Source: Dehalococcoidia bacterium
GTDB taxonomy: Bacteria > Chloroflexota > Dehalococcoidia > GIF9 > AB-539-J10
Reading direction: 5' to 3'
Assembly (NCBI GenBank): GCA_021157895.1
Contig: JAGGVQ010000006.1
Span: 80,208 to 144,207 of the forward strand
DNA: 64,000 bases
The notes below the pieces were generated by a model. It had not been told where the DNA came from and ran no database searches. It worked only from the letters and a program-made list of their open reading frames with translations. Positions 1 through 64,000 of the stretch are shown here, one piece after another. Made by a program: the position numbers and the translations under genes. Numbering within the stretch: position 1 is the stretch's first letter; the number at the start of each line of letters is the position of its first letter.

Positions 1-1
1 T

Positions 2-769
2 GGCTTTCCTATGATTGAAGGCCAGGCAGAGCAAGCGGTTAAACAGGCAATTTCGGCATCTAACCTGAATCTTCTAGGTTTCCATTTTCACCTTGGCTCT
101 CCCATAGTCGAGATGAATCCATACGAAGGGGCTATAGAGATGGTTCTGAACTTTGCTCATCGAATGAAGACAAACTATCGCCTTGAAATTGCCGAATTCA
201 GTCCTGGTGGGGGTTTTGCTGTGCGCTATACCGTGGGAGCAGATGAGCCTTCTATACGTGACTATGCTCAAGCAATTACCGGCAAGCTGCTCAGCTTGCT
301 CCCCGAGATGGACTTAGGGGTTCCCAGGTTGATTATTGAGCCGGGGAGGAGAATCATAGCACAAGCAGGGGTGGCATTGTACCATGTCGGAGCCACAAAG
401 GAGATACCAGGGGTAAAGAAGTATGTATTTGTTGATGGTGGGATGTCGGATAATATTCGCCCTGCGCTGTATGAGGCTGAGTATGAGGCAGTGGTAGCTA
501 ATAAGATTCTGGATGAAGGTGTAGGTCAGTTTACTATTGCTGGCAAGTTGTGTGAGTCGGGAGATATTTTGGTGCGAGATACTAAACTTCCTGCGGTGTC
601 AACTGGCGATCTTATTGCTATGCCTGCCTGTGGCGCTTATTGTGTAGCTATGTCCAGTAATTATAATGCTTTACCGCGTCCCGCTATAGTGATGTTGAAT
701 CAGGGTGAGGCGCATTTGATACGGCGGCGAGAAAACTATCAAGATTTGATGGGTTTAGACATAGATTAG
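2..769 (+). CDS. lysA: diaminopimelate decarboxylase, C-terminal part (5' end outside the window)
   Basis: The frame is open from the window edge. The translation shows PLP-dependent Orn/DAP/Arg decarboxylase motifs (FSPGGGF, IIEPGRRI, AGKLCESGD, ACGAYC). Confidence 0.85.
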   Translation, partial: GFPMIEGQAEQAVKQAISASNLNLLGFHFHLGSPIVEMNPYEGAIEMVLNFAHRMKTNYRLEIAEFSPGGGFAVRYTVGADEPSIRDYAQAITGKLLSLLPEMDLGVPRLIIEPGRRIIAQAGVALYHVGATKEIPGVKKYVFVDGGMSDNIRPALYEAEYEAVVANKILDEGVGQFTIAGKLCESGDILVRDTKLPAVSTGDLIAMPACGAYCVAMSSNYNALPRPAIVMLNQGEAHLIRRRENYQDLMGLDID

Positions 770-770
770 T

Positions 771-1766
771 ATGTGGCAAGTCATAGGGCAGGACAAGATC
801 TTAGCTTTATTGGATTACAGCTTGAAATCGGGGGATATAGCGCACGCTTATCTCTTGCTGGGGCCACAACATGTAGGTAAAAAAACTCTTGCCATTAGCT
901 TTGCTCAGGCGTTGAATTGTGATGGGCAGGGGGTTCCTTGTGGTCAATGTGCATCGTGCCGCCGCATTTGGGAAGGCAAGCACTCTGATGTTATTTCTAT
1001 AGGACCTGGTGTCAGGAAGGCGATCAGCATTGATGATATCCGTGAGCTTCAGCATTTGGCCAATCTTCCTCCCTATGAAAGCAAACACAGAGTATTTATT
1101 ATTGATGGCGCAGAATACTTGTCTGTGGAAGCAGCTAATGCCCTGCTTAAGATATTAGAGGATCCACCGCCCAAATTGACCTGGCTGTTATTAGCATCTG
1201 ATGATCAGTATTTGTTGCCCACCGTAGGTTCACGATGTCAGCGGCTGGAGTTGCGGCCACTGCCGCGTGAGCAGATGCGCAGATTTCTTATTGAGTCACG
1301 TCAAGTGGAGTGGAGTAAAGCAGACCTGCTTTCTCGTCTATCTCAGGGTTGTCTTGGCTGGGCATTATCTGCTCTGGATGGAGATGAATGGCTGGAGCAG
1401 AGACGCCAAATGGTAAGCAAGTTATCTTCTCTGTTGGATATCAGTTTTGCGGAAAGGTTTGATTATGCTCAGGCGCGTGCGGCTGAGCTGGAGAAGAAGC
1501 ATGAGCCTGCAGTTGAGCTAGTAAACGCTTGGTTTGGTTGGTGGCGAGACTTGTTGCTTACCAAGATGGATGGTATGGATAGTATTGCCAATATTGATTA
1601 CCAGGATTTGCTAAGAGCTCAAGCAAGTGTGTTGAGCTTAGGGGAAATCAAGGAGTTTATCGACAAACTATATAAGATGCAGCAAGGGTTAGTTAGCAAT
1701 GCTAATTTGCGCCTGATGTTTGAGTGGCTGATGGTTAATATGCCACGCAAGGAAGTTATTACATGA
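771..1766 (+). CDS. holB: DNA polymerase III delta-prime subunit
   Basis: Clamp-loader N-terminus HAYLLLGPQHVGKKT followed by the zinc module CGQCASCRRI. Length is 331 aa. Confidence 0.85.
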   Translation: MWQVIGQDKILALLDYSLKSGDIAHAYLLLGPQHVGKKTLAISFAQALNCDGQGVPCGQCASCRRIWEGKHSDVISIGPGVRKAISIDDIRELQHLANLPPYESKHRVFIIDGAEYLSVEAANALLKILEDPPPKLTWLLLASDDQYLLPTVGSRCQRLELRPLPREQMRRFLIESRQVEWSKADLLSRLSQGCLGWALSALDGDEWLEQRRQMVSKLSSLLDISFAERFDYAQARAAELEKKHEPAVELVNAWFGWWRDLLLTKMDGMDSIANIDYQDLLRAQASVLSLGEIKEFIDKLYKMQQGLVSNANLRLMFEWLMVNMPRKEVIT

Positions 1767-2554
1767 GTAAAGTAGCTGGAGTTCGTTTCCAATTTGGAGG
1801 GAAGTTGTTCTATTGTGATCCTGGCGAGGTGATGTTGCAAGCTGGCGATCGTGTAGTGGTGAGCACGGAGCACGGAAGAGATTTGGCTGAGGTTGTCATT
1901 CCTGAAAGCGATGTAGGGGGTAGTGGTCAGACAGAGCCCTTGTTCTCTTTGGTTCGCTTGGCTCAGCAGGAAGACCTTGATAAGGCTGATCCTAATGGAG
2001 AAAACGAGGCTTTGTACAAATGTCAGGAGATGGCTACTAGGTTGGGCTTGAGCATGAAGTGTTTGTCGGCTCATTACAATCTGGACCATAGCTATTTAGT
2101 TATTTTATTTGGTGCTCGGGAGAGGGTTGATTTCCGTGGATTGGTACGGAAGTTGTGCCGTAGCTTTAAAAGTAGGGTTGAACTGCGGCAGGTAGGCCCC
2201 AGAGATAAAGCTAGGTTACTGGGGGGGGTGGGCAGGTGTGGGTATCCCTTATGTTGTCAGAGTTTCCTGACTACGTTTACCCCCGTTTCTATCAAGATGG
2301 CTAAGGAGCAGGGTTTGGCTTTGAATCCAGCGAAGATCACTGGTGTTTGTGGCCGTCTTTTGTGTTGTCTGGGCTATGAAAATGGACAATATGCCGAGAT
2401 GAAGAGAAGGATGCCCTATGTTGGACAGAAGGTCTCCACATCGGCAGGCAAGGCTACTGTGACTAAACTTGATCTATTGAAAGATATAGTGACAGTGGAG
2501 CTTGATGATCAGACAACCAGAGAATTTCTTACTAATCAGTTATCGTGGGAGTGA
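1763..2554 (+). CDS. PSP1 domain protein (RicT/YaaT-like)
   Basis: Has the Cys-rich PSP1 C-terminal segment (GRCGYPLCCQSF, GVCGRLLCCLGYE). Its 4-nt overlap with holB matches the common holB-yaaT pairing. Confidence 0.8.
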   Translation: MSKVAGVRFQFGGKLFYCDPGEVMLQAGDRVVVSTEHGRDLAEVVIPESDVGGSGQTEPLFSLVRLAQQEDLDKADPNGENEALYKCQEMATRLGLSMKCLSAHYNLDHSYLVILFGARERVDFRGLVRKLCRSFKSRVELRQVGPRDKARLLGGVGRCGYPLCCQSFLTTFTPVSIKMAKEQGLALNPAKITGVCGRLLCCLGYENGQYAEMKRRMPYVGQKVSTSAGKATVTKLDLLKDIVTVELDDQTTREFLTNQLSWE

Positions 2555-3051
2555 GGCAGATATTTTTGCCATTCGGCATGGTCATTTAAGTGTGGGTATG
2601 GAATGGATATGCCATTGTTATGGGGAGGGGAAGGCTTATGTAGTAATTTCATTCCGGCTTCATTGGGTGTCCGACCTCCCTTACGGTGATTGCAATGAGT
2701 ACAGGCACTCACGATGTTATCCCAGCTGTGTTTTCCACCTTGCTTACGGGGGATTACATGGTCTAAGGTGAGTTCTTTAGTTTGATGGCCGCAGTACTGG
2801 CAAGTGTAGTGGTCTCGCTGGAATATTTCAAATCTGGTCAGTTTCTTTTGTAGCCGTGGGCGATGAACGAAGAAAGTTAATCTAACTACTGATGGGATCT
2901 GGAAAGCTTGAGTGATGGAGTGTAGTTCTCCTCTGCCATTTTCTAGAGCCTCAGCCTTGCCATTGAAAATTAGTATCATAGCCCGGCGCACGCGGCATAG
3001 ATTGAGTGGCTCATAGGTTTGGTTAAGAACAAGCACTGGTAAGTCTATCAT
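2536..3051 (-). CDS. HNH endonuclease family protein
   Basis: HNH/zinc motif CQYCGH...LDHVIPRKQGGKHSWDNIVSACTHCNHRKG. Confidence 0.8.
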   Translation of the reverse strand: MIDLPVLVLNQTYEPLNLCRVRRAMILIFNGKAEALENGRGELHSITQAFQIPSVVRLTFFVHRPRLQKKLTRFEIFQRDHYTCQYCGHQTKELTLDHVIPRKQGGKHSWDNIVSACTHCNHRKGGRTPNEAGMKLLHKPSPPHNNGISIPYPHLNDHAEWQKYLPHSHDN

Positions 3052-3215
3052 GATGCAACTTTGAATTGGCGTTGAGATAGTGTAGCAATCATCTCTCTAT
3101 GGTGCAACAGCCGGCATTTATTGCATGATGATATCATGAGATATGGAACCAAGGGTATCGGCGGATGCGAACGGAAGTTGTATGGACCAGCGTAGGTGAT
3201 GTGGGGGATAGGATT

Positions 3216-3683
3216 TTACGCCACTCCATAGAAATCCCAGAGAATACCAAGAGGGAAGGTGGTCTCATCAGAGTTCTGTTTAACTTTCGGTTCTGACTCG
3301 TATATTGCTTTTTCTAAAGCTCTCTGTGCGATGTCTTGTTGATGATTCATCCCTGAATTGTTGCTGCCCTTGCCCTGCGGGGCGCCTAGAAGGAAGCTGG
3401 CTAAACCATGTATTGCATCCCGTTCTTCCTGGATTTTGGCCATATCCCCGATTGATAGTGATCCATAAATTACCTTCACGCAATCCTTAGATTGGTAGTG
3501 TGATTCCCATTGTTTTACATGCTCCACCATATCTGGGGATAAGACTACAATGTATCCTTGGGCTTGTTCCCCTTGACTCCGGATTTCTTTGATGGCATAC
3601 GCAAGCCGGAGGTAGTCCAGTTCGCAATCTAAATAGTTTTTTGGGCTGGAGTAGGATGTTGTTATTCCCAGTATATGTTTCAC
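3216..3683 (-). CDS. hypothetical protein (alpha/beta pattern, no recognisable family)
   Basis: 155-aa ORF with a GTG start preceded by GGAG 9 nt upstream. Composition looks protein-like and I recognise no motif. Confidence 0.5.
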   Translation of the reverse strand: MKHILGITTSYSSPKNYLDCELDYLRLAYAIKEIRSQGEQAQGYIVVLSPDMVEHVKQWESHYQSKDCVKVIYGSLSIGDMAKIQEERDAIHGLASFLLGAPQGKGSNNSGMNHQQDIAQRALEKAIYESEPKVKQNSDETTFPLGILWDFYGVA

Positions 3684-3864
3684 TTAGCTTTTCTCCACTT
3701 TTATGTGGGAATATGTAGAGTATACCTCGTTGAGATTGAATTTCAACGTTGTACGTACAAAAATCAGAATTAAGCTCTCGTGTCCTGCTAGAGAGAAGGA
3801 GTTATCTTCCTTGGAACATAATTTTACTATTTACTCTGTTTGGCATGAAGTACAAATGGGACAG

Positions 3865-4266
3865 TTATTTGGGGGTGGGTGGGGAAGGCTTGATAGCTTT
3901 CAGGGAGAGAATTCCTTTCTGTAGTGCTAGCACTACAGCGTGGGTACGATTATTAGCATCAAGTTTGGAGAGAATAACATTGACCTGATTTTGTATGGTA
4001 TCTTCGCTGACTTCGAATTTTATGGCTATTTCTTTTGTGCTATCTCCTGAGGCGAGGAGATATAGTATCTGGGTCTCATATGTTGTGAGCAGGGAGATAG
4101 GTTTCTTTTGCCTCCGAGTTGTTCTTCCCGTGCTTCTGAGCAAGATTTGTGCCCTTTGTTTGCTGGTCCCCAGGAAGTCACCGATTTCTCGTAATGTAGC
4201 TGCTGGATGCTGAACAAGATATATATCGATTATCTCTTTTAAGTGTTTTCTCTGTGTTTTGGCCAT
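3865..4266 (-). CDS. LuxR-family helix-turn-helix transcriptional regulator (small, no receiver domain)
   Basis: C-terminal LuxR/GerE HTH (ETQILYLLASGDSTKEIAIKFEVSEDTIQNQVNVILSKLDANNRTHAV). A second HTH-like segment sits at the N-terminus (ATLREIGDFLGTSKQRAQ). Confidence 0.7.
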   Translation of the reverse strand: MAKTQRKHLKEIIDIYLVQHPAATLREIGDFLGTSKQRAQILLRSTGRTTRRQKKPISLLTTYETQILYLLASGDSTKEIAIKFEVSEDTIQNQVNVILSKLDANNRTHAVVLALQKGILSLKAIKPSPPTPK

Positions 4267-4292
4267 TGTGGATTTTCTGTTGCTTTGGTGGG

Positions 4293-4329
4293 GGATAACC
4301 AGAATACAGTGCTATTTTCACGGTTATCC
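4293..4329. promoter_or_regulatory. 8-bp perfect inverted repeat GGATAACC-N21-GGTTATCC in the divergent LuxR/lipoprotein intergenic region (candidate operator)
   Basis: Read directly from the sequence. It lies 27-63 nt upstream of the LuxR-family start codon. Confidence 0.25.
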
Positions 4330-4509
4330 TGCCATGCCTTTTGACTTTTATCTACCATGTGTTTTCTCTAAAAGTATCGCATTGTTATTCGCCTGGGGCA
4401 AGGGTTTTCATAGCCTAGCTGTATGAAACAACATAATTTCTAGCACTGTACTTGTTGTGATTTGTCGTGCATCGCTGTTTTAGCAGTCTGATGGCACTAT
4501 CCAAGTTTC

Positions 4510-5589
4510 ATGCAGATTGTTATTATGGAAGATATGGAGAGTCAGGTAGAGGGACGGCATAGTCATAAGGCAATCTTGCTTGTTGGAATTATGTTTTTGT
4601 TTGGCAGCCTGTTAATGTTTGCTGGTTGCAAGGCTGCTGTGAATCCTCCTCCACCTGTGGCAGTTCCTGATGTCATTCCTCAAAAAGCGGATTTACTGGG
4701 GAGCATCAATATAGCTGAAGTTATAGATGATGATATCTTGACTGCAGCTTACTTGGCTTGGGCCGGAGGAAATTCTGATAAGCCGCCAACCTGGGATGAT
4801 GCTTTAGATAGCATCGAAAGTGATACAGGAGTAGACCTGAGGGATTTTTCTAGTATCATTATGTTTGCTGATGCCCAGTCAGTAGCTAGTTGCAGGGAGT
4901 CTGGAGAGAATGTCAGTATGCCTTATTTTGGTGTTGTAGCTGAAGGAAATCTAAGCGAGAGTGTTCTTGTAGACAGTATAGAGAGTAAATTGGGGCAGGA
5001 GCTTATTACTACTGATTATCATGGCTATGCTATATATAATCTTCCTCCGCTTGATGCTCAGGATGGATCTATCAGCATGGTGTTTCTTGCTGATGGACGT
5101 GTGGTTTTTGGTGATTCAGTTGCTGTCACCGATGTTATTGATGTTGTGCGGGGAGTACACCCATCTATTAGTGGTACTGCTGGTGACCTGTATTCTAAAC
5201 TTGGAGATGTCCCCATTAGGTTAGTAACCCATGTGCCTGGTAGTGTGACCGATGAGATTCCTCCCGAGATACCTCTAGGTCCCACCAGCTTGAGTCTGCT
5301 GTCATTCCACGACATCGAGTATTTGGCGCTCAGCTTGATGAGGAAGCAAGATGTTGTTCATACCGTCGTGAGTCTGGAGTTTAGCAACAGTGATTCAGCA
5401 AAGACCAGCTATCAGATGATGTGGGTTGCTCAAAAGGCAGGCAAGTATATTACGGATGATCCTGATGTTGAAGGTTTACTCTCGAGGGTTCATTTATCTC
5501 GCTCAGAATCTTCTGTGTTCCTAACGGTAGATATGATTGCCAGTGAGTTAAGTGAGATAGTAGATGTCCTCAGCGCGAAGTCTCAATAG
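4510..5589 (+). CDS. hypothetical lipoprotein
   Basis: Hydrophobic signal peptide ending in the lipobox LMFAGC. The mature part is acidic and Ser/Val-rich with no recognised domain. The exact start among several N-terminal Met codons is uncertain. Confidence 0.55.
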   Translation: MQIVIMEDMESQVEGRHSHKAILLVGIMFLFGSLLMFAGCKAAVNPPPPVAVPDVIPQKADLLGSINIAEVIDDDILTAAYLAWAGGNSDKPPTWDDALDSIESDTGVDLRDFSSIIMFADAQSVASCRESGENVSMPYFGVVAEGNLSESVLVDSIESKLGQELITTDYHGYAIYNLPPLDAQDGSISMVFLADGRVVFGDSVAVTDVIDVVRGVHPSISGTAGDLYSKLGDVPIRLVTHVPGSVTDEIPPEIPLGPTSLSLLSFHDIEYLALSLMRKQDVVHTVVSLEFSNSDSAKTSYQMMWVAQKAGKYITDDPDVEGLLSRVHLSRSESSVFLTVDMIASELSEIVDVLSAKSQ

Positions 5590-5669
5590 GCAGAAAGTCC
5601 TTTTGGCCATGCTTGGTTATTCCGCTTATTGACAAGTGAATAGGTGAGAACTCCTTTCTGTTGCGGCAA

Positions 5670-7040
5670 TTAATAATGTGTGGATCTCCTAGATGGTTTT
5701 ATGTTGCCACGATAATCAGGAGCCATAATGTTAAATACCAGGCTTAATTGAGGATCTACCATGCGTGAGCTGATGCGAGCTTCAATTTCATCCAGAGAGA
5801 GGCATGTGGTAATTACGGTAGGAGCCCTGGCATTATAACGATAGTTAATTAGCTGGTAAAGCTTTTCTTGGGCCCAGGGGGTAGCAGCTTGTTCCCCAAA
5901 GTCATCCAGTATCAATAACGGGACCTTTTTAATGTTTTCAAAGGACTCGTCGTAGGATATGTTGCTCTGTGGACTGAAAGTAGAGCGAAGGTAATCTAAC
6001 AGGTCAGGTATGACAATAAAGAAAACAGGTTTGCCTTGTGTTAGCTGATAGTTGCCGATAGCTGCGGCCAGATGTGTTTTTCCACAGCCATTTACACCTT
6101 GAAATATCAACCAGCCCTCTGGAGAGTGGGAAAACTCTTCCGCCAGATGAAAAGCTTGACGTAAATTCTGTCTTTGCTCTGGGGGGAGTTCTAGCCTCTT
6201 GTGATCGAAGTTGTCGAATGTCATTTGCTTCAGTAGTTTTAATTGTAAGTTGTCTAATTTAACCAAAGAGGGTTCTTGCTCCAACCTGTATGCCTGACAG
6301 AAATTGCTGTCTGTGATATGTCGGCGCAAGCGCTCATCCATTTTTTCCAGTGCCACATCACTGGTAATCACGGTTGCTAGTTTGGCATCGAAGCGGTAGC
6401 TGAGTAGTTGCTCTAGTTTCTCCTTCGCCCATGGGGTTGTGCTCTGCGTAGTGAGATCATCGAGTATTAGCAGGGGGGCATTTTTTACTTTCTCGAATAT
6501 CTCGTCATAACTTGCATTACTTGTTGGACTAAATGCTGAGCGCATGTGGTCCAGTAAATCAGCTGCCGAAATATAAAATACTGCTTGGCCTAATGACAGG
6601 CGCTGGTTAGCGGTGGCGCAGGCTAGGTGGGTTTTACCACAACCGCTGGGTCCAAGCAATATCAACCAGCCTTCAGGATGATCGGCGAAGGATTTAGCAG
6701 CCTTGTATGCTTGAGCAAACTCCCCCTGTGTAATTATGTCCTTTGTTTTTCCCTGTGGTGATAAGGTGTCAAAAGTGAAGTGGGATAGAGCTCCCAGATT
6801 GCTGTACTGCTCCAGATATTGCGATTTTTCCTGTAGTATTTCGTCTTGGATACATTGACAGGGCACTATTCGATTGTAATCGGGCTTTCCTGAGGGCAAC
6901 AATGGATGAACAAAACGCGCTCCATTGCAAATAGGACATATTGTTTTTGTGGTGTGACTATCTTTTGACGAGATGTCCATATTTGCCTGAGATGTATTTG
7001 TCTGGATTACCCTTTTTAGTGTTTTGCCAATGTGTTCCAT
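5670..7040 (-). CDS. DnaC/DnaI-like helicase loader with two tandem AAA+ modules and an N-terminal zinc ribbon
   Basis: Zinc ribbon CPICNG...CQC. Module 1 has GPSGCGKTHL, LLILDDL and TVITSD. Module 2 has GVNGCGKTHL, LLILDDF and TVITT. An alternative start is at 6980. Confidence 0.75.
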   Translation of the reverse strand: MEHIGKTLKRVIQTNTSQANMDISSKDSHTTKTICPICNGARFVHPLLPSGKPDYNRIVPCQCIQDEILQEKSQYLEQYSNLGALSHFTFDTLSPQGKTKDIITQGEFAQAYKAAKSFADHPEGWLILLGPSGCGKTHLACATANQRLSLGQAVFYISAADLLDHMRSAFSPTSNASYDEIFEKVKNAPLLILDDLTTQSTTPWAKEKLEQLLSYRFDAKLATVITSDVALEKMDERLRRHITDSNFCQAYRLEQEPSLVKLDNLQLKLLKQMTFDNFDHKRLELPPEQRQNLRQAFHLAEEFSHSPEGWLIFQGVNGCGKTHLAAAIGNYQLTQGKPVFFIVIPDLLDYLRSTFSPQSNISYDESFENIKKVPLLILDDFGEQAATPWAQEKLYQLINYRYNARAPTVITTCLSLDEIEARISSRMVDPQLSLVFNIMAPDYRGNIKPSRRSTHY

Positions 7041-7620
7041 TTTTTTTGCCCTGGCTAGCCCATATTTCCAAAATTCGGGCGATGTATCTCCAACTGCGCT
7101 TGTTTGCCACCACTGCCTCTTTGAAGGCTTGTTCTATCCACTGGGGTGAGTATCGCTTCTCCGACTCCTTGAGTTCTTCCGCTATCATTGGTGTTATTAT
7201 ACCGATGTTCTGCTCGTATAAAGTAAATATATTGGGGGTGGTTTTCTTTCTTTCCCGATTGAGCTGTCTGAAATGTGCTTTGCCTTTCAGGACTTGCTCG
7301 ATTTCATTCCTGTCGGTGTTGTTGGCATAGATGTGCTGAATCTTTCCTCTTGAGTTGAGCGTGGCAGAAAATATGGCCCCGTGTTCAACTGCAAGTTTCA
7401 AGGCTTGTTTGAGTGTTTCCTCATCTAACTCGGCAATGGAACTGGCTTGGGATGCAAGTTCTTGGTATGTAACGTAGGCGGGGATTTTCTTTTTAGAGTG
7501 TAGTAGATAGAAAATAAGTAGAGTTGCTTTGATCTGGGCGATATCGTGAGTTTGTAATAACACATTGGTACAAAATAGGGAAGGTAGCGAGAAGAAGTCA
7601 GTACTCACTGTCTCTGTCAT
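6958..7620 (-). CDS. DnaD-domain replication protein
   Basis: C-terminal DnaD/DnaB_2 signature (NIFTLYEQNIGIITPMIAEELKE...WIEQAFKEAVVANKRSWRYIARILEIW). It lies 8 nt downstream of dnaB. Confidence 0.7.
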   Translation of the reverse strand: MTETVSTDFFSLPSLFCTNVLLQTHDIAQIKATLLIFYLLHSKKKIPAYVTYQELASQASSIAELDEETLKQALKLAVEHGAIFSATLNSRGKIQHIYANNTDRNEIEQVLKGKAHFRQLNRERKKTTPNIFTLYEQNIGIITPMIAEELKESEKRYSPQWIEQAFKEAVVANKRSWRYIARILEIWASQGKKNGTHWQNTKKGNPDKYISGKYGHLVKR

Positions 7621-7628
7621 ATTATCCT

Positions 7629-9035
7629 TTAAGATGTAGAGAGTGGTTGGGCCTTCAGGTTATCAAATTTAGCAATTTTGTCTAGAAATCTGAGCTTAAC
7701 TTGTCCCAAAGGGCCGTTTCTATGCTTGGATATAATGACATCGCTGATGCCTTGGGGGTATGGCTCCATGTCTATATCGTGTAGCCGGCTCCACTCATCC
7801 GGCTTGTAATTCATTTCATCCCTGTTAATGAACAGGACTACGTCAGCATCTTGCTCTATGCTACCACTTTCGCGTAGGTCTGAAAGTTGGGGTATGTGAG
7901 AAGTTCGCCCCTCCACCGCTCTATTGAGTTGGGACATGACTAACACAGGCACGTTTAGTTCTCTGGCTAACATTTTTAATGAGCCTGTTATCTCGGTGAT
8001 TGTCTGAACTCGATTTTGTTTCTTATCCTCGCCTTGGATCAGTTGCAGGTAATCGATGATGATTAAATTGATTCCATGCTCCAGCCCGAGCCGGCGTGCC
8101 TTACTCCTGATATCCATTATGCGCATTTGGGGAGAATCATCAATATATATTGGCGCCTCTGATAGGATTCCACTGGCTTTCACTATTTTTATTTCGTCTT
8201 GTCCATTGAAATCTCTGGAACGAATTTTTTTGAGATCTACCTCAGATTCACTGGCGAGGCAGCGTTGTACTACTGATTCGCGGGACATTTCCAAACTGAA
8301 GAATGTGACGCACGCCTGCTGATTAATGGCGGCATTTCTGGCAATGTTCAGTGCCAGGCTTGTTTTCCCGACGCTGGGTCTGGCAGCTAATACGATCAGA
8401 TCAGACCTCTGCAGCCCTCCCAGAAAATCATCTAGAGCAGTAAATCCAGTCAGGATATTGGGTATTTCTCCTGCCTGCAGCGCAGTTTCCCGACTGGCAT
8501 TGTCGAAGTATTGTCCTAATGCCTCGCGAATTGTTACAAAGTCCTGGGTGCTACGTCGAGTTTTTACTTTGAAAAGTATATCCTCAGCCTTGTTGAGACT
8601 GCCATCGATGTCTGAGTCAGCATTGTAGCCAATGGTAGCGATTTCACCGGCTGCATCAATCAACCTGCGCATTGTAGCCATCCGCGATACTATTTCAGCA
8701 TAGTGCTCAATGTGTAATGATGTTGGCACTATTGAGATCAGGTGGGATAGGTAGGCAACTCCGCCAGCCTGCTCCAGAAGGCCTTCTTGCATTAACTCAT
8801 GAGCCACAGTGATCTGATTTATTGCCTCTCTCTGTGGACGTTGATATAGGGATAGACAGGCTTGATAGACCCATTGATTTATATCTACGAAGAAGTCTTC
8901 TTTCTTGAGGAATGTGGCGACTTTGAAGATAGCTTCGGGGTCGATAAGCAAGGATCCAAGTGTAGCTTCTTCTGCATCGACATCATGAGGGGGTAATTTC
9001 TCTTGCATAATCTTATATTTTTTGTTGTTCAACAA
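7629..9035 (-). CDS. dnaB: replicative DNA helicase
   Basis: N-terminal [16 protein letters not shown], Walker [10 protein letters not shown], and the IIDYLQL and SQLNR motifs. The ATG at 9008 (MQEKLPPH), 4 nt after the rplI stop, is an equally plausible start. Confidence 0.9.
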
Positions 9036-9465
9036 TTACTGTGATACGAGGCTCAAGGTTTTTGCCTAATTTGATACCAATGTTATAGTTACCTATTTCT
9101 CTCAGTGGTTTGTCTATAATCACACTTTTCTTATTGATGGAGGTTCCTATTGTTTGGCTTAATTCCGTGGCGATATCGGCAGCGGTAATGGAACCGAAGA
9201 GACGCTTCCCTGTTTCAGTACGAGCCCGCAGGTGAATTTCCCTTCCTTCAAGTTGCTGAGCTAGCTCAGCAATCTTCTCACGGTTGACTATCTCCTGTTG
9301 TTTTTCCCTCTCTAAGATTAACTGTGCCTGCTTTATTTTCGCTGGTGTAGCCACTGTGGCTAGTCCCATAGGCAAGAGGTAATTTCCGGCGTAGCCTTTG
9401 CTTACCGTTTTTATCTCTCCTATTTGTCCTTTTCCAGGAACATCTTTCAGGAAGATAACCTTCAT
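9013..9465 (-). CDS. rplI: 50S ribosomal protein L9
   Basis: Canonical N-terminus [36 protein letters not shown]. Confidence 0.9.
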
Positions 9466-9700
9466 GATAGAACCAATAACCTCTCAATGCTTGGGCCAGC
9501 GGTAGCGCTACCCTCTGCTATGAGGACTGTCTGTATGGTTGCATTGGAACGGGAGTCTCTAGCAGCCAGTATCCCCGGTAGCTCTGTTTTTATTATTCAC
9601 CCATTGGTTATTATGCACCTCTCATCATTTAGAGGTAAAGCCCTATTTAGCAAAACGGAATTGATGCCTGATACTTTGATGGCTATTTCGTGTGGTGCCT

Positions 9701-10666
9701 TCACTTTTTGTCTATCCTGTCCCACATGTCACAGCGAGCTCCCCATCTCGCTAGGACTTTACCATCCATGGCAATTTGCGATATTTCACACAGGTTAGGA
9801 CAGGCTTTACAGGTGAAGGATGATATTTTGTATTCCGTATTGCTGATGCCGAAACCAGCAAAGCTACTTTTTCTGTGATCATCGCGCATTTCCTCGTGTA
9901 CTAACATGGCTGCCCCGATAGCACCCATCAACTCGTTATGAGGAGGCACAAATACCTCTGTATGGAAGGTTTCATTAAATGCCCTGATTATTCCTTGATT
10001 GAAGGCTACACCACCTTGGAATACCATCTTTGGCAGTATCGCTTTCCCTAGAGCGACATTGTTAAGATAGTTGCGCACTAGTGATTGACTTAATCCATAG
10101 ACGATATCATCGATAGGGTAACCCATCTGCTGTTTGTGTATCATGTCAGATTCAGCAAACACGGTGCAGCGTCCAGCAATTCGTGCTGGATTCTGGCTTC
10201 TCATGGCATGGCTGCCAAAGTCCTCAATCCTTATGTTGAGTCGCTCTGCCTGATGATCGAGGAAACTACCAGTTCCTGCTGCACATACCGAGTTCATGCC
10301 GAAGTCAACGACTATGCCATCACGAACAATTATTATCTTACTATCCTGCCCTCCGATTTCGAAAATAGTTTGAACATCAGGAACGTAATGCATTGCTGCC
10401 ACAGCGTGGGCTGTTATTTCATTCTTCACCAGATCTGCTCCGAGCATGACACCAGCGAGTTGTCTGCCACTGCCAGTGGTAGCAACTCCTGCGATCTGTG
10501 CCTCTTGGGGCATCTGGTTTCGTATTTTTTGCAATCCTTTTTTTATCATGTCCACGGGGTTACCTTGAGTCCTGGAGTAGATCGATGCCACCAAGTCGTA
10601 GTTTTCATTAATCAAAACTAGCTTAGTAGTAACTGATCCAACATCGACACCAAGGTAAGTTTTCAT
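9701..10666 (-). CDS. BcrAD/BadFG-family ATPase (2-hydroxyacyl-CoA dehydratase-type activase) with a Cys-rich C-terminal extension
   Basis: ASKHA fold start GVDVGSVTTKLVL. The cluster-ligand contexts CAAGTGSF and GRCTVFAESD are present, and the C-terminal tail is FTCKACPNLCEI...GARC. AGGAG lies 8 nt upstream of the ATG. Confidence 0.8.
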   Translation of the reverse strand: MKTYLGVDVGSVTTKLVLINENYDLVASIYSRTQGNPVDMIKKGLQKIRNQMPQEAQIAGVATTGSGRQLAGVMLGADLVKNEITAHAVAAMHYVPDVQTIFEIGGQDSKIIIVRDGIVVDFGMNSVCAAGTGSFLDHQAERLNIRIEDFGSHAMRSQNPARIAGRCTVFAESDMIHKQQMGYPIDDIVYGLSQSLVRNYLNNVALGKAILPKMVFQGGVAFNQGIIRAFNETFHTEVFVPPHNELMGAIGAAMLVHEEMRDDHRKSSFAGFGISNTEYKISSFTCKACPNLCEISQIAMDGKVLARWGARCDMWDRIDKK

Positions 10667-10677
10667 CGTGTATTCTC

Positions 10678-10887
10678 CTATTCCATCCTCTCCATGGATG
10701 TCCCTCCGAAGCTCTTAATCCTGCCCTTATTAGCATTTTTAATGCTTTCTTGTAGTTCCAACGACTTCCTTGCTTGTCGAGCCCAGAAAGGATGAAACAT
10801 TATCGCACTGATAGCCATAAATATGAAGAATATCAGCAGGAGCCTGCTATTGATAAGCTTACCTAGTGTTGTATATTCTTCTCCCAT
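10678..10887 (-). CDS. small single-pass membrane protein (69 aa)
   Basis: Strong SD (AGGAGaaaaaATG) and one hydrophobic helix (LLLIFFIFMAISAIMF). Its stop codon overlaps the SD of the activase gene. It overlaps the 3' end of the upstream gene by 29 nt in another frame. Confidence 0.4.
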   Translation of the reverse strand: MGEEYTTLGKLINSRLLLIFFIFMAISAIMFHPFWARQARKSLELQESIKNANKGRIKSFGGTSMERME

Positions 10888-11965
10888 TTTTTCTCCTGCG
10901 AAATTCCAGCAAATCTACAAAAGCTTCCAGTCTGGTTAATAATCCTTGTTTCCCCTGTTGCTCATCGCAGGTGACTGCGAGCACGGGTATATCCTCACGT
11001 GTAGAGGGCATAACATTTTGTGCTACTATTTCAGGCATACAGGTAAAGGGGGCCAGGTGAACTATTCCATCAAAACCTTTGTGAGCAAAGAGGATTTTTT
11101 CACCTACGGATTCCCAGCCATCGCCACCAACATCATGATCGATGTAGGGTTTGGCTAGATGGTGGACTTTCCTCCATTCATCCGCCCCGAGATAATTCAA
11201 GAATAAACTATATTTGACCCAGCGGGAAAGAGTCATCGTTCGTTCTACCTCGACCCCCAGTTTACCTAGTTCCTCCTCGATATCCATATTAGCGAAGGGT
11301 TCAATAACTACATAAATTTCGCCTACGACCCCCACCTTTAGGGGGTGATCTTTATTGTTTTTTTCGATGTGGTTGAGTTTCTCAATGTATTCTTTGGTTA
11401 TGTCTTTTATCCCTTTACGCTTTGTTGCCTCATCAATGTTTCGAATGGCTTCGTGGTAAATTTTGTTAGCTGTGCCTTTTTCTACCTCGATAGCTCGGAT
11501 TTCTTGAACTACTTTCTCTATCTTGTCTAGGGCAAATAGTTTGCTTATTCCAAAGAAAAATGCGGATGAAATTTCATACCACGAGGCATCATTGGCCAAA
11601 TTTTTTATTAGTCGCAGGATACTGATTAGCTTATTGTGCGATACATCTATGGTGAGAAATTTAGCACTATATCCCAGATCTCTCAATATCTGTTCTTGGT
11701 TTTTAGCATAATAGCCCAGTCGACAAATACCACTTCCCCTGGCCTGAGCTAATGTATTTGCTCCAAGCTCACATGTTTCAATTAGGCTTCCCAGAGTAAG
11801 TTTGTATGGCAAACAGGCCTCATAGGGAGAGTATTTTACCCCCAGGTTCAGAGTTTTTTGTGTCATGGGTGGAGGTATTATCAAGGCGTCCGTGATGCCT
11901 AGCTGCTGAGCTATTGCTTTCATGGGGACATAAACGTTGCCGAAATGAGGTATACCTAATTTCAT
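10859..11965 (-). CDS. DUF2229/HGD-D-like subunit B (acyl-CoA dehydratase activase-related protein)
   Basis: Paralog of 11990-12994. It shares the conserved Cys contexts (EACLPYK, APFTCMPE) and the C-terminal LTRLEAFVDLL. Confidence 0.7.
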   Translation of the reverse strand: MKLGIPHFGNVYVPMKAIAQQLGITDALIIPPPMTQKTLNLGVKYSPYEACLPYKLTLGSLIETCELGANTLAQARGSGICRLGYYAKNQEQILRDLGYSAKFLTIDVSHNKLISILRLIKNLANDASWYEISSAFFFGISKLFALDKIEKVVQEIRAIEVEKGTANKIYHEAIRNIDEATKRKGIKDITKEYIEKLNHIEKNNKDHPLKVGVVGEIYVVIEPFANMDIEEELGKLGVEVERTMTLSRWVKYSLFLNYLGADEWRKVHHLAKPYIDHDVGGDGWESVGEKILFAHKGFDGIVHLAPFTCMPEIVAQNVMPSTREDIPVLAVTCDEQQGKQGLLTRLEAFVDLLEFRRRKNGRRIYNTR

Positions 11966-11989
11966 ACTATTTATTTTCTCTTTTTGCGT

Positions 11990-12994
11990 CTAGCAATAAG
12001 CAGGGGAGGGGGTTGGGAGTTTTGTCCCTTTTCTCTTAATCATATCAAGAAAGGCTTCTAGGCGAGTTAGCATAGCGCCTCCACTACTGTGTTCATCTAG
12101 GCTGAGTGGCAGGAAAGGGGTCTTGGTATCCTTGGCACGATGCTCTACCCATACCATCATCATTGAATCAGGGCCGCAGCCGAAGGCGGAAAGGCTAATG
12201 ATTCCATCGACTTTCATTTCTGTGTAGTATTGTCCTGCACCGATAATATCTGGTTCAAAAGCCCAATGGGTTTCACCAACTGCTTTTGTTGCCGCGGCAT
12301 CTATAGCTGTCTGTGATGCCATTTCCGATGTAAGTATGTTGGCCCCCATATTTTGCAAATGATATATGATGCGGTGATTCAGATATTCATCATTAGTGAT
12401 ATAGGGATGTCCCAGCAGGGCGATGGTTAGGTTCCCTTGGGGGTTTTTCTGGGGACTTGCACTATGAGGGTTTCCATACAGGTCAGAGAGGGCCTGATTA
12501 GGTGTAATTTTCTCATCGGACATTTTTTTTCTGTAAGCTAGCTGCTTCTGCCATGCAATATCTATTGCTTTTTTCATCTTGACTGGGTTGGATGTGAAAT
12601 GGCTGGCCAATTTGTATATCTGGTGGTAAAAATACCAGCGCCCCTTTTCCAGGTCTATATTGGGGTCGAGAATGATAGGGCCCTCTGGGAGCACTGCTCT
12701 GGTTATATTGGGTAGCCCGATAATTTTGGAGCAGTTGTAGGTCTTCTTTCCGAAGCTGGTCATGCTGGGAATGAAAATGTAGTCACACTTGCTGATTAAG
12801 GATATTGTATGTCCCAGGAAGACTTTTACAGGTAAGCAGGTATCGGCAACTGCTCGGGATATTCCTGCGGTTAGTATAGTTCTGTTCGTTGGGGGTGATG
12901 TTACTACCTCTGCACCAAGGTGTTCGAAAAACGACCTCCACCCAGGATAATATTGATAATAGAGCAGAGCTCTAGGAATACCTACTTTATTCAT
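11990..12994 (-). CDS. DUF2229/HGD-D-like subunit A (acyl-CoA dehydratase activase-related protein)
   Basis: N-terminus KVGIPRALLYYQYYPGWRSFF, with DTCLPVK, SAFGCGPDS and the C-terminal LTRLEAFLDMI. Confidence 0.7.
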   Translation of the reverse strand: MNKVGIPRALLYYQYYPGWRSFFEHLGAEVVTSPPTNRTILTAGISRAVADTCLPVKVFLGHTISLISKCDYIFIPSMTSFGKKTYNCSKIIGLPNITRAVLPEGPIILDPNIDLEKGRWYFYHQIYKLASHFTSNPVKMKKAIDIAWQKQLAYRKKMSDEKITPNQALSDLYGNPHSASPQKNPQGNLTIALLGHPYITNDEYLNHRIIYHLQNMGANILTSEMASQTAIDAAATKAVGETHWAFEPDIIGAGQYYTEMKVDGIISLSAFGCGPDSMMMVWVEHRAKDTKTPFLPLSLDEHSSGGAMLTRLEAFLDMIKRKGTKLPTPSPAYC

Positions 12995-13044
12995 ACACCT
13001 GATAGATTAAATTCGGGGGTGTTTGAAGCAACTTCCGAAGGAGA

Positions 13045-13073
13045 ATTATACTCTATGTCGGAGTAAATTCCAA
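13045..13073 (-). promoter_or_regulatory. candidate sigma-70 promoter of the activase operon (TTGGAA-N17-TATAAT on the minus strand)
   Basis: Hexamers read directly: -35 at 13073-13068 and -10 at 13050-13045. It lies about 50 nt upstream of the ATG at 12994. Confidence 0.4.
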
Positions 13074-13310
13074 TTATAACTGGTGTTGCTCTTACATGTA
13101 GTCGTTATCTCAAAACTTTTTGCTGCACCATAGAAATCGAGATTGAAGAAGAGTTTTTTTTGATATCAGTGAATGATTCGAACTGGTGTAGTTAGTGATA
13201 GCAGCGGCGTGCTTGACTTCGAGGAAATAATTCGGCAATATATTCTGTCAGATTTGTCCATAAAACTATTGTGTCGGCCCGATTGCCCCAGCATGGAGGA
13301 GATGAATTGA
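13067..13310 (+). pseudogene. decayed, truncated DUF177 (YceD-like) gene remnant upstream of rpmF
   Basis: Two frames carry DUF177-like pieces. 13067-13195 reads ...LTCSRYLKTFCCTIEIEIEEEFF... and 13173-13310 reads ...VLDFEEIIRQYILSDLSIKLLCRPDCPSMEEMN*. There is no start codon for the first piece. The frame break lies just after a T8 run. Only about 315 nt are available where roughly 500 nt would be expected. Confidence 0.5.
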
Positions 13311-13311
13311 G

Positions 13312-13506
13312 ATGGCTCTACCCAAGAGAAAATATGCTAAATCAAGCCAGGGGAAAAGGCGCAGTCACATCAAGCTGCAGTTGCCTTCCCTGGATATTTG
13401 TCCCCAATGCCATAGTGCCAAACTGACTCATCATGCCTGTCCTGTCTGTGGCAACTATAATGGGAGGCTGGCTATCGAGATAAAAACCCCTAAAAATAGA
13501 GGGTAG
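13312..13506 (+). CDS. rpmF: 50S ribosomal protein L32
   Basis: MALPKRKYAKSSQGKRRSH... with the zinc ribbon CPQC...CPVCG. Confidence 0.9.
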   Translation: MALPKRKYAKSSQGKRRSHIKLQLPSLDICPQCHSAKLTHHACPVCGNYNGRLAIEIKTPKNRG

Positions 13507-13573
13507 CTTGTTTCCCCCAATTTCTGCTAGCGGTGCTCCTTTTTTTACTCTCATTTATTTAATAGTTGAGTCC

Positions 13574-13602
13574 TTGTCCTGACTATTTTAATCAGATATA
13601 AT
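13574..13602 (+). promoter_or_regulatory. candidate sigma-70 promoter for fabD-nusB-acpP (TTGTCC-N17-TATAAT)
   Basis: Hexamers at 13574-13579 and 13597-13602. GGAAGGAG followed by the ATG at 13640 lies downstream. Confidence 0.4.
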
Positions 13603-13639
13603 GCTCGACAATAAATATATAGGAAGGAGTGTGATACTT

Positions 13640-14578
13640 ATGGCTAAGGGTAACAAGGTAGCTTACATTTTCCCACCTCAGGGTCCTCAATATGTCGGCA
13701 TGGGTAAGGATTTAGCTGAGAAGTATTCAGCAGCTAAAGAGGTTTTCGACCAAGCTGATTCCCTCATGGGATACTCCCTTTCCAAAGTGATGTGGGAGGG
13801 TCCTTATGAGGATTTAACCCGGACTGACAATGTTCAACCAGCATTGCTGGTACATAGCATAGCTGCTATGAGAGCGGTGCAACAGGCAAGCGACAATTCT
13901 TTCCCCCAAGCTGACTTCACGGCAGGATATAGCTTGGGTGAATATATCTCTTTTGTAGCTGCTGGTGTTCTTACTTTTCCTGATTGTGTCAAGGTGCTCC
14001 AGCTAAGAGGTAGTTCCATGAATAAAGCTGCCCAAGCCTTTCCTGGAGGAATGACGGTGATAATAGGACTTGACCTCAAAGAGGTTGAAGACATTGCCCT
14101 GTGGAGTGGGACCGAGGTCTCCAATCTCAATTGTCCTGGACAGATAGTAGTTAGTGGGGCTAAATTCGCTGTGGAGAAAGCTGAGAGATTGGCTACAGAG
14201 AGAGGGGCTACAAAGACTGTACGCTTTAAGGTAAGTGGCGCTTTTCATTCATCGCTGATGATGCCGATCATTGGCGAGTATCTTGATGGAGCTCTGAAGT
14301 ATGATTTCAAGGCTCCCCAGTTTCCGGTGATTTCCAACTATTCTGCCAAGCCATTGACTACTGTTGATGCTATCAAGAGGGAGCTTGCTTTGCAGTTACG
14401 CAATGCTGTGAACTGGGAGGCATCCATTAATTATATGATCGATCAGGGAGTAACAACTTTTTACGAGATTGGTGCAGGGAAGCAGTGCTCGGGGTATATC
14501 AACAAGATTAACCCTGATGTTACAACGATTAACATTGGCACTGTGGAAGATATAGAAAACTTTCTCGCTTCTCATTAA
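13640..14578 (+). CDS. fabD: malonyl CoA-acyl carrier protein transacylase
   Basis: AYIFPPQGPQYVGMG, nucleophile elbow GYSLGEY, and VSGAFHSSLM. I chose the start at 13640 because of the GGAAGGAG SD. The ORF-track ATG at 13601 sits inside the -10 box. Confidence 0.85.
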   Translation: MAKGNKVAYIFPPQGPQYVGMGKDLAEKYSAAKEVFDQADSLMGYSLSKVMWEGPYEDLTRTDNVQPALLVHSIAAMRAVQQASDNSFPQADFTAGYSLGEYISFVAAGVLTFPDCVKVLQLRGSSMNKAAQAFPGGMTVIIGLDLKEVEDIALWSGTEVSNLNCPGQIVVSGAKFAVEKAERLATERGATKTVRFKVSGAFHSSLMMPIIGEYLDGALKYDFKAPQFPVISNYSAKPLTTVDAIKRELALQLRNAVNWEASINYMIDQGVTTFYEIGAGKQCSGYINKINPDVTTINIGTVEDIENFLASH

Positions 14579-14581
14579 CTT

Positions 14582-15019
14582 GTGTTAGGTTCGAGGCGGC
14601 AGGCGAGGATTATTGCTATCAAGGCATTGTATGAGTTGAGCTATACTGAGCATACAGTGGAATGGGTGATGCAGCGTGTGGTAGCAGAAGCAGGTTTGTC
14701 GCCCGAAGTGTCTGGTTTTGCGAAGGGGCTTATACAGGGAGTGTTGTGGCATACCCCACAGATTGATGCGGTGGTGAGGCGATTTGCTCCTGCCTTTCCT
14801 GTAGAACAGATGGCTGTCATAGATAACAGTATCCTGCGTCTGGGGATATTTGAAATCCTGTTTAGTGATAGTACACCGGACAAGGTGGCTATAGATGAAG
14901 CTGTTGAGATGGCCAAGCTGTTTGGCAGTGATGCTTCACCACGGTTGATTAATGGTGTGCTGGGAGCAGTGATGAGCGCGTCGGGAAGAAATAATGTTAA
15001 GGGGACAAAGGAGGAGTAA
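14582..15019 (+). CDS. nusB: transcription antitermination factor NusB
   Basis: [14 protein letters not shown]... and the typical C-terminal ...[26 protein letters not shown] start. Confidence 0.85.
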
Positions 15020-15276
15020 TGGCATCTATTCTGGAACGTTTGAAGAAAGTTGTGGCGGAACAACTGGATGTTGAAGAGAAGGATGTGACACCGCAAACAT
15101 CTTTTGCTGATGACCTTGGTGCGGATTCCTTGGATTTGGTAGAGCTAATTACAGCTGTGGAAGAGGAATTCAGCTCCCCTGATAAAAAGCTTGAGATAGC
15201 TGATGATGATGCTGAGAAGCTACAGAGTGTTCAGGATGCTATTGATTACCTCCGCGATCAGGGGATAGCGGACTAG
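15019..15276 (+). CDS. acpP: acyl carrier protein
   Basis: Phosphopantetheine attachment motif [13 protein letters not shown]. Confidence 0.9.
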
Positions 15277-15325
15277 CTGACTGAGTAATTTAGTTTAGAT
15301 GTACATCGGTTACTTGGCTGATAGT

Positions 15326-15757
15326 TTATTGTTTTACTGCCTTGGGTGCTTTGATTAGGAGCACTGGAGTGATACCGACCTGTAAAATTTTGTGGGGAAC
15401 ACTCTCAAAAATCCACTCTCTGAAGCTTGAATGTCTGCTACTGGATAGCGCTATCAAAGATATGTCTTTTTTATCGGCAAACTTGGCAATTTCCTGAGCG
15501 GCGTTGCCAAATTTGATTTCGTGTCTGACAGTGACTCCCATGTCCTTGAGTTTTTCGCTTATCTCTGTTAGATATTCTTCTGCTTTTTGCTTATCTCTGG
15601 CAAGCCTTCGTTCGGGAATGCGGATGTAGTCCAAGCCTCCTATGGTATGGGCATGAATATGCTCTCTGGGAGCTATTACGTGAAAAGAGGATGATCATGG
15701 AAAAACTGTCAAGCTTGATTTTGACATGTCCAAATGGGTCAGAATCTTTTCGCACAT
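15326..15757 (-). pseudogene. universal stress protein (UspA family) gene interrupted by an in-frame TGA
   Basis: AGGAGG lies 5 nt upstream of the ATG at 15757, giving MCEKILTHLDMSKSSLTVFP. TGA at 15697-15695 follows, then the same frame continues through the Usp C-terminal half to 15326. The DGS motif reads DMS and the G-x2-G-x9-G(S/T) ATP motif reads SSSRHSSFREWIFESV. Confidence 0.6.
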
Positions 15758-16174
15758 GCAATCCTCCTGCTATGCATACCTGGTTACTAGGTATGGGAAT
15801 GGCATTATCTCTGATGTCTGTATCCAAAGCTGATGTCTAAAGTGGAATGGCACCGGGGATAGCTATTTCCCCGCGTAGGATTTGTTGTGACCAACCTCTC
15901 TGCTAGACATGAATTGGTAGGGGCACTTCTGTGATAGACGTGGGGTGCTCGGCAGATTATCTTCCAGCTAACTGAGGCGGCAATGCCCAGAGCCCTGTTT
16001 ATTGCCATTCTGGGGGGATAACTAGGTTATGGTTGCCGCCCGTCTAAGCACATTCGAGGGCACACAACTGATTAGGTGAAAAAGATAGGGTAAGTATTGC
16101 CCCCTTAATAGGATGGAGAGCTTGGCCAGCATTGATATATGAAGCTTCCGGGATCTGCAGGACGCAGAAAACTA

Positions 16175-16203
16175 TTGACAATCAAATGGCATGAACATAC
16201 TAT
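16175..16203 (+). promoter_or_regulatory. candidate sigma-70 promoter of the P-type ATPase (TTGACA-N17-TACTAT)
   Basis: Hexamers at 16175-16180 and 16198-16203. This would give a leader of about 150 nt. Confidence 0.35.
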
Positions 16204-16357
16204 TAGCGATTGAGGCGATGATAGAAGAGAGATGATGGACAAAATAAGTCATTGTTAATTAAAGTAGGGAATGGTGGATTATTGAGTTAACGCTTTGCCA
16301 TTATTATTTTCGCGTGAGGTTTATTGTCATCGTAGAGCGAGATAGGAGATAGGTGCA

Positions 16358-19075
16358 TTGCTAAATGGGAAAAGATGGTATCAGTTGCCAATTGAAGAGG
16401 TTTTTGTAGCCTTACAGACAGGAAAGGTAGGGATTACCTCCGGTGAAGCGAGAGCCAGACTGGGAAAATATGGGTTTAATGAGATAGAGGTCAAGAAACG
16501 AGGGCCTCTCATCCGATTCCTATCACAGTTTAAGAATGCCTTACTCTATGTTCTTATGGCTGCTGCTGTCCTTTGTGCCCTTCTGGGTAAATTTACGGAT
16601 ATGTATGTTGTCATCGGTGTAGTTTTGGCTACTGTGGTAATTGGCTTTATTCAAGAGGGGAAGGCTGAATCCTCTTTGGAAGCTCTAAAAAAGATGCTAG
16701 TGCCAGAATGTACTGTGTTTAGAGATGGCGAGAGGAAAACTATAGCGGTACGAGAATTAGTCCCCGGTGATGTGGTTCTGCTTGAAGGAGGAGATAGAGT
16801 GCCGGCAGATTTGCGCCTATTCTTGGTAAAGAACCTGGGGGTTGATGAAGCGTCCCTCACTGGAGAATCGGTGCCAGTAGACAAGGATGTTGCCCCTATC
16901 TTGAGCCCTGACCTAGGTCCTGGGGAACAAGGGAATATGTGTTTCAGTGGGACCTTTGTTGGCCGTGGTCGTGGGCAGGGAGTTGTTGTAGAAACTGGAG
17001 AGCGGACAGAACTAGGTAGAATTGCCGGAATGATGAGGGAAACTAAAAGGGTTACCCCCCCAATAGTGAAGAAAATAGACACGTTCATCAAATTTGTGAT
17101 TATTGCCTGTGTCTCATTTGGCATCCTTAATCTTGTATTGGGAATAGTACTAGGATATGAGGTTGGTTATATGCTTATCGCTACGGCAGGAATGATTGTG
17201 GCAATGATACCAGAGGGGTTAGCAGCGGCGATAATTGCTGCTTTTGCTGTTGGTGCTATGTATATGGCACGCCGAAACGCACTTATAAGAAGGTTACCGG
17301 CAGCGGAAACTTTGGGTTGCACCACAGTTATATGCTCAGACAAGACGGGGACCCTCACCAAGGAGGAGATGACTGTAGTTAGAGTGTACTCTGGAGGTAA
17401 GGATTATCAAGTGAGTGGGGTTGGGTATGAGCCTAAAGGTGGATTTTTTCAAGGTAATGCCCCGGTGCAAGTGGATGGGGGGTTGGCTGAAACCTTAACC
17501 GCAGGCTACCTGTGCAACAACGCTGCTCTAATAGAGGGAGAAGATGGCTATACTATCGCAGGAGATTCTACTGAAGGAGCCTTGGTAGTCTCAGCAGCCA
17601 AAGCTGGCATTACTGAGAAGCTCTCTAAGTTAGATGAGTTGCCTTTCGAATCAGAGCAACAATATATGGCTACTCTACACCAGGGTGATGGGAAGAATAT
17701 TATCTACGTCAAGGGATCACCAGAGAGGGTCTTAGGGTTGTGCCAAGGCCAATTAATGGATGGAAGTATTGAGCCTTTAGCGAATGAGCAGATATTAAGT
17801 AAGGTGGAGGAGATGGCGGGGGATGCCCTGAGATTGATTGGCATGGCCTATAAATATGTAGACAAAGGAAAAACATCACTCACTGAAGAAGATATAAAGG
17901 ATCTGGTTTTCCTCGGAGTCCAAGGGATGATAGATCCACCCAGGGAAGAAGTAGTAGAGGCTATAAAGAAATGCAAGGCAGCAGGGATAAGGCCAGTAAT
18001 GATAACCGGGGACCATGTGCAGACAGCAAGAGCTGTTGCTGAGCAGTTAGGAATAGGCGTGGATAGGGAGAGAGCATTGACCGGAGAAGAATTATCAAGA
18101 ATGAGCGACGATGAGTTATATGAAGTGGTGGACAAGGTATCGGTATATGCCAGAGCTGCTCCAGAACACAAGTTCAGGATAACAAAGCAGTTACAGAGGA
18201 GGGGGAATATTGTCGCTATGACTGGAGATGGTGTGAATGATGCTCCAGCACTAAAGGCAGCCGACATAGGAATAGCTATGGGGATTAAAGGCACTGAGGT
18301 GAGTAAGGAAACTGCTGATATGGTCTTGACCGATGATAACTTTGCCAGCATAGTAGCAGCAGTGGAAGAGGGCAGGCATGTCTACACCAACATCTGGAAG
18401 GTTATCCTGTACTTGCTTCCTACTAATGGGGGGCAAGGTTTAGTAATGATAGGAGCGGTATTATTGTCGCCATTTATACCTGTTTTTGCCCTGCGTTTGC
18501 CTATAGAGCCGGTGCAGATCCTGTGGGTAAATTTGGTTATGGCTATAGCTTGTTCCATCCCTCTAATTTGGGAGCCTAAGGGTAAAAGGATACTTGAGAA
18601 ACCCCCACGTGACCCTAATGAAAGATTATTTAACCCCTTCTTTCTCTGGAGGGTGGGAATAGTATCTGTGATATCGGCAGCGGCAGTGTTTATTCTGTTT
18701 CTTGCTTTTGTCAATGCGATGGGTGGTGCAGAGAAAATGACTGATTTACAACTGACCCAAGCGCAAACGATAGCCTTTACCACTTTAATAATGGTGCAGC
18801 TCTTTTACCTTTTTACGGCCAGGTCAATAAATGAATCGGCATTTACCTTTAGTCCTTTCTCAAACAAGATGGTGCTCATTGGCGCCGCAGCAACTTTAGG
18901 ACTACAGCTTCTAATAGTCTATTCTTATCCTTTATTCGGCATTAGCCCATTTAGAACAGCTCCCTTTCCTCTACAGTGGTGGATACCTATAATTTTATTC
19001 TCACTCCTTGGCTTCTTTGCCATTGAGTTGGAGAAACTGTTGAGAAGACGATTGGGAAAGGAAGCCACTCTGTAA
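16358..19075 (+). CDS. cation-transporting P-type ATPase (type IIA, Ca2+/SERCA-like)
   Basis: Has DKTGTLT, TGES, MITGDH, TGDGVNDAPALK and about 10 TM segments. TTG start after GGAGATAGGTG. Confidence 0.9.
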   Translation: MLNGKRWYQLPIEEVFVALQTGKVGITSGEARARLGKYGFNEIEVKKRGPLIRFLSQFKNALLYVLMAAAVLCALLGKFTDMYVVIGVVLATVVIGFIQEGKAESSLEALKKMLVPECTVFRDGERKTIAVRELVPGDVVLLEGGDRVPADLRLFLVKNLGVDEASLTGESVPVDKDVAPILSPDLGPGEQGNMCFSGTFVGRGRGQGVVVETGERTELGRIAGMMRETKRVTPPIVKKIDTFIKFVIIACVSFGILNLVLGIVLGYEVGYMLIATAGMIVAMIPEGLAAAIIAAFAVGAMYMARRNALIRRLPAAETLGCTTVICSDKTGTLTKEEMTVVRVYSGGKDYQVSGVGYEPKGGFFQGNAPVQVDGGLAETLTAGYLCNNAALIEGEDGYTIAGDSTEGALVVSAAKAGITEKLSKLDELPFESEQQYMATLHQGDGKNIIYVKGSPERVLGLCQGQLMDGSIEPLANEQILSKVEEMAGDALRLIGMAYKYVDKGKTSLTEEDIKDLVFLGVQGMIDPPREEVVEAIKKCKAAGIRPVMITGDHVQTARAVAEQLGIGVDRERALTGEELSRMSDDELYEVVDKVSVYARAAPEHKFRITKQLQRRGNIVAMTGDGVNDAPALKAADIGIAMGIKGTEVSKETADMVLTDDNFASIVAAVEEGRHVYTNIWKVILYLLPTNGGQGLVMIGAVLLSPFIPVFALRLPIEPVQILWVNLVMAIACSIPLIWEPKGKRILEKPPRDPNERLFNPFFLWRVGIVSVISAAAVFILFLAFVNAMGGAEKMTDLQLTQAQTIAFTTLIMVQLFYLFTARSINESAFTFSPFSNKMVLIGAAATLGLQLLIVYSYPLFGISPFRTAPFPLQWWIPIILFSLLGFFAIELEKLLRRRLGKEATL

Positions 19076-19119
19076 AGTAGTTTATATAAGTTGACATGAA
19101 AATAAAGCGATTTATTACT

Positions 19120-19440
19120 GAATCACTCGCTATAGGGTATTATGGATATCAGTCTCTGTAGCTCAGGTGAATAAAGCTCCAGTTCACGGAGATGGCTCGG
19201 TTGCTCAAATTTGGCCCTATTCCAATAATAATTGCTGAGATTTGTACTGCCAATATTGGGGGGTTGGGGGGAGCAGTGCTCTATGTGTGGCGGCTCATCC
19301 AATATATAATTGTCGGTACTGCCTTTGGTTATACCTTTACTGACTTTGCTATCAACACTGGGCCTATTTTGTTTGGATAGGAGTGCTTGTGGCTTTAGGT
19401 TTCTTTTACCTTACCTGCCACAAAACCTTGGCTTCCTCCC
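19120..19440 (+). pseudogene. frameshifted remnant of an ArsB/NhaD (citrate transporter) family permease
   Basis: The 62-aa ORF 19192-19380 contains ...ANIGG...IIVGTAFGYTFTDFAINTGPI. The +1 frame restores ...CGGSSNI..., and permease-like hydrophobic sequence continues past stop codons on both sides. Confidence 0.45.
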
Positions 19441-19613
19441 AAAGTAGTTCGAATAACTCCTTTAAGCAATATGTCTTAAAACCATTGTTTACTCAACTCG
19501 TACAGCGAGTCAATTGTACCTTACTGTATAGGGAAAAACTACCCCTGATAGGATGAAATGCCTGTGAGAAGATAGACCATTTGGAGGGGAGTATTGCTGG
19601 AGGAATCCTGCAA

Positions 19614-20210
19614 TCAGGTTTTGAGTTGTTGTAATACTTGCCGTGCTTTCTTTGCTGCCTTGGCTCGATGACTGATTTTATTTTTTACTTCGGGGGGTAA
19701 CTCCGCCATGGTTTTTCCGAACTGGGGGAGGTAAAACACGGGGTCATAGCCAAATCCGCCTTGTCCACTTACCTCAAGGGAAATTATGCCTTGACATTCT
19801 CCATAGCATAGCTTTACAGGGGCTTTGGTTGTGGCTATAGCGATGACACATTTGAAGCGAGCACTTCGCTTGTTCCAAGGTATGCCAGCAAGTTTTGTTA
19901 AAAGAGCTTGTGTCTTGTCTGAATCGGAGGCGTGCTCACCAGCAAAGCGTGCTGAGTATATCCCTGGCTCGCCATGAAGAGCATCCACCTCGAGGCCAGA
20001 GTCATCTGCTAGGGTAGTTAGCCCACTTAGCTGAGCATAGGCAACAGCTTTTGTCTGGGCATTTTGTTTGTAACTGTTGCCCCTTTCCTCGACGTTCTCC
20101 TTTATTCCTTGTTCAGCTAGTGTTACTATGCGGTAGCCAATATCCCGTAAGAGCCAGCGATATTCAGCGGCCTTTCCTGAGTTAGAGGTGGCCAGGAGAA
20201 GTTCAGGTAT
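19614..20210 (-). CDS. rdgB: dITP/XTP pyrophosphatase (RdgB/HAM1 family); start codon unresolved
   Basis: The frame upstream of the ORF-track GTG (19988) encodes the conserved N-terminus ...PELLLATSNSGKAAEY...ADDSGLEVDALHGEPGIYSARFAG. No ATG, GTG or TTG lies in that 5' extension. Confidence 0.75.
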   Translation of the reverse strand: MPELLLATSNSGKAAEYRWLLRDIGYRIVTLAEQGIKENVEERGNSYKQNAQTKAVAYAQLSGLTTLADDSGLEVDALHGEPGIYSARFAGEHASDSDKTQALLTKLAGIPWNKRSARFKCVIAIATTKAPVKLCYGECQGIISLEVSGQGGFGYDPVFYLPQFGKTMAELPPEVKNKISHRAKAAKKARQVLQQLKT

Positions 20211-20215
20211 TTCAG

Positions 20216-21313
20216 CTAGTCTAGATCTTGAAATCGGGGAGCTAATTTTTTTCTTACCTCAGGCATCGTTGTATATTCCATGGCATCGAGAGGCAGGCGA
20301 TGAGGTTCAAATGGGCCCATGCGGCGCAGGATATCTGCGATATCATTTGCCTGTTCCCGTGCAGAGTCAAAGGCGGGATCATCAAATAGGTCATTGGCAC
20401 CGATGAGCTTGCCCTCCGCTAATTGAAATCCAGCAGCTATCACTCGTGGAGGTCCATCAAATCTCGTGGCTCTGGCGTTGCGGACGGAGACAGGCATTAT
20501 AGGACCATGGTGTGAGCCTCTCATCCAGCCTTCAACGATATGTGGTGTGGCGAACGGCTCCAGCACTTCGCCGACAGCAGGGAAAACGCCTTGTGATCTC
20601 ACGATGCAGACAGGGTCGTCTTTACCAACATATCTGCCAGCAATCAGCGATAATTTCTGAGTAGAGGCTGAGGCAGCGATTTCTCCTGTTTGTCTAGAGT
20701 AGACATTCTTGATGCAGTAGCGACCGGGAGAACCAATGAAAACCAGCATATCATAGGTATCCTCAGGAGTGTTGAAGGAGACCTTCTTATTCTCTAGGAT
20801 GTCATGCACCTCGAAGACAAAACCGGAGTGCATATTAGAGGCAATCACGAGCCCGATAGTGTTGAAGGGATCAGCGAATATCTTGTATAGGGGTAGGTTA
20901 AATGCACCTGAGGCTGTTTTATCTGCCATGAATATGATGATGGATTCGGCTTCACGCTCGGCTATTTGCATCTCAGCTACCCCAGGGCCTATTCCTCTTA
21001 TATTGCCCGAGAAGGCGTCTGTTAGAAGATCCTGTCCTGCTCCATGTAGCTTTAATTTTTTAGCCACAGCGGTACATTCGACAAATGTGTTCCAGGCTAA
21101 CTTGTGGATTTGTTCATTTTCTTGGCCTTTCTGGTGGGTCATTATCAGTTGCAGGTCATCACCGCAGGCGGTGACATAGTAATCAATAAGCAAGCCTTGC
21201 TGTTTGGCGTGCTCCATGCTTTCTTTTGCTTTGTCCAGCAAATCCGGGTGGCAAGAAGAATGCCCCACATAACCTCCCACATCTGCTTTGATAAGGCTTA
21301 ATGTTATATCCAT
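20216..21313 (-). CDS. fbp: fructose-1,6-bisphosphate aldolase/phosphatase (class V, archaeal type)
   Basis: N-terminus MDITLSLIKADVGGYVGHSS and a length of 365 aa are characteristic of the bifunctional FBP aldolase/phosphatase family. Confidence 0.85.
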   Translation of the reverse strand: MDITLSLIKADVGGYVGHSSCHPDLLDKAKESMEHAKQQGLLIDYYVTACGDDLQLIMTHQKGQENEQIHKLAWNTFVECTAVAKKLKLHGAGQDLLTDAFSGNIRGIGPGVAEMQIAEREAESIIIFMADKTASGAFNLPLYKIFADPFNTIGLVIASNMHSGFVFEVHDILENKKVSFNTPEDTYDMLVFIGSPGRYCIKNVYSRQTGEIAASASTQKLSLIAGRYVGKDDPVCIVRSQGVFPAVGEVLEPFATPHIVEGWMRGSHHGPIMPVSVRNARATRFDGPPRVIAAGFQLAEGKLIGANDLFDDPAFDSAREQANDIADILRRMGPFEPHRLPLDAMEYTTMPEVRKKLAPRFQDLD

Positions 21314-21331
21314 AATCTCCTCCTCTTACTC

Positions 21332-21907
21332 TTAGTAATCTATGCCCTTTCGTGCTGATATTCCCTGGTCATAGGGATGCTTAACTTTAGTCATATGAGT
21401 AACCAGATCAGCTAGGGCAATAAGAGAATCATCTGCATAACGCCCAGTGAGAACAAGTTCGATTTCCCTAGGCTTGTTTTTTATTAACTCCTGGACTTCG
21501 TTGAGATCAATCAAGCCCCATGCTGAAGCCACATTGATTTCATCTAAGATTATGATATCATACTTTTTGCTGAGCATTGCCTGTCTGGTGAAATTTAGTG
21601 CTTTTCGTGCTTCGTCTTTATCCGCTTGCGCAATGGTTTTAGGATTAACAAAATTTTTTCCCCCGGATCTCAGAATAGTTACGTCAGGGTTCTGAGATAG
21701 AGCTTCTATCTCACTTAGGGGCGAAGCCCCCTTCATAAAGTAGACGATAAATACTTTAAAACCCTGCCCAAGTGCCCGGAGCGCTATGCCTAAAGCAGCC
21801 GATGTTTTTCCTTTGCCATCACCGGTGAAGATCTCCACCAGTCCTTTTGATAGCACGCATGTAATATACAAGGAAAAGAATGAGGGGTCAAGAAAATTTG
21901 ATTCCAA
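21332..21907 (-). CDS. cobO: cob(I)yrinic acid a,c-diamide adenosyltransferase (CobO/BtuR type)
   Basis: GLVEIFTGDGKGKTSAALGIALRALG P-loop and IILDEIN. The true start may be an internal TTG or GTG (21871 or 21856). Confidence 0.8.
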   Translation of the reverse strand: MESNFLDPSFFSLYITCVLSKGLVEIFTGDGKGKTSAALGIALRALGQGFKVFIVYFMKGASPLSEIEALSQNPDVTILRSGGKNFVNPKTIAQADKDEARKALNFTRQAMLSKKYDIIILDEINVASAWGLIDLNEVQELIKNKPREIELVLTGRYADDSLIALADLVTHMTKVKHPYDQGISARKGIDY

Positions 21908-21972
21908 TGATGTATTGTTTTATATACTAGGAGAGCTTTACCTTTTCATGGTTTCTTGGTTAAATTAGCTTT

Positions 21973-22686
21973 ATGCTCGCTGGTATAGGGATCATAGTTG
22001 GGGCTTATCTCTTTGGATCTCTCCCTTACACGGTTGCCTTGGCTAGGGCATATGGACTGGATCCCTTGCAGGAAGAGGATTTGCATATTGCCTTGTGGCG
22101 CAAGATCGGAATACTCGAGGGGGCATCTGGAGTCGGAGTTGATCTTACTAAAGGGGTTGTTGTTATACTTGTTGGCTTTGGGTTTGGCTTGCCTATCGCC
22201 ATAGTTGCCCTGTCGGGGGTCGCCGTGGTGGTGGGGCAGATGTGGCCTGTTTTCACTCATTTTGATGGAGAGAAAGGCAATACCATAGGGATGGCTGTTT
22301 TGGCTATCTTGCTTTTGGCATATCAAGCTTATCCTGTGCTGCTCTCTTTCATTCCAATGGCTATAGGGGGGGGCATGAGGCTTGTTTCTGCTCTATATAG
22401 CCGCAAGGGGGCAGTGAAGGAACGAATCAGGTTTCATGCCACTGCTGATCCCGTTGCTTTGGGATTACCAGTAGGGATGATTATTGGTTTTGCCGTAGCG
22501 CCTCTCATTTCCTGGCTTTCTGGCCAGTTGTCTGCAATTACATTATCTCTTCTGCTCGTATTTCTGGCTATTCTTGTGCGGAGGTTGACTGCTGACCTGG
22601 GAGTTGACCTTAAGGATTTCCAGGACATCAAATTAGTGATGCTTAACCGCTTGCTGTTTGACTGCAGCTATTTAAGAAGAGCGTAG
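21973..22686 (+). CDS. PlsY-family membrane protein, divergent (GSGN-GATN motif absent)
   Basis: AYLFGSLPY..., VDLTKG and GQMWPVFTHFDGEKGNTIGMAV align by eye to PlsY motifs 1 and 3. Motif 2 is not present. Confidence 0.5.
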   Translation: MLAGIGIIVGAYLFGSLPYTVALARAYGLDPLQEEDLHIALWRKIGILEGASGVGVDLTKGVVVILVGFGFGLPIAIVALSGVAVVVGQMWPVFTHFDGEKGNTIGMAVLAILLLAYQAYPVLLSFIPMAIGGGMRLVSALYSRKGAVKERIRFHATADPVALGLPVGMIIGFAVAPLISWLSGQLSAITLSLLLVFLAILVRRLTADLGVDLKDFQDIKLVMLNRLLFDCSYLRRA

Positions 22687-22904
22687 CTTTGATATCCGTA
22701 GCATTTTGCTTCCAGAGAGAGGTTTATTTTCACTGTTCTGTGCCATATTTCCCTAGTGGCTATTATTTTTATGGCTGATGCTTATATCAACACTGGTTTA
22801 TATCAGCAACATCACCAGCAGCAAAAAAGTTGTACATCTCAATTTCTGAGTATTGGTCTGGCTTCGGTTGTCTTATTGTTATCCTGTCAATAAAGTGTTA
22901 CTTG

Positions 22905-22934
22905 TTGAAGTAGTTATGGGTTTACTGGTAATAT
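22905..22934 (+). promoter_or_regulatory. candidate promoter of the SRP RNA (TTGAAG-N18-TAATAT)
   Basis: The -10 box ends 7 nt before the predicted 5' end of the RNA. Confidence 0.35.
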
Positions 22935-22940
22935 CCTGCG

Positions 22941-23211
22941 TGGCCGTGCTAGGTGGGGAACCAGCGGTGCCCTGTACCCGAGATCCGCTATAGCGGGGCT
23001 GAATTCCTGCTTGAGGCTTTTTGACTTGTGGAGTTATTCTTGCCAAGCGATGTTGAAGGCTGAGTTCCATGCACTGGGAAACCATGAATCCCGTCAGGTC
23101 CGGAAGGAAGCAGCGGTAAATGGTATTTCTCAGGTGATGTGGAGTAGCTTGGCTGGAGTTGGCTGGTAAGGATGCACCATGAGATCGAAGTCGAGGGTAG
23201 GTGCACGGCCA
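22941..23211 (+). ncRNA. ffs: signal recognition particle RNA, long (Bacillus-type, with Alu domain)
   Basis: Domain IV motif GUCAGGUCCGGAAGGAAGCAGC at about 23091-23112. The Alu-domain 5' segment GCCGUGCUAGGUGGGGAACCAGCGGUGCCCUGUACC is present. The 5' UGGCCGUGC pairs with the 3' GCACGGCCA. Confidence 0.85.
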
Positions 23212-23250
23212 TATCAGTTTTCACTATCTTATCCCTTTATTGTGGACATA

Positions 23251-24084
23251 ATGTTATCTCAAGTAAAAAGTTTACTGCGTCAACATAAACTGGGAGCGAG
23301 AAAGGAACTAGGACAACATTTCCTTGTTGATGAGCAATGCATGGATAGCATTGTTGCTGCTGCTACACTTACCTCAGCGGATATTGTGGTTGAGGTTGGA
23401 GCAGGATTGGGGATGTTGACCAAGAAGCTGGTTGAGCAAGCCGGTAAGGTTGTTGCTGTAGAGATAGACTCAGGGTTTGTCAGCGTTCTCAGGAGGAATC
23501 TATCCTCTTTCTCCAACGTTGATATTCTCTGTGGTGATATTCTGGAGGTTGATTTGTCTCGATTTGTATCTGATAGTGCTGCGCAGAGTTATAAGGTTGT
23601 TGGTAATCTTCCTTATTGCATTGCCTCTCCGGTGTTACGTCATTTTCTGGAGCTTTCCTCAAAGCCTTCTCTTATGGTGGTAATGGTGCAGAGGGAGGTG
23701 GGGGAGGCTATCGTTGCAGATCATGGCAGATCGACCATACTCAGTACAAGTGTACAATTTTATAGTAAGCCCGCTGTGGTAACTTATGTGCCAGCGAAGA
23801 GTTTTTATCCTCCTCCTAGAGTGGATTCAGTTGTGCTGCGCCTTGAGGTTTACCGGGAACTGCCAATACAGGTGGCCGATATCTCGAGCTTCTTTCATGT
23901 GGTTAGAAGTGGCTTTAGTTCTCCTCGCAAGCAACTTCGCAATTCACTGGCGCGATCTTTGGGAATGTCTACTCATAATGTTGTCTTGTTGCTGGAGAAA
24001 TCTGGCATAGAACCTAGGCGCCGTGCAGAGACACTAACTTTGCAGGAATGGAGAAATTTGTGGAGTGTTCTCTATTCTGGCTAG
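23251..24084 (+). CDS. rsmA: 16S rRNA (adenine1518/1519-N6)-dimethyltransferase
   Basis: LGQHFLVD, the SAM motif VVEVGAGLGMLT, and GNLPYCIASP. I moved the start to 23251 (or GTG 23242) because the longer ORF overlaps the SRP RNA. Confidence 0.85.
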   Translation: MLSQVKSLLRQHKLGARKELGQHFLVDEQCMDSIVAAATLTSADIVVEVGAGLGMLTKKLVEQAGKVVAVEIDSGFVSVLRRNLSSFSNVDILCGDILEVDLSRFVSDSAAQSYKVVGNLPYCIASPVLRHFLELSSKPSLMVVMVQREVGEAIVADHGRSTILSTSVQFYSKPAVVTYVPAKSFYPPPRVDSVVLRLEVYRELPIQVADISSFFHVVRSGFSSPRKQLRNSLARSLGMSTHNVVLLLEKSGIEPRRRAETLTLQEWRNLWSVLYSG

Positions 24085-24093
24085 GAGGTTGTT

Positions 24094-24954
24094 ATGTTGA
24101 CTGTTTCTGCACCAGCTAAAATAAATCTTGTCCTTGAGGTGCTAGGCAAATATGATGCTAACTATCACCAAATTCTTAGTATACTACAAGCAATAGATCT
24201 TTGTGATATCCTCCATCTAGAGATTGCTGATGGTGTGTCTTTTCATTGTAGTGAACCTAGCTTGGAGCCTGACAATCTGGTTATGAAAGCTGCTGTATTG
24301 TTAAGACAGCGTACTGGATGTCGACAAGGAGTGAGGATTGGCCTCGACAAGCATATTCCTTGGGGGGTTGGTCTGGGAGGAGGCAGCAGTGATGCTGCCG
24401 CTGCTCTTGTGGCTCTCAATAAGCTATGGGGATTGAACCTCTCGGCCGCTGAGTTGGTAAAGGTTGGCTCTCAGCTAGGTTCAGATGTTCCCTTCTTTAT
24501 TTATGGCGGTACGGCTCTAGTGGCTGGTCGGGGAGAGGTGGTGACCCCATTGCATTCTTTTCCTACTGGTATTTTTATTTTATTAGTACCACCGCTGCCT
24601 AAGATTCCAGATAAAACGAGACAACTCTATGATAGACTGACTGCGGAGTGTTATTCCAGCGGACAGATTGTGAGGGAGGCTTTAGCGTATTGCTTGCAAG
24701 GGAGAAGTATTCCTCATCATCTCATGCACAATGCTTTTGAGGCTGTGGCGTTCAATGTTTTTCCTGAACTCAGGAAGTACGGAGATGTTATGGAGCAGAT
24801 CGGAGCTGAATGTGTTCACCTGGTTGGCTCTGGGTCGGCCCTTTTTACTGTGACTAAGAGCAAGAAGCAAGCAGGGAAGATACTTTTAGATATAAAAGCA
24901 CGAGGACTGGAATCTTATTTGGCATCAAGTTTTTCTGGGGATATGGAACAGTGA
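24094..24954 (+). CDS. ispE: 4-diphosphocytidyl-2-C-methyl-D-erythritol kinase
   Basis: SAPAKINLVLEV and the GHMP kinase motif PWGVGLGGGSSDAAA. Confidence 0.85.
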   Translation: MLTVSAPAKINLVLEVLGKYDANYHQILSILQAIDLCDILHLEIADGVSFHCSEPSLEPDNLVMKAAVLLRQRTGCRQGVRIGLDKHIPWGVGLGGGSSDAAAALVALNKLWGLNLSAAELVKVGSQLGSDVPFFIYGGTALVAGRGEVVTPLHSFPTGIFILLVPPLPKIPDKTRQLYDRLTAECYSSGQIVREALAYCLQGRSIPHHLMHNAFEAVAFNVFPELRKYGDVMEQIGAECVHLVGSGSALFTVTKSKKQAGKILLDIKARGLESYLASSFSGDMEQ

Positions 24955-24958
24955 CAGT

Positions 24959-25552
24959 ATGAACAGTAGCAGGAAGCGTTGGCTACGCGGCATAATTTTT
25001 ATGCTAGGCATGGTTGGATTGAGTGTTGCTCTGGCCTTGTTGCTAAAATCTTTCTGGCCTCACTTTGACGTTGAAAACGAGCAGTTTGCCTCTCTGGCAT
25101 ATCTGGTTGTTTTTGCCAGCACCTTGGTGGCCAATGCCACTATTATAGTCCCGGCTCCTGTGCATGCAGCTATGATGCTGGCAGCAGCCACAATTTGGAA
25201 TCCTATTATCATAGCTTTAGTAGCCAGTATAGGTGGAAGCTTGGGAGAACTAAGTGGATATTATGCTGGCAGGGTAGGGCAGAAGATAATACTTGGGACT
25301 TATCCCCTAGCTTATCTCGGCTATAGTCGGGTGGTAAGCTGGATGGATAAGCGTGGATTCCTAACAATATTCCTCTTTGCTTCCATTCCTATTCTTCCCT
25401 TCGATGTTGCTGGAGTTATTGCTGGGGGTGCGAGACTGCCGGTATGGAAGTTCTTGCTTCCCTGCTGGCTGGGTAAGTTCCTTAAATATGCTGTGTTTTG
25501 CTACGCCTTTAGTGTTGGCATTGTGTTGCTACCGGGTTGGATACAATCGTGA
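24959..25552 (+). CDS. DedA/VTT-domain (YqaA-like) membrane protein
   Basis: Multi-pass membrane protein with GGSLGELSGYYAGR and a following hydrophobic repeat, typical of SNARE-associated/DedA proteins. Confidence 0.5.
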   Translation: MNSSRKRWLRGIIFMLGMVGLSVALALLLKSFWPHFDVENEQFASLAYLVVFASTLVANATIIVPAPVHAAMMLAAATIWNPIIIALVASIGGSLGELSGYYAGRVGQKIILGTYPLAYLGYSRVVSWMDKRGFLTIFLFASIPILPFDVAGVIAGGARLPVWKFLLPCWLGKFLKYAVFCYAFSVGIVLLPGWIQS

Positions 25553-26770
25553 AACTAGTTTTTCTTCTTCCTGTCTGGTTGTTATTTCGCCATTCAGCTT
25601 TGCCTTAAGTAGCAATTTGAGAGTAGTGCCTATTTTGGTTCCCGAAGGAATGCCGAACTGCTTGATATCCTCTCCGCTGAGCAGGGGCTTGACGTAGCGT
25701 AATTTATCTAAGAATAACTGGAGATGGAGAGATGGTGCAAGAGACTGAGAGCTAATTATATTGGCTTGAATAGCCAGAGGGGGCCGGCCCAACAGGATAT
25801 GGTAGATATCGCTGTTGGTTATCTGAGGATTATCCAGTAGGGGAAGTTGCTCCTTGATATCGATGGTGTCCTGCAAGATGTTCTTTAACCTGCCTGCTAT
25901 CTTGAGACGAAAAGCGAATTGGTTAAGTTGTGCTTTACTTAATTTATAGATGAGGAGGCAGAGGTAGAGCCAGGGCAAATTGTGAGATTTGTTAACCTGT
26001 CGTGCTATGTTAAATGTGTTGTTTATCCCTGCGGTATCTTCTATGGGAAGACTTATTTGTTGTAGCACCCCCAGTTCACCGAGCCTTCCGATTATCTTTT
26101 CTGGATATTGTTCCTGGAGGGTTAACAGTAATTCGTGTCTTAAACGGTCGCCGCTGATGGTGTCCAGCATAGGAATATCGCGTTGCAGCAAGTGGGCAGT
26201 CTCTGGTTCAATTTTGAAATTCAGCCTTTGTTCATAGCGGACAGCCCGCAAGATTCTGGTAGCATCATCGGTGAAACTCTGGGGATGCAGGATACGGATC
26301 AAGTTGTGTTCCAGGTCTTCTTTACCATGGTGAGGGTCGAGTAGATCTCCGTAATATTTCTGGTTGAGCTGTATTGCCATGGCGTTGATGGAAAAGTCCC
26401 TGCGGGAGAGATCAGCTTGTATTGTATTGGGAGTTACAGAGGGTAGTGCACCCGGCCTGTTGTATGTTTCGCAACGGGCAGTGGCCAAATCGAGGCTGAG
26501 TTTACCCTGGCTGATCTTGGCAGTACCGAAGCGAGAATGTATTCTTGGTTTTAGTCCTGTAGTTTCCGCAATTCGCCGTGCTAGTTTTATCGCGTCACCT
26601 TCACTTACTATGTCGAGATCAAAATTGGGATATCCCAGAAGAGTATCACGCACCACCCCCCCCACCAGATATACCGTTTGACCTAGGGATGTGGCCTCAT
26701 TGCTGATTAATTTGATCAATGCTAAGGATTGTTGGGACAGGTGCTGTTCTATTTTTGCAGCGATATTCAT
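25529..26770 (-). CDS. cca: CCA-adding enzyme / tRNA nucleotidyltransferase family protein
   Basis: YLVGGVVRDTLLGYPNFDLDIV and the RRDFSINAMA motifs. Confidence 0.8.
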   Translation of the reverse strand: MNIAAKIEQHLSQQSLALIKLISNEATSLGQTVYLVGGVVRDTLLGYPNFDLDIVSEGDAIKLARRIAETTGLKPRIHSRFGTAKISQGKLSLDLATARCETYNRPGALPSVTPNTIQADLSRRDFSINAMAIQLNQKYYGDLLDPHHGKEDLEHNLIRILHPQSFTDDATRILRAVRYEQRLNFKIEPETAHLLQRDIPMLDTISGDRLRHELLLTLQEQYPEKIIGRLGELGVLQQISLPIEDTAGINNTFNIARQVNKSHNLPWLYLCLLIYKLSKAQLNQFAFRLKIAGRLKNILQDTIDIKEQLPLLDNPQITNSDIYHILLGRPPLAIQANIISSQSLAPSLHLQLFLDKLRYVKPLLSGEDIKQFGIPSGTKIGTTLKLLLKAKLNGEITTRQEEEKLVSRLYPTR

Positions 26771-26893
26771 AGTATGTTGAGATGTTACATTGCCTTAATT
26801 TGATGTGAATATTGTATTACTATTCTATTTTTCTGTCATTGATACATGTTTTTTTTGCTGTTAGTGGGGAGAGATCCTTCTTTCTTTCCTTGC

Positions 26894-26923
26894 TTGACAT
26901 ACTTAAGCTATGATTACTAAAAT
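26894..26923 (+). promoter_or_regulatory. candidate promoter of rpsU-yqeY (TTGACA-N18-TAAAAT)
   Basis: Hexamers at 26894-26899 and 26918-26923, about 38 nt upstream of the rpsU ATG. Confidence 0.35.
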
Positions 26924-26960
26924 AGCTTGTTTTATGTAGAGAGGTAGGTGTGATGGAAAT

Positions 26961-27137
26961 ATGGCTGAGGTAAAGCTAGGATCAAATGAAAGTTTTGAAA
27001 GTTTGCTGCGCAGGTTTGGTAAGCAGGTACAGCATGAGCGTGTTTTAGCTGAAGTTCGCCGTCGTAGATTTTACCAGAAACCCAGTGACGAACGTAAGAA
27101 GAAAGAAGCAGTAAAGAAGCGGAAGAGTTCCAGGTAG
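26961..27137 (+). CDS. rpsU: 30S ribosomal protein S21 (58 aa, below the ORF-track cutoff)
   Basis: Manual translation gives MAEVKLGSNESFESLLRRFGKQVQHERVLAEVRRRRFYQKPSDERKKKEAVKKRKSSR. GAGGTAGGTG lies upstream. Confidence 0.85.
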   Translation: MAEVKLGSNESFESLLRRFGKQVQHERVLAEVRRRRFYQKPSDERKKKEAVKKRKSSR

Positions 27138-27141
27138 CCAG

Positions 27142-27591
27142 ATGACGCTGGAGAATACAATAAAGTGGGATCTGGTAGAGGCACTTAAAGGTCATGAGGG
27201 GGTTCGTGTCTCTGTATTGCGGTTGTTGTTGTCAGAAATAAAGAAGGTTTCCATTGCTCGCAAAGCAAGCTTAGATGACAGTGAAGTTGTTGATGTTATC
27301 GCGAGAGAAGTGAGACGCCACCACGAAAGTATTGAGGCCTTTAAAAGAGGGAGTCGCGGCGATCTTGTAGATCAAGAGGAGGCTGAGCTGAACATACTTG
27401 TGCAATATCTGCCGAAGCAAATGAGCCGTGAGGAAATTGAGGCTGCAGCACGTCATATAATTGCCTTGATGGGGTCTGTGGGGATGAGGGATAAAGGTCG
27501 AGTTATGTCTCAGCTTATGCCCCAACTTAGAGGCAAAGCTAACGGACAGGAAGTCAGTGATGTAGTTTCAGGACTTTTGGCCAGCATGTGA
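27142..27591 (+). CDS. yqeY: GatB/YqeY domain protein
   Basis: LK..MKA..K...SVLRLLLSEIKK-type N-terminus and the common rpsU-yqeY pairing. Confidence 0.8.
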   Translation: MTLENTIKWDLVEALKGHEGVRVSVLRLLLSEIKKVSIARKASLDDSEVVDVIAREVRRHHESIEAFKRGSRGDLVDQEEAELNILVQYLPKQMSREEIEAAARHIIALMGSVGMRDKGRVMSQLMPQLRGKANGQEVSDVVSGLLASM

Positions 27592-27622
27592 TAGTGTTGG
27601 GAGTGAGGTGATTTTTGTGGAT

Positions 27623-27657
27623 AGCGGCAGTGTGTTTTTGCTGTCGCTGTTTTATCT
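27623..27657 (+). terminator. possible intrinsic terminator after yqeY
   Basis: AGCGGCAG (27623-27630) pairs with CTGTCGCT (27641-27648), with one G-U pair, and is followed by GTTTTAT. Confidence 0.3.
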
Positions 27658-27662
27658 CTAGC

Positions 27663-28352
27663 ATGAAGTTTGGCATTATTGTTTTCCCTGGAACATGGAG
27701 TGAGCGAGATTGTTATTATTCTCTTCATGATGTGCTGGGGCAAGAAGTTGACTATCTCTGGCATAAAGAGAGTCACTTTGCCACTGATTATGATTGTATT
27801 GTTCTTCCTGGAGGATTTTCCTATGGTGATTACTTGCGTGTTGGAGCCATTGCCCGTTTCTCCCCGGTAATGAAAGCTGTGGAGAACTTTGCCCATGATG
27901 GCGGTTTGGTGATAGGGATTTGTAATGGCTTTCAGGTTTTATGTGAAGCGGGACTTCTCCCTGGAGTATTGCTTCCCAGTAACCATCTCCAGTATCGATG
28001 CCAGTGGGTTGATCTTAGAGTGGAGAACAATTCCTTGCCTTTTACCTTGAAATGTCATGCTCGCCAGTTATTGAAGATTCCCATCTCTCATTATGAAGGT
28101 AATTATTACATTGATGAGGCTGGTTTAGAGGAACTTGAGTCCCAGAGGCAAGTTGTTTTTCGGTATGCTATGCCTTCTGGAGACATAACAATTGAGGCTA
28201 ATCCCAACGGTTCTTTACATAATATTGCAGGGATTGTCAACAACCATGGCAATGTCTTGGGGATGATGCCACATCCGGAGCGAGCCTGTGAGGGGCTACT
28301 TGGCAGTTCCGATGGTAATTTTATTTGGGAGTCAATTATTGAGCATATCTAA
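27663..28352 (+). CDS. purQ: phosphoribosylformylglycinamidine synthase, glutaminase subunit
   Basis: [17 protein letters not shown], the nucleophile context GICNGFQ, and MMPHPER. Confidence 0.85.
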
Positions 28353-30570
28353 AGAAGATCTAGATAAAGTTGCCTTAAGTCAGAGGGAATACGAACTTAT
28401 TCTCCAAGAATTAGGACGTGAACCTACTGATGTCGAGTTAGGCATGTTGGGCTCATTGTGGAGTGAGCATTGTGGCTATAAGCATTCCAGCCCTTTACTG
28501 AAACTTTTGCCCTCCAAGGGGAAGCATGTCCTAGTTAGCCCGGGAGAGGAGAATGCTGGAGTAGTAGACATTGGCGACGGATTGGCCATAGTATTTAAGG
28601 TGGAATCTCATAATCATCCTTCAGCGGTTGAACCATATCAGGGTGCGGCTACAGGAGTAGGGGGTATTGTCCGGGATATATTTACTATGGGTGCTCGTCC
28701 GATAGCCTTGCTTAATTCCCTTCGTTTTGGGCCCTTAACTGAGCCACGTAATCGTTACCTCTTTAATGGGATTATTGGTGGGATTGCTGGGTATGGTAAT
28801 TGCTTGGGGATACCCAATATTGGAGGAGAGGTTATCTTTGCGAACTGTTATTCGGGAAATCCGCTGGTTAATGCCCTGTGTCTGGGAATTGCCAGAAAGA
28901 CTGAACTGGTGAGCTCTGGCGCCAGTGGTGAAGGTAACCTGCTGATGCTTGTAGGGTCTGATACTGGCCGTGATGGGATTTATGGTGCTTCTGGATTGGC
29001 CTCTCGCACGCTCGGAGGTGATCAGGAATTGAGACCTACGGTTCAGGTAGGGAACCCATTTTTAGAGAAGTTGTTGATTGAAGCTTGCCTTGAACTTGCG
29101 CAAACTGATTGGATTGTCGGCATGCAGGATTTGGGTGCAGCTGGTTTGACCAGCTCGGTAGTAGAATCTGCCGAGAAAGCAAATATGGGAGTAGAGATTG
29201 ATGTGTTGAAGGTTCCGCGTCGCGAGGAGAACATGACTCCTTATGAGGTGATGCTGTCAGAATCTCAAGAAAGGATGCTGGTGATTGTTAGGAAGGGGAA
29301 TGAAGATAAAGTGAAGACTTTGCTTGAGAAATGGGATCTGCGCTGCGACATAATTGGCCGAGTTACTTCTGACCACCTGGCTGTAGTTAAAGAGGGTCAT
29401 GCTGTTGTGGCTCAGTTGCCAGTGAACTTCTTGACATCGCCCCCCATGTATCGGCGACGTAGCAAGAGACCGCCATGGTTGGATCAGGTGCAATTGCTTG
29501 ATCTGGTTTCTATTCCCGATGTCAGTTCGAGGCAGTGTAATTCAGTGTTACTTCGTTTGCTGGCAGCCCCTAACATAGCCAGTAAGCAGATGGTTTATCG
29601 CCAGTATGATCACCAGGTAATGAATAATACTGTAGTTCCCCCCGGTGATGATGCCGCTGTGTTACGCATTAAGGGTTCTGGTAAGGGTATTGCCATGACC
29701 ATGGATGGTAATGGTAGGTATTGTTACCTTGATCCATATCTGGGGGGAGTGATTTCTGTAGTTGAGACTGCTCGTAATCTGGCATGTACTGGTGCTGAAC
29801 CCTTGGCTGTTACTGATTGTTTGAACTTTGGTGATCCTGACAAGGATGATGTTTATTATCAACTGAGCGATTCTATCAGGGGAATAGCGCGAGCTTGTAG
29901 GGAATTAAAGGTCCCCGTGGTTAGTGGCAATGTCAGTTTATACAATGAAGTACAGGATCAGTCTATATACCCAACCCCGGTGATAGGCATGGCAGGAATG
30001 ATTACTGACGTGACTAAACACTGCACTATGTCGTTCAAGGATGAAGGTGATCTAGTTTTTCTGCTGGGAGACATGATAGGGGATGGGCTTGGAGGCAGCG
30101 AGTATTTGGAATTAATTCATGGGTTGGTTAGAGGGAGACCTGCCATTGATCTTAATTTAGAGCGGAGAGTTCAGAGATCTTGTGTAGAAGCGATACAACG
30201 TGGACTGGTTAAATCGGCTCATGATTGTTCGGATGGAGGATTGATAGTGACTGTTGCGGAAAGTTGTATTTCGGGAGGCATTGGTTTTCGAGGGACGCGG
30301 TGGAGATTGAAAGAGAGGCGGGATTCCATGTTATTTGGAGAATTCCAATCGTGTATTCTGGTATCCATATCGCCTGATTTAACCCCAAAGCTGGAGAAGG
30401 TAGTGAAGAGGTGGCGCGTGCCGCTGGCCTACTTGGGTGAGGTAGGAGGTAGTCGATTAGTGGTGAAAGGTTATGTAAATTTATCTCTGGATAATGTGGA
30501 AGAAAAATGGCGCCATGGGATGGCAGATTTATTAGCGACAAAGTCTTCTATAGATAGGACAGAGGAATAA
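28339..30570 (+). CDS. purL: phosphoribosylformylglycinamidine synthase subunit PurL
   Basis: [38 protein letters not shown] and [21 protein letters not shown]. The likely start is TTG at 28339, after GGGAG. The ORF-track ATG at 28288 lies deep inside purQ. Confidence 0.85.
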
Positions 30571-30571
30571 G

Positions 30572-31843
30572 GTGGCTGAGGTTTGTCCATTTCGAGGTGT
30601 GCGCTATGACCAGCAAGTAGTTGGAGATCTAGGTACAGTCGTATGTCCGCCCTATGATGTTATTACTCCCGATCAGCAAAAGTTTTACTATGACAGAAAT
30701 CCTTATAACTTAATTCGTTTAGAGTACGGAGTTCCTACGCATGACAAATATAGCGAGGCGGCCAGGATATTTAAAAAGTGGATTGATAGAGGGGTTTTTA
30801 AGTATGAGGAGTCACCAGCTTTTTATGTTCATGATTATTGTTTTATTTACCGTGGTACTAAGCGAAGCCGGCGAGAGTTGTTGGCTCGTGTGAGATTAGA
30901 GCCCTGGGGCGATGGTATCTATCCCCATGAGGAAACAGGCCCTAGGGATAAGAGTGATCGGTTGCAGTTGCTGCGAGCCTGTCAGGCTAATTTCAGCCCG
31001 TTATTTGCTCTCTACAATGACTCGAAACGGCAAATTATCCCTATCTTGTCCGATGTCTCCCATGAAACACCGATAATGCAATTTGGTGATTCTAGAGAAG
31101 GGCATGTGGTGTGGCGCATAACTGATACTGAACTCCAGCAGGAGATAAGTCATTTTTTCTCTACTCGACCAATTTATATGGCGGATGGCCATCATCGATA
31201 TGAAACGGCTCTAAACTATCAAATGGAGAGATCAAGTGCTTGTGCTACTCCTATGGAGGATAATGCTTACAACTATGTAATGATGTCTCTCGTGGAGTTT
31301 GCTGATCCTGGACTTGTTGTATTTCCTCTTCACAGACTGGTGCGTGGTTTGACTTCATCTATTTTGTGTAGACTTAAAATGCAACTGGAGGAGTTTTTTA
31401 TTGTTGATCACTGGCCATTGACCAGCGTTTTATTGGATAAATTGCAGTATGAGTTGCCTGATAGCGCCTCGTTGGCTGTGTTGGGGTTAGAGTCTAGTTA
31501 TCTGTTGGTGTTGAGGCGCCGCCAGGATGTTTCCTTGCAGAGTATGATGCCGGATAATCGCTCTCAAGCTTATCAGGATCTTAATATTAGCCTGCTTAAC
31601 CATGTTATCTTAGAGAAAACGCTTGGGTTTTCACAAAATAGTAAAGATGTCACCTGTACTGCAGATATATCTGAAGTTTACCGGCGCATCAATGATAGGG
31701 AATATCAGCTGGCCTTTTTGCTGAGCTCACCGAGCCTGGAAACTATTAAGACAATCACCGGAACAAAGGAAAAAATGCCACGTAAGTCAACATATTTCTA
31801 TCCCAAGCTGCTATCAGGATTAGTTGTTCACTCATTAGGCTAA
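30572..31843 (+). CDS. DUF1015 family protein
   Basis: N-terminus VCPFRGVRYD...VVCPPYDVI, and YMADGHHRYETAL is typical of DUF1015. GTG start. Confidence 0.75.
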   Translation: MAEVCPFRGVRYDQQVVGDLGTVVCPPYDVITPDQQKFYYDRNPYNLIRLEYGVPTHDKYSEAARIFKKWIDRGVFKYEESPAFYVHDYCFIYRGTKRSRRELLARVRLEPWGDGIYPHEETGPRDKSDRLQLLRACQANFSPLFALYNDSKRQIIPILSDVSHETPIMQFGDSREGHVVWRITDTELQQEISHFFSTRPIYMADGHHRYETALNYQMERSSACATPMEDNAYNYVMMSLVEFADPGLVVFPLHRLVRGLTSSILCRLKMQLEEFFIVDHWPLTSVLLDKLQYELPDSASLAVLGLESSYLLVLRRRQDVSLQSMMPDNRSQAYQDLNISLLNHVILEKTLGFSQNSKDVTCTADISEVYRRINDREYQLAFLLSSPSLETIKTITGTKEKMPRKSTYFYPKLLSGLVVHSLG

Positions 31844-33402
31844 AGTTTCACTGTTTTGGCAGAGTAAACTTCAGGTAAAGCAGCAACTTCCTGATTCTGT
31901 TCCTCAGTAAGTGCTTCATCCAAGGCCAGAATTGCAAGTGCTGATCCTCTGAGTTGTAACCGACTCAAGTGCATGGCGCTGATGTTTACATTGGCCTTGC
32001 CCGTGATGTTTCCGATGGCACCAATGAGGCCAGGGTGATCATGGTGATAACAAAGCAGGAAGTATCCTCCAGTGGGTATGATATCTATCCAGAAATTATT
32101 TATTTGGACAATATGGGTAGTGTTATCCCTGATAGTGCTTGATATTGTAGTCGCCCCGGAATCAGTAGTGACCTGCAGTGTGAGTAAATTGGCATAGTTG
32201 GAATAAGTCTCCTCTTTTTCTTCACTAATCTTCAAACCCCGTTGGCTAGCGATAAGATTGGCATTGACCATGTTAATTCGCTCTTCAATTCCACCCTGCA
32301 AAAATCCGCTTATAGCTGCTGTTTTTATAGGACCACAATCGTATTTTGTCATCTCGCCGCTGTATTTGATGTGTACTGAGTGAACCTGACCCTCCATTAG
32401 TTGACTGGCAAGATTGCCTGTTGCTAGTGCGGCTCTGATAAATGGCATTAGTTCAGGAGATATGTGAGGGGCATTGATGGTGTACTTGCTGGGTTTGCCT
32501 TGGAGCACTGCTATCACTTGCTCAGCAACATCTATTGCAGCTCCTGCCTGAGCTTCCACAGTGGAAGCTCCGAGATGTGGGGTGACCACTATTTTATCTT
32601 CCTGAAATAGAGGGCTGTCCGCCAGTGGCTCACTGCGAAAAACATCAAAAGCAGCACCAGCCAGCTTTCCTTCTTGGATTGCTTTAAGCACTGCTTTCTC
32701 ATCAACCAATTTACCCCTGGCGCAGTTTATGATTCGAGCCGACGGCTTTAATTTTGCCAGCTCCTTAGGGCCGATTAAATTATCAGTGGAAGGAGTGACT
32801 GGCAGGTGGAGCGTAATGAAGTCAGATTGCGCTAGAAGCTGGTTGAAGGGGACTAGGCTTACATGGATGTTACTGGCATAGCTGGGAGATACAAAAGGGT
32901 CATAGGCGATAATATTCATTTCGAAGGATTGAGCTCGCTTTGCTACTTCTGAGCCAACATTGCCCACGCCGAGGATCCCCAAAGTTTTGCCCCTGAGCTC
33001 GACCCCTGTCAATTTCTCCCTTTGCCATAAGCCTGATTTTAACTGGCTGTTTGCTAGGGGAATATTGCGTGCTAGAGCGAGCATTAGTCCCATGGTATGT
33101 TCTGCAGCGGACACAGTGTTGGCAGTCGGCGCATTGACCACTGTTATTCCCTTTTTGGTTGCGGCATCAACATCGATGTTATCTATGCCTACTCCTGCGC
33201 GGCCGATCACTTTAAGGTTTTTACCGCAGTCGATCACCTCAAGGGGAATTTTGGTTTGACTGCGTACTATTACGGCATCACAGTCTTTGATTATTGTCTT
33301 GAGTTCGTCAAGCTGCAGCTTGAATTTTGTGATGACATCAGCATGCTGTTTGAGAAAGTCAACTCCTTTTGTAGCAATAGGATCAGCAACTAAAATTTTC
33401 AA
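31840..33402 (-). CDS. serA: D-3-phosphoglycerate dehydrogenase (long form with ASB/ACT domains)
   Basis: NAD motif GILGVGNVGSEVA, RGKLVDE and HLGAST. Length is 520 aa with a C-terminal ACT-like region. Confidence 0.9.
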   Translation of the reverse strand: MKILVADPIATKGVDFLKQHADVITKFKLQLDELKTIIKDCDAVIVRSQTKIPLEVIDCGKNLKVIGRAGVGIDNIDVDAATKKGITVVNAPTANTVSAAEHTMGLMLALARNIPLANSQLKSGLWQREKLTGVELRGKTLGILGVGNVGSEVAKRAQSFEMNIIAYDPFVSPSYASNIHVSLVPFNQLLAQSDFITLHLPVTPSTDNLIGPKELAKLKPSARIINCARGKLVDEKAVLKAIQEGKLAGAAFDVFRSEPLADSPLFQEDKIVVTPHLGASTVEAQAGAAIDVAEQVIAVLQGKPSKYTINAPHISPELMPFIRAALATGNLASQLMEGQVHSVHIKYSGEMTKYDCGPIKTAAISGFLQGGIEERINMVNANLIASQRGLKISEEKEETYSNYANLLTLQVTTDSGATTISSTIRDNTTHIVQINNFWIDIIPTGGYFLLCYHHDHPGLIGAIGNITGKANVNISAMHLSRLQLRGSALAILALDEALTEEQNQEVAALPEVYSAKTVKL

Positions 33403-34484
33403 GCTAGACTCCTCGGTAAAGCCTTAGCCAAGGCTTGTAATACTGCTTCTATATCCTTATCCGTAACCCAGCCCAGATGAGCGATGCGAATGATCTCTCC
33501 TTTTAGCTTTCCCTGCCCCCCAGCAATGGCCACATCATACTCATCTCTGAGGACTTGTACTAGCTTAGCGGCATTGAATTTCTTATCGGCTTTCACTGCT
33601 GTCACAGTGTTGGAGGCGTAGTTCTCATCGGCAAAAAGTGATAATCCCAACGTTTTGACACCCTCTCTCATCATTTGAGCTAGCCGGGCATGCCTGTTGA
33701 ATATATTGGCAAGTCCATCGTGAAGCATTAACCCCAGTGCCACATCGAGTGCGTAATATACAGAAACAACAGGGGTCCATGGAGTTTGCCCACCCCGCTT
33801 TACCAGAAAGTCCTTTGCTTTGGTGAAGTCCATGTAATAGCGTGGTATGCTGGCGTGGGCGTGAGCTTTCCATGCCTCATCGCTCATACTAACCATTGCT
33901 AGCCCTGGTGGGACCATCCATCCTTTTTGGGAAGCAGTTACTACTACGTCACAGCGCAAGTCATCTACAGGCAAGTCAATGCAGCCTAGGCTACTTACAG
34001 CGTCGACTATAAGGAGCTTCTCAAGTCCCTTAACTATAGGAGCTATTTCCTTCAGATTGTTGGTTACGCCTGTGGAGGTCTCGTTATGGGTTATTAACAC
34101 CGCTTTGATTTGTGGGTCTGCCTCCAAGGCATTGTGTATAGCTTGGGGATCGGCTGCCTTTCCCCATTCAAAGCTCAAATATTTGACTGTCACTCCAAAT
34201 TGCTTGGCGATATCAACAAAGCGGTCACCGAAAACTCCAATGGAAACGGCGAGTACTTTATCCCCAGGGGATAGTGTATTAACAATGGCTGCTTCCAAAC
34301 CACCTGTACCTGATGTTGTTAGTGTTAGGACATCTCCCTTTGTTTGGAATACCTGCTGTAATCCTGTGGTTATCGAGTTGAGAATGCCCTCGAATTCCTT
34401 GCCCCGGTGGTTGATCATCTGTTTGCTCATTGCCTGAAGAACCTCTGGTGGGCAGGGTGTTGGCCCTGGGATACGTAGCTGCAT
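33399..34484 (-). CDS. class V aminotransferase (probable phosphoserine / serine-glyoxylate aminotransferase)
   Basis: MIPGPTP-type start (LRIPGPTPCPPEV), TSGTGGLEAA and the PLP-lysine context TASQKG. It overlaps serA by 4 nt. Confidence 0.8.
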   Translation of the reverse strand: MQLRIPGPTPCPPEVLQAMSKQMINHRGKEFEGILNSITTGLQQVFQTKGDVLTLTTSGTGGLEAAIVNTLSPGDKVLAVSIGVFGDRFVDIAKQFGVTVKYLSFEWGKAADPQAIHNALEADPQIKAVLITHNETSTGVTNNLKEIAPIVKGLEKLLIVDAVSSLGCIDLPVDDLRCDVVVTASQKGWMVPPGLAMVSMSDEAWKAHAHASIPRYYMDFTKAKDFLVKRGGQTPWTPVVSVYYALDVALGLMLHDGLANIFNRHARLAQMMREGVKTLGLSLFADENYASNTVTAVKADKKFNAAKLVQVLRDEYDVAIAGGQGKLKGEIIRIAHLGWVTDKDIEAVLQALAKALPRSLA

Positions 34485-34580
34485 GATTGTTACTCCTCCT
34501 TAACCTTCCATCATTTTGGTAACATGATAAAAATTTTATATTCTTGAGTTATTAATTGTTATTGATATATGCTAACAACT

Positions 34581-35789
34581 CTACTTAATAGCTATTTTTA
34601 TAAAGTTATGCTTTCCTACTTTGAGGATACTGCCGTTGCGAACACTGATAATATTATTGTTGATCTTTATGCCATCCAGCTCAATTGCTCCCTGTGCTAT
34701 AAGCCGTCTCAACTCACTATTGCTTTTCACTATGCCTTCGCGGAGCAAAGTGGATGTAATATTAACATGATATAGCTCGTTTTGAGTATAGCTAGCGGCA
34801 AAGCTATATTCAGGAACTTCTTCAGGCAATTCTCTTCGCTGGAATATCTTAGTGAAACTTTGCTCTGCTTTATTAGCAGCTTGTTTACCGTGGAACTGGT
34901 TCACGATGTTATGAGCTAGGCGTTTTTTTATATTCATCGGGTTGACTGAGTGTGTCTTTAACTGCTTTTGGTACTCAGCAATTTCCTTGTTGGAAACATC
35001 GGTAGTTAACTTAAAGTAATCAATGATGAGAGAATCAGGGAGGGACATCACTTTCCCGTACATTTCTCTAGGTGGCTCATCAATGCCTATCTGGTTGTTC
35101 AGGCTCTTGCTCATCTTCTGGCTACCATCAGTGCCAATCAGGAGGGGGACGAGGAAAACTTGTTGTGGAGCCTGTCCCCACATTTGCTGTAAATCTCTGC
35201 CTAGGAGGCAGTTAAATTTTTGATCGATTCCACCGAATTCAATATCTGAACTGATGGCAACCGAGTCATAGCCCTGGAGCAGTGGATAGAGCAGTTCGGT
35301 TAAACAGATGGGATTTCCAGCAGTATATCGTTGATTGAAATCTTCCCTTGCAAGAAGTTGCGCTACTGTAAATTTGCTGGTCAGTTTGATGATATCGTCC
35401 AGAGAAAAATTATCATACCATTCACTTTGCCACATTACCTGGGTTTTATCTTTGTCCACTACTTTGAAGAATTGTTTCATGTAGGTCTGGGCGTTGGTTT
35501 TAATTTCTCTTGGGGTTAGCATCGGGCGAGTAATGGATTTACCGCTGGGATCTCCAATTCGCGCAGTCCAATCACCAACGATAAGGATAATCTTGTGCCC
35601 CAGTTCTTGGAACTGGCGTAATTTGCGCAGGCCAACCACATGTCCCAAATGTATATCGGGGGCACTGGGATCAAAGCCCTGTTTTAATACCAGTTGTTTT
35701 CCTGATTGTAACTGCTGTATTATTTCTCGCTCAGAAATAATCTCAGCTACGCCGCGTTTCAATATATGAGAGTATCTCTCACTGTTCAC
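34581..35789 (-). CDS. tyrS: tyrosine--tRNA ligase
   Basis: HIGH motif DIHLGH, KMSKS present, and a C-terminal S4-like domain. Confidence 0.9.
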   Translation of the reverse strand: MNSERYSHILKRGVAEIISEREIIQQLQSGKQLVLKQGFDPSAPDIHLGHVVGLRKLRQFQELGHKIILIVGDWTARIGDPSGKSITRPMLTPREIKTNAQTYMKQFFKVVDKDKTQVMWQSEWYDNFSLDDIIKLTSKFTVAQLLAREDFNQRYTAGNPICLTELLYPLLQGYDSVAISSDIEFGGIDQKFNCLLGRDLQQMWGQAPQQVFLVPLLIGTDGSQKMSKSLNNQIGIDEPPREMYGKVMSLPDSLIIDYFKLTTDVSNKEIAEYQKQLKTHSVNPMNIKKRLAHNIVNQFHGKQAANKAEQSFTKIFQRRELPEEVPEYSFAASYTQNELYHVNITSTLLREGIVKSNSELRRLIAQGAIELDGIKINNNIISVRNGSILKVGKHNFIKIAIK

Positions 35790-36715
35790 TGTGCCTTCCT
35801 TCTTTCCACTATCTTCACCTGTTCAATATCCTTCATAATTTGAATTTGTAACTCTTGTGGGGAGGCAAACTGTTTCTCATCTCTAAGTCTCTGTATGAAT
35901 GTTACCCCTAGATTTTTACCCAGTAAATTTCCTTTGTAACCGACGAGGTGAGTCTCCATCTGGATTTGACCGTCTCCAAACGTAGGTTGGGTGCCAATAT
36001 TGGTGGCGGAAGCGAATTGCTTGCCATCTACATGGGAAATGGTAGCGTAGACACCATTACATGGTAAAGCCCGATTTGGTGCCACATCTAAATTAGCGGT
36101 TGGGAATCCCAGTTTATATCCCCGTTTCTTCGCTGAGACAACTTTGCCATTGACAGTGAAAGCATGACCCATTAGCTTTTTTACTGTAGCCACATCTCCT
36201 TGGGATAGAGACTGGCGAATAGCTGTGCTGCTCACTGTTTTTCCGTCTATAGTGAATGGTGGCACGATATCTACGGTAAACCCCATTTGATTTCCCAGAG
36301 AGTGTAATAGTTCAGTGTTGCCTTCGCGTTTTCTCCCTAAACTAGAGTTGGGGCCAACTATCAACCCTCTCATCCTAAGATGCTGCTGTAGAATGTGGAC
36401 GAATTCCTTGGCACTGAGTTCTGCCAGTTTATGAGTGAAGGACAATACAGCTATTATCTTGACATTCATCTGCTGTAGTAGTTTGATTCGGTCTTCCATG
36501 GTTATTATCCATGGGGTTTGTTCCTGAGGATGCAGAATGGATTGGGGGTGGGGGTTGAAGGTGACGACGCCGCTGGTCAAAGATTTCTGCTCGGCTTGCT
36601 GAATTAGTGCCCTGAGCAAGTACTGATGCCCCAGATGTATCCCGTCAAAGACACCGACAGTAAGGAGTGTTTCACCTTCCACATGTATATTGGCTAACTC
36701 TTGTTCAATGTACAT
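35786..36715 (-). CDS. ribF: bifunctional riboflavin kinase / FAD synthetase
   Basis: GVFDGIHLGHQ..., and PTANL and GYKGNLLG in the kinase half. Confidence 0.9.
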   Translation of the reverse strand: MYIEQELANIHVEGETLLTVGVFDGIHLGHQYLLRALIQQAEQKSLTSGVVTFNPHPQSILHPQEQTPWIITMEDRIKLLQQMNVKIIAVLSFTHKLAELSAKEFVHILQQHLRMRGLIVGPNSSLGRKREGNTELLHSLGNQMGFTVDIVPPFTIDGKTVSSTAIRQSLSQGDVATVKKLMGHAFTVNGKVVSAKKRGYKLGFPTANLDVAPNRALPCNGVYATISHVDGKQFASATNIGTQPTFGDGQIQMETHLVGYKGNLLGKNLGVTFIQRLRDEKQFASPQELQIQIMKDIEQVKIVERRKAQ

Positions 36716-36719
36716 AAGG

Positions 36720-37760
36720 TTAGGATTTAATTTTTGTATTCAAACTAGTGATATCTCTATTGATAGCTTGAGCTATGGGAGGTAATAGTGACATGAGATG
36801 TTGGAAGTTATCGAAAGTAAGTGATTGTGGTCCATCTGTGAGGGCCTTATCGGGATTGGGGTGAACCTCTACTAGCAAGCCATCAGCGCCTGAAGCTATT
36901 GCTGCCAGTGCCAGTGGCTCTACCAAGTACCACTTGCCTGTAGCGTGACTGGGATCCGCGATAATGGGTAAATGGCTGACTCTCTTAATTATTGGAATAG
37001 CACTGATATCCATAGTGTTACGCGTGTAAGTTTCGAAGGTTCTGATTCCCCGCTCACAGAGAATCACCTGGTCATTACCTTCAGACAAGATATATTCGGC
37101 AGCCAGTAACCATTCTTGAATGGTAGAGGACAACCCTCGTTTGAGCATCACTGGTTTTTTAATTCTTCCCACCCTATCTAGCAAGGGGAAGTTTTGCATG
37201 TTTCTGGCTCCGACCTGAAGTATATCGGCATATTCAGCCACAAGTTCTACGTCATGAGGAGTCATCACTTCTGTGATGATGGGCAGTCCTGTTTCCTCCC
37301 GTGCCATGCTGAGCAGTTTTAGCCCTTCTTCGCCCAATCCCTGGAATTGATAGGGGGATGTGCGTGGTTTGAATGCTCCGCCTCGTAATATAGTTGCCCC
37401 TGCTGCTTTTACTGCCCGGGCTGTGCTCAGGATTTGCTGTTTGCTTTCTACGGCGCAGGGCCCAGCCATGATGGCTATCTCGTTATCCCCAATGGTTACA
37501 CCTCTTACATTTATTGTAGTATCCCGTGGGTGGAATTCACGGCTGGCAAGTTTGTATGGCTTGCTGACAAGGATAACCTCTTCTACTCCAGGGAGTAGTT
37601 CTAGTGTGTCCCGAAATTCGGGAAGAGCCTGTCCGAGGACACCAATGATAGTATGTGTTATTCCTTGTGATGTGTGGTATTTTAATCCTGATTTATCTAT
37701 GTGGTCAGTGACTTTACTGATATCATCTTGGCTACAGCCAGCTTTCATGACTACAATCAT
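36720..37760 (-). CDS. aroF: 3-deoxy-7-phosphoheptulonate (DAHP) synthase, type I-beta with an N-terminal ferredoxin-like regulatory domain
   Basis: [32 protein letters not shown] and DPSHATG. A regulatory domain of about 70 aa precedes the barrel. Confidence 0.85.
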
Positions 37761-38122
37761 TATGTGCTCCTGGATATTAAACTTTTTGCTTCCTTCAGGT
37801 AAATATGCTTGATTTGTTCTGGTGTTTTTTCTGTGTTCACCAGCATTAAAATTCTGATACAGCGATGCAGACTGTGAGGGACATCCATTTCATGGCCATC
37901 AATTAAGGCTAGATAATGTGGCCATCCCATCTCTCGTGTTGCTGCTGCAGGGAACTCGGCATTCAGATCTGGAGTGGTGGTAAAGAAAATGGCTGCTATA
38001 TCGTTAGCTGTGACATCATTCGCCGTAGTGATCTCAGTAAGCAGGTCCTTAGTTGCGGCAATTATGCTCTCCCGAGTATTTGCGGAAGCTGTGATAGCGC
38101 CCCTGATACCTTGACACGGCAA
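37760..38122 (-). CDS. aroH: chorismate mutase, AroH class
   Basis: IRGAITA...NT.ESI...T.DLL, then [18 protein letters not shown]. Length is 120 aa. Confidence 0.8.
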
Positions 38123-38290
38123 TTTGCAGAGTTCTCCTTAGTTTTAAGCAGATAGCCTATCTTATTTGTTTAGCTTCGTCAATGAAGTCATGGGAGGAGT
38201 CTGTGGAATGTAATATCTCGAAAATATTGAGTTATAAACTGCCTCTTTAGTGTTTGTTATAATCCTTCTTATTGGCTATACTATTTTCGT

Positions 38291-38362
38291 GCCAGCGTAG
38301 CTCAGAGGTAGAGCAGCGGTTTCGTAAACCGCTGGTCGTCGGTTCGACTCCGACCGCTGGCT
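38291..38362 (+). tRNA. tRNA-Thr (anticodon CGU); no encoded CCA
   Basis: The cloverleaf was folded by hand: acceptor GCCAGCG/CGCTGGC, D arm GCTC-AGAGGTA-GAGC, anticodon arm GCGGT-TTCGTAA-ACCGC, T arm GTCGG-TTCGACT-CCGAC. Confidence 0.9.
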
Positions 38363-38547
38363 ATCAGAGTGTGAAGCAATTTGCCAAGCGAATTACTAGC
38401 TGTTATTTGGTGATGTTTACAAGCTTATTGTGAGTTGATTCTGATTATGGTAGGGTTTTATGTTTCGCGTCGATCATGCATGGAACATATGTGTTCTGTG
38501 GGTTGTGGAAGCTAAGTGTTAGTTTTACACTGGAGATAGATGTCGAA

Positions 38548-39297
38548 ATGAGTAAATTTGTTGATAAGCTACAAGGTCTTTCGAAATATCCGGTGTCCTT
38601 AGGGTTTCACTCTCCTAGTAAGGCATCTACGAGCTTGCCAATGCTACTCATCGCTGAGTTGTCTGACACAAGTTTGAAGGGAGCCAAGGTTTTGTTTGAG
38701 GGTGTTGTTGATGCTGGATTGATATCGAAACGCCATGTCGACAAGGCAAAATTGAAGCAGCTATCCAGGGCTATGGGCAAGATTCCTCTTGGAGTGGATC
38801 TGGAAGATGCTACTAATGTTGAGCTTGCTGATCTCAAGGATACGGGTTGTGATTTTGTAGTCTTTAATCTAAAGACATCTATCGTGGCATTGGCAGAGGA
38901 TGATATGGGCAAATTATTATCTGTGCCACCAACTCTGGATGGTGATTTGATTGAGGCTATCAATGAAGTGTCCCTAGATGGTGTGTTTATTGGCAAAGTG
39001 GGAGAGCCATTCATTACCTTGGAGCACTTGCTTGCCTGCCAACGCTTGGGGGCATTCTTGACAAAACCAGTTGTTGTTACTTTGCCTTCTTTAGTGACTG
39101 GTGTTGAGCTTGCCATCCTGTGGCAGGCTGGTGTGGATGCAGTGGTTCTTCCTGCGCCACAAACACGTGAGTCGTTTATGAAGTTGCGAGGAATGATTGC
39201 GAATCTACCCAAAAGACATAGGATACGCCCTGGTAGAGAGGGAGTATCATTGCCCCACTACTATGTCACTGACTTGAAAGATGAAGAGGATGCATAA
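38548..39297 (+). CDS. hypothetical protein (alternating beta/alpha pattern, possibly TIM-barrel-like)
   Basis: Clean coding frame. The antisense 201-aa ORF is Ser/Thr/Arg-rich shadow sequence. Start chosen at MSKFVDKLQG. I recognise no motif. Confidence 0.5.
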   Translation: MSKFVDKLQGLSKYPVSLGFHSPSKASTSLPMLLIAELSDTSLKGAKVLFEGVVDAGLISKRHVDKAKLKQLSRAMGKIPLGVDLEDATNVELADLKDTGCDFVVFNLKTSIVALAEDDMGKLLSVPPTLDGDLIEAINEVSLDGVFIGKVGEPFITLEHLLACQRLGAFLTKPVVVTLPSLVTGVELAILWQAGVDAVVLPAPQTRESFMKLRGMIANLPKRHRIRPGREGVSLPHYYVTDLKDEEDA

Positions 39298-39330
39298 GTT
39301 CCTTTACCTTAATTCTTTATGGATTAAGAT

Positions 39331-39939
39331 ATGGGCTTAGGCCTGTTTTTACTTTCAGCTGCAGGCATTTCCCTAACTGGGGCTATGATGCCAGGGCCGC
39401 TTACTGCTGCGGTAGTCTCCAAAGGATATGGAGACAGAGATGCTGGCGTAGCGGTTGCCGTGGGGCACGGTATCGTCGAGTTGCCTCTCATAGCAGCAAT
39501 TTACTTCGGGTTTGGCCACTTCCTTACTTCTCCCAGTGTCATCAATATTATTAGTGTTGGGGGGGGGTTAATGCTGATTTATTTAGGCTTACGGATGTTC
39601 CGAACTTCTAACAGAATGCTGGGCATGCCTGATGGCTTGCCTCATAGCCTTGTTGTCACTGGTATCTTCACTACTGGCACTAATCCATATTTCTTTGTCT
39701 GGTGGGCGACTGTAGGAATGGCATTGATAGCTGCTGCTGCTGAATTTGGGATTGTCGGCGTTGCCCTTTTCATTTTGGTACACTGGGGGTGTGATTTAGC
39801 CTGTGATGAATTTATATCCTTCGTTACATTTCGGTCACGAGAGTGGTGGACCCAGAAAACATTTAAAGTTATATCGAGCATCTGTGCACTGATACTGATT
39901 GGTTTTGGAGTTTGGTTCTGTTTGTCAGTATTTGTTTGA
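39331..39939 (+). CDS. LysE/RhtB-family amino-acid exporter
   Basis: Six-TM pattern with the N-terminal ...GAMMPGPLTAAVV motif typical of LysE-type translocators. Confidence 0.7.
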   Translation: MGLGLFLLSAAGISLTGAMMPGPLTAAVVSKGYGDRDAGVAVAVGHGIVELPLIAAIYFGFGHFLTSPSVINIISVGGGLMLIYLGLRMFRTSNRMLGMPDGLPHSLVVTGIFTTGTNPYFFVWWATVGMALIAAAAEFGIVGVALFILVHWGCDLACDEFISFVTFRSREWWTQKTFKVISSICALILIGFGVWFCLSVFV

Positions 39940-39943
39940 GTGG

Positions 39944-41089
39944 TTAAGGGATAACTTGATTGGCCTGAAAGTGCTTCCCTTCAATCTTAATATCAGGGGC
40001 GATGATCATCTTGGTGTTGTGCATCTCCCGGATGTTACGAGCGCTGCAGACTCCCATGCTGGTGCGCAGGGCTCCAATTAAGTTCTGCGTGCCGTTGGTG
40101 ACTGAAGTGGGACCGAAGAGAATCTGCCTCAGCGGAGTTTGAGTTCCAACCTTGACGCGGGTCCCTCGGGGGAGTGTTGGGTGAGGGTGAGACATTCCCC
40201 AGTGGTAGCCTTTTCCAGGAGCTTCTATAGCTTGTGCTAAGGGAGACCCGATCATGACAGCATCTGCACCTGCTGCAAATGATTTACATAAATCCCCGCC
40301 GGTCCGAATGCCTCCATCGGTAATAACTGCTACATATTTGCCACTCTCTTCAAAATAGGTCTGCCGGGCGGCAGCACCATCCATAGTAGCTGTTATCTGT
40401 GGCACGCCGACACCAAGGACCTCTCTGGTGGTGCAGGCTGCTCCCGGTCCGACGCCTACCAGTATGCCATCAATCCCTGTTCGCATTAAATCCAGTGCAG
40501 CACTGTAACTGCAACAATTGCCAATAATAATGGGCAAGGACATCATCTCCCGTATCTCAGATAGTACAAGCCCGGTATAGCTCTTGGAGATATGTTTGGC
40601 CGTGGTAACTGTGGACTGTATAACTAGAATATCTACCCCTGCCTCTCTAGCGATGGGGGCTAGTTGTTTGGTATTAGCTGGGGTGACTGATCCAGCACAG
40701 GTAACGCCAGCCTCCTTGATTTTGTCAATACGGCCAGCGATGAGGTTTTCCTTGATGGGCTGAGAGTAAAATTTCTGCATTAGTGAGGTGGCATCTGACG
40801 CTGGTGCTTTGGCTATTTCCTCGATGATTTCTTCAGGGCTATCGTATCTGGTTTGTAATCCCTCTAGGTTAAGGACGGCTAGCCCTCCCAGCTTGCCAAA
40901 TTGGATGGCAAAGGAAGGGTCAACAACGCTATCCATTGCAGAGGCTAAAATCGGGGTGGGAAATTTGATATCTCCCAAGGTAAACGTGATATCTATCTGG
41001 TCAGGATTTATGGTTATATCACCAGGAACCAGAGCCACTTCATCAAATCCATAAGTTTGTCTCATTTCCTTGAATTTCGGATCAGGCAT
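39944..41089 (-). CDS. IMP dehydrogenase-related protein without CBS domains (GuaB3-like)
   Basis: FDEVALVPG, ASAMDSVV, the catalytic-loop context GVGPGAACTTREVLGVGVPQITA, and DGGIRTGGD. Start set at 41089 after GAGGAG. Confidence 0.8.
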   Translation of the reverse strand: MPDPKFKEMRQTYGFDEVALVPGDITINPDQIDITFTLGDIKFPTPILASAMDSVVDPSFAIQFGKLGGLAVLNLEGLQTRYDSPEEIIEEIAKAPASDATSLMQKFYSQPIKENLIAGRIDKIKEAGVTCAGSVTPANTKQLAPIAREAGVDILVIQSTVTTAKHISKSYTGLVLSEIREMMSLPIIIGNCCSYSAALDLMRTGIDGILVGVGPGAACTTREVLGVGVPQITATMDGAAARQTYFEESGKYVAVITDGGIRTGGDLCKSFAAGADAVMIGSPLAQAIEAPGKGYHWGMSHPHPTLPRGTRVKVGTQTPLRQILFGPTSVTNGTQNLIGALRTSMGVCSARNIREMHNTKMIIAPDIKIEGKHFQANQVIP

Positions 41090-41184
41090 ATCATGAGCTC
41101 CTCGTATGGTAAAAGTTGCCAACACTATACAAAGACGGTGAATTAAAGTCAAGGCTGTGATGCAGGTGGCGTTACAGGATATAA

Positions 41185-42015
41185 TTGCTCTTGATGTCTG
41201 TCCTTTATGTTATTGCTACCCCTATAGGAAATCTGGAAGACATTTCTTTGCGTACTTTGCGGTTGCTGCGAGAGGTAGATCTTATTGCTGCCGAGGATAC
41301 GCGAGCAATACGCCATCTTCTCAGTGCCTATGGCATAAGGGCTGTGGTTACCAGCTATCATGAGCATAATAAACTGACTAAGCTCGATTATTTGTTGGGC
41401 TATCTCCAAACACATAGCGTGGCTTTAGTTTCTGAAGCTGGTACGCCGGGCTTAAGCGATCCTGGGTATGAGCTTATCACTGCTGCAGTCAAGCAAGGTG
41501 TCAGGGTTATTCCTATTCCAGGGGCTTCAGCGGTGATTGCCGCGCTAGTTGTATCTGGATTGCCCAGCGACCAGTTTCTGTACATTGGTTTTCTGCCCCG
41601 CCGTGGCCAGCAGAGGAAGCGCCTTCTTGTTTCTCTAGCAGGAGAGGCACGCACCGTGATAGCGTTTGAGTCACCCCACCGCCTCAAATCGGCATTAAAT
41701 GACATCTTAGAAAGCTTGGGAGATAGAGATATAGCTGTTTGTCGGGAGCTTACCAAGATTCACGAAGAGGTATTTCGGGGGCGAGTAAGTCAAGCCATCG
41801 AGCATTTTACTGAGCCGAGGGGGGAGTTTACTCTGGTTATTCGAGGTAAAATGGCTGATGATAGTGTAGTGACCGACAGGCAGGCAGAGGAGTTGTGGAA
41901 GCTTTACCGGCAGGGGATGGGGGCTAGGGAGGCGGTAGCGCAAGTAGCCCATATTACCGGATTATCAAAAAACGGGCTTTATCGAACATGGCTGAAGTTG
42001 ATGAAGGAAAAGTAG
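41185..42015 (+). CDS. rsmI: 16S rRNA (cytidine1402-2'-O)-methyltransferase
   Basis: LYVIATPIGNLEDISLRTLRLLREVDLIAAEDTR. Confidence 0.85.
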   Translation: MLLMSVLYVIATPIGNLEDISLRTLRLLREVDLIAAEDTRAIRHLLSAYGIRAVVTSYHEHNKLTKLDYLLGYLQTHSVALVSEAGTPGLSDPGYELITAAVKQGVRVIPIPGASAVIAALVVSGLPSDQFLYIGFLPRRGQQRKRLLVSLAGEARTVIAFESPHRLKSALNDILESLGDRDIAVCRELTKIHEEVFRGRVSQAIEHFTEPRGEFTLVIRGKMADDSVVTDRQAEELWKLYRQGMGAREAVAQVAHITGLSKNGLYRTWLKLMKEK

Positions 42016-42089
42016 GATAGGCTGGCTGTGGGGTAGCTTACTTTACTGAATAATCTATGTCCTTTTTGTGTAGGGAACGACCCGACAAG

Positions 42090-42117
42090 TTACTTTTTCC
42101 TCAAGGCTTAGTATAAT
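42090..42117 (+). promoter_or_regulatory. candidate promoter of metG (TTACTT-N16-TATAAT)
   Basis: Hexamers at 42090-42095 and 42112-42117. Confidence 0.35.
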
Positions 42118-42147
42118 AAGCGAAATCTTGTTGCTTGCGAGCTTTAT

Positions 42148-43821
42148 TTGAGTGAAATTATCCTGATAGGGGTTGCTTGGCCTTATGCTAATGGGTCCCT
42201 GCACTTGGGTCAGGTCGCCGGGGCATATCTGCCAGCGGATATTTTTGCGCGCTACCATCGTCTGAATGGCGATGAAGTGTTAATGGTTTCTGGCAGTGAT
42301 CAGCATGGGGCGCCAATTACGATTCGGGCGGAGAAGGAATCCAAGACACCCCAGGAGATAGCTTCCAGATATCACCAGCAGTTTCTCCAGAACTGGCGGG
42401 ACTTGGGTATTTCCTTTGATTTGTTTACTTCCACGGGTACAGAAAATCACTTGAAGGTGACACACGATATATTTCTTACCCTTTGGAACAAGGGTTATCT
42501 TCGTAAGGATGTCATGCTCCAGGCTTACTGTCCCAAGTGCCAGCGTTTCCTGCCTGATCGCTATGTTGAAGGTACTTGCCCTTATTGTGGTTTTCCTACA
42601 GCGAGAGGCGATGGATGTGATGAATGTGGCAAACCACTGAACCCCACTGATCTTAAAGACCCCTATTGCGTATTGTGCTCTACTCCACCCAGATTCGAGA
42701 TGTCAGAGCATTTTTTTCTCAGACTCAGTGCGTTTCAGGATGAGTTAGAGATGTGGATAGCGAGTCAATCTAACTGGAAACACAATGTTCTGGGGACTAC
42801 CAGAAAGCTGCTAAAGGAGGGTTTAAAGGATCGTGCGATAACTCGGGACATGGACTGGGGAATTCCTGTGCCGATTGAGGGATTTAATCATAAATGTATA
42901 TATGTGTGGTTTGAGGCTGTTATTGGTTATTTATCAGCGAGTAAGGAATGGGCACATCTGCAGGGAGATGATACTGCTTGGCAACATTTCTGGCATGGGG
43001 ATGCTAAAAGTTTTTATTTTATTGGTAAGGATAATATATTTTTCCATACTCTTATATGGCCAGCGATGTTAATGGGCTATGGGGACTTGAACCTTCCCTA
43101 TAATGTTCCTGCTAATGAATTTTTGACCCTTGAGGGTAAGCGTCTTTCAACCAGCCTGAATTGGGCAGTCTGGCTACCTGATTATTTAGAGAGGTATGAT
43201 CCTGACTCCTTGAGATATGCCTTGGCGGCCAATATGCCTGAGACTGGAGATAGCGATTTCTCCTGGCGCGAGTTCCTTCGGCGTAACAATGACGAGCTGG
43301 TGGCTACCTATGGAAATTTAGCTCACCGTGTTCTTACTTTCGCCTTCCGCTACTTTGAAGGCGTAGTGCCTTCACCTGGCGAACTCGATGATCAAAGTCG
43401 AGATTTGCTGGATAAAGCTGGTGATACCATAATTGATGTAGGACGGTCGTTACAAGCATGTCAATTTAGAAAGGCAATCAGAAAAATTATGGCATTGGCT
43501 CAAGATGCCAACCGTTATATTGATGTTCAGGCTCCGTGGAAAACGATTAGAGAGGAACCTCAAAGTGCAGCGAGGTCCACCTATACTGTATTATCGGTGT
43601 TAACAACTTTGAGAACTGTATTTTCCCCCTTCCTTCCTTTCAGCTCGGAGAAACTGCATACATATCTTGGCTTTACGGGAAGCGTCAGCGATGTTGGTTG
43701 GAGACTTCAAATATTACCCCCGGGGCAGAAACTTCATTATCCTAAGCCATTATTTGCTAAACTTGATGACAGCATTGTTGTTCAGGAGGAAAGTCGCCTC
43801 AATAAATTCTCCCAGCGGTGA
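42148..43821 (+). CDS. metG: methionine--tRNA ligase (short form, zinc-knuckle CP domain)
   Basis: WPYANGSLHLGQ, the Cys knuckles CPKC...CPYCG...CDECG...CVLC, and FIGKDNIFFHTLIWPAML. TTG start. Confidence 0.9.
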   Translation: MSEIILIGVAWPYANGSLHLGQVAGAYLPADIFARYHRLNGDEVLMVSGSDQHGAPITIRAEKESKTPQEIASRYHQQFLQNWRDLGISFDLFTSTGTENHLKVTHDIFLTLWNKGYLRKDVMLQAYCPKCQRFLPDRYVEGTCPYCGFPTARGDGCDECGKPLNPTDLKDPYCVLCSTPPRFEMSEHFFLRLSAFQDELEMWIASQSNWKHNVLGTTRKLLKEGLKDRAITRDMDWGIPVPIEGFNHKCIYVWFEAVIGYLSASKEWAHLQGDDTAWQHFWHGDAKSFYFIGKDNIFFHTLIWPAMLMGYGDLNLPYNVPANEFLTLEGKRLSTSLNWAVWLPDYLERYDPDSLRYALAANMPETGDSDFSWREFLRRNNDELVATYGNLAHRVLTFAFRYFEGVVPSPGELDDQSRDLLDKAGDTIIDVGRSLQACQFRKAIRKIMALAQDANRYIDVQAPWKTIREEPQSAARSTYTVLSVLTTLRTVFSPFLPFSSEKLHTYLGFTGSVSDVGWRLQILPPGQKLHYPKPLFAKLDDSIVVQEESRLNKFSQR

Positions 43822-43826
43822 ATTAA

Positions 43827-44789
43827 GTGCAGCTTGATGATATCTATAAACCTATAGAGCAAGACCTGCACAGGGTTCAACAGAGGCTAAGAGCAGCGGT
43901 TGATGTTGATATTCCTCTCCTATCGCGGCTATTGGCGTATGTACTAGAGAGTGGCGGCAAGCAAATTCGCCCTGCCGTCACTCTTTTTGTAGGGAAGCTT
44001 TATCATTATGATGTGGACCTTCTCTCACTTGCTGCAGCTGCGATAGAGCTGTTGCATACCAGTACGCTGGTACATGATGACATTGTGGATAATTCAACAC
44101 AGCGGCGCAATAAGGGCACTACAAATTATCTTTGGGGGGAAGATAGGGCGGTACTTCTGGGTGATTATCTGTTCGGCAAGTCTGCTAATTTAATTACTGA
44201 GACAGGGGACATTCGTGTTATGAGGCTCTTTAGCCGCACGGTAATGACTGTTTCCAGTGGCGAGTTGGTATATAGTGCCTCTCCTGCAGTGAGACAAACG
44301 CGAGAGAGCTATTTTCATTGGATTGGTGCTAAGACAGCCTATCTTTTCTCCATGGCAGCTCGCGGAGGCGCTATTTTAAGTCAAGCGCCGGATCAAGCGA
44401 TAGAGGCGTGTACTGCTTATGGTTATAATCTGGGAATGGCTTTTCAGGTGACGGATGACATTCTGGATTTTATGGGAGATGGGGCTGAGTTGGGAAAACC
44501 TCTTGGTTCTGATCTAAGCAGAGGCATTTTTACCTTACCCACAATACTTTTTTTGGAGGGGCGTGTTGGGGCAGATAATATAGTACAGAAAACCATTGAA
44601 AGCACTGACCCTGGAGATATCAAATTGGTAATGGATGAGATTCGTCAATCTCGCGCAATAGCGGATTGTGCTGATATTGCCCGAAACTTCTCTGAAAAAG
44701 CCTGCCATGCATTAGAGGAGTTACCACACGAGGAATCTTGGTTCAAGCTTGTTGACCTGGCTCATTATATTCTGGAGAGGCGACAGTAA
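43827..44789 (+). CDS. polyprenyl diphosphate synthase (trans-IPPS, hepta/octaprenyl type)
   Basis: FARM LVHDDIVDN and SARM FQVTDDILDF. Confidence 0.85.
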   Translation: MQLDDIYKPIEQDLHRVQQRLRAAVDVDIPLLSRLLAYVLESGGKQIRPAVTLFVGKLYHYDVDLLSLAAAAIELLHTSTLVHDDIVDNSTQRRNKGTTNYLWGEDRAVLLGDYLFGKSANLITETGDIRVMRLFSRTVMTVSSGELVYSASPAVRQTRESYFHWIGAKTAYLFSMAARGGAILSQAPDQAIEACTAYGYNLGMAFQVTDDILDFMGDGAELGKPLGSDLSRGIFTLPTILFLEGRVGADNIVQKTIESTDPGDIKLVMDEIRQSRAIADCADIARNFSEKACHALEELPHEESWFKLVDLAHYILERRQ

Positions 44790-44797
44790 CGTATTTG

Positions 44798-46627
44798 TTA
44801 ACTGGGCTGTGGTGCTAAATCTCCGAATAGCTTGTCAAGCTCAGGTTGTTCTATTACCTCCTTGGTGATAAGTTGCTCGGCGATTTGTTTGAGTTTTGCT
44901 TTGTTCTCCGTTAGGATTTTTCTTGTTGTATTGTAGGCTTGATGGATAATATTTTGTACTTCTTCATCTATTTGTTCTGCCACTTTGTCGCTATAGTCTC
45001 TTTGTTCGCTGATCTCGCGGCCTAAGAAAACAAGTTCCTGTCTTTGCCCGAAAGTTCGTGGCCCCAGTTTGTCACTCATCCCGTATTCTGTGACCATCTT
45101 TCGAGCCAGCTTGGTTATTTCCTCTAGGTCGTTTTGTGCTCCTGTACTTACTTCATTGAAAGTGATTTCTTCCGCAACACGGCCACCCAGAGCTACTGAT
45201 AAGCTGGCATTGAATTGAGCTTTAGTCCATAGGCGATGCTCTTCAGTGGGCAGAAAGCGTGTCCATCCCCCCATTCTCCCACGGGCAACGATAGAGATTT
45301 TGTGAACCGGGTCGGCGTCAGGCAGCATCCTGGCTGTTAGCGCATGACCACTTTCGTGGTAAGCAATCCTATCTTTTTCTTTCTTGATGATTACCCGGTT
45401 TTTTTTCTCCGGGCCGGCAAGCACCCTGTCAACGGCATCCTCAAATTCGGTTAAGGAAATATCCTTGCGGTTATGCCTGGCAGCCAATATGGCGGCTTCA
45501 TTCATAATGTTGGCCAAATCTGCCCCGCTGAAACCTGGAGTTTCTCTAGCTATTATGTTTAGATCCGTCCCTTCAGCTAATGGTTTGTTTTTTGCATGTA
45601 TTTTCAGTATGGCGCTACGGCCATTAATATCAGGTTCGTCGATAACGATGTGCCGATCGAAACGACCAGGACGTAATAAGGCTGGATCCAAGATGTCAGG
45701 CCTGTTCGTAGCAGCAAGGACGATGATGTTGGTGTTGGTGTCGAAACCATCCATCTCGGATAGGATCTGATTTAAAGTTTGCTCTCTTTCATCATGACCA
45801 CCGCCCAAGCCAGCACCGCGATGTCGGCCCACCGCATCAATTTCATCGATGAAAATAATGCATGGAGTGTTGCGCTTGGCTTGATCAAAGAGATCTCGGA
45901 CTCTGGCAGCCCCTACGCCAACAAACATTTCCACAAACTCACTGCCACTCAATGAGTAAAAGGGGGTGTTTGCTTCTCCTGCTATAGCCTTAGCCAGCAG
46001 TGTTTTACCTGTGCCTGGTGGCCCCACTAGGAGTACTCCTCGAGGTACGCGAGCTCCTAAGGCGTCAAATTTTCTTGGTGACCTGAGGAACTCGACTATT
46101 TCTTGAAGCTCCCCTTTTATCTCATCGATGCCTGCGACATCGGCAAAGGTTACCGAGGTCTTATTGCCAGCGCTTAATTTGGCGCGGCTCTTGCCGAAGC
46201 TGAAAGCTTGAGAGCCTGCTCCCCGTGCTGACCGCATGAAGAAATAAAATAGCCCTCCGATGAGCATGAGAGGCAAAATAATTTGTAGGGCAATCAGTCC
46301 CCAATCAGTCCCTGTGGGAATAACATCGATGATTATTCCTTCTGACCCGATTGTCAGCCCTGCATCTTGGAGCATGCTACATAGATCAAAAGTACTACCA
46401 GCAAAGCCTGTCTGGATGATAACCTTGCTGTTCTTTAGGCCAGTTATGGTATCTTTAGAGGTATCTTGCTGGATGGTATCTATCTGTCCTTGGCGAGCTT
46501 GGTCGACAAATCCAGCTAGCGTTACCTTCTCAGGTCCACTACGTGGCAAGAGGGTAAACAGAATAACCATAGCTACCGCGATTATTGTTATATAAAAGAA
46601 TGTATTACGCCACCACTTTGTTCCCAT
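44798..46627 (-). CDS. ftsH: ATP-dependent zinc metalloprotease FtsH
   Basis: [13 protein letters not shown], the SRH region, and the HESGHAL zinc site. Confidence 0.95.
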
Positions 46628-46718
46628 ATATCTTGCTTATCATAGCAGAAATAGGGAGAATTAAGAAATGACACACACCTTAGCGAAAGTAGTATAATCA
46701 TAGTGGAGGTATTGCCTT

Positions 46719-47063
46719 CTGGAAACAGAAAATCTAGTTCATGTAATTGTTGATGCTGCTTCAGAGAAGCAAGCAAGTGATATAGTGTTGCTAGATGTCC
46801 GGGGGTTATGTTTCTTTGCTGATTATTTTGTTGTTTGTAGCGGAGACACCCAGCGTCATATTGAAGCTATCTGGCAGAATATAGAGGGAGAAGTGAAGAG
46901 TAACGGAGGAATCCTTTATCATGGTGAAGGTACCCCTGATTCTGGTTGGATGCTGGGGGATTATGGCTCAATTTTAGTGCATATATTTACTCAGGAGAAG
47001 CGCGAATATTATCAGTTAGATCAACTTTGGGGTGAAGCTACACCGGTAATCAGAATTCAGTAG
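46719..47063 (+). CDS. rsfS: ribosomal silencing factor RsfS (probable CTG start)
   Basis: The conserved N-terminal helix ...LVHVIVDAASEKQASDIVLLDVRG lies upstream of the ORF-track GTG (46785). The only plausible initiator is CTG at 46719, 9 nt after GGAGG (46705-46709). Confidence 0.7.
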   Translation: METENLVHVIVDAASEKQASDIVLLDVRGLCFFADYFVVCSGDTQRHIEAIWQNIEGEVKSNGGILYHGEGTPDSGWMLGDYGSILVHIFTQEKREYYQLDQLWGEATPVIRIQ

Positions 47064-47077
47064 CTTGTTAGCTTCTC

Positions 47078-47524
47078 CTAGCTTATCCACTTGTCAACAT
47101 CCTTACAGTAATCGTGAATTTCATCTGCTGAGAAGAAGAGATCTATCTCCTTTACAGCATTTGCCTGTGAGTCGGAACCATGAATTAAGTTATATCCGAT
47201 ATCTATTCCAAGGTCTCCCCTGATGGTGCCAGGAAGAGCTTTTGCCGGGTCAGTGTCGCCCATTGTTTTCCTTATTATCTGTATTGCATTTTCTCCCTGT
47301 AACACAACAGCGATAATTGGGCTGGAGGTAATAAAGTTTACGAGCTCCTCAAAGAATGCTTTACCTTTATGTATGGCATAGTGTTTCTGGGCTAGCGCTA
47401 CATCCATTTGTATCATCTTCATAGCTACGAGTTTGAGTCCTCTGTTCTCCAGACGAGAGATAATCTCACCCGCCAACCCTCTTTGTATAGCATCAGGCTT
47501 TATGAGTACCAAGCTTTTGTCCAT
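47078..47524 (-). CDS. ndk: nucleoside diphosphate kinase
   Basis: SLVLIKPDAIQRGL... and the NLIHGSDS active-site context. Confidence 0.9.
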   Translation of the reverse strand: MDKSLVLIKPDAIQRGLAGEIISRLENRGLKLVAMKMIQMDVALAQKHYAIHKGKAFFEELVNFITSSPIIAVVLQGENAIQIIRKTMGDTDPAKALPGTIRGDLGIDIGYNLIHGSDSQANAVKEIDLFFSADEIHDYCKDVDKWIS

Positions 47525-47549
47525 TTTTATGAGACTCTTATAAATTTAT

Positions 47550-48629
47550 CTAGGTATACCGAATTAAAGAAATTAAATCAATCTCTTCTGGAGAGTTCAC
47601 TACCCTGCCTGCATGATTAAGTTCCTGCCGGGAGTGATGGTTTGCCACAGCCATGCAGCGCATTCCTGCAGTTTTGGCTGCTTCGACTCCAAGGGGGGAA
47701 TTTTCGATAACTATGCAGTTCTTGGGATCGGCCCCCAACTTTTTTGCAGCTGAGAGGTATATTTGTGGGTTGGGCTTGCTCTTATCTATTCCGTCACCGC
47801 TGACGATACAGTCGAAGTAATCCTGCACATTTAAGTTTTTTGAAGTGATTGAGTCAATGGTTTTCTGTGGAGATGAAGATACTAATGCCTGTTTGAAGTT
47901 CCCCTTTTTAATTATGCTTAGCAGGCCGACAATGCCAGGAGAGAGCTGTACATTTCCTGTAATTTTTTGGCGTAAGTTAGCTTCTTTCTCTTCTGCTATC
48001 GACATGATATCTTTTTCACTCAGATTGTCAGGGGAAACCTTACGCAGGATAAAATCATCTCTGGTGCCCAGAAGGGGCATGAGATTTTCCTTGGTGAATG
48101 CCATTTTTCTGTGTTTTAAGGTTTCCTGCCAAGCAGCAAGATGGAAGGGAATGGCATTGTTTATAATAGTATCCAAATCCCACAGAAAGGCGGATCTTGC
48201 CTGTCGAAAAACGTAGAATTGCGATGAAAGCTCGGCTATTACCGTGCCATCCTTAAGGGCAAGCATTCCTTTAGTTTCAACCAGCCTTTTTGTCAGTTTG
48301 GTTACCCATGCAGTGATTTGAATTAATTCCCCAGTAGGAGCCACATGTCTAAATTTCACCTGGCTTTTGGTGGTAACGCCAAAGTCGATTCCGCAGCAGA
48401 GAATGGTATAAGCAGTTATCTCGTCGAGGAGAGAATACAAAATTCCACCATGAGTGACGTTTTTCCATCCCTGGTGCACTTTCTGCGGGGTGAACTCCGC
48501 CTTAACTTTTTCGCCATCATAGGTAGGGTGTAGTTTTAGCCCGATGGGATTATCTTCTCCACAGCCAAAACAGAAGCCGAAGTCTGATGAATTGTCAACT
48601 TCTAATTTTGGTAGCATCATTTCTCTCAA
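47550..48629 (-). CDS. fusion protein: PaaI/4HBT-type hotdog thioesterase (N-terminal) + HAD-IA hydrolase (C-terminal)
   Basis: N-terminal half has FGCGEDNPIGLKL...THGGILYSLLDE. C-terminal half has WDLDTII (motif I), VSSS, KSKPNP and VIENSPLG. Confidence 0.7.
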   Translation of the reverse strand: MREMMLPKLEVDNSSDFGFCFGCGEDNPIGLKLHPTYDGEKVKAEFTPQKVHQGWKNVTHGGILYSLLDEITAYTILCCGIDFGVTTKSQVKFRHVAPTGELIQITAWVTKLTKRLVETKGMLALKDGTVIAELSSQFYVFRQARSAFLWDLDTIINNAIPFHLAAWQETLKHRKMAFTKENLMPLLGTRDDFILRKVSPDNLSEKDIMSIAEEKEANLRQKITGNVQLSPGIVGLLSIIKKGNFKQALVSSSPQKTIDSITSKNLNVQDYFDCIVSGDGIDKSKPNPQIYLSAAKKLGADPKNCIVIENSPLGVEAAKTAGMRCMAVANHHSRQELNHAGRVVNSPEEIDLISLIRYT

Positions 48630-49309
48630 CTTGCTCCTCTAGGCTTGGTTATGTGTGGGGGGCGCAAGTATATGGGCTGCAGGGTACTCAGATTATCATG
48701 TTTACCCATATTTAGCTTTTGCCAACCCAGCATCACAAGAGAGTTAATGTGATGTGATCTCATAAAGCGTGGTGGTATTATAGCACGTGTTCCTAGGTGT
48801 TTTTGTAGCTTACTTTCTGTTTCCGATGACATTTGTCCACAGAAGATTGTTTCCTCGAGGGTTTGTTGGCACAGGAGTTCTATTGTGGTCAAGTGTTCTG
48901 CTCTCAGATGCTGCCAGCTATTATCTCTTTGTTGATATAGGGCACTGGCAATTTTCTCTTGGCCTGCTTGATGGATGGGGCATATCAGTAGTGATGTGTA
49001 GGCAAAGGGGTAGGCGTCGCTCTCCAGGGTGCTTATGCCAAGCAGGGGAATGTTAAGCAATAAAGCTATGCCTTTGGCGAAGCTTATTCCTACTCGCAGT
49101 CCATTGAAACTGCCGGGCCCCATAGCTACGAATACTGCCTCTATGGAGTCTAGCTTTATTTTTGCCTGGGCGAGCTGTTGGATGAGGTTTGGCGCCAAGT
49201 CTACTGTATGGTTTTGGCCCGAATACCAAGTTCGCTCAGAAATAATTTTTCCTTGCTGTGACAGGGCAATGCCGGTGAGGTCGTATGAAGTATCAATGGC
49301 TAATTCCAT
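48626..49309 (-). CDS. tsaB: tRNA t6A37 biosynthesis protein TsaB
   Basis: ELAIDTSYDLTGIALS... and GPGSFNGLRVGISFAKG. Confidence 0.85.
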   Translation of the reverse strand: MELAIDTSYDLTGIALSQQGKIISERTWYSGQNHTVDLAPNLIQQLAQAKIKLDSIEAVFVAMGPGSFNGLRVGISFAKGIALLLNIPLLGISTLESDAYPFAYTSLLICPIHQAGQEKIASALYQQRDNSWQHLRAEHLTTIELLCQQTLEETIFCGQMSSETESKLQKHLGTRAIIPPRFMRSHHINSLVMLGWQKLNMGKHDNLSTLQPIYLRPPHITKPRGAS

Positions 49310-49809
49310 GAGTTTTCCTTGCTCAATATAGCCTTGAGCTGTGTTACTAGTTCGTCATAGCGCTTCCCCTTAGACATAACGTAGGCGGTACGTTCTGTAT
49401 CGATATCAGGATTATAGCTTAGCTGAATTAATAAGCGCTGTTCAGGAAGTATATTAAGGCCCTTGTCGGCCCACTCGATGGCGCAGATACCATTGGTATA
49501 TGGTTCTTCGTCCAGCCCCAGATCAGCAATTTCCTCAACATCATCTAATCGGTAAAGGTCGATGTGATATAGAGGGAGCCTGCCGTGGTATTCTCTGATG
49601 ATGATGAAGGTGGGGCTGAAAGCGTATTGCTTGATACCCAGCCCCTGTACTATGCCTTGGACCAGACATGTTTTGCCTGTTCCAAGCTCACCCACGAGGA
49701 GAAAGACATCGCCTTGGATTGCCAGTTCCCCCAAATGCATTCCCAAAAGCTGGGTTTGCTCCGGGCTCCGAAGCTTTAACCTTAGAGATTTCATTGTGAC
49801 AGAGTTCAC
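49300..49809 (-). CDS. tsaE: tRNA t6A37 biosynthesis ATPase TsaE
   Basis: GELGTGKTCLVQG, PTFIII and LYHIDLYRL. Confidence 0.85.
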   Translation of the reverse strand: MNSVTMKSLRLKLRSPEQTQLLGMHLGELAIQGDVFLLVGELGTGKTCLVQGIVQGLGIKQYAFSPTFIIIREYHGRLPLYHIDLYRLDDVEEIADLGLDEEPYTNGICAIEWADKGLNILPEQRLLIQLSYNPDIDTERTAYVMSKGKRYDELVTQLKAILSKENSWN

Positions 49810-50810
49810 TGTCTAAAATGTTCCCACCCTGCTATTTCATACGGAATCGTGTCGCCGTTACTGTCTATCAAGCTTACCTTGCCTGAGAGGTTTTTCTCCC
49901 TTATGTCACCAATGACTGTTACCGGGCAATCTAGAAGCTGTTTTATGTGATGTATGAGGTCTTTGCCTCCTGTGAACAACAATTCGTAGTCTTCCCCGCC
50001 ATGCAAAGCAAACCTTTCATAGTTGGGGAAATTTTCTCTTACTATAGGGTGAACAGGCACCTGGTCTATTTTTACTGTAGCATTAACTCCACTGGCCTCG
50101 CATATATGTTCAAGGTCAGAGATGAGTCCATCGCTGATATCGATAGCGCAGCGGATTCCATGCTGGAGTAAAGTTTGTCCTTCTTGAATTCGGGGAATGG
50201 GGTTGAAATGCCCCCTTCTCAAGTTGCTGCTTGTTTCATCATCTAAGTTAATCTTGTTTTTGAGTGCTTCCAATCCCGCTGATGATAATCCTAAGTGTCC
50301 TGTCACGGCTATTTGTTCCCCTGGTGAGGCTGCTGAACGCAGGAGTATCGATTTAAGGTTGGAATAACCGAAGACAGTTGTAGTGATGAGGATATTGGGG
50401 GCAGCAACAATATCACCACCGCATATGATGGTGTGAAATTGGTTAGCCACCTGAGTTATGCTAGTGTAGAACTGGTAGATATTATCAACCTCGATATGAG
50501 GGGGTAGGGCTAGTGAGACCAAGGCATATTCGGGCAATCCTCCCATGGCAGCTATGTCGCTTAAGCTTACCGCCAATGATTTCCAGCCCAACTCTTCCCA
50601 AGAGATGACATCTAAATCAAAGTGGACATTCTCGACCAGGCTATCTGTAGTGACTAGCTGGATGTTGCTGTCATTCTGCCAAGCGCTGGCATCATCCCCA
50701 ATGCCAACTAGTAGTTTTTGCCATGGGTGAGATTGAGGTCTTTTCGCCTTATTGGTAACTTCACGAATGAGGTTGATCAGGCCTAGTTCTCCCAATTCGT
50801 ATAGCTTCAT
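49806..50810 (-). CDS. thiL: thiamine-monophosphate kinase
   Basis: MKLYELGELGLINLI start and GIGDDASAW. The longer ORF start at 50915 would overlap the divergent gene. Confidence 0.8.
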   Translation of the reverse strand: MKLYELGELGLINLIREVTNKAKRPQSHPWQKLLVGIGDDASAWQNDSNIQLVTTDSLVENVHFDLDVISWEELGWKSLAVSLSDIAAMGGLPEYALVSLALPPHIEVDNIYQFYTSITQVANQFHTIICGGDIVAAPNILITTTVFGYSNLKSILLRSAASPGEQIAVTGHLGLSSAGLEALKNKINLDDETSSNLRRGHFNPIPRIQEGQTLLQHGIRCAIDISDGLISDLEHICEASGVNATVKIDQVPVHPIVRENFPNYERFALHGGEDYELLFTGGKDLIHHIKQLLDCPVTVIGDIREKNLSGKVSLIDSNGDTIPYEIAGWEHFRQ

Positions 50811-50885
50811 TCTGAGGATTGTAGCATTGCCTTGTTTGGGCTTCAACTTCAATAATGGAAGCAGTAAATGGTATAGTTCACAGCC

Positions 50886-51620
50886 ATGCGCTATGTTGTT
50901 ATTAGTGATATTCACGCTAATCTGGCTGCGTTCAAGGCGGTATTACGGGATGCTGAACTCAGGGGAGGATTTGATGAAATATGGTGTATGGGGGATGTAG
51001 TTGGCTATGGGCCTGAGCCTCATGAGTGTATCGAACTCCTGAAGCAGCATCGCCACATTTGTGTTGCTGGCAATCATGATTGGGCTGCTGTTAGGAAGAT
51101 CGATATCTCTGATTTTCACACTGATGCTGCTCAGGTATGTTGGTGGACAATGCAACATATAACTGAAGATGATGCCTGGTATTTACAGAACCTACCTATT
51201 GAGTTGAGGCGGGGCGACTTTACCATGGTTCATGGTAGCCCTCGTTGGCCTATCTGGGAATATGTACTGTCCGTGGATGAAGCGTGTGCCAGTTTTGGGA
51301 GGATGGATACCTGCTTTTGTTTTGTGGGGCATTCTCATGTTCCATTGTTTTTTGGGCAGGATGATACTGGTGACTGCTGGATGCAAAGGGCTCCTAGTGA
51401 AATAACATTGCCTGCTGGGCATCAGCGCTTGATCATTAATCCTGGGGGAGTGGGACAGCCACGCGACGGTGATCCTAGGAGCAGTTACGTTATCTATGAT
51501 GATGACGCTCGTCAGATATCTTACTACCGCGTTGATTATGATATAGTTATCACCCAGAGAAAGATGAGGGAGTATAATTTCCCATCATCATTGATTCTCC
51601 GCTTAAATTATGGATATTAG
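50886..51620 (+). CDS. metallophosphoesterase (YfcE/MJ0936-like)
   Basis: ISDIHAN, GDVVGYGP, GNHD and GHSH motifs. Confidence 0.75.
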   Translation: MRYVVISDIHANLAAFKAVLRDAELRGGFDEIWCMGDVVGYGPEPHECIELLKQHRHICVAGNHDWAAVRKIDISDFHTDAAQVCWWTMQHITEDDAWYLQNLPIELRRGDFTMVHGSPRWPIWEYVLSVDEACASFGRMDTCFCFVGHSHVPLFFGQDDTGDCWMQRAPSEITLPAGHQRLIINPGGVGQPRDGDPRSSYVIYDDDARQISYYRVDYDIVITQRKMREYNFPSSLILRLNYGY

Positions 51621-51646
51621 TATGTTACAATTGAGCAACTTTTGAC

Positions 51647-51934
51647 ATGCGTAATTATGAATTGGTAATTGTTATCAGTCCGACAGAGGAAGATGAGTCG
51701 GTAACAGATCTCATAGATCAGGTGAGCAAGCTGGTTGAGGAGCGAGGTGGATCTTTAGGAGATGTGGATCGGTGGGGGAAGAGGAAACTGGCTTATCCCA
51801 TAAAGGGGTTTAGTGAAGGTAATTATATCTTAGCGCGATTTGAATCGGGGGCAGGCTTAATCAAGGAGATTAATGCCATGCTCAAAGCTTCAAGCATGGT
51901 CTTGAGGCATCTTGTGATTAAGGTGGATGGTTAG
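51647..51934 (+). CDS. rpsF: 30S ribosomal protein S6
   Basis: MRNYELVIVISP...WGKRKLAYPI. Confidence 0.9.
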   Translation: MRNYELVIVISPTEEDESVTDLIDQVSKLVEERGGSLGDVDRWGKRKLAYPIKGFSEGNYILARFESGAGLIKEINAMLKASSMVLRHLVIKVDG

Positions 51935-51938
51935 GTAA

Positions 51939-52352
51939 ATGGCAAGCTTGAACAAGGTGATGCTTATTGGCAATGTTGGGACTGATCCCGAGATGAGATT
52001 TACGCCCAACGGGAATCCAGTTACCTCGTTTCGTTTGGCTGCGAGTCGTTTTTACACAACCTCTTCGGGGGAGCGTCGGCAGGAAACTGATTGGTTTACT
52101 ATAATTACTTGGAATAAGTTAGCTGAGACGAGCAACCAATTTTTGTCCAAGGGACAGAAGGTTTATGTTGAAGGGAGGTTGCGTTTACGCAATTGGGAGG
52201 GGCGAGATGGGCAAAAGCGAGTCAGCGTTGAGGTAATAGCCAACCAGGTGCTTTTTCTGGATAAGCAGGCTGTGGCCTCTCTTCCTGAGGATGAGGGGGC
52301 TGAAGTCGATTCTGTAGCCATAGCAGAGCCTGATGATTCATTGCCAGATTAG
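51939..52352 (+). CDS. ssb: single-stranded DNA-binding protein
   Basis: LNKVMLIGNVGTDPEMRFTPNG...TDWF and an acidic C-terminal tail. Confidence 0.9.
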   Translation: MASLNKVMLIGNVGTDPEMRFTPNGNPVTSFRLAASRFYTTSSGERRQETDWFTIITWNKLAETSNQFLSKGQKVYVEGRLRLRNWEGRDGQKRVSVEVIANQVLFLDKQAVASLPEDEGAEVDSVAIAEPDDSLPD

Positions 52353-52367
52353 GTTTGAGGTGTAAAT

Positions 52368-52652
52368 GTGGTAGAGAATGGTAGTGTAGTACGAAGATCG
52401 CGGAATTCCATTCGTAGGCCAGCAATTTGCCCTTTTTGTGTTGGTAAAGCGATGATAGATTATAAGAATGTATCTGCATTGTCGCGGTATATTTCTAATA
52501 GTGGCAAGATTGGCTCACGGCAGAGGACCAAGGCTTGTGCTAAGCATCAAAGGAAACTGGCACAAGCGATAAAGCGGGCCCGTTTCCTAGCTCTGTTGCC
52601 CTATGCGCCCAGTCATGTCTGGCTAACTAAGGGGGTGGGGCTCAGCCGATAA
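52368..52652 (+). CDS. rpsR: 30S ribosomal protein S18
   Basis: CPFC...[51 protein letters not shown] start. Confidence 0.9.
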
Positions 52653-52667
52653 GCCCTTAGAATTTGA

Positions 52668-52808
52668 ATGCCTAAGCGAACGTATCAGCCAAAGAAGTTA
52701 CCCCGTAAGCGCAGTTTAGGTTTTCGAGCTCGGATGTCCACTCATGGTGGGGTAAAAGTGCTTAAGGCGAGACGTGCCAAGGGGCGATGGCAACTCGCGG
52801 TGGATTAG
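52668..52808 (+). CDS. rpmH: 50S ribosomal protein L34 (46 aa, below the ORF-track cutoff)
   Basis: Manual translation gives [46 protein letters not shown]. Confidence 0.9.
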
Positions 52809-52822
52809 CTCCTTGTGAATTT

Positions 52823-53149
52823 ATGAAACGGCCTGGGGCCTTAACCAGAAGAGCTCAATATATTTTTGTTTACCGAAAAGGAAAAACGTATAGAGGTAGA
52901 CTCCTGATGGTAAAGGTTTTGCCGAATGGATTGAGCTTGGCGCGTTATGGTTTCTCAGTCACTAAGAAGGTGGGAAACGCTGTAGAGCGCAACCGGGTAA
53001 AGAGATTGCTCAAAGAGATAGTTAGAGAGCACTTGGATGTGGTAGGGTGGGATATTGTTTTTATTCCACACCGAGAGGTATCTACTGCTAGCTATCAGCA
53101 GCTTGATGATGCTGTAATTGAATTATTAACCCAGGCGCAGATATTATAG
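52823..53149 (+). CDS. rnpA: ribonuclease P protein component
   Basis: Position after rpmH, basic composition, and KKVGNAVERNRVKRLLKE (RNR-box). Start set at MKRPGAL. Confidence 0.8.
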   Translation: MKRPGALTRRAQYIFVYRKGKTYRGRLLMVKVLPNGLSLARYGFSVTKKVGNAVERNRVKRLLKEIVREHLDVVGWDIVFIPHREVSTASYQQLDDAVIELLTQAQIL

Positions 53150-53182
53150 GGAGGTTATGAAACAAGGGAGGTTATGAAACAA
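53149..53182 (+). repeat. perfect tandem duplication (2 x 17 bp, GGGAGGTTATGAAACAA) containing the SD and ATG of yidD
   Basis: Read directly. Copy 1 is 53149-53165 and copy 2 is 53166-53182. Confidence 0.9.
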
Positions 53183-53383
53183 CTAGCACTTGATGTGATT
53201 AAATTATACCAGAAGACCATATCGGAGGTTACCCCTCATTCCTGTCGTTTCCAGCCAACCTGTTCTCATTATGCCAGTGAAGCAATACAAAAATATGGGC
53301 TTGCCAAGGGGGGAATGTTAACTGCTGTGCGTTTGGCTCGTTGTAACCCTCTGTTTAAAGGGGGATATGATCCTGTACCATAG
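53174..53383 (+). CDS. yidD: membrane protein insertion efficiency factor YidD
   Basis: ...YQKTIS......CRFQPTCSHYASEAIQKYGLAKG...RCNP. Confidence 0.85.
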   Translation: MKQLALDVIKLYQKTISEVTPHSCRFQPTCSHYASEAIQKYGLAKGGMLTAVRLARCNPLFKGGYDPVP

Positions 53384-53406
53384 GAGTTATCTTCTGTTTA
53401 ATTGAG

Positions 53407-54594
53407 ATGAAACACGTTAAGTTATTATCCTTTGTTGTGGTTGTTGCTCTTGCTAGCTTGGTCTTGGTTTCTTGTGCACCCAGGGGATCTACCCCAACAG
53501 TTGGATGGTCTGGTCCTACCTTTGTGAACGGGATGGTTTATGTGGGCTCAACGGAAGGGAAGATACTGGCAGTCAATGTTTCGGCTCGAAGCAAAGGGCT
53601 TGATTTTCCCTCATCTGCTGATGGAGAATGGGTTTATTCCAATCCTGTCTCCTCTGGATCAGGGATGTCGTGTGCGCAGTCAACTTCTGGAGTGACAATT
53701 TATGGGACCCCTGTGGTTGTCCCAGATGAGAACCTGGTTTACATTGGTGCTTACAATGGCAAGGTATACGCTTTGGGTATGGACACTGGCGTGGAGAGGT
53801 GGGAGTATCCCAAGGGAGAGGGGAATATCGGCGCTGTTGTAGGTAGTCCCGTAGTTAGTGATGGCTCTCTCTACGTGAGCAGTTCAGATGGTAGGATTTA
53901 CAGCCTTAACCTCACTTATGGGGACAAGAAATGGCAATCGGTGGTTTTGGGGGATAAGTTGTGGTCAACGCCAGCGTTTGGCAATGGTGTTATATATGTA
54001 AGCACCTTTGATGGCTATATATATGGGCTGCCCGCGACAGGAATTTTCTCCCAGGAGGATGTGGAGGCATCATGGAGTTACCATGCGGAATCTGGTTTTG
54101 TCTCCTCTCCAGTGGTTTACAGTGGTACTGTTTTTTGTTCCTTTGGAAATAATCTTTACGCAGTGCGAGAAGGAAGTAACTCGACCGCGTGGAATTTTTC
54201 TGGTGGCAAATGGTTTTGGGCCTCTCCTCTTGTAAGAGAAGGGGTTGTATATGCGGGTTGTCTGGATAACTATATATATGCCGTTGATTCGCAAACAGGC
54301 GCTGAAATCTGGAGTTACGATACGGGTAGTCGTATTGTCTCTACACCTGTGTTTGCTGGAGATTATCTCGTCGTTGCCTCTGAGGATGGGAATCTATTTG
54401 TATTTGATTTGGCCAGTCCTTCTGGTGGAGAAAGTGTCCAGCCTGTGAAGGTAATACCAGTTACTGGGGATATTCAGTCACCTCTCTGCTTTCATGATGG
54501 TGTGATCTATCTTCGTAGCCAGGATAATTATCTACAGGCGGTAGATATTGGTGAAGGCAGGGTTGTCTGGAAATTGCCTCTGACTGGTAAATAA
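53407..54594 (+). CDS. PQQ-like beta-propeller repeat lipoprotein (BamB-like fold)
   Basis: Lipobox LVSCA. It has repeated G.vYvgs.dG.lyAld..tG...W units (for example GKVYALGMDTGVERW and NYIYAVDSQTGAEIW). Confidence 0.7.
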   Translation: MKHVKLLSFVVVVALASLVLVSCAPRGSTPTVGWSGPTFVNGMVYVGSTEGKILAVNVSARSKGLDFPSSADGEWVYSNPVSSGSGMSCAQSTSGVTIYGTPVVVPDENLVYIGAYNGKVYALGMDTGVERWEYPKGEGNIGAVVGSPVVSDGSLYVSSSDGRIYSLNLTYGDKKWQSVVLGDKLWSTPAFGNGVIYVSTFDGYIYGLPATGIFSQEDVEASWSYHAESGFVSSPVVYSGTVFCSFGNNLYAVREGSNSTAWNFSGGKWFWASPLVREGVVYAGCLDNYIYAVDSQTGAEIWSYDTGSRIVSTPVFAGDYLVVASEDGNLFVFDLASPSGGESVQPVKVIPVTGDIQSPLCFHDGVIYLRSQDNYLQAVDIGEGRVVWKLPLTGK

Positions 54595-54605
54595 GGTTTA
54601 TAAAC

Positions 54606-55445
54606 ATGGCGGAATTGTGGAATTTATTTATTCTTGACCCTATGTTGAATGGCCTGGTTGCCTTGTCCAGTATTATGCCTAGGGAGGTGGAGTTTGGTTT
54701 AGCTATTATTCTGTTAACCATAGTGGTTCGTTTGGCACTTACGCCTCTTACCTTAAAGCAACTCAGGTCTACCTTGGCTATGCAGGGGATGCAACCTAAA
54801 CTGAAGGATCTGCAAAAGAAATATGCCAGGAACCAGCAGAAGCTAAAACAGGAGACATCCAAGCTTTATGCAGAGGCTGGAGTAAACCCACTGGGCTGTA
54901 TCCTACCTATGCTAGTCCAGTTTCCTGTTTGGATTGCCTTGTATCAATCTATTATAAAAGTTGTAGCTGTCACTCCAGATGCTTTGCTGGATTTATCTCA
55001 ACATCTGTATTCCTCGCCACTTATAGCTCATGCACTGCCGGTGAATAGCCAGTTCCTCTGGATTAACCTAGGGGCGAGTGGGGATGTGTTGTTGGCTATG
55101 CTGGTTGGTGCCTCGATGTGGGTGCAGCAGAAGATGACGACAGCTCCTACTTCTGATCCTAAGCAGAAATCTACCAACGACATGATGTTGATGATGATGC
55201 CATTTATGTTTGCTGTTATGAGCCTGATGTTTCCTTCCGGGTTGCCTCTATTTTGGCTGGTTTCCAATATCATAGGTATTGCTACTCAGTACTTTGTTGT
55301 TGGTGGCTGGGGCTACCTTAGATCTTCGAGTGCGACTACACAGCGAGGAGGTAGTCATAAAATTGTTGATGTAGTTGCGAGCCCACCTCATACTAAGGCC
55401 TCTGCATCGGGGGAGGGTAGCCCGTGGTGGAAAATATGGAAATAG
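54606..55445 (+). CDS. yidC: membrane protein insertase YidC (short, Gram-positive-like form)
   Basis: AIILLTIVVRLALTPLTLKQ, NPLGCILPMLVQFPVW and GLPLFWLVSNI. Confidence 0.85.
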   Translation: MAELWNLFILDPMLNGLVALSSIMPREVEFGLAIILLTIVVRLALTPLTLKQLRSTLAMQGMQPKLKDLQKKYARNQQKLKQETSKLYAEAGVNPLGCILPMLVQFPVWIALYQSIIKVVAVTPDALLDLSQHLYSSPLIAHALPVNSQFLWINLGASGDVLLAMLVGASMWVQQKMTTAPTSDPKQKSTNDMMLMMMPFMFAVMSLMFPSGLPLFWLVSNIIGIATQYFVVGGWGYLRSSSATTQRGGSHKIVDVVASPPHTKASASGEGSPWWKIWK

Positions 55446-56059
55446 CGGCCAAGTCGGTAGAACAAGCGATAATCAAAGCCGAGAATAGATTAGGAGTACC
55501 TCGGGACCAGTTTGATGTGGAAGTCATCAAGGAAGGCAAGACTGGAATTCTGGGTATTGGGGATGAAGATGCTGTTATCAGTGTTAGCCCGTTGATGTCG
55601 GGTGAGCAAGATTTTACTCAGGTTGCTGTGAATGTGTTAGAAAAGTTGCTTGGTCTTATCGGTATAGAGGGGCGGGTACAAGTTGTTTCTGAAGATACGT
55701 CTGTAACATTGAATATTCTAGGTGATGATTTAGGCATTCTGATTGGTCGTCGTGGACAGACATTGGCTTCTCTTGAGTATATTGTCAAGATCATAGTATC
55801 AGCACAGTTATCAGAATGGAGACCGTTGGTTGTTGATGTGGACGGATATAAGCGTCGCCGTGGTGAATCGTTGGAGAGATTAGCTGCCCGTTTAGCGGAA
55901 CAGGTAATATCCAGGCGCTGTGCTATGACGCTGGAACCCATGATTCCCAGCGAACGCCGTATTGTTCACCTCGCTCTAGCCAATCGTTCTGATGTAACAA
56001 CACATAGCGTTGGAGAGGGAAATAACCGTAAAGTAGTTATTTTACTGAAGAAAAAGTAG
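55424..56059 (+). CDS. jag: Jag/KhpB-type RNA-binding protein (KH + R3H domains)
   Basis: IGRRGQTLASLEYI (KH) and MTLEPMIPSERRIVH (R3H). It occupies the standard position after yidC. Confidence 0.8.
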   Translation: MVENMEIAAKSVEQAIIKAENRLGVPRDQFDVEVIKEGKTGILGIGDEDAVISVSPLMSGEQDFTQVAVNVLEKLLGLIGIEGRVQVVSEDTSVTLNILGDDLGILIGRRGQTLASLEYIVKIIVSAQLSEWRPLVVDVDGYKRRRGESLERLAARLAEQVISRRCAMTLEPMIPSERRIVHLALANRSDVTTHSVGEGNNRKVVILLKKK

Positions 56060-56062
56060 GTT

Positions 56063-59000
56063 ATGTTCCCTGTAGTAAAAAGCAAGGTTAATTTTCCCGA
56101 GTTAGAGGAGCATATACTCTCTTTTTGGAAAGACCGCGAAATCTTTGATAAGACATTAAGGATTAGGCAGGGAGGGCCGAGGTATGTTTTTTATGAAGGT
56201 CCTCCTACTACTAATGGTAGCCCAGGGGTCCACCATGTGCTCTCGCGCTTATTTAAGGATGCTGTCTGCAGGTATAGGACGATGCGGGGGTATTATGTGC
56301 AGCGTAAGGCGGGATGGGATACACATGGGTTGCCTGTCGAACTTGGTATTGAGCATTCCCTTGGCCTGACAAATAAGGCTCAAATTGAGGAATATGGGAT
56401 TGCTCAATTCAATCAGCGATGCCGTGAAAGCGTATTTATCTATATTAAAGAGTGGGAAGCCCTGACTGAGCGCATTGGCACCTGGTTGGACATGAAGCAT
56501 CCATATGTTACCCTGGATAATTCCTATATTGAGTCATCCTGGTGGGCAATAAAGCAGTTATGGGATAAGGGGTTGATCTACCAGGGCTATAAAGTTACGC
56601 CACACTGTCCCAGATGTGGAACCTCCCTTAGCTCCCATGAAGTAGTTTTAGGTTATGATGAAGCAGAAGACCCGTCGGTATATATAAAGTTTAAATTGGA
56701 TGTGGGATCGTTGCTTGGAGAAGATAGTGCAGTCAGGTCGGCTTTTGCTTTGTTATTAACGGATGACAAGCCAGTATATTTGCTTGCATGGACAACAACT
56801 CCCTGGACCCTGCCCGGTAATACTGCTCTAGCAGTGGCAAAGAATGCTGACTATAGCATTATGGAATCTGATGATGATTACCTTATTTTAGCTGCTGGTC
56901 TTGTTGATAGAGTTGGGCTTGCTGGTTATGTGCAGAAGGGAGTGGTGCACGGAAGAGATCTTGAGGGGCTCAGGTATGAGCCACTATACAATCCACATGA
57001 TTTTGATGCACAGCGCACTAGGTTGCCTTCGCTTACTGTGCAAAAAGATGAAGAGAATCTTACTTATCCTGTCATCAGCACAGATTTTGTCTCTTTAGAA
57101 GAAGGTACGGGGATTGTTCATATGGCTCCTGCCTTTGGTGAAGTTGATTTTGCTGCGGGCATGGAGAATGGACTGGATTTTGTTCAGCACGTGGACTTGG
57201 ATGGCAAGATCACCGGTACATATTCCTTTGCGGGCAAGTTTGTTAAGGATGCTGACCCTATTGTCCTTACTGAGTTGCAATCGCGAGGATTGCTTTATCA
57301 TAGCGCGAAGATTATTCATACTTATCCCTTTTGCTGGAGATGCGGAACTCCTCTTCTGTACTATGCCAAGAAGTCTTGGTACATCAAAACCACCGCGATC
57401 AAGGATAAGTTGATTTCTGGCAACGCTGGCATACATTGGTATCCTGAATATATCAAGCATGGGCGTTTTGGTGATTGGCTGAAGAACAATGTTGACTGGG
57501 CTTTTTCCCGGGAGAGATATTGGGGCACGCCGCTCAATATATGGAGGTGTTCGTCATGTAATCACTGTGAGTGTATTGGCAGTGTCGAGGATCTAAAGAA
57601 GAGACAGTTATCTCGTCAAGCTGAAGGTGTTTTATCAGAGAAGATGTTAGATCGCGAGGAGTTAGATTTACATCGCCCTTATGTAGACGAGATTACTTTT
57701 ACTTGCCCTGAGTGTGGTGGTGAAATGAAGCGTGTGCCTGAGGTTACAGATTGCTGGTTTGATTCTGGAGCTATGCCTATAGCCCAGTGGCATTATCCGT
57801 TTGAGAATGAAGATGAGTTTCAGCATAATTTCCCTGCTGACTTTATTTGCGAAGCCATTGATCAAACTCGTGGTTGGTTTTATAGTTTGCATGCCCTCTC
57901 CACTTTGCTGTTTGGCCAAGCATGTTTTAAGAATGTTATTTGCCTGGGGCATGTTGTTGATGCTCAGGGGGAAAAGATGAGCAAAACTAAAGGCAATGTG
58001 GTAGATCCTTGGGATGTGATTAATGAGTATGGAGCTGACCCTCTGCGTTGGTATTTGTTAGTTTCAACCTCGGGCGAAAATGTGCATCGCTTTTCTAAAT
58101 ATATGGTTGCTGATCTCATGAGACGAAACCTTCTTACTCTATGGAACACGTACTACTTTTTTGCCCTATATGCCAATATCGACCATTTTGTTCCCCAGTC
58201 TCAAGAGCAATTATCTCTCACCAGTTTGGATCGATGGGTTATATCGAAGCTAAACCGCTTGATACTTGATGTGACCGAGGCTATGGAGGCTTATGATCCT
58301 ACGCTGGCAGCGCGGTGCATTGGTGATTTTGTGGACGGGTTATCAAATTGGTATATACGGAGAAACCGCCGTCGATTTTGGAAGAGCGCGAATGATGCTG
58401 ATAAGGCTGCTGCATATAATACGCTATATCAATCGTTGGTTACTCTGTCCCAACTTTTGGCTCCCCTTACTCCTTTTGTTGCCGAGCAGTTGTATCAGAA
58501 CTTGGTTAGATCAGTTGATGTTGATGCTGATGAGAGTGTACATCTCACTGAATTTCCTGTGGCCGACGAAAACAAGATTTTCCCGGAGATAAACGATGAT
58601 GTGGAGTTGGCGATGAGAATATCAAGCCTGGGCAGAGCAGCACGGGCCAAAGCTGGTATTAAGGTTCGTCAACCCCTGGCAAAGGTTGTTGTCAGGATTA
58701 CGTCGAAAAAAGAAGCAGAGTCTTTGTGCAGATCAGCTTCAGAAATACTGGAGGAGATAAATGTTAAAGAGATGGTGCCAGTTGAAGAGGAGCCATCTCA
58801 GTATAACCTTGATTATAGTATAGCTAGAGATGCCAAGTATTTGGTAGCTGTGAGTACTCGTCTTACTCCTGAGCTACTTGCTGAAGGGCTTAGTCGGGAA
58901 ATTGTACGCCGTCTCCAAACCATGCGTCGGGCTGCTAAATTTGATATTGCTGATCATATTACAACCTATTACCATGCAGATGAGTCAGTGCGAGGGGTAT

Positions 59001-59161
59001 TGCACAATTTTAGTGACTATATCCGGCAGGAAACGTTATCATTGAGTCTTATCGATAGCTTACCTCCTGAGGGAGCTTATATTGAGAGCTGCAGGATTTC
59101 TGGGCACGATGTTACCTTTGGGGTGGAGAAGGTCAATAAGGAATTTGCTCCAGGTGTGTAA
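56063..59161 (+). CDS. ileS: isoleucine--tRNA ligase (type 2)
   Basis: PPTTNGSPGVHHVLSRLFKD, WTTTPWTLPGN and KMSKTKGN. Length is 1032 aa. Confidence 0.95.
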   Translation: MFPVVKSKVNFPELEEHILSFWKDREIFDKTLRIRQGGPRYVFYEGPPTTNGSPGVHHVLSRLFKDAVCRYRTMRGYYVQRKAGWDTHGLPVELGIEHSLGLTNKAQIEEYGIAQFNQRCRESVFIYIKEWEALTERIGTWLDMKHPYVTLDNSYIESSWWAIKQLWDKGLIYQGYKVTPHCPRCGTSLSSHEVVLGYDEAEDPSVYIKFKLDVGSLLGEDSAVRSAFALLLTDDKPVYLLAWTTTPWTLPGNTALAVAKNADYSIMESDDDYLILAAGLVDRVGLAGYVQKGVVHGRDLEGLRYEPLYNPHDFDAQRTRLPSLTVQKDEENLTYPVISTDFVSLEEGTGIVHMAPAFGEVDFAAGMENGLDFVQHVDLDGKITGTYSFAGKFVKDADPIVLTELQSRGLLYHSAKIIHTYPFCWRCGTPLLYYAKKSWYIKTTAIKDKLISGNAGIHWYPEYIKHGRFGDWLKNNVDWAFSRERYWGTPLNIWRCSSCNHCECIGSVEDLKKRQLSRQAEGVLSEKMLDREELDLHRPYVDEITFTCPECGGEMKRVPEVTDCWFDSGAMPIAQWHYPFENEDEFQHNFPADFICEAIDQTRGWFYSLHALSTLLFGQACFKNVICLGHVVDAQGEKMSKTKGNVVDPWDVINEYGADPLRWYLLVSTSGENVHRFSKYMVADLMRRNLLTLWNTYYFFALYANIDHFVPQSQEQLSLTSLDRWVISKLNRLILDVTEAMEAYDPTLAARCIGDFVDGLSNWYIRRNRRRFWKSANDADKAAAYNTLYQSLVTLSQLLAPLTPFVAEQLYQNLVRSVDVDADESVHLTEFPVADENKIFPEINDDVELAMRISSLGRAARAKAGIKVRQPLAKVVVRITSKKEAESLCRSASEILEEINVKEMVPVEEEPSQYNLDYSIARDAKYLVAVSTRLTPELLAEGLSREIVRRLQTMRRAAKFDIADHITTYYHADESVRGVLHNFSDYIRQETLSLSLIDSLPPEGAYIESCRISGHDVTFGVEKVNKEFAPGV

Positions 59162-60275
59162 AGATTGTTTGTTTCTTTTTGCCTCGCATAAAAACAATTT
59201 TCACATCATCCCCCACGTTACAACTTTGCACTGCCTGGTATAGATCTTCGGCAGTAGTTATATCCCTATTGTTGAATTTGATGATAATGTCATTTTCCAT
59301 CAATTCAGCCTGTTCTGCGGGACTATCAGGGAATACCTTAAGCACGAGTGCCCCAGCATTTACAGAGAAGTTATTTGCTGCAGCGACGGAAGAATCAACG
59401 GTGGATATTTGTACCCCCAACCATGGGTGTTGGGCAAATCCCTGTTGTATTAATTTCTCGATTATAGGTTTAGCCTGGTCGATGCTTATGGCATAGCCCA
59501 TGCCTTCTACACTCACCTCAACAACTTTGGCGAAGTTGATACCTACAACCTCGCCGGCCATATTTACCAGTGGCCCCCCACTGTCACCAGGATTGATAGG
59601 AGCGTCAACTAAAATTAAGTTGTGAAGAGTGTTTCCAGTAGCAGAAATCCTGATGGAGACATCTAGAGCGCTAACTATTCCCTCAACTGTTGTTATTGCC
59701 CCCTGTCCTAGGGCGTTGCCCAAGGATAACACCCAATCGCCTTCCCTGAGTTGGGAAGAGTTCCCTATCTTGGCATAGGGCAATTCTGTGGCGCTGATTT
59801 TAATAACTGCCAGATCAGTTTGAGCATCAGTACCCACCACGGTAGCGCTAAGAATTCTACCATCATATAGCTTAACTGTGATACTGGTGGCATCTTCAAC
59901 CACGTGATTATTGGTAACAATATAGCCTTCGGAGTCTATGATGATGCCCGAGCCAGCGCTTTGTTGTGAATGCTCTTGCCCCCACCAGTCGGTGTAGTTA
60001 GTTGTTGTGGTTATTGATACCACCGCTGGTTTTACCTGCTGGATAATCTCCGGGAACTGGGGGAGAGGTGTAGTTTGGTTAGCTCCTTGGGGGAAACTCC
60101 ATTCTGAATGGGATTGTTCACTTGTATTGGAGTACTGTGGTGGAGCAACGCTGGCTGGAAGTTGCAAGGAACATCCGACGACGCCTAACAGCAGCGCAAA
60201 TATCATCAGAGTGGAAGCTGCATATTTAAAGCGACGTAACATTTTATCTAACGTAGAGGCACTAAACTCTAGCAT
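59133..60275 (-). CDS. htrA: HtrA/DegP-family serine protease with one PDZ domain (lipoprotein signal)
   Basis: Lipobox LLGVVGC, TNNHVV, the D...AVIK region, GDSGGPL, and a C-terminal PDZ domain. Confidence 0.85.
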   Translation of the reverse strand: MLEFSASTLDKMLRRFKYAASTLMIFALLLGVVGCSLQLPASVAPPQYSNTSEQSHSEWSFPQGANQTTPLPQFPEIIQQVKPAVVSITTTTNYTDWWGQEHSQQSAGSGIIIDSEGYIVTNNHVVEDATSITVKLYDGRILSATVVGTDAQTDLAVIKISATELPYAKIGNSSQLREGDWVLSLGNALGQGAITTVEGIVSALDVSIRISATGNTLHNLILVDAPINPGDSGGPLVNMAGEVVGINFAKVVEVSVEGMGYAISIDQAKPIIEKLIQQGFAQHPWLGVQISTVDSSVAAANNFSVNAGALVLKVFPDSPAEQAELMENDIIIKFNNRDITTAEDLYQAVQSCNVGDDVKIVFMRGKKKQTIFTHLEQIPY

Positions 60276-60380
60276 CTTTTATATTACCATTAGGTTAGCA
60301 GATGGGTAAATTCCTTGTGAGACAATCAAACTTTCTGATTTACTTCCTTGCATTGTCAGGCTAGCCATGGTAACATAACT

Positions 60381-60454
60381 TGTCCTTTAAATCAGTCCAG
60401 CGAGGCTGGTAAGGGGTGATATGCAGAAGCAATTTGTCGTAAAGTTGGTGTTAA
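60381..60454 (+). promoter_or_regulatory. PyrR-binding anti-antiterminator / antiterminator leader RNA
   Basis: AGUCCAGCGAGGCU (60394-60407) matches the PyrR binding-loop consensus (UCCAGAGAGGCU) with one mismatch. AAGGGGT (60411-60417) can alternatively pair with ACCTCTT (60454-60460) in the terminator stem. Confidence 0.6.
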
Positions 60455-60487
60455 CCTCTTGCCAGTTTAATGGCGGGAGGTTTTTTT
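60455..60487 (+). terminator. attenuator terminator hairpin preceding pyrR
   Basis: CCTCTTGCC (60455-60463) pairs with GGCGGGAGG (60472-60480), with 2 G-U pairs, and is followed by T7 (60481-60487). The 3' stem contains the pyrR SD GGGAGG. Confidence 0.6.
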
Positions 60488-61033
60488 ATGGCTGATAAGA
60501 TTCTCCTCAGTGCGGAAGAAATGAGCCGTGCCCTGGCTCGTATTGCCCATGAGATTGTGGAGAAGAATAAGGGGACGGAGGGGATTATCTTGGTGGGTAT
60601 GCATACCCGAGGAGTACCCCTAGCCAAGCGATTGGCTCTAATGGTTAAAGGCTTTGAGAATGTTTCTGTTACTGTTGGTACTCTGGATATAGGTCTTTAT
60701 CGCGATGACATATCATCTGGTGAATTAAAACTAGCGATTCGTGAGACCAAGATACCTATTGATATCACAGGAAAGAAAATTATCTTGGTTGATGATGTTC
60801 TTTATACTGGCAGGAGCATTCGAGCGGCCATGGATGCTCTGGTGGATTTGGGCCGCCCCGAGTTTATTCAGCTAGCTGTGCTGGTGGATCGTGGTCATCG
60901 CGAGCTTCCTATTCGGGCTGACTATGTTGGTAAAAATATACCTACTTCGCGAACTGAGGATATAAAAGTGGACATTGTGGAGATAGATGGCAAAGATGAG
61001 GTAAGTATAATTAAATCGGGGAAGGCTCGATGA
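60488..61033 (+). CDS. pyrR: bifunctional pyrimidine operon regulator / uracil phosphoribosyltransferase PyrR
   Basis: [11 protein letters not shown]...[13 protein letters not shown] and the PRPP motif [17 protein letters not shown]. Start set at MADKILL. Confidence 0.85.
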
Positions 61034-62046
61034 CAATATCAGTAGTAGGATCTGATGCCTCACTACAACCGTTGTCAGGGGTGTCGTCGGAGGTTTGGCA
61101 GCATCACCATATGCTCGACCTCGATGAATTCAGTCGTGGTGATATTGAGAATGTCTTTAAAACAAGCAATATCATGAGGCAAATTCTGGACAGAGATGTC
61201 AAGCGTGTGCCTACTTTGCGTGGTAAGACAATAGCCAATTTATTTTATGAACCCAGCACTCGTACTCGTGCTTCGTTTGAGCTGGCGGCCAAGACTTTAG
61301 GTGCTGGCGTACTGGGCCTTGATGTTGTGAGAACTAGTGTTGTCAAGGGAGAGTCATTGGTAAATACCTTACGTACACTGGAGGCTCTTGGGGTTGATGT
61401 GATTGTTATTCGCCACCCACAGTCAGGAGTTCCGTATATCGCCGTGCAGGAAGTAAGCTGTAGCATAATCAATGCAGGTGATGGATGCCATGCTCACCCA
61501 TCCCAGGCATTATTGGATCTTTATACCATCTGGAGACACATTGGCAAGCTGGATGGACTGAAAGTTGTCATTATTGGTGATATTAAACATAGCCGTGTTG
61601 CTCGGTCAAATATGTGGGGCATGAGTAAAATGGGGATGAAGGTGACTCTCTCTGCTCCCTCTACTTTGCTTCTTCGTGATATTGACCAGTTTATCAGTCA
61701 GTCTGGCATGTCACATGTTGATGTTGTCTCCAATCTGGATAATGCGGTAGAGGGGGCTGATGTTGTTATGCCACTGCGGCTACAACTGGAGAGGCAGGAG
61801 GAGGGTTTGTTGCCTAGCCTGCGGGAATTTACCCTGCGTTACCAGCTTGATGGCAGAAGGCTTTCATTGGCTAATCGGAATGTGATTGTTCTCCATCCTG
61901 GGCCAATACATGAAGATATTGAGATTGCTTCTGAGGTTGCTCATGGCTCGCAATCTTTAATTGAACAGCAGGTAACCAATGGAGTTGCTGTGCGGATGGC
62001 ATTGCTTTATTTAATCACCAGAACCAAGAGAGGTGACCAGACTTAG
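61030..62046 (+). CDS. pyrB: aspartate carbamoyltransferase catalytic subunit
   Basis: [21 protein letters not shown] and HPGP. Confidence 0.9.
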
Positions 62047-63374
62047 TGTTAGTAATCACGAATGGGCGTATCTTTGATCCCTGCCACGGAATAGATCAGC
62101 CAGGAGAGTTGTTCATCAAAGAGGGCAAGATTGAATCTGTGGGTACTGGAATCTCCTTCCCGTCTTCTGCTCCAATGATTGATGCTAAGGGCCTGATTAT
62201 CTCGCCAGGTTTTGTAGATCTTCACTGCCATCTTCGGGAGCCTGGATTTGAGGAGGAAGAGACTATTGCTTCTGGAACGCAAGCGGCAGCTGTGGGAGGC
62301 TTCACCACTGTTTGTTGTATGCCTAATACTGATCCTCCCGTAGACAGTAAATCTATTGTGAACTGGATCAAGAAGCGGGCAAGTGAGAGTGCTGTAGTTA
62401 ATGTTCTCCCGATTGGTTGTATTACCAAGGGAAGAAAGGGCAAAGAAGTTTGCGATATGGCTGAACTCGCGGAGGCCGGTGTGGTGGCCTTTAGTGATGA
62501 TGGTGATTCGGTACCTGATTCACAGGTTATGTGTCATGCCATGGACTATAGTCGAGATTTTGACTTGCCGCTGATCGAACACTGTGAGGATAAGCCTCTC
62601 ACTAATGGGGGTGTTATTAATGAGGGTTGGGTAGCTGATAGGCTAGGATTAAAGGGAATACCTGCAGCAGCTGAGGAAATCATTGTTGCTCGTGATTTAG
62701 CACTGGCAAGACTCACTGGCGCCAAATTGCATATTGCGCATGTCAGTACCCGGGGAGCGGTTGAGCTTATCCGGCATGCCAAAAGGAATGGTGTACCTGT
62801 TACTGCAGAGGTTACGCCTCACCATCTTACATTAACTCAGGAAAGAGTTATGAATATGAGCAGTGGGAGAGGGCAGCTTAAATACGATTCTGATGCTAAG
62901 GTCTATCCACCTTTGCGAACGCAAGACGATATTGATGCCCTCCTGGAAGGACTCAAAGAGGGAGTGATCGATGCCATTGCTACTGATCATGCCCCCCATA
63001 CTCAGGCACAGAAAAAATGCGAGCTAGAGTTGGCTGCTTTTGGCATTAGCGGGTTTGAGACTGCCTTTGGCAGCCTAATGGGATTGCTGCATGCGGGCAA
63101 AATAGACCTTGGAACGTTGATATCGAAGTTAACTTGTGAGCCAGCCAGAGTGATTGGCAGGGAAAGTGACCTAGGAACATTGAGAGTTGGCGCTATGGCT
63201 AATATTGTCATTTTTGATGTCGGTCGAGAGTGGCAGGTTGATAGATCTAGATTTGTATCTAGGGGGGAAAATACTCCTTTTGATGGTTGCTGGTTTAAGG
63301 GTAAAGTTCTGGTCACCATTGTTAATGGCGAGATAGTTTATCAGGATGATTCCGTTAGAGTGGATCATGAGTAA
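62046..63374 (+). CDS. pyrC: dihydroorotase
   Basis: PGFVDLHCHLREPG and ATDHAPH. GTG start overlapping the pyrB stop. Confidence 0.9.
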   Translation: MLVITNGRIFDPCHGIDQPGELFIKEGKIESVGTGISFPSSAPMIDAKGLIISPGFVDLHCHLREPGFEEEETIASGTQAAAVGGFTTVCCMPNTDPPVDSKSIVNWIKKRASESAVVNVLPIGCITKGRKGKEVCDMAELAEAGVVAFSDDGDSVPDSQVMCHAMDYSRDFDLPLIEHCEDKPLTNGGVINEGWVADRLGLKGIPAAAEEIIVARDLALARLTGAKLHIAHVSTRGAVELIRHAKRNGVPVTAEVTPHHLTLTQERVMNMSSGRGQLKYDSDAKVYPPLRTQDDIDALLEGLKEGVIDAIATDHAPHTQAQKKCELELAAFGISGFETAFGSLMGLLHAGKIDLGTLISKLTCEPARVIGRESDLGTLRVGAMANIVIFDVGREWQVDRSRFVSRGENTPFDGCWFKGKVLVTIVNGEIVYQDDSVRVDHE

Positions 63375-64000
63375 AAGGGCGACATTAATTCTTGAGGATG
63401 GGACAGTATACAGGGGGGATTCCTTTGGGTCTGAGAGGACTACCTTGGGTGAAGTAGTTTTCGATACTGCTATGACTGGCTATCAGGAAATGCTGACTGA
63501 TCCTTCTTTTGCGGGCCAGATTTTATTGTTTACTTACCCTATGATTGGCAATTATGGGATCAGTGAAGCTGATTTCGAGTCTGGTCATATTCAGGTTAGA
63601 GGTATAGCTGTTCGAGAGTATTGTCATCGCCCTAGCAATTTGCATAGCGTACAGACTCTGGATAATTATCTCAGGGATAGTAATATACCTGGGATAAGTG
63701 GCATAGACACACGTAGCCTGACTCGGCATATTCGCTCCAGAGGGGCCATGATGGGGATTCTTTCCACGGAGATGCGTGATGAAGATGCCTTAGAGCGATT
63801 GAAGGCTTGCCCTCGATATAGTGACACGGATCTTGTTTATGAAGTATCTACGGAACAGATGTATCAATGGCCTGCTGTTGGTGATAGACAAACTGATGCT
63901 TCGGCTGGCATAAAGCATGTTTCATATAACATTGTGGTGGTTGATCTGGGGCTGAAATACAATATCGTACGTATACTAAGTCGTTTGGGTTGCAGAATAA
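63367..64000 (+). CDS. carA: carbamoyl-phosphate synthase small subunit, N-terminal part (3' end outside the window)
   Basis: Manual translation gives MSKRATLILEDGTVYRGDSFGSERTTLGEVVFDTAMTGYQEMLTDPSFAGQILLFTYPMIGNYG...GISGIDTRSLTRHIRSRG. The frame is open to the window end. Confidence 0.85.
   Translation, partial: MSKRATLILEDGTVYRGDSFGSERTTLGEVVFDTAMTGYQEMLTDPSFAGQILLFTYPMIGNYGISEADFESGHIQVRGIAVREYCHRPSNLHSVQTLDNYLRDSNIPGISGIDTRSLTRHIRSRGAMMGILSTEMRDEDALERLKACPRYSDTDLVYEVSTEQMYQWPAVGDRQTDASAGIKHVSYNIVVVDLGLKYNIVRILSRLGCRI

Follow-up and report, generated by a model that had tools for sequence, protein, structure and literature searches.

We uncovered, on the minus strand of the window (the whole stretch of 64,000 nucleotides analyzed here), a gene that is predicted to code for a chromosomal replicative-helicase loader with an anciently duplicated AAA+ module, in which the C-terminal copy (module 2) would act as the engine and the N-terminal copy (module 1) as an accessory that binds ATP and ssDNA. 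We assign this reading a probability of roughly 0.6. The protein departs from the DnaC/DnaI norm of one AAA+ module per chain in possessing two full modules, and its layout runs from an N-terminal peptide through a zinc motif, AAA+ module 1, a linker and AAA+ module 2 to a basic tail (Table 1). Its identification as a loader is founded on the Pfam matches, the closest PDB sequences, the Foldseek superpositions of the individual modules, the synteny with dnaB and dnaD, and the published record of dna[CI] genes in this phylum.

Table 1. Features of the loader gene and of the operon that it closes (positions in the window; aa, residues of the loader)
Feature	Position	Strand	Description or evidence
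Loader CDS	5670..7040	-	ATG, 456 aa plus stop; ORF list, two-stretch Pfam/NCBIfam matches, full-length orthologues
Conserved N-terminal peptide, aa 1-24 (MEHIGKTLKRVIQTNTSQANMDIS)	6969..7040	-	Orthologue alignment
Dual-coding overlap	6958..7040	-	83 nt; last 27 dnaD codons and first 27 loader codons, in different frames
Zinc-binding motif, aa 35-63 (CPICNG...H45...CQC)	6852..6938	-	Residue conservation
AAA+ module 1, aa 85-259	6264..6788	-	HMM envelope, motif counts
Inter-module linker, aa 260-269	6234..6263	-	Lowest conservation and lowest model confidence in the chain
AAA+ module 2, aa 270-445	5706..6233	-	HMM envelope, motif counts
Basic C-terminal tail (NIKPSRRSTHY) and stop codon	5670..5705	-	Sequence
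DnaD-domain gene	6958..7620	-	220 aa; PF07261 DnaB_2 E 1.1e-10, TIGR01446 DnaD_dom E 5.3e-12
dnaB, replicative helicase	7629..9035	-	DnaB_C E 1.9e-97, DnaB N-terminal domain E 2.2e-27
rplI, ribosomal protein L9, first in cluster	9013..9465	-	Ribosomal_L9_N and Ribosomal_L9_C matches

The first-pass annotation had placed the loader gene as the final cistron of a tight rplI-dnaB-dnaD-loader operon, and Pfam matches confirm each of these neighbors. The same order is kept in 80/80 related loci, as far as the contigs extend, and 79 of the 80 carry a DnaD-domain gene upstream of the loader. The product of this DnaD-domain gene is presumed to be a co-loader or adaptor. As the listed TTG start of dnaB overlaps rplI, the helicase may instead begin nine codons further downstream, at an ATG. 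On its other side, the loader gene is followed by an uncharacterized 359-aa ORF and a gene for a LuxR-type regulator, and no transposase or phage genes occur among its neighbors. A promoter and terminator scan of positions 5450-9800 returned counts at or below the shuffle expectation and thereby no signal for the ends of the operon.

The description of the product as a loader of the DnaC/DnaI type, with its AAA+ module duplicated internally in tandem, is borne out by two separate stretches of Pfam matches and by the 44% identity of its halves. Every motif string quoted in the first-pass annotation occurs within the 456-aa ORF, and the Pfam models IstB_IS21 (E 4.9e-37), Bac_DnaA (E 7.8e-18) and AAA (E 1.9e-13) each match it in two stretches. 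A module HMM delimits envelopes at aa 85-259 and 270-445. When the halves are aligned with each other, the alignment is gapless over 172 aa with 76 identities (E 1e-53), a similarity that is far above chance. The region joining them (aa 254-272) displays a mean pairwise identity of only 37%, with AlphaFold2 (AF2) pLDDT values below 50 at aa 256-265. A fusion of two adjacent loader genes by error, or a gene belonging to a mobile element (an IS21 IstB or a prophage loader), might be entertained in light of IstB_IS21 being the best Pfam name and of a premature stop in one related locus (L072). However, the two-module architecture, in one uninterrupted ORF and with the same synteny, recurs in 79 of the 80 related loci from different species, and collapse or expansion during assembly is implausible because the modules are only 44% identical. 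Moreover, the score of 145 on the IstB equivalog model NF038214 falls short of the cut-off of 200, and the neighborhood, as noted above, is that of rplI, dnaB and dnaD. Hence, we rejected an assembly artefact, an IstB and a prophage origin on the strength of the orthologous ORFs, the IstB score and the neighbors, and consider such explanations exceedingly improbable.

Searches against the PDB recovered E. coli DnaC (6qel, E 1.3e-16) and Aquifex DnaC (3ec2, E 1.3e-11) as the best sequence matches, along with Aquifex DnaC 3ecc, DnaI (2w58 and 4m4w) and IstB (5bq5 and 8q3w). Each of these covers just one module of the query, in agreement with the earlier statement that characterized loaders have a single module. 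Among the NCBIfam models, the equivalogs for DnaC (PRK07952, 138.9 against a cut-off of 357) and DnaI (PRK08939, 117.8 against 228) remain below threshold, and the subfamily model PRK08116 passes with 214.2 against a cut-off of 189, a score that is the sum over the two modules. Two AF2 runs, with 44 and then 146 sequences, yielded confidently modelled modules and a pTM of only 0.45 and 0.53, respectively. Each modelled module superposes by Foldseek on DnaI 2w58 (TMt 0.72, rmsd 3.4 Å) and on Aquifex DnaC 3ecc (TMt 0.79, rmsd 2.8 Å), with 6qem_G also matched. The AF2 models offer no readable inter-module geometry, and Foldseek gave no meaningful superposition of the whole chain.

Ahead of the modules, the start of the loader is embedded in the end of the dnaD gene. 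The overlaps given earlier, 83 nt for a start at 7040 and 23 nt for one at 6980, are arithmetically correct, and the alignment of the orthologues supports the former as the likely start: a start codon occupies the position homologous to 7040 in 79/79 of them (ATG in 38, GTG in 40 and TTG in 1), and both it and the peptide that follows are conserved. We rejected the alternative start at Met21 (6980), as this methionine is unconserved; in 20 of the 79 orthologues, no other in-frame start occurs ahead of the zinc motif. Across the 79 orthologous loci the overlap measures 80-92 nt, and is exactly 83 nt in 51, where the mean pairwise identity is 65% for the DnaD tail and 55% for the loader N-terminus. 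The N-terminal peptide conforms to the consensus M/V-E-x-I-G-E-I-L-K-R...TNTS, is also present in relatives that are merely 33-39% identical (P0195 and P0217), and is modelled by AF2 with a pLDDT below 50. It is followed by the zinc motif that had been noted ahead of the AAA+ modules, with the arrangement C35-x2-C38 ... H45 ... C61-x-C63, all five residues of which are invariant in 44 homologues. This region matches no Pfam model, including DnaI_N, and its AF2 pLDDT is likewise below 50. We presume it to be a helicase-binding N-terminal domain by analogy to that of Bacillus subtilis DnaI, which coordinates zinc via Cys67, Cys70, His84 and Cys101 and binds the helicase (PMC2673437).

Both AAA+ modules retain Walker A and B and the residues aligned with the ssDNA contacts of DnaC. 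The Walker A lysine is present in 79/79 orthologues in module 1 (K136) and in module 2 (K321), and the Walker B aspartate pair in 78/79 (D194/D195) and 79/79 (D379/D380), respectively. The positions aligned with the ssDNA contacts K143, F146, S177 and Y179 of DnaC are nearly invariant in both modules of the 79 orthologues; in module 1, R167 and W204 are found in 79/79, with F170 and T202 nearly invariant. The remaining catalytic positions set the modules apart. Module 2 features a putative coupler arginine (R422, 67/79), a putative Arg finger (R426, 78/79) and a putative sensor-II arginine (R444, 78/79) that aligns with the "SYR" of IstB. Module 1 has R237 at the coupler and H241 at the finger position, where 39 orthologues have R, 36 have H and 4 have other residues, and it lacks a sensor-II arginine throughout the 79-orthologue alignment, R252 of the present protein falling in a V/T/A column. 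These finger assignments follow the R-x3-R motif; the ungapped HMMER alignment to E. coli DnaC is shifted by 4 residues, an offset that would pair R426 with R216, the coupler of that protein, and Pro430 with its finger R220. The canonical sensor-I asparagine is missing from both modules, being replaced by D228 in module 1 (D in 52 and I in 18 of the 79) and by C413 in module 2 (C in 59, S in 7 and R in 7). In E. coli DnaC this asparagine is essential for ATPase activity, which is abolished in N203A (PMC8213410). Thus, owing to its cysteine at sensor I, even module 2 would be a non-canonical engine.

Hence, the proposal that both modules are catalytically intact is not supported as worded: module 1 is without its sensor-II arginine and has a histidine at the finger, and sensor I is altered in both. 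Similarly, their description as two complete modules stands for Walker A, Walker B and the ssDNA-contact residues, and lapses for sensor II and the finger of module 1. The cores also evolve unequally, with a mean pairwise identity of 76% for module 2 versus 65% for module 1. With module 2 conserved at most of the catalytic positions, the modules appear to have specialized asymmetrically. A point against this reading is the reverse polarity of the Anaerolineae-type tandems, which have a canonical module 1 and a relaxed module 2. One could take module 1 to be an inert relic, a pseudo-ATPase spacer with no role in binding nucleotide or DNA, given its missing sensor II, its variable finger, coupler and sensor-I positions, its lower conservation compared to module 2, and its repeated loss from genes that themselves persist (see below). 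We regard this as highly improbable, for the invariance or near-invariance of K136, D194/D195, R167, W204, F170 and T202, together with a core that is 65% identical on average next to a linker at 37%, points to a nucleotide- and DNA-binding site that has been retained rather than to drift.

The two-module ORF is not confined to the sampled loci but is also found in thousands of database proteins, with tandem relatives in SAR202 and Anaerolineae; the best 120 matches to an orthologue from a Dehalococcoidaceae MAG come from uncultured bacteria only. Modules 1 and 2 are 45.1% identical within a protein and 45.3% identical between proteins, and they fall into separate clades in a neighbor-joining tree whose deep nodes are unreliable. 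A single ancient duplication, predating the divergence of all 79 sampled orthologues, is the probable origin of the tandem. Both Anaerolineae modules score higher on the profile of the slowly evolving module 2, and such HMM scoring is uninformative as to a shared origin with the Dehalococcoidia tandem. We further found single-module loaders in the same L9-dnaB-dnaD operon at 30 metagenomic loci; in all 30, each half of the module scores as module 2. They display two distinct deletion junctions, with YSNLG joined to LELL..MTFDNFD at a natural junction, and are placed by a DnaB tree in at least 4 positions among two-module lineages. Module 1 thus seems dispensable, having been lost repeatedly with module 2 always retained. 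Conversely, one relative in the same operon context carries four modules. In the full-text literature covered by our search, outside of which lie most subscription journals, we came across no account of a DnaC/DnaI loader with tandem modules, and the two-module form is apparently a lineage-wide, undescribed variant.

These observations suggest a mechanism in which the loader, co-transcribed with dnaB and the presumed DnaD-domain co-loader, would mediate the ATP-dependent loading of its cognate DnaB, as indicated by the conserved operon uniting the three genes. Behind a single zinc-binding N-terminal domain, the two modules would since have specialized. Module 2, which keeps Walker A, Walker B, the coupler arginine, the finger and sensor II, is the candidate for the indispensable ATP-hydrolyzing engine. 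Module 1, in which sensor II has been lost and the sensor-I, coupler and finger positions are predicted to be under relaxed constraint, most likely binds ATP and ssDNA and hydrolyzes slowly or not at all, thereby providing an accessory or regulatory layer.

How such chains might pack on the helicase depends on which modules touch. The first-pass annotation had envisaged a covalent dimer that fixes the stoichiometry or asymmetry on the DnaB hexamer. In our reading of this idea, three chains would alternate in one plane (M1-M2-M1-M2-M1-M2) within one DnaC-like spiral, with only three N-terminal anchors and alternating strong and weak ATP sites. The Walker A/B and DnaC-type ssDNA-contact residues of both modules would allow either to take a position in the spiral, and the short, poorly conserved linker could bridge adjacent positions. 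Moreover, a trimer of pseudo-dimers would suit the N-terminal collar of DnaB, which is itself a trimer of dimers. However, every composite site would then mix one conserved and one relaxed element, such that none is fully canonical, because the site of module 1 lacks sensor II and that of module 2 would receive the R/H finger. Furthermore, each clean loss of module 1 would entail a switch from three to six chains per helicase, and the four-module relative cannot tile a six-position ring, as four does not divide six. We therefore favor this arrangement less and deem it unlikely.

As a somewhat better, albeit still tentative, fit we infer like-with-like contacts, in which copies of module 1 meet each other and so do copies of module 2. 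The relaxed elements are concentrated in module 1, which is relaxed both in cis (sensor II) and in trans (finger), whereas both of these elements are kept in module 2; additionally, module-2-only loaders exist, and one, two or four modules occur in the same operon context. Like-with-like packing would place one chain on each DnaB protomer, with the twelve modules coiling around ssDNA as a DnaC-type spiral of two consecutive turns or tiers. It is conceivable, if doubtful, that the Chloroflexota use such a multi-tier loader, which would then be the earliest known case of a "type II" protein in the initiator/loader clade of AAA+ proteins and in which the turn of module 1 would be a nucleotide-locked ssDNA clamp and that of module 2 the hydrolyzing engine. 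The whole model superposes poorly on p97, NVL and Yta7 (TMq at most 0.45, rmsd 11-20 Å), which lends no support to the tier model. Were the multi-tier reading true, evolution could tune the amount of ssDNA captured at the origin through the number of modules (1, 2 or 4).

To our knowledge, the mechanistic models of bacterial helicase loading all stem from single-module loaders, such as E. coli DnaC, Bacillus DnaI and those of phages. Single-module loaders must oligomerize and thus present six ATP sites of identical chemistry, which makes it hard to separate the roles of sites that bind ATP from those of sites that hydrolyze it. The loader described here offers two non-equivalent sites per chain that have been kept across the sampled Dehalococcoidia and their SAR202 and Anaerolineae relatives. 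Nature has, moreover, carried out a deletion experiment several times over by losing module 1 and keeping module 2, and has amplified the modules to four in one lineage. Thus, the tandem loaders present a system for dissecting the division of labor between ATP sites, helicase stoichiometry and ssDNA capture, and automatic names like "DnaC" and "ATP-binding protein" mask how distinct their architecture is in this major and mostly uncultured phylum.

An earlier survey, among whose accessions are Q3Z917, E8N2B4, B8G345 and A7NR25, recorded one dna[CI] and no dciA in its Dehalococcoides, Anaerolinea, Chloroflexus and Roseiflexus genomes, and neither the paper nor its supplement mentions a tandem or duplicated ATPase module (Brezellec 2016, PMC5109545); the "domesticated dna[CI]" that it describes for Chloroflexi is probably the same gene family as the present loader. 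Among the experimentally characterized systems, the DnaI of B. subtilis and Geobacillus resembles it in having a zinc-binding N-terminal region followed by the DnaC/DnaI-type AAA+ fold, in the R-x3-R motif of box VII, and in acting with the DnaD and DnaB co-loaders, paralleled here by the adjoining DnaD-domain gene. DnaI differs in having one AAA+ module instead of two and in the spacing of its zinc ligands (C67/C70/H84/C101 versus CxxC-6-H-15-CxC), and the loader studied here is further set apart by a gene that lies within the dnaB operon and overlaps dnaD by 83 nt. The DnaC proteins of E. coli and Aquifex aeolicus share with it Walker A and B, have putative counterparts in it of the coupler arginine, the Arg finger and sensor II (in module 2), and have ssDNA contacts with aligned positions in it; unlike it, they combine a single module with an N-terminal domain that is helical and free of zinc, and the asparagine at sensor I (N203 in E. 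coli) contrasts with the aspartate of module 1 and the cysteine of module 2. The IstB proteins of IS21 belong to the same AAA+ subfamily (PF01695) and align well through the C-terminal region, including sensor II (5bq5), but have a single module without the coupler arginine; here the loader is housed in a conserved chromosomal dnaB context with no IstA transposase nearby. Finally, the two-tier type II proteins p97/Cdc48, NSF, NVL and Yta7 likewise display two AAA+ modules per chain, though they are members of the classic clade, whereas the present loader belongs to the initiator/loader clade. In these type II proteins catalysis is dominated by one module, with the other chiefly binding nucleotide, an asymmetry matching that of the loader presented here.

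We found the two-module loader to be a real, old and widespread protein that comes with built-in natural controls, in the form of relatives with other module numbers. The first-pass annotation had described two AAA+ modules behind a zinc ribbon in the last gene of a replication operon, and this architecture was recovered throughout: all the motif strings it quoted are present in the ORF, and the Pfam models IstB_IS21 (E 4.9e-37), Bac_DnaA (7.8e-18) and AAA (1.9e-13) each match it in two separate stretches, as do the loader and initiator models of NCBIfam. By a module HMM derived from the orthologues, module 1 spans aa 85-259 and module 2 aa 270-445. Aligned to each other, the two halves share 76 of 172 residues without a gap (44%, E 1e-53). 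All 44 homologues compared keep the five residues of the zinc ribbon ahead of the modules (C35-x2-C38...H45...C61-x-C63). The expected genes for a DnaD-domain protein, DnaB and ribosomal protein L9 precede the loader on the minus strand (see table). The listed dnaB start is a TTG, overlapping the end of rplI by 23 nt; the real start may be an ATG nine codons downstream (MQEKLPPHD...).

Coordinates of the loader operon in the window and of relatives with other module numbers
Feature	Location	Strand	Remarks
Loader ORF	5670..7040	-	ATG start, 456 aa
DnaD-domain protein	6958-7620	-	220 aa
DnaB	7629-9035	-	upstream of loader
Ribosomal protein L9 (rplI)	9013-9465	-	upstream of loader
Single-module loaders (N-terminal domain + module 2)	L082-L101, L103-L105, L107, L109, L111, L137, L156, L157, L161		same operon context
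Four-module loader P0121	L081 6001-8484 (Logan DRR538840 contig, 63,956 bp)		in dnaB-dnaD-loader operon

The flanks consist of ordinary chromosomal genes (HNH endonuclease, LuxR-type regulator and BcrAD_BadFG/DUF2229 activase-type genes), with no transposase or phage genes among them. Directly upstream of rplI, at 9701-12994 on the minus strand, are a BcrAD_BadFG-type activase ATPase and two DUF2229 / HGD-D "CoA enzyme activase" genes, and an activase gene is similarly placed in 22 of 80 related loci. Neither a 359-aa ORF (4510-5589, plus strand) nor a 155-aa ORF (3216-3683, minus strand) has a Pfam match; the former converges on the 3' end of the loader, and L001, the locus with 98% identity, is the only one of the 80 genome loci to share it.

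Among at least 8000 matches in a protein search, the best 120 have lengths of 430-488 aa, identities of 66-98% and query coverages of 92-100%; those that bear a name, all from Dehalococcoidia or Chloroflexota, are annotated as "DNA replication protein DnaC", "AAA family ATPase" or "ATP-binding protein". A genome scan with one genome per species gave at least 546 confirmed relatives among at least 599 pattern matches, and the best 80 of these loci all belong to Dehalococcoidia, Dehalococcoidales or Chloroflexota MAGs. Essentially the whole loader (residues 1 to 446-456) is matched in 79 of them, at identities down to 55%; the other, L034, ends at a contig edge and its match begins at residue 53. 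The survey of related genomes that had been proposed thus finds the two-module architecture conserved, and these near-full-length matches rule out an artefact. The Dehalococcoidia MAG locus L001 is 98% identical and has flanking genes in common, indicating that the window derives from a close relative. The order rplI-dnaB-dnaD-loader is kept wherever the contig reaches (dnaD in 79, dnaB in 71 and L9 in 64 of the 80 loci). In one MAG (MFD04408.bin.2.187; L072 8001-8315) the orthologous ORF stops early after ~104 codons, being either a pseudogene or an assembly error.

The overlap noted between dnaD and the loader also holds, at 83 nt here (6958-7040) and 80-92 nt across orthologous loci, with 83 nt in 51. 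All 79 full-length orthologues have a start codon equivalent to 7040 (ATG 38, GTG 40, TTG 1), followed by the peptide M/V-E-x-I-G-E-I-L-K-R...TNTS. The alternative start at Met21 (6980) was ruled out, since this column is mostly Thr and 20 of the 79 have no other in-frame start ahead of the zinc motif; coupled with the conserved 7040 start, this establishes the 456-aa reading. Just upstream of the loader ATG, within the dnaD frame, is a run of eight A (7041-7048), which is not conserved among orthologues. Both overlapping frames are conserved in the 51 loci with the 83-nt overlap (mean pairwise identity 65% for the DnaD tail and 55% for the loader N-terminus), and a conserved Asn/Ser-Gly dipeptide of DnaD creates the ATG or GTG start of the loader. 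Such dual coding suggests a tight translational coupling of the two proteins. In two database proteins, P0388 (671 aa) and P0315 (638 aa), a DnaD-like part continues into the loader; P0388 changes frame inside the overlap. A frameshift fusion of the two genes is a possible source; both proteins are encoded on contigs of only ~2 kb, and they are probably sequencing or gene-calling errors.

Modules 1 and 2 are 45.1% identical within a protein and 45.3% between proteins, and in a neighbour-joining tree those of the Dehalococcoidia and SAR202-type proteins form separate clades, which points to a single duplication predating all sampled species, without concerted evolution. Tandem proteins of equal length occur in SAR202 and, at ~35-45% identity, in Anaerolineae and Aggregatilinea; the Anaerolineae tandems may stem from the same duplication or from a separate one. 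Of 269 proteins, 220 have two full modules and 45 a single one, many of the latter being fragments; three modules occur in two proteins and four in one. P0122 (792 aa), from the representative library, has three modules, the first two nearly identical, and a repeated C-terminal segment; the likely cause is either a recent tandem duplication or faulty assembly.

The further claim that both modules are catalytically intact stands only in part. In E. coli DnaC, where R216 is the coupler, loss of any one of K112 (Walker A), E170 (Walker B), N203 (sensor I), R220 (Arg finger) or R237 (sensor II) is reported to abolish ATPase activity (PMC8213410). All 79 orthologues have the Walker A Lys in each module, and the Walker B DD pair is present in 78 (module 1) and 79 (module 2). 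In module 2, R422 is retained as the coupler in 67 of the 79, R426 as the finger in 78 and R444 as sensor II in 78, the last within a PDYRG motif aligned to the IstB "SYR". Module 1 has no sensor-II Arg (R252 of the window falls in a V/T/A column). At its finger position 39 orthologues have R, 36 have H (as in the window, His241) and four have Q/K/F/Y; 17 orthologues lack its coupler, and in 16 of these the finger is His. Neither module has the sensor-I Asn, its place being taken by D228 in module 1 (D52/I18) and C413 in module 2 (C59/S7/R7). Core identity averages 76% in module 2 and 65% in module 1, with the linker lowest at 37%. The finger was assigned by the family-wide R-x3-R motif; an ungapped HMMER alignment to E. 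coli DnaC, shifted by four residues, would place R426 on R216 and Pro430 on R220. We prefer the motif because both its arginines are conserved in every module type examined and because the 18 residues from R426 to sensor II match the R220-R237 spacing of DnaC, which we take to be 17. The DnaC positions that contact ssDNA (K143, F146, S177, Y179) align with R167/F170/T202/W204 in module 1 and R352/F355/T387/W389 in module 2, all eight being invariant or nearly so.

The relatives with other module numbers bear on the roles of the two modules. In P0124 (278 aa) the N-terminal peptide and zinc motif are joined straight to a module 71% identical to module 2 of the window; it represents 44 proteins clustered at 90% identity, whose contigs are as long as 531 kb. 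In a metagenome scan, 30 loci had single-module loaders, with open frames 285-362 aa long. Where the contig is long enough, these all occupy the L9-dnaB-dnaD-loader operon, and none of the 30 has a second module-bearing ORF nearby. These lineages fall at at least four places among two-module lineages in a DnaB tree, both halves of the module score as module 2 in every one of the 30, and two distinct junctions are present, YSNLSS|LLRNMTFD and YSGL|(D/E)LELLKNMTFD. Module 1 has hence been deleted repeatedly, in several independent events; no locus of this sample has lost module 2 instead. At the other extreme, P0121 (827 aa) carries a zinc motif and then four non-identical modules, and is encoded downstream of a DnaD-domain gene and an intein-containing dnaB (L081 3433-5259, 608 aa; PF14890 Intein_splicing). 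Its first three modules cluster with the Anaerolineae-type module 1 and look canonical, and the fourth clusters with module 2 and lacks sensor I and sensor II. The polarity is reversed in 117 Anaerolineae-type tandems: module 1 is fully canonical, with N at sensor I in 116 and R at the finger in 117, and module 2 is relaxed (sensor I A/S/Y/T/V; second Walker B Asp changed to N/Q/H in 20).

A single module superposes in Foldseek on DnaI 2w58 (TMt 0.72) and Aquifex DnaC 3ecc (TMt 0.79), so that by its modelled structure the loader is a DnaC/DnaI-fold protein. Its gene has a fixed place in the dnaB operon of a phylum, the Chloroflexi, for which one survey recorded a single dna[CI] gene without any dciA (PMC5109545); a later preprint does report DciA homologues in some Chloroflexi. 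We infer that this protein is the cell's helicase loader. Its zinc domain would anchor it to DnaB, by analogy with the zinc-binding DnaI-N that anchors DnaI to the helicase (PMC2673437). Module 2 would be the hydrolysing unit, and module 1 an accessory binding ATP and ssDNA with little or no turnover. For the subunit geometry we tentatively favour contacts of like with like (probability roughly 0.4): module 1 is relaxed both in sensor II, acting in cis, and in the finger, acting in trans, and module 2 keeps both, the pattern expected if the relaxed elements build a single relaxed type of site. Moreover, module-2-only loaders exist, and one, two and four modules are tolerated, of which four cannot tile one six-position ring. 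The covalent dimer originally envisaged on the DnaB hexamer, which we read as three chains alternating their modules in a pseudo-hexamer, we consider somewhat less likely. The AF2 models leave the choice between these arrangements undecided, with confident modules (mean pLDDT 81.6 in the second run) and pTM of 0.45 and 0.53 in two runs; whole-chain matches to p97-type proteins have an rmsd of 11-20 A.

Full-text literature searches turned up no account of bacterial helicase loaders with more than one module, and the paper recording the Chloroflexi dna[CI] gene makes no mention of a duplication (PMC5109545). The loader is not a new kind of system: going by its sequence, it probably works like DnaC/DnaI but departs from several of the features that define membership. 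It has two modules where DnaC and DnaI have one, lacks the sensor-I Asn, and does not reach the equivalog cut-off for DnaC, DnaI or IstB, the PRK08116 subfamily being the only one of these loader models that it passes, with a score summed over the two modules.

Follow-up and report, generated by a model that had tools for sequence, protein, structure and literature searches.

The window analyzed here is a contiguous stretch of 64 kb (64,000 nucleotides). Its source genome is that of a Dehalococcoidia of marine-sediment or vent origin. An ORF check identified four co-directional minus-strand genes in the order Red1, Red2, micro-ORF and ATPase (Table 1), and confirmed the tight spacing described in a first-pass annotation of the same sequence, with 24 nt between Red1 and Red2, a 29-nt overlap between the 3' end of Red2 and the micro-ORF, and a gap of 11 nt before the ATPase gene. 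The flanking genes were likewise as described, the module being bordered by rplI/dnaB and, at its opposite end, by rpmF/fabD/nusB/acpP (FabD, 274 bits against an NCBIfam cut-off of 260.9). The promoter proposed for the module is present, read from 13073 to 13045, and agrees with the sigma-70 consensus-type pattern at 10 of 12 positions, but promoter-like sites are no rarer than chance in the window (12 observed vs 8.5 ± 3.0 in shuffles). It is kept as TTTGAA-N17-TATAAT in the closest relative (L001), inside a near-identical block of ~110 nt, which is the sole additional support for this candidate.

Table 1. Features of the module and its divergent flank, in window coordinates
Feature	Position	Strand	Description
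Red1	11990-12994	-	334 aa; DUF2229 plus C-terminal HGD-D-like motif; predicted catalytic subunit; counterpart of the PlsA C-terminal 'Red1' domain
Red2	10859-11965	-	368 aa; Red1 paralog, predicted catalytic subunit; counterpart of PlsR / 'Red2' domain
micro-ORF	10678-10887	-	69 aa, single-pass membrane protein; lineage-specific
ATPase (Act)	9701-10666	-	321 aa; HgdC-type activator ATPase ('archerase'); CX2CX3C-X18-C tail; Act2 counterpart
Sigma-70-like promoter candidate TTGGAA-N17-TATAAT	13045-13073	-	~50 nt upstream of the Red1 start codon
rpmF-fabD-nusB-acpP lipid-synthesis cluster	13312-15276	+	divergent; context, outside the module; NCBIfam L32, FabD, NusB, ACP

HMM searches upheld the family assignments made in the first pass. 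The ATPase scored 166.6 bits against PF01869 (BcrAD_BadFG; cut-off 31.5) and 191.4 bits against TIGR00241 (cut-off 125.4), placing it among the HgdC-type activators. Red1 matched DUF2229 (PF09989) over model positions 1-217 of 218 (178.3 bits; Pfam cut-off 29.4), followed by a match to HGD-D (PF06050; 34.0 bits) that covers only ~65 positions at the C-terminal end of that model (278-342 of 342). Red2 gave a partial match to DUF2229 (43.1 bits, same cut-off) and none to HGD-D in the Pfam search, and a full-length HGD-D match was found for neither subunit. The proposed paralogy of the two proteins was evident from both BLASTP (21% identity, E 1e-11) and hhalign (99.2% probability), and they have in common the cysteine contexts TCLPVK/ACLPYK and FGCGPD/FTCMPE and the tail LTRLEAF.D. 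These motifs, as well as the ATPase contexts CAAGTG and CTVFAES and its Cys-rich tail CKACPNLC...C, are present as originally quoted, and their cysteines are invariant in 61-84 orthologues. In a wide family alignment, each catalytic subunit has three such residues, namely C53, C88 and C273 in Red1 (84 orthologues) and C51, C81 and C309 in Red2 (76 orthologues), and the ATPase has six (C128, C167, C286, C289, C293 and C312; 61 orthologues). By analogy with published structures (PMC11574389), C128 and C167 are the predicted HgdC-type bridging [4Fe-4S] ligands. The general picture of an ATP-driven, electron-injecting system of the HgdC type holds, as do the families, the paralogy and the conserved cysteines.

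Structural comparisons point to the same superfamily and bear on two rival readings of the module. All of the top 15 Foldseek matches of the predicted Red1 structure (AF2 pLDDT 85.6) are DCCP, HadB/C, BzdNO or MbdON, and the top 11 for Red2 are HadB/C, DCCP, Mbd and Bzd. The ATPase is close to the activators of the HadI/HadBC and HgdC/HgdAB systems (E 1e-37 to 1e-41; HadI 4eht, 5e-41; HgdC 1hux, 4e-37), and these systems also resemble the module in their two bridging cysteines, their paralogous catalytic pair of the same fold and their three-Cys sites. Together with the HGD-D match of Red1, a match of profile A1 to HadC (E 0.003) and the PGAP names of orthologues ('2-hydroxyacyl-CoA dehydratase', 'acyl-CoA dehydratase activase'), this would fit an ordinary 2-hydroxyacyl-CoA dehydratase and activator pair acting in amino-acid fermentation. 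We nevertheless consider such a function very unlikely, as the similarity of the catalytic subunits to these enzymes is confined to those ~65 C-terminal residues, the bulk of Red1 is DUF2229, and the ATPase carries an additional four-Cys tail of the PlsA type, its alignments to the solved chains of HadI, HgdC and MbdQ (243-276 aa) stopping near residue 260. Moreover, no CoA-transferase, 2-hydroxyacid dehydrogenase, acyl-CoA dehydrogenase or similar pathway gene recurs near the module in about 75 loci, and in a sample of 42 loci the first two are absent from the Pfam families that recur around the module.

A reductase resembling class I benzoyl-CoA reductase or DCCP, acting on aromatic or small-molecule substrates, is the reading to which we give the least credence. 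DCCP/DCCP-R (PDB 6eno, 7yyl), likewise an ATP-dependent two-component reductase, provides the best structural match for Red1 and the best match of its profile in the PDB (9e-6), BzdNO and MbdON are among the Foldseek matches, and the ATPase matches MbdQ at 3e-40. However, the NCBIfam scores fall far below the respective cut-offs, both for double_cubane (NF040772; 20.3 bits vs 350) and for the ATPase against the class I benzoyl-CoA reductase equivalogs (BcrA, 114 vs 578; BcrD, 79 vs 313; BzdQ, 76 vs 380), and the module loci show no aromatic-degradation neighbours. DCCP, a homodimer, has a six-Cys [8Fe-9S] site, and a double cubane needs six cysteines, whereas the window encodes two paralogous subunits with only three invariant cysteines each.

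The closest functional precedent comes from a different set of enzymes. The first-pass annotation held that DUF2229 proteins have no known substrate, a view that is outdated: it has been known since 2021-22 that the giant BcrAD-BcrAD-DUF2229 proteins are two enzymes that act on membrane glycerolipids by reducing their sn-1 ester, namely the plasmalogen synthase PlsA/PlsR and the glycerol ester reductase Ger (PMC13159169, PMC9702350, PMC12838417). In the literature searched, this reaction of PlsA/PlsR and Ger on the lipid sn-1 ester is the only experimentally assigned function of DUF2229 proteins (PMC13159169, PMC8788747, PMC9702350). PlsA/PlsR of C. perfringens corresponds to CPE1194/CPE1195, with single-gene forms in Enterococcus, Listeria, Lactococcus and Bifidobacterium, and Ger, a 'modified PlsA', is represented by T. 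maritima Tmari_0479 and D. alkenivorans SHJ90043.

We compared the window proteins with eight PlsA-type or related giants, from Listeria, Collinsella, Fusobacterium (plsA plus plsR), Haliovirga, Acetoanaerobium, Subdoligranulum (of PlsA length, taken apart from its neighbouring gene), Brevibacillus and Paraclostridium. Each protein aligned collinearly with its own module of the giants, the ATPase with Act2 and the Cys tail, Red1 with the PlsA C-terminus and Red2 with PlsR. The ATPase is closer to Act2 than to Act1 and is 32% identical to residues 319-639 of the Listeria protein, the Cys tail included in the alignment. Red1 matched the DUF2229 region in all eight (Listeria 670-973, 26% identity, about 3e-23 by BLASTP; Fusobacterium PlsA 662-973). 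For Red2, BLASTP matches were obtained to Fusobacterium PlsR (23%, 1e-12) and to the Red2 part of the four fused giants from Listeria (1012-1353, about 2e-15), Collinsella, Haliovirga and Acetoanaerobium, and a separate Red2 match was not found in the Paraclostridium or Brevibacillus giants. All ten candidate ligand cysteines of Red1 (three), Red2 (three) and the tail (four) are common to the Listeria, Fusobacterium and Collinsella giants, and those of Red2 are present in PlsR/Red2; all six ATPase cysteines are found in three PlsA-type Act2 domains, with C128 (CAAGTG) and C167 (RCTVF) invariant in Act2 of five giants.

On sequence grounds, the four genes encode a predicted three-subunit split relative of PlsA/PlsR-Ger within the benzoyl-CoA reductase / 2-hydroxyacyl-CoA dehydratase superfamily. 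The complement of activase, Red1 and Red2 is the same, as are the cysteines (three per Red domain, six in the activase), the anaerobic lifestyle and the lack of accessory pathway genes; the split form differs in comprising three genes, in having one activase domain where the giants have two in fusion, and in the recognisable C-terminal HGD-D match of Red1, which Listeria and Fusobacterium PlsA do not show. With respect to Ger, for which we rely on its published description, the Pfam domains are the same (B / D+H / D in the window pieces and B / D+H / D+H in Monoglobus; BBDH-D(D)H in Ger, PMC13159169), and the order DUF2229 then HGD-D in Red1 is nearer to the 'DH' of Ger than to the PlsA type, but Ger is a single giant protein and the subunits here are separate.

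Phylogenetically, the split family is sister to the eight sampled giants and not nested among them (~24% identity; 100% support for the split clade, 70-100% for the giants), in a tree that represents the giants by these eight and does not contain the validated enzymes of C. perfringens, T. maritima and D. alkenivorans; any functional assignment is thus transferred from a sister family. The bipartition of Red1 and Red2 received 99% support, and their duplication thus predates the divergence of split and giant forms. Several residues invariant in the split family differ in the PlsA-type giants (Red1 H302, E313 and F315; Red2 K55 and E312), including DEH302 of Red1, near the C-terminal cluster motif, in place of DE(I/V), which could mean a different substrate or chemistry. 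Both the separate clade and these residues argue for our main alternative, namely that the same activase and heterodimeric [4Fe-4S] core serve another substrate in a functionally separate DUF2229 branch. Such a branch might, for instance, carry out a reductive or dehydrating step that envelope or spore formation requires, or act on an acyl-phosphate or acyl-ACP intermediate instead of finished phospholipid.

Relatives of Red1 were sought among 1.84 billion representatives. The best 150 comprise proteins of ~330 aa, shorter fragments and Red1-Red2 fusions of ~700-770 aa, with no giants among them, and the order Red1-Red2-ATPase recurs in ~75 genomes, which belong to Dehalococcoidia, spore-forming Bacillota and Sumerlaeota and are all from anoxic lineages or habitats. 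The split arrangement, earlier taken as a departure from a usual giant fusion, is thus a conserved form in its own right across phyla. The first-pass annotation had also named failed family matches, non-conserved cysteines and consistent co-occurrence with a known dehydratase pathway as observations that would speak against it; the families match, the cysteines are conserved and no CoA pathway appears in ~75 loci, so that none of the three was encountered. Its statement that no pathway gene is adjacent holds for CoA-transferases and dehydrogenases, but not for lipid synthesis, to which fabD and acpP belong. In the Dehalococcoidia, plsX (316 bits vs a cut-off of 243) lies directly downstream of the ATPase gene in 23 of 41 loci, ~18 nt away in several, and the divergent rpmF-fabD-nusB-acpP cluster accompanies the module in 14 of 39, with fabD within 3.5 kb and the window included. 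These adjacencies could be the housekeeping-gene mixing typical of small genomes, as trxA, trxB, rplI and dnaB are neighbours too.

Other contexts fit the main alternative better. In 12 of 18 Bacillota loci, the module closes the spoVA sporulation operon at its 3' end and comes immediately after spoVAF (with a 4-nt gap or a gene overlap at the junction in L072, L073 and L082), with no lipid gene nearby. In 33 of 50 Dehalococcoidia loci, the start of Red1 is overlapped by a gene for an M20D amidohydrolase, with trxA/trxB close by. A different substrate has considerable, though not leading, likelihood in our assessment. On the other hand, no recurrent neighbour suggests what this substrate would be, the spoVA and plsX settings have no obvious small-molecule pathway in common, the PlsA-type enzymes possess every one of the cluster ligands as well as the special activase tail, and the lipid-gene associations would become coincidence.

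Our preferred, still tentative reading is that the module is an ATP-driven ester-to-ether lipid reductase, for which we put the probability at roughly 0.45. It is supported by the homology to the giants, the shared cysteines, the old Red1/Red2 duplication, the fold, the functions assigned to DUF2229 proteins, the plsX/fab context, the membrane micro-protein and the anoxic carriers. The lack of a substrate-supplying pathway in ~75 loci also suits an enzyme working on a bulk cell component. Counting against it are the modest identities to PlsA-type giants (20-26% for Red1/Red2, 30-40% for the ATPase), the sister clade with its differing residues, the spoVA context of the Bacillota, the absence of plsX throughout the 64 kb of the window and of a membrane segment in Red1, Red2 and the ATPase, and the lack of lipid data for these Dehalococcoidia in the searchable literature.

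In the mechanism that we infer for a lipid reductase, two ATPase monomers would pair and bind a [4Fe-4S] cluster between them through their C128 and C167, giving a homodimer that would fill the role of the two fused activase domains in the giants. A low-potential donor would reduce this dimer, and an additional cluster or metal may be bound in the four-Cys tail to act as an entry point or docking element. ATP hydrolysis would then drive injection of an electron into a Red1/Red2 heterodimer, each subunit having a putative three-Cys [4Fe-4S] site with one free iron, where a membrane glycerophospholipid could have its sn-1 acyl ester reduced, by one electron in each of two steps, to an intermediate at the hemiacetal level. 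Dehydration of this intermediate would yield a 1-alkenyl (plasmalogen) ether, possibly reduced further to a 1-alkyl ether. If true, abundant sediment Dehalococcoidia may make ether lipids in a way that has probably escaped published gene screens, because the Ger screens demand at least 30% query coverage or seek full-length matches (PMC13159169; bioRxiv 10.64898/2026.06.23.733905), which by our own inference separate proteins of ~330 aa probably fail.

The 69-aa protein may tether the otherwise soluble complex to the membrane in its lineage. It has a single transmembrane helix (Kyte-Doolittle 19-residue maximum of 2.38), in agreement with its first description, and no family match in Pfam or NCBIfam. 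Other Dehalococcoidia (L004-L006) do without the micro-ORF, the ATPase start codon overlapping the Red2 stop. It is a real gene confined to one subclade: the frame is intact in nine other genomes at 45-97% identity, seven of which encode 69 aa beginning with an ATG while two begin with a TTG further upstream (81-84 aa), and the C-terminal motif ALELQESIK...SFGGTS is conserved in all 10 genomes, the window included.

The first-pass annotation placed four co-directional minus-strand ORFs within 9701-13073, and all four are present there: Red1 and Red2, a 69-aa micro-ORF and an ATPase. Family scans bear out its assignment of BcrAD_BadFG to the ATPase and of DUF2229 to both Red proteins, with HGD-D confined to the C-terminal part of Red1. 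The proposed paralogy of Red1 and Red2 spans both proteins from end to end (E 1e-11 by BLASTP; profile-profile probability 99.2%). The genes are tightly packed, with 24 nt between Red1 and Red2, a 29-nt overlap of the 69-aa ORF with the Red2 3' end, and 11 nt from there to the ATPase.

Features of the split module in the window
Feature	Position	Strand	Family-scan result
Red1, 334 aa	11990-12994	minus	DUF2229 whole model, 178.3 bits; HGD-D last ~65 positions, 34 bits
Red2, 368 aa	10859-11965	minus	DUF2229 partial, 43.1 bits
Micro-ORF, 69 aa	10678-10887	minus	no match
ATPase, 321 aa	9701-10666	minus	BcrAD_BadFG, 166.6 bits; TIGR00241, 191.4 bits; each exceeds its cut-off
Promoter-like TTGGAA-N17-TATAAT	13073-13045	minus	

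The reading of the 69-aa ORF as a membrane micro-protein stood: it is a genuine gene whose product has one transmembrane helix, restricted to one Dehalococcoidia subclade. It is intact in nine further genomes: in seven it begins at ATG and encodes 69 aa, and in two a TTG start farther upstream gives 81-84 aa. The protein carries the conserved tail ALELQESIK...SFGGTS. In other Dehalococcoidia, where the ORF is absent, the stop of Red2 and the start of the ATPase overlap. The hexamer pair proposed as a promoter is present as placed and falls inside a ~110-nt block kept in the nearest relative, but comparable sites are equally frequent in shuffled sequence (12 in the real sequence vs 8.5 +/- 3.0), and we therefore regard it as a mere candidate.

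The description of giant BcrAD-BcrAD-DUF2229 proteins as lacking a known substrate is outdated, functions having been assigned since 2021-22 to PlsA/PlsR and Ger. The plsA-plsR genes of Clostridium perfringens convert diacyl lipids to plasmalogens, and in Thermotoga maritima and Desulfatibacillum alkenivorans a modified PlsA, named Ger, turns the ester at sn-1 into a saturated alkyl ether; the two activities were demonstrated via E. coli expression (PMC13159169, PMC8788747, PMC9702350, PMC12838417). Anaerobic activity has also been reported for the Listeria orthologues (PMC9702350). We compared the module with eight giant genes obtained by tblastn from plasmid-labelled (mislabelled) records, which stand in for C. 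perfringens PlsA/PlsR and the T. maritima and D. alkenivorans Ger proteins. The set includes a single-gene giant of 1475 aa in Listeria monocytogenes, a fused form in Collinsella with a TetR gene upstream, and a two-gene arrangement in Fusobacterium, plsA (975 aa) and plsR (404 aa). Another of the eight, a 1282-aa giant (BcrAD-BcrAD-DUF2229-HGD-D), is encoded on the Paraclostridium bifermentans plasmid pHD0315_2-2 (L089:3189-7037), where its flanking genes encode an ABC transporter and a Crp/Fnr regulator. The four-Cys tail is missing from its second activase domain, the final 360 residues have no Red2 or Pfam match, and it has the motif DEH...TR.EAF in common with the split family.

By BLASTP, the ATPase matched the second activase domain of the giants together with its Cys-rich tail (32% identity to Listeria 319-639; 29-40% for other giants), Red1 matched their DUF2229 region (23-26%, E 1e-14 to 1e-27), and Red2 matched Fusobacterium PlsR and, in four fused giants, the Red2 region (E 1e-9 to 1e-15 at 20-25% identity). 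Alignments of 61-84 split-family orthologues with the giants revealed Red1 C53, C88 and C273, Red2 C51, C81 and C309, and ATPase C128 and C167 together with tail residues C286, C289, C293 and C312 to be invariant in the split family and to occur in the PlsA-type giants as well. Unlike the PlsA type, the split family has invariant H302, E313 and F315 in Red1 and K55 and E312 in Red2. The Pfam string of Red1, DUF2229 then HGD-D, resembles that of the Paraclostridium giant and also the 'DH' order reported for Ger (PMC13159169), whereas Listeria and Fusobacterium PlsA do not show the HGD-D match. AlphaFold models of Red1 (pLDDT 85.6) and Red2 (69.6, with a poor C-terminal half) resemble only catalytic subunits, namely those of DCCP, 2-hydroxyisocaproyl-CoA dehydratase and the Bzd/Mbd benzoyl-CoA reductases. 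PDB sequence searches returned no solved PlsA-like structure, the matches being limited to ~65 C-terminal residues aligned to DCCP and HadC.

Homology clearly predicts an HgdC-type ATPase that would inject an electron of low potential into two paralogous three-Cys [4Fe-4S] subunits forming a heterodimer. Membership of the conventional 2-hydroxyacyl-CoA dehydratases (HAD fermentation enzymes), the benzoyl-CoA reductases or the DCCPs was rejected on the strength of cysteine counts, gene context and scores against the family models. The observations of the first-pass annotation thus held, and its interpretation as an uncharacterised ATP-driven redox system is supported in part; the module is a new, split, phylogenetically distinct variant of an already known enzyme kind.

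That distinctness was evident in neighbour-joining trees (bootstrap on Poisson distances; eight giants sampled). Red1 and Red2 sequences were separated by a 99% bipartition, and split and giant sequences grouped together within one Red1 clade and within one Red2 clade, indicating that the Red1/Red2 duplication predates the divergence of split and giant forms. Within Red1, the split family was monophyletic at 100%, as were seven of the giants (100%); all eight, including the Paraclostridium protein, grouped at 70%. The split family is therefore the sister of the sampled giants rather than nested among them. Identity averaged 24% for split against giant forms and 36% for giants against one another; for the split forms, Dehalococcoidia against Bacillota, it averaged 39%.

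The split form is no oddity of this genome. The closest contig, from a Dehalococcoidia MAG, encodes proteins of 94-98% identity, and a sequencing-run search recovered near-identical DNA from hydrothermal-vent, marine-sediment, cold-seep and brine metagenomes, all matches being DNA metagenomes. In the 90% clusters, 4672 relatives of Red1 reach E <= 1e-5, and phmmer against 1.84 billion representatives returned 2647 at E <= 1e-3, with 429 at E <= 1e-30; no giant is found among the best 150 of these 2647, which are either ~330 aa long, fragments shorter than that, or ~700-770-aa fusions of Red1 and Red2. Scanning a single genome for each species yielded 80 loci, with the Red1-Red2-ATPase order throughout Dehalococcoidia (Red1 identity 43-94%), in spore-forming Bacillota (36-42%; Halanaerobiales, Desulfotomaculia, Thermoanaerobacterales, Sporotomaculum and Tepidanaerobacter) and in one Sumerlaeota genome. 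Candidate carriers in culture are Sporotomaculum syntrophicum, Desulfoscipio geothermicus, Tepidanaerobacter, Monoglobus pectinilyticus and a Halothermothrix isolate, the last shown to have the module. Since gene order is kept across these lineages, the split form constitutes a widespread, conserved three-gene module. Published Ger screens asked for at least 30% query coverage or sought full-length matches (PMC13159169; bioRxiv 10.64898/2026.06.23.733905), and separate proteins of ~330 aa would probably escape such criteria.

Several variants were also observed. Red1-Red2 fusions of ~700-770 aa occur at L074:9001-11187 and in P0121, P0126, P0127 and others; L063, L065, L074 and L082 have no adjacent ATPase, and at L062 and L084 the ATPase follows Red1 directly, without a Red2 match between. 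In two Dehalococcoidia genomes, only a ~420-nt remnant (L007:6810-7232 and L008:8001-8422) is left at the syntenic place, with M20D to one side and trxB to the other. In this remnant, residues ~3-114 and 209-269 of Red1 are fused to residues 286-316 of the ATPase, from which we conclude that the module was deleted there.

Gene context was evaluated from the three nearest ORFs per side at 20 mainly Bacillota and 22 Dehalococcoidia loci by Pfam scan, followed by tblastn counts. The absence of CoA-pathway neighbours noted for this genome extends to others, as no recurrent CoA-transferase, acyl-CoA dehydrogenase or 2-hydroxyacid dehydrogenase was detected by Pfam near the module at the 42 pooled loci. 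The usual Dehalococcoidia operon reads M20D, Red1, Red2, ATPase, plsX, trxA, a 112-aa ORF and trxB. The end of the M20D amidohydrolase (TIGR01891) gene overlaps the Red1 start at 33 of 50 loci, plsX (TIGR00182, 315.9 bits vs a cut-off of 243.4) lies directly downstream of the ATPase at 23 of 41, separated by ~18 nt in several, and rplI-dnaB follows farther downstream at 21 of 32. An example of the extended operon, typical of ~23 loci, is L027:7757-9004 and L027:12080-14591. The window's subgroup has no plsX at the position downstream of the ATPase; trxB comes next there (12/41 loci), and a divergent rpmF-fabD-nusB-acpP cluster lies beside the module (14/39). No plsX homologue was found anywhere within the 64-kb window, and from the module locus of the window and of its nearest relative M20D and trxB have been lost as well. 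Identity between the two (window 12995-13320 vs L001:6600-6935) ends abruptly ~115 nt upstream of the Red1 start, at the place of the M20D gene in other relatives, a pattern that would fit a recent rearrangement or deletion.

We favor, at a probability of roughly 45%, a substrate that would be the sn-1 acyl ester of membrane glycerolipids, converted to alkenyl or alkyl ethers by analogy with PlsA/PlsR and Ger. This reading follows from homology that is complete and specific for each module, down to the unusual tail of the activase; from lipid ester reduction being the sole function that the literature searched gives for DUF2229 proteins; from two independent associations with phospholipid or fatty-acid genes in Dehalococcoidia; from the absence of a substrate-supplying pathway; and from the membrane micro-protein encoded inside the operon. 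The function of the module is a prediction by homology to a sister family.

The Bacillota loci provide a different context. At 12 of 18, the module directly follows spoVAC-spoVAD-spoVAE-spoVAF with gaps of 0-80 nt (4 nt or overlap in several), and a GDSL hydrolase or M50 peptidase gene, the CCA-adding enzyme gene and lysA come downstream; the module looks like the distal part of a forespore spoVA operon. Such loci include L069:6002-8915, L072:6108-8988, L073, L075, L078, L080, L082 and L087. A link to the diaminopimelate/dipicolinate pathway, prompted by recurrent lysA, dapF and M20 genes nearby, was set aside because in Bacillus lysA follows spoVA also where the module is absent, Dehalococcoidia are non-sporulating, and the M20 gene encodes a generic TIGR01891 amidohydrolase.

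This spoVA context, along with the sister-clade position, the low identity to the giants and the family-specific residues, argues for the main rival, in which the same machinery acts on another substrate; we consider this possible, if tentative. A stricter form, to which we give slightly less weight, would make the split module not a plasmalogen/ether-lipid synthase but an ATP-driven [4Fe-4S] reductase/dehydratase in its own right, with a substrate of its own; in Dehalococcoidia it would be co-transcribed with plsX and M20D, and in anaerobic spore-formers with the spoVA operon of the forespore. It would imply a new membrane or spore biogenesis reaction common to two distant anaerobic phyla. 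The literature searched yielded nothing on the split module, on spoVA-linked activases, or on plasmalogens or ether lipids of Dehalococcoidia.

Dehalococcoidia are among the most abundant bacteria in anoxic marine sediments. If the lipid-ester reading is true, they would become candidate makers of non-isoprenoid alkenyl or alkyl glycerol ethers, which bear on the 'lipid divide' and on sedimentary biomarkers; the module would be a possible overlooked bacterial ether-lipid source, and PlsA/Ger gene surveys requiring long query coverage would have overlooked these organisms. The spoVA link, in turn, raises the idea that forespore membranes are chemically remodelled during dipicolinate uptake. If the lipid-ester reading is wrong, the family would still be a widespread, conserved, predicted ATP-driven iron-sulfur enzyme. 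Under the lipid-ester reading, the split module would also provide, as three separately expressible subunits, a system whose giant versions lack a solved structure, and this could make the enzymology easier.

The flanking genes named in the first-pass annotation were also recovered, with L9 and DnaB on one side and L32, FabD and ACP, joined by NusB, on the other. The latter cluster (13312-15276, plus strand) is unusual in that nusB is inserted and plsX, fabH and fabG are absent. Two further genes of the L9/DnaB flank encode a double DnaC-like protein and one with a DnaD domain. The DnaD-domain gene (6958-7620, minus strand) lies downstream of dnaB and overlaps by ~80 nt the gene for a 456-aa protein (5670-7040, minus strand) with two tandem DnaC/IstB-like AAA+ modules and a Cys-rich N-terminal stretch, an arrangement kept in all Dehalococcoidia loci examined.
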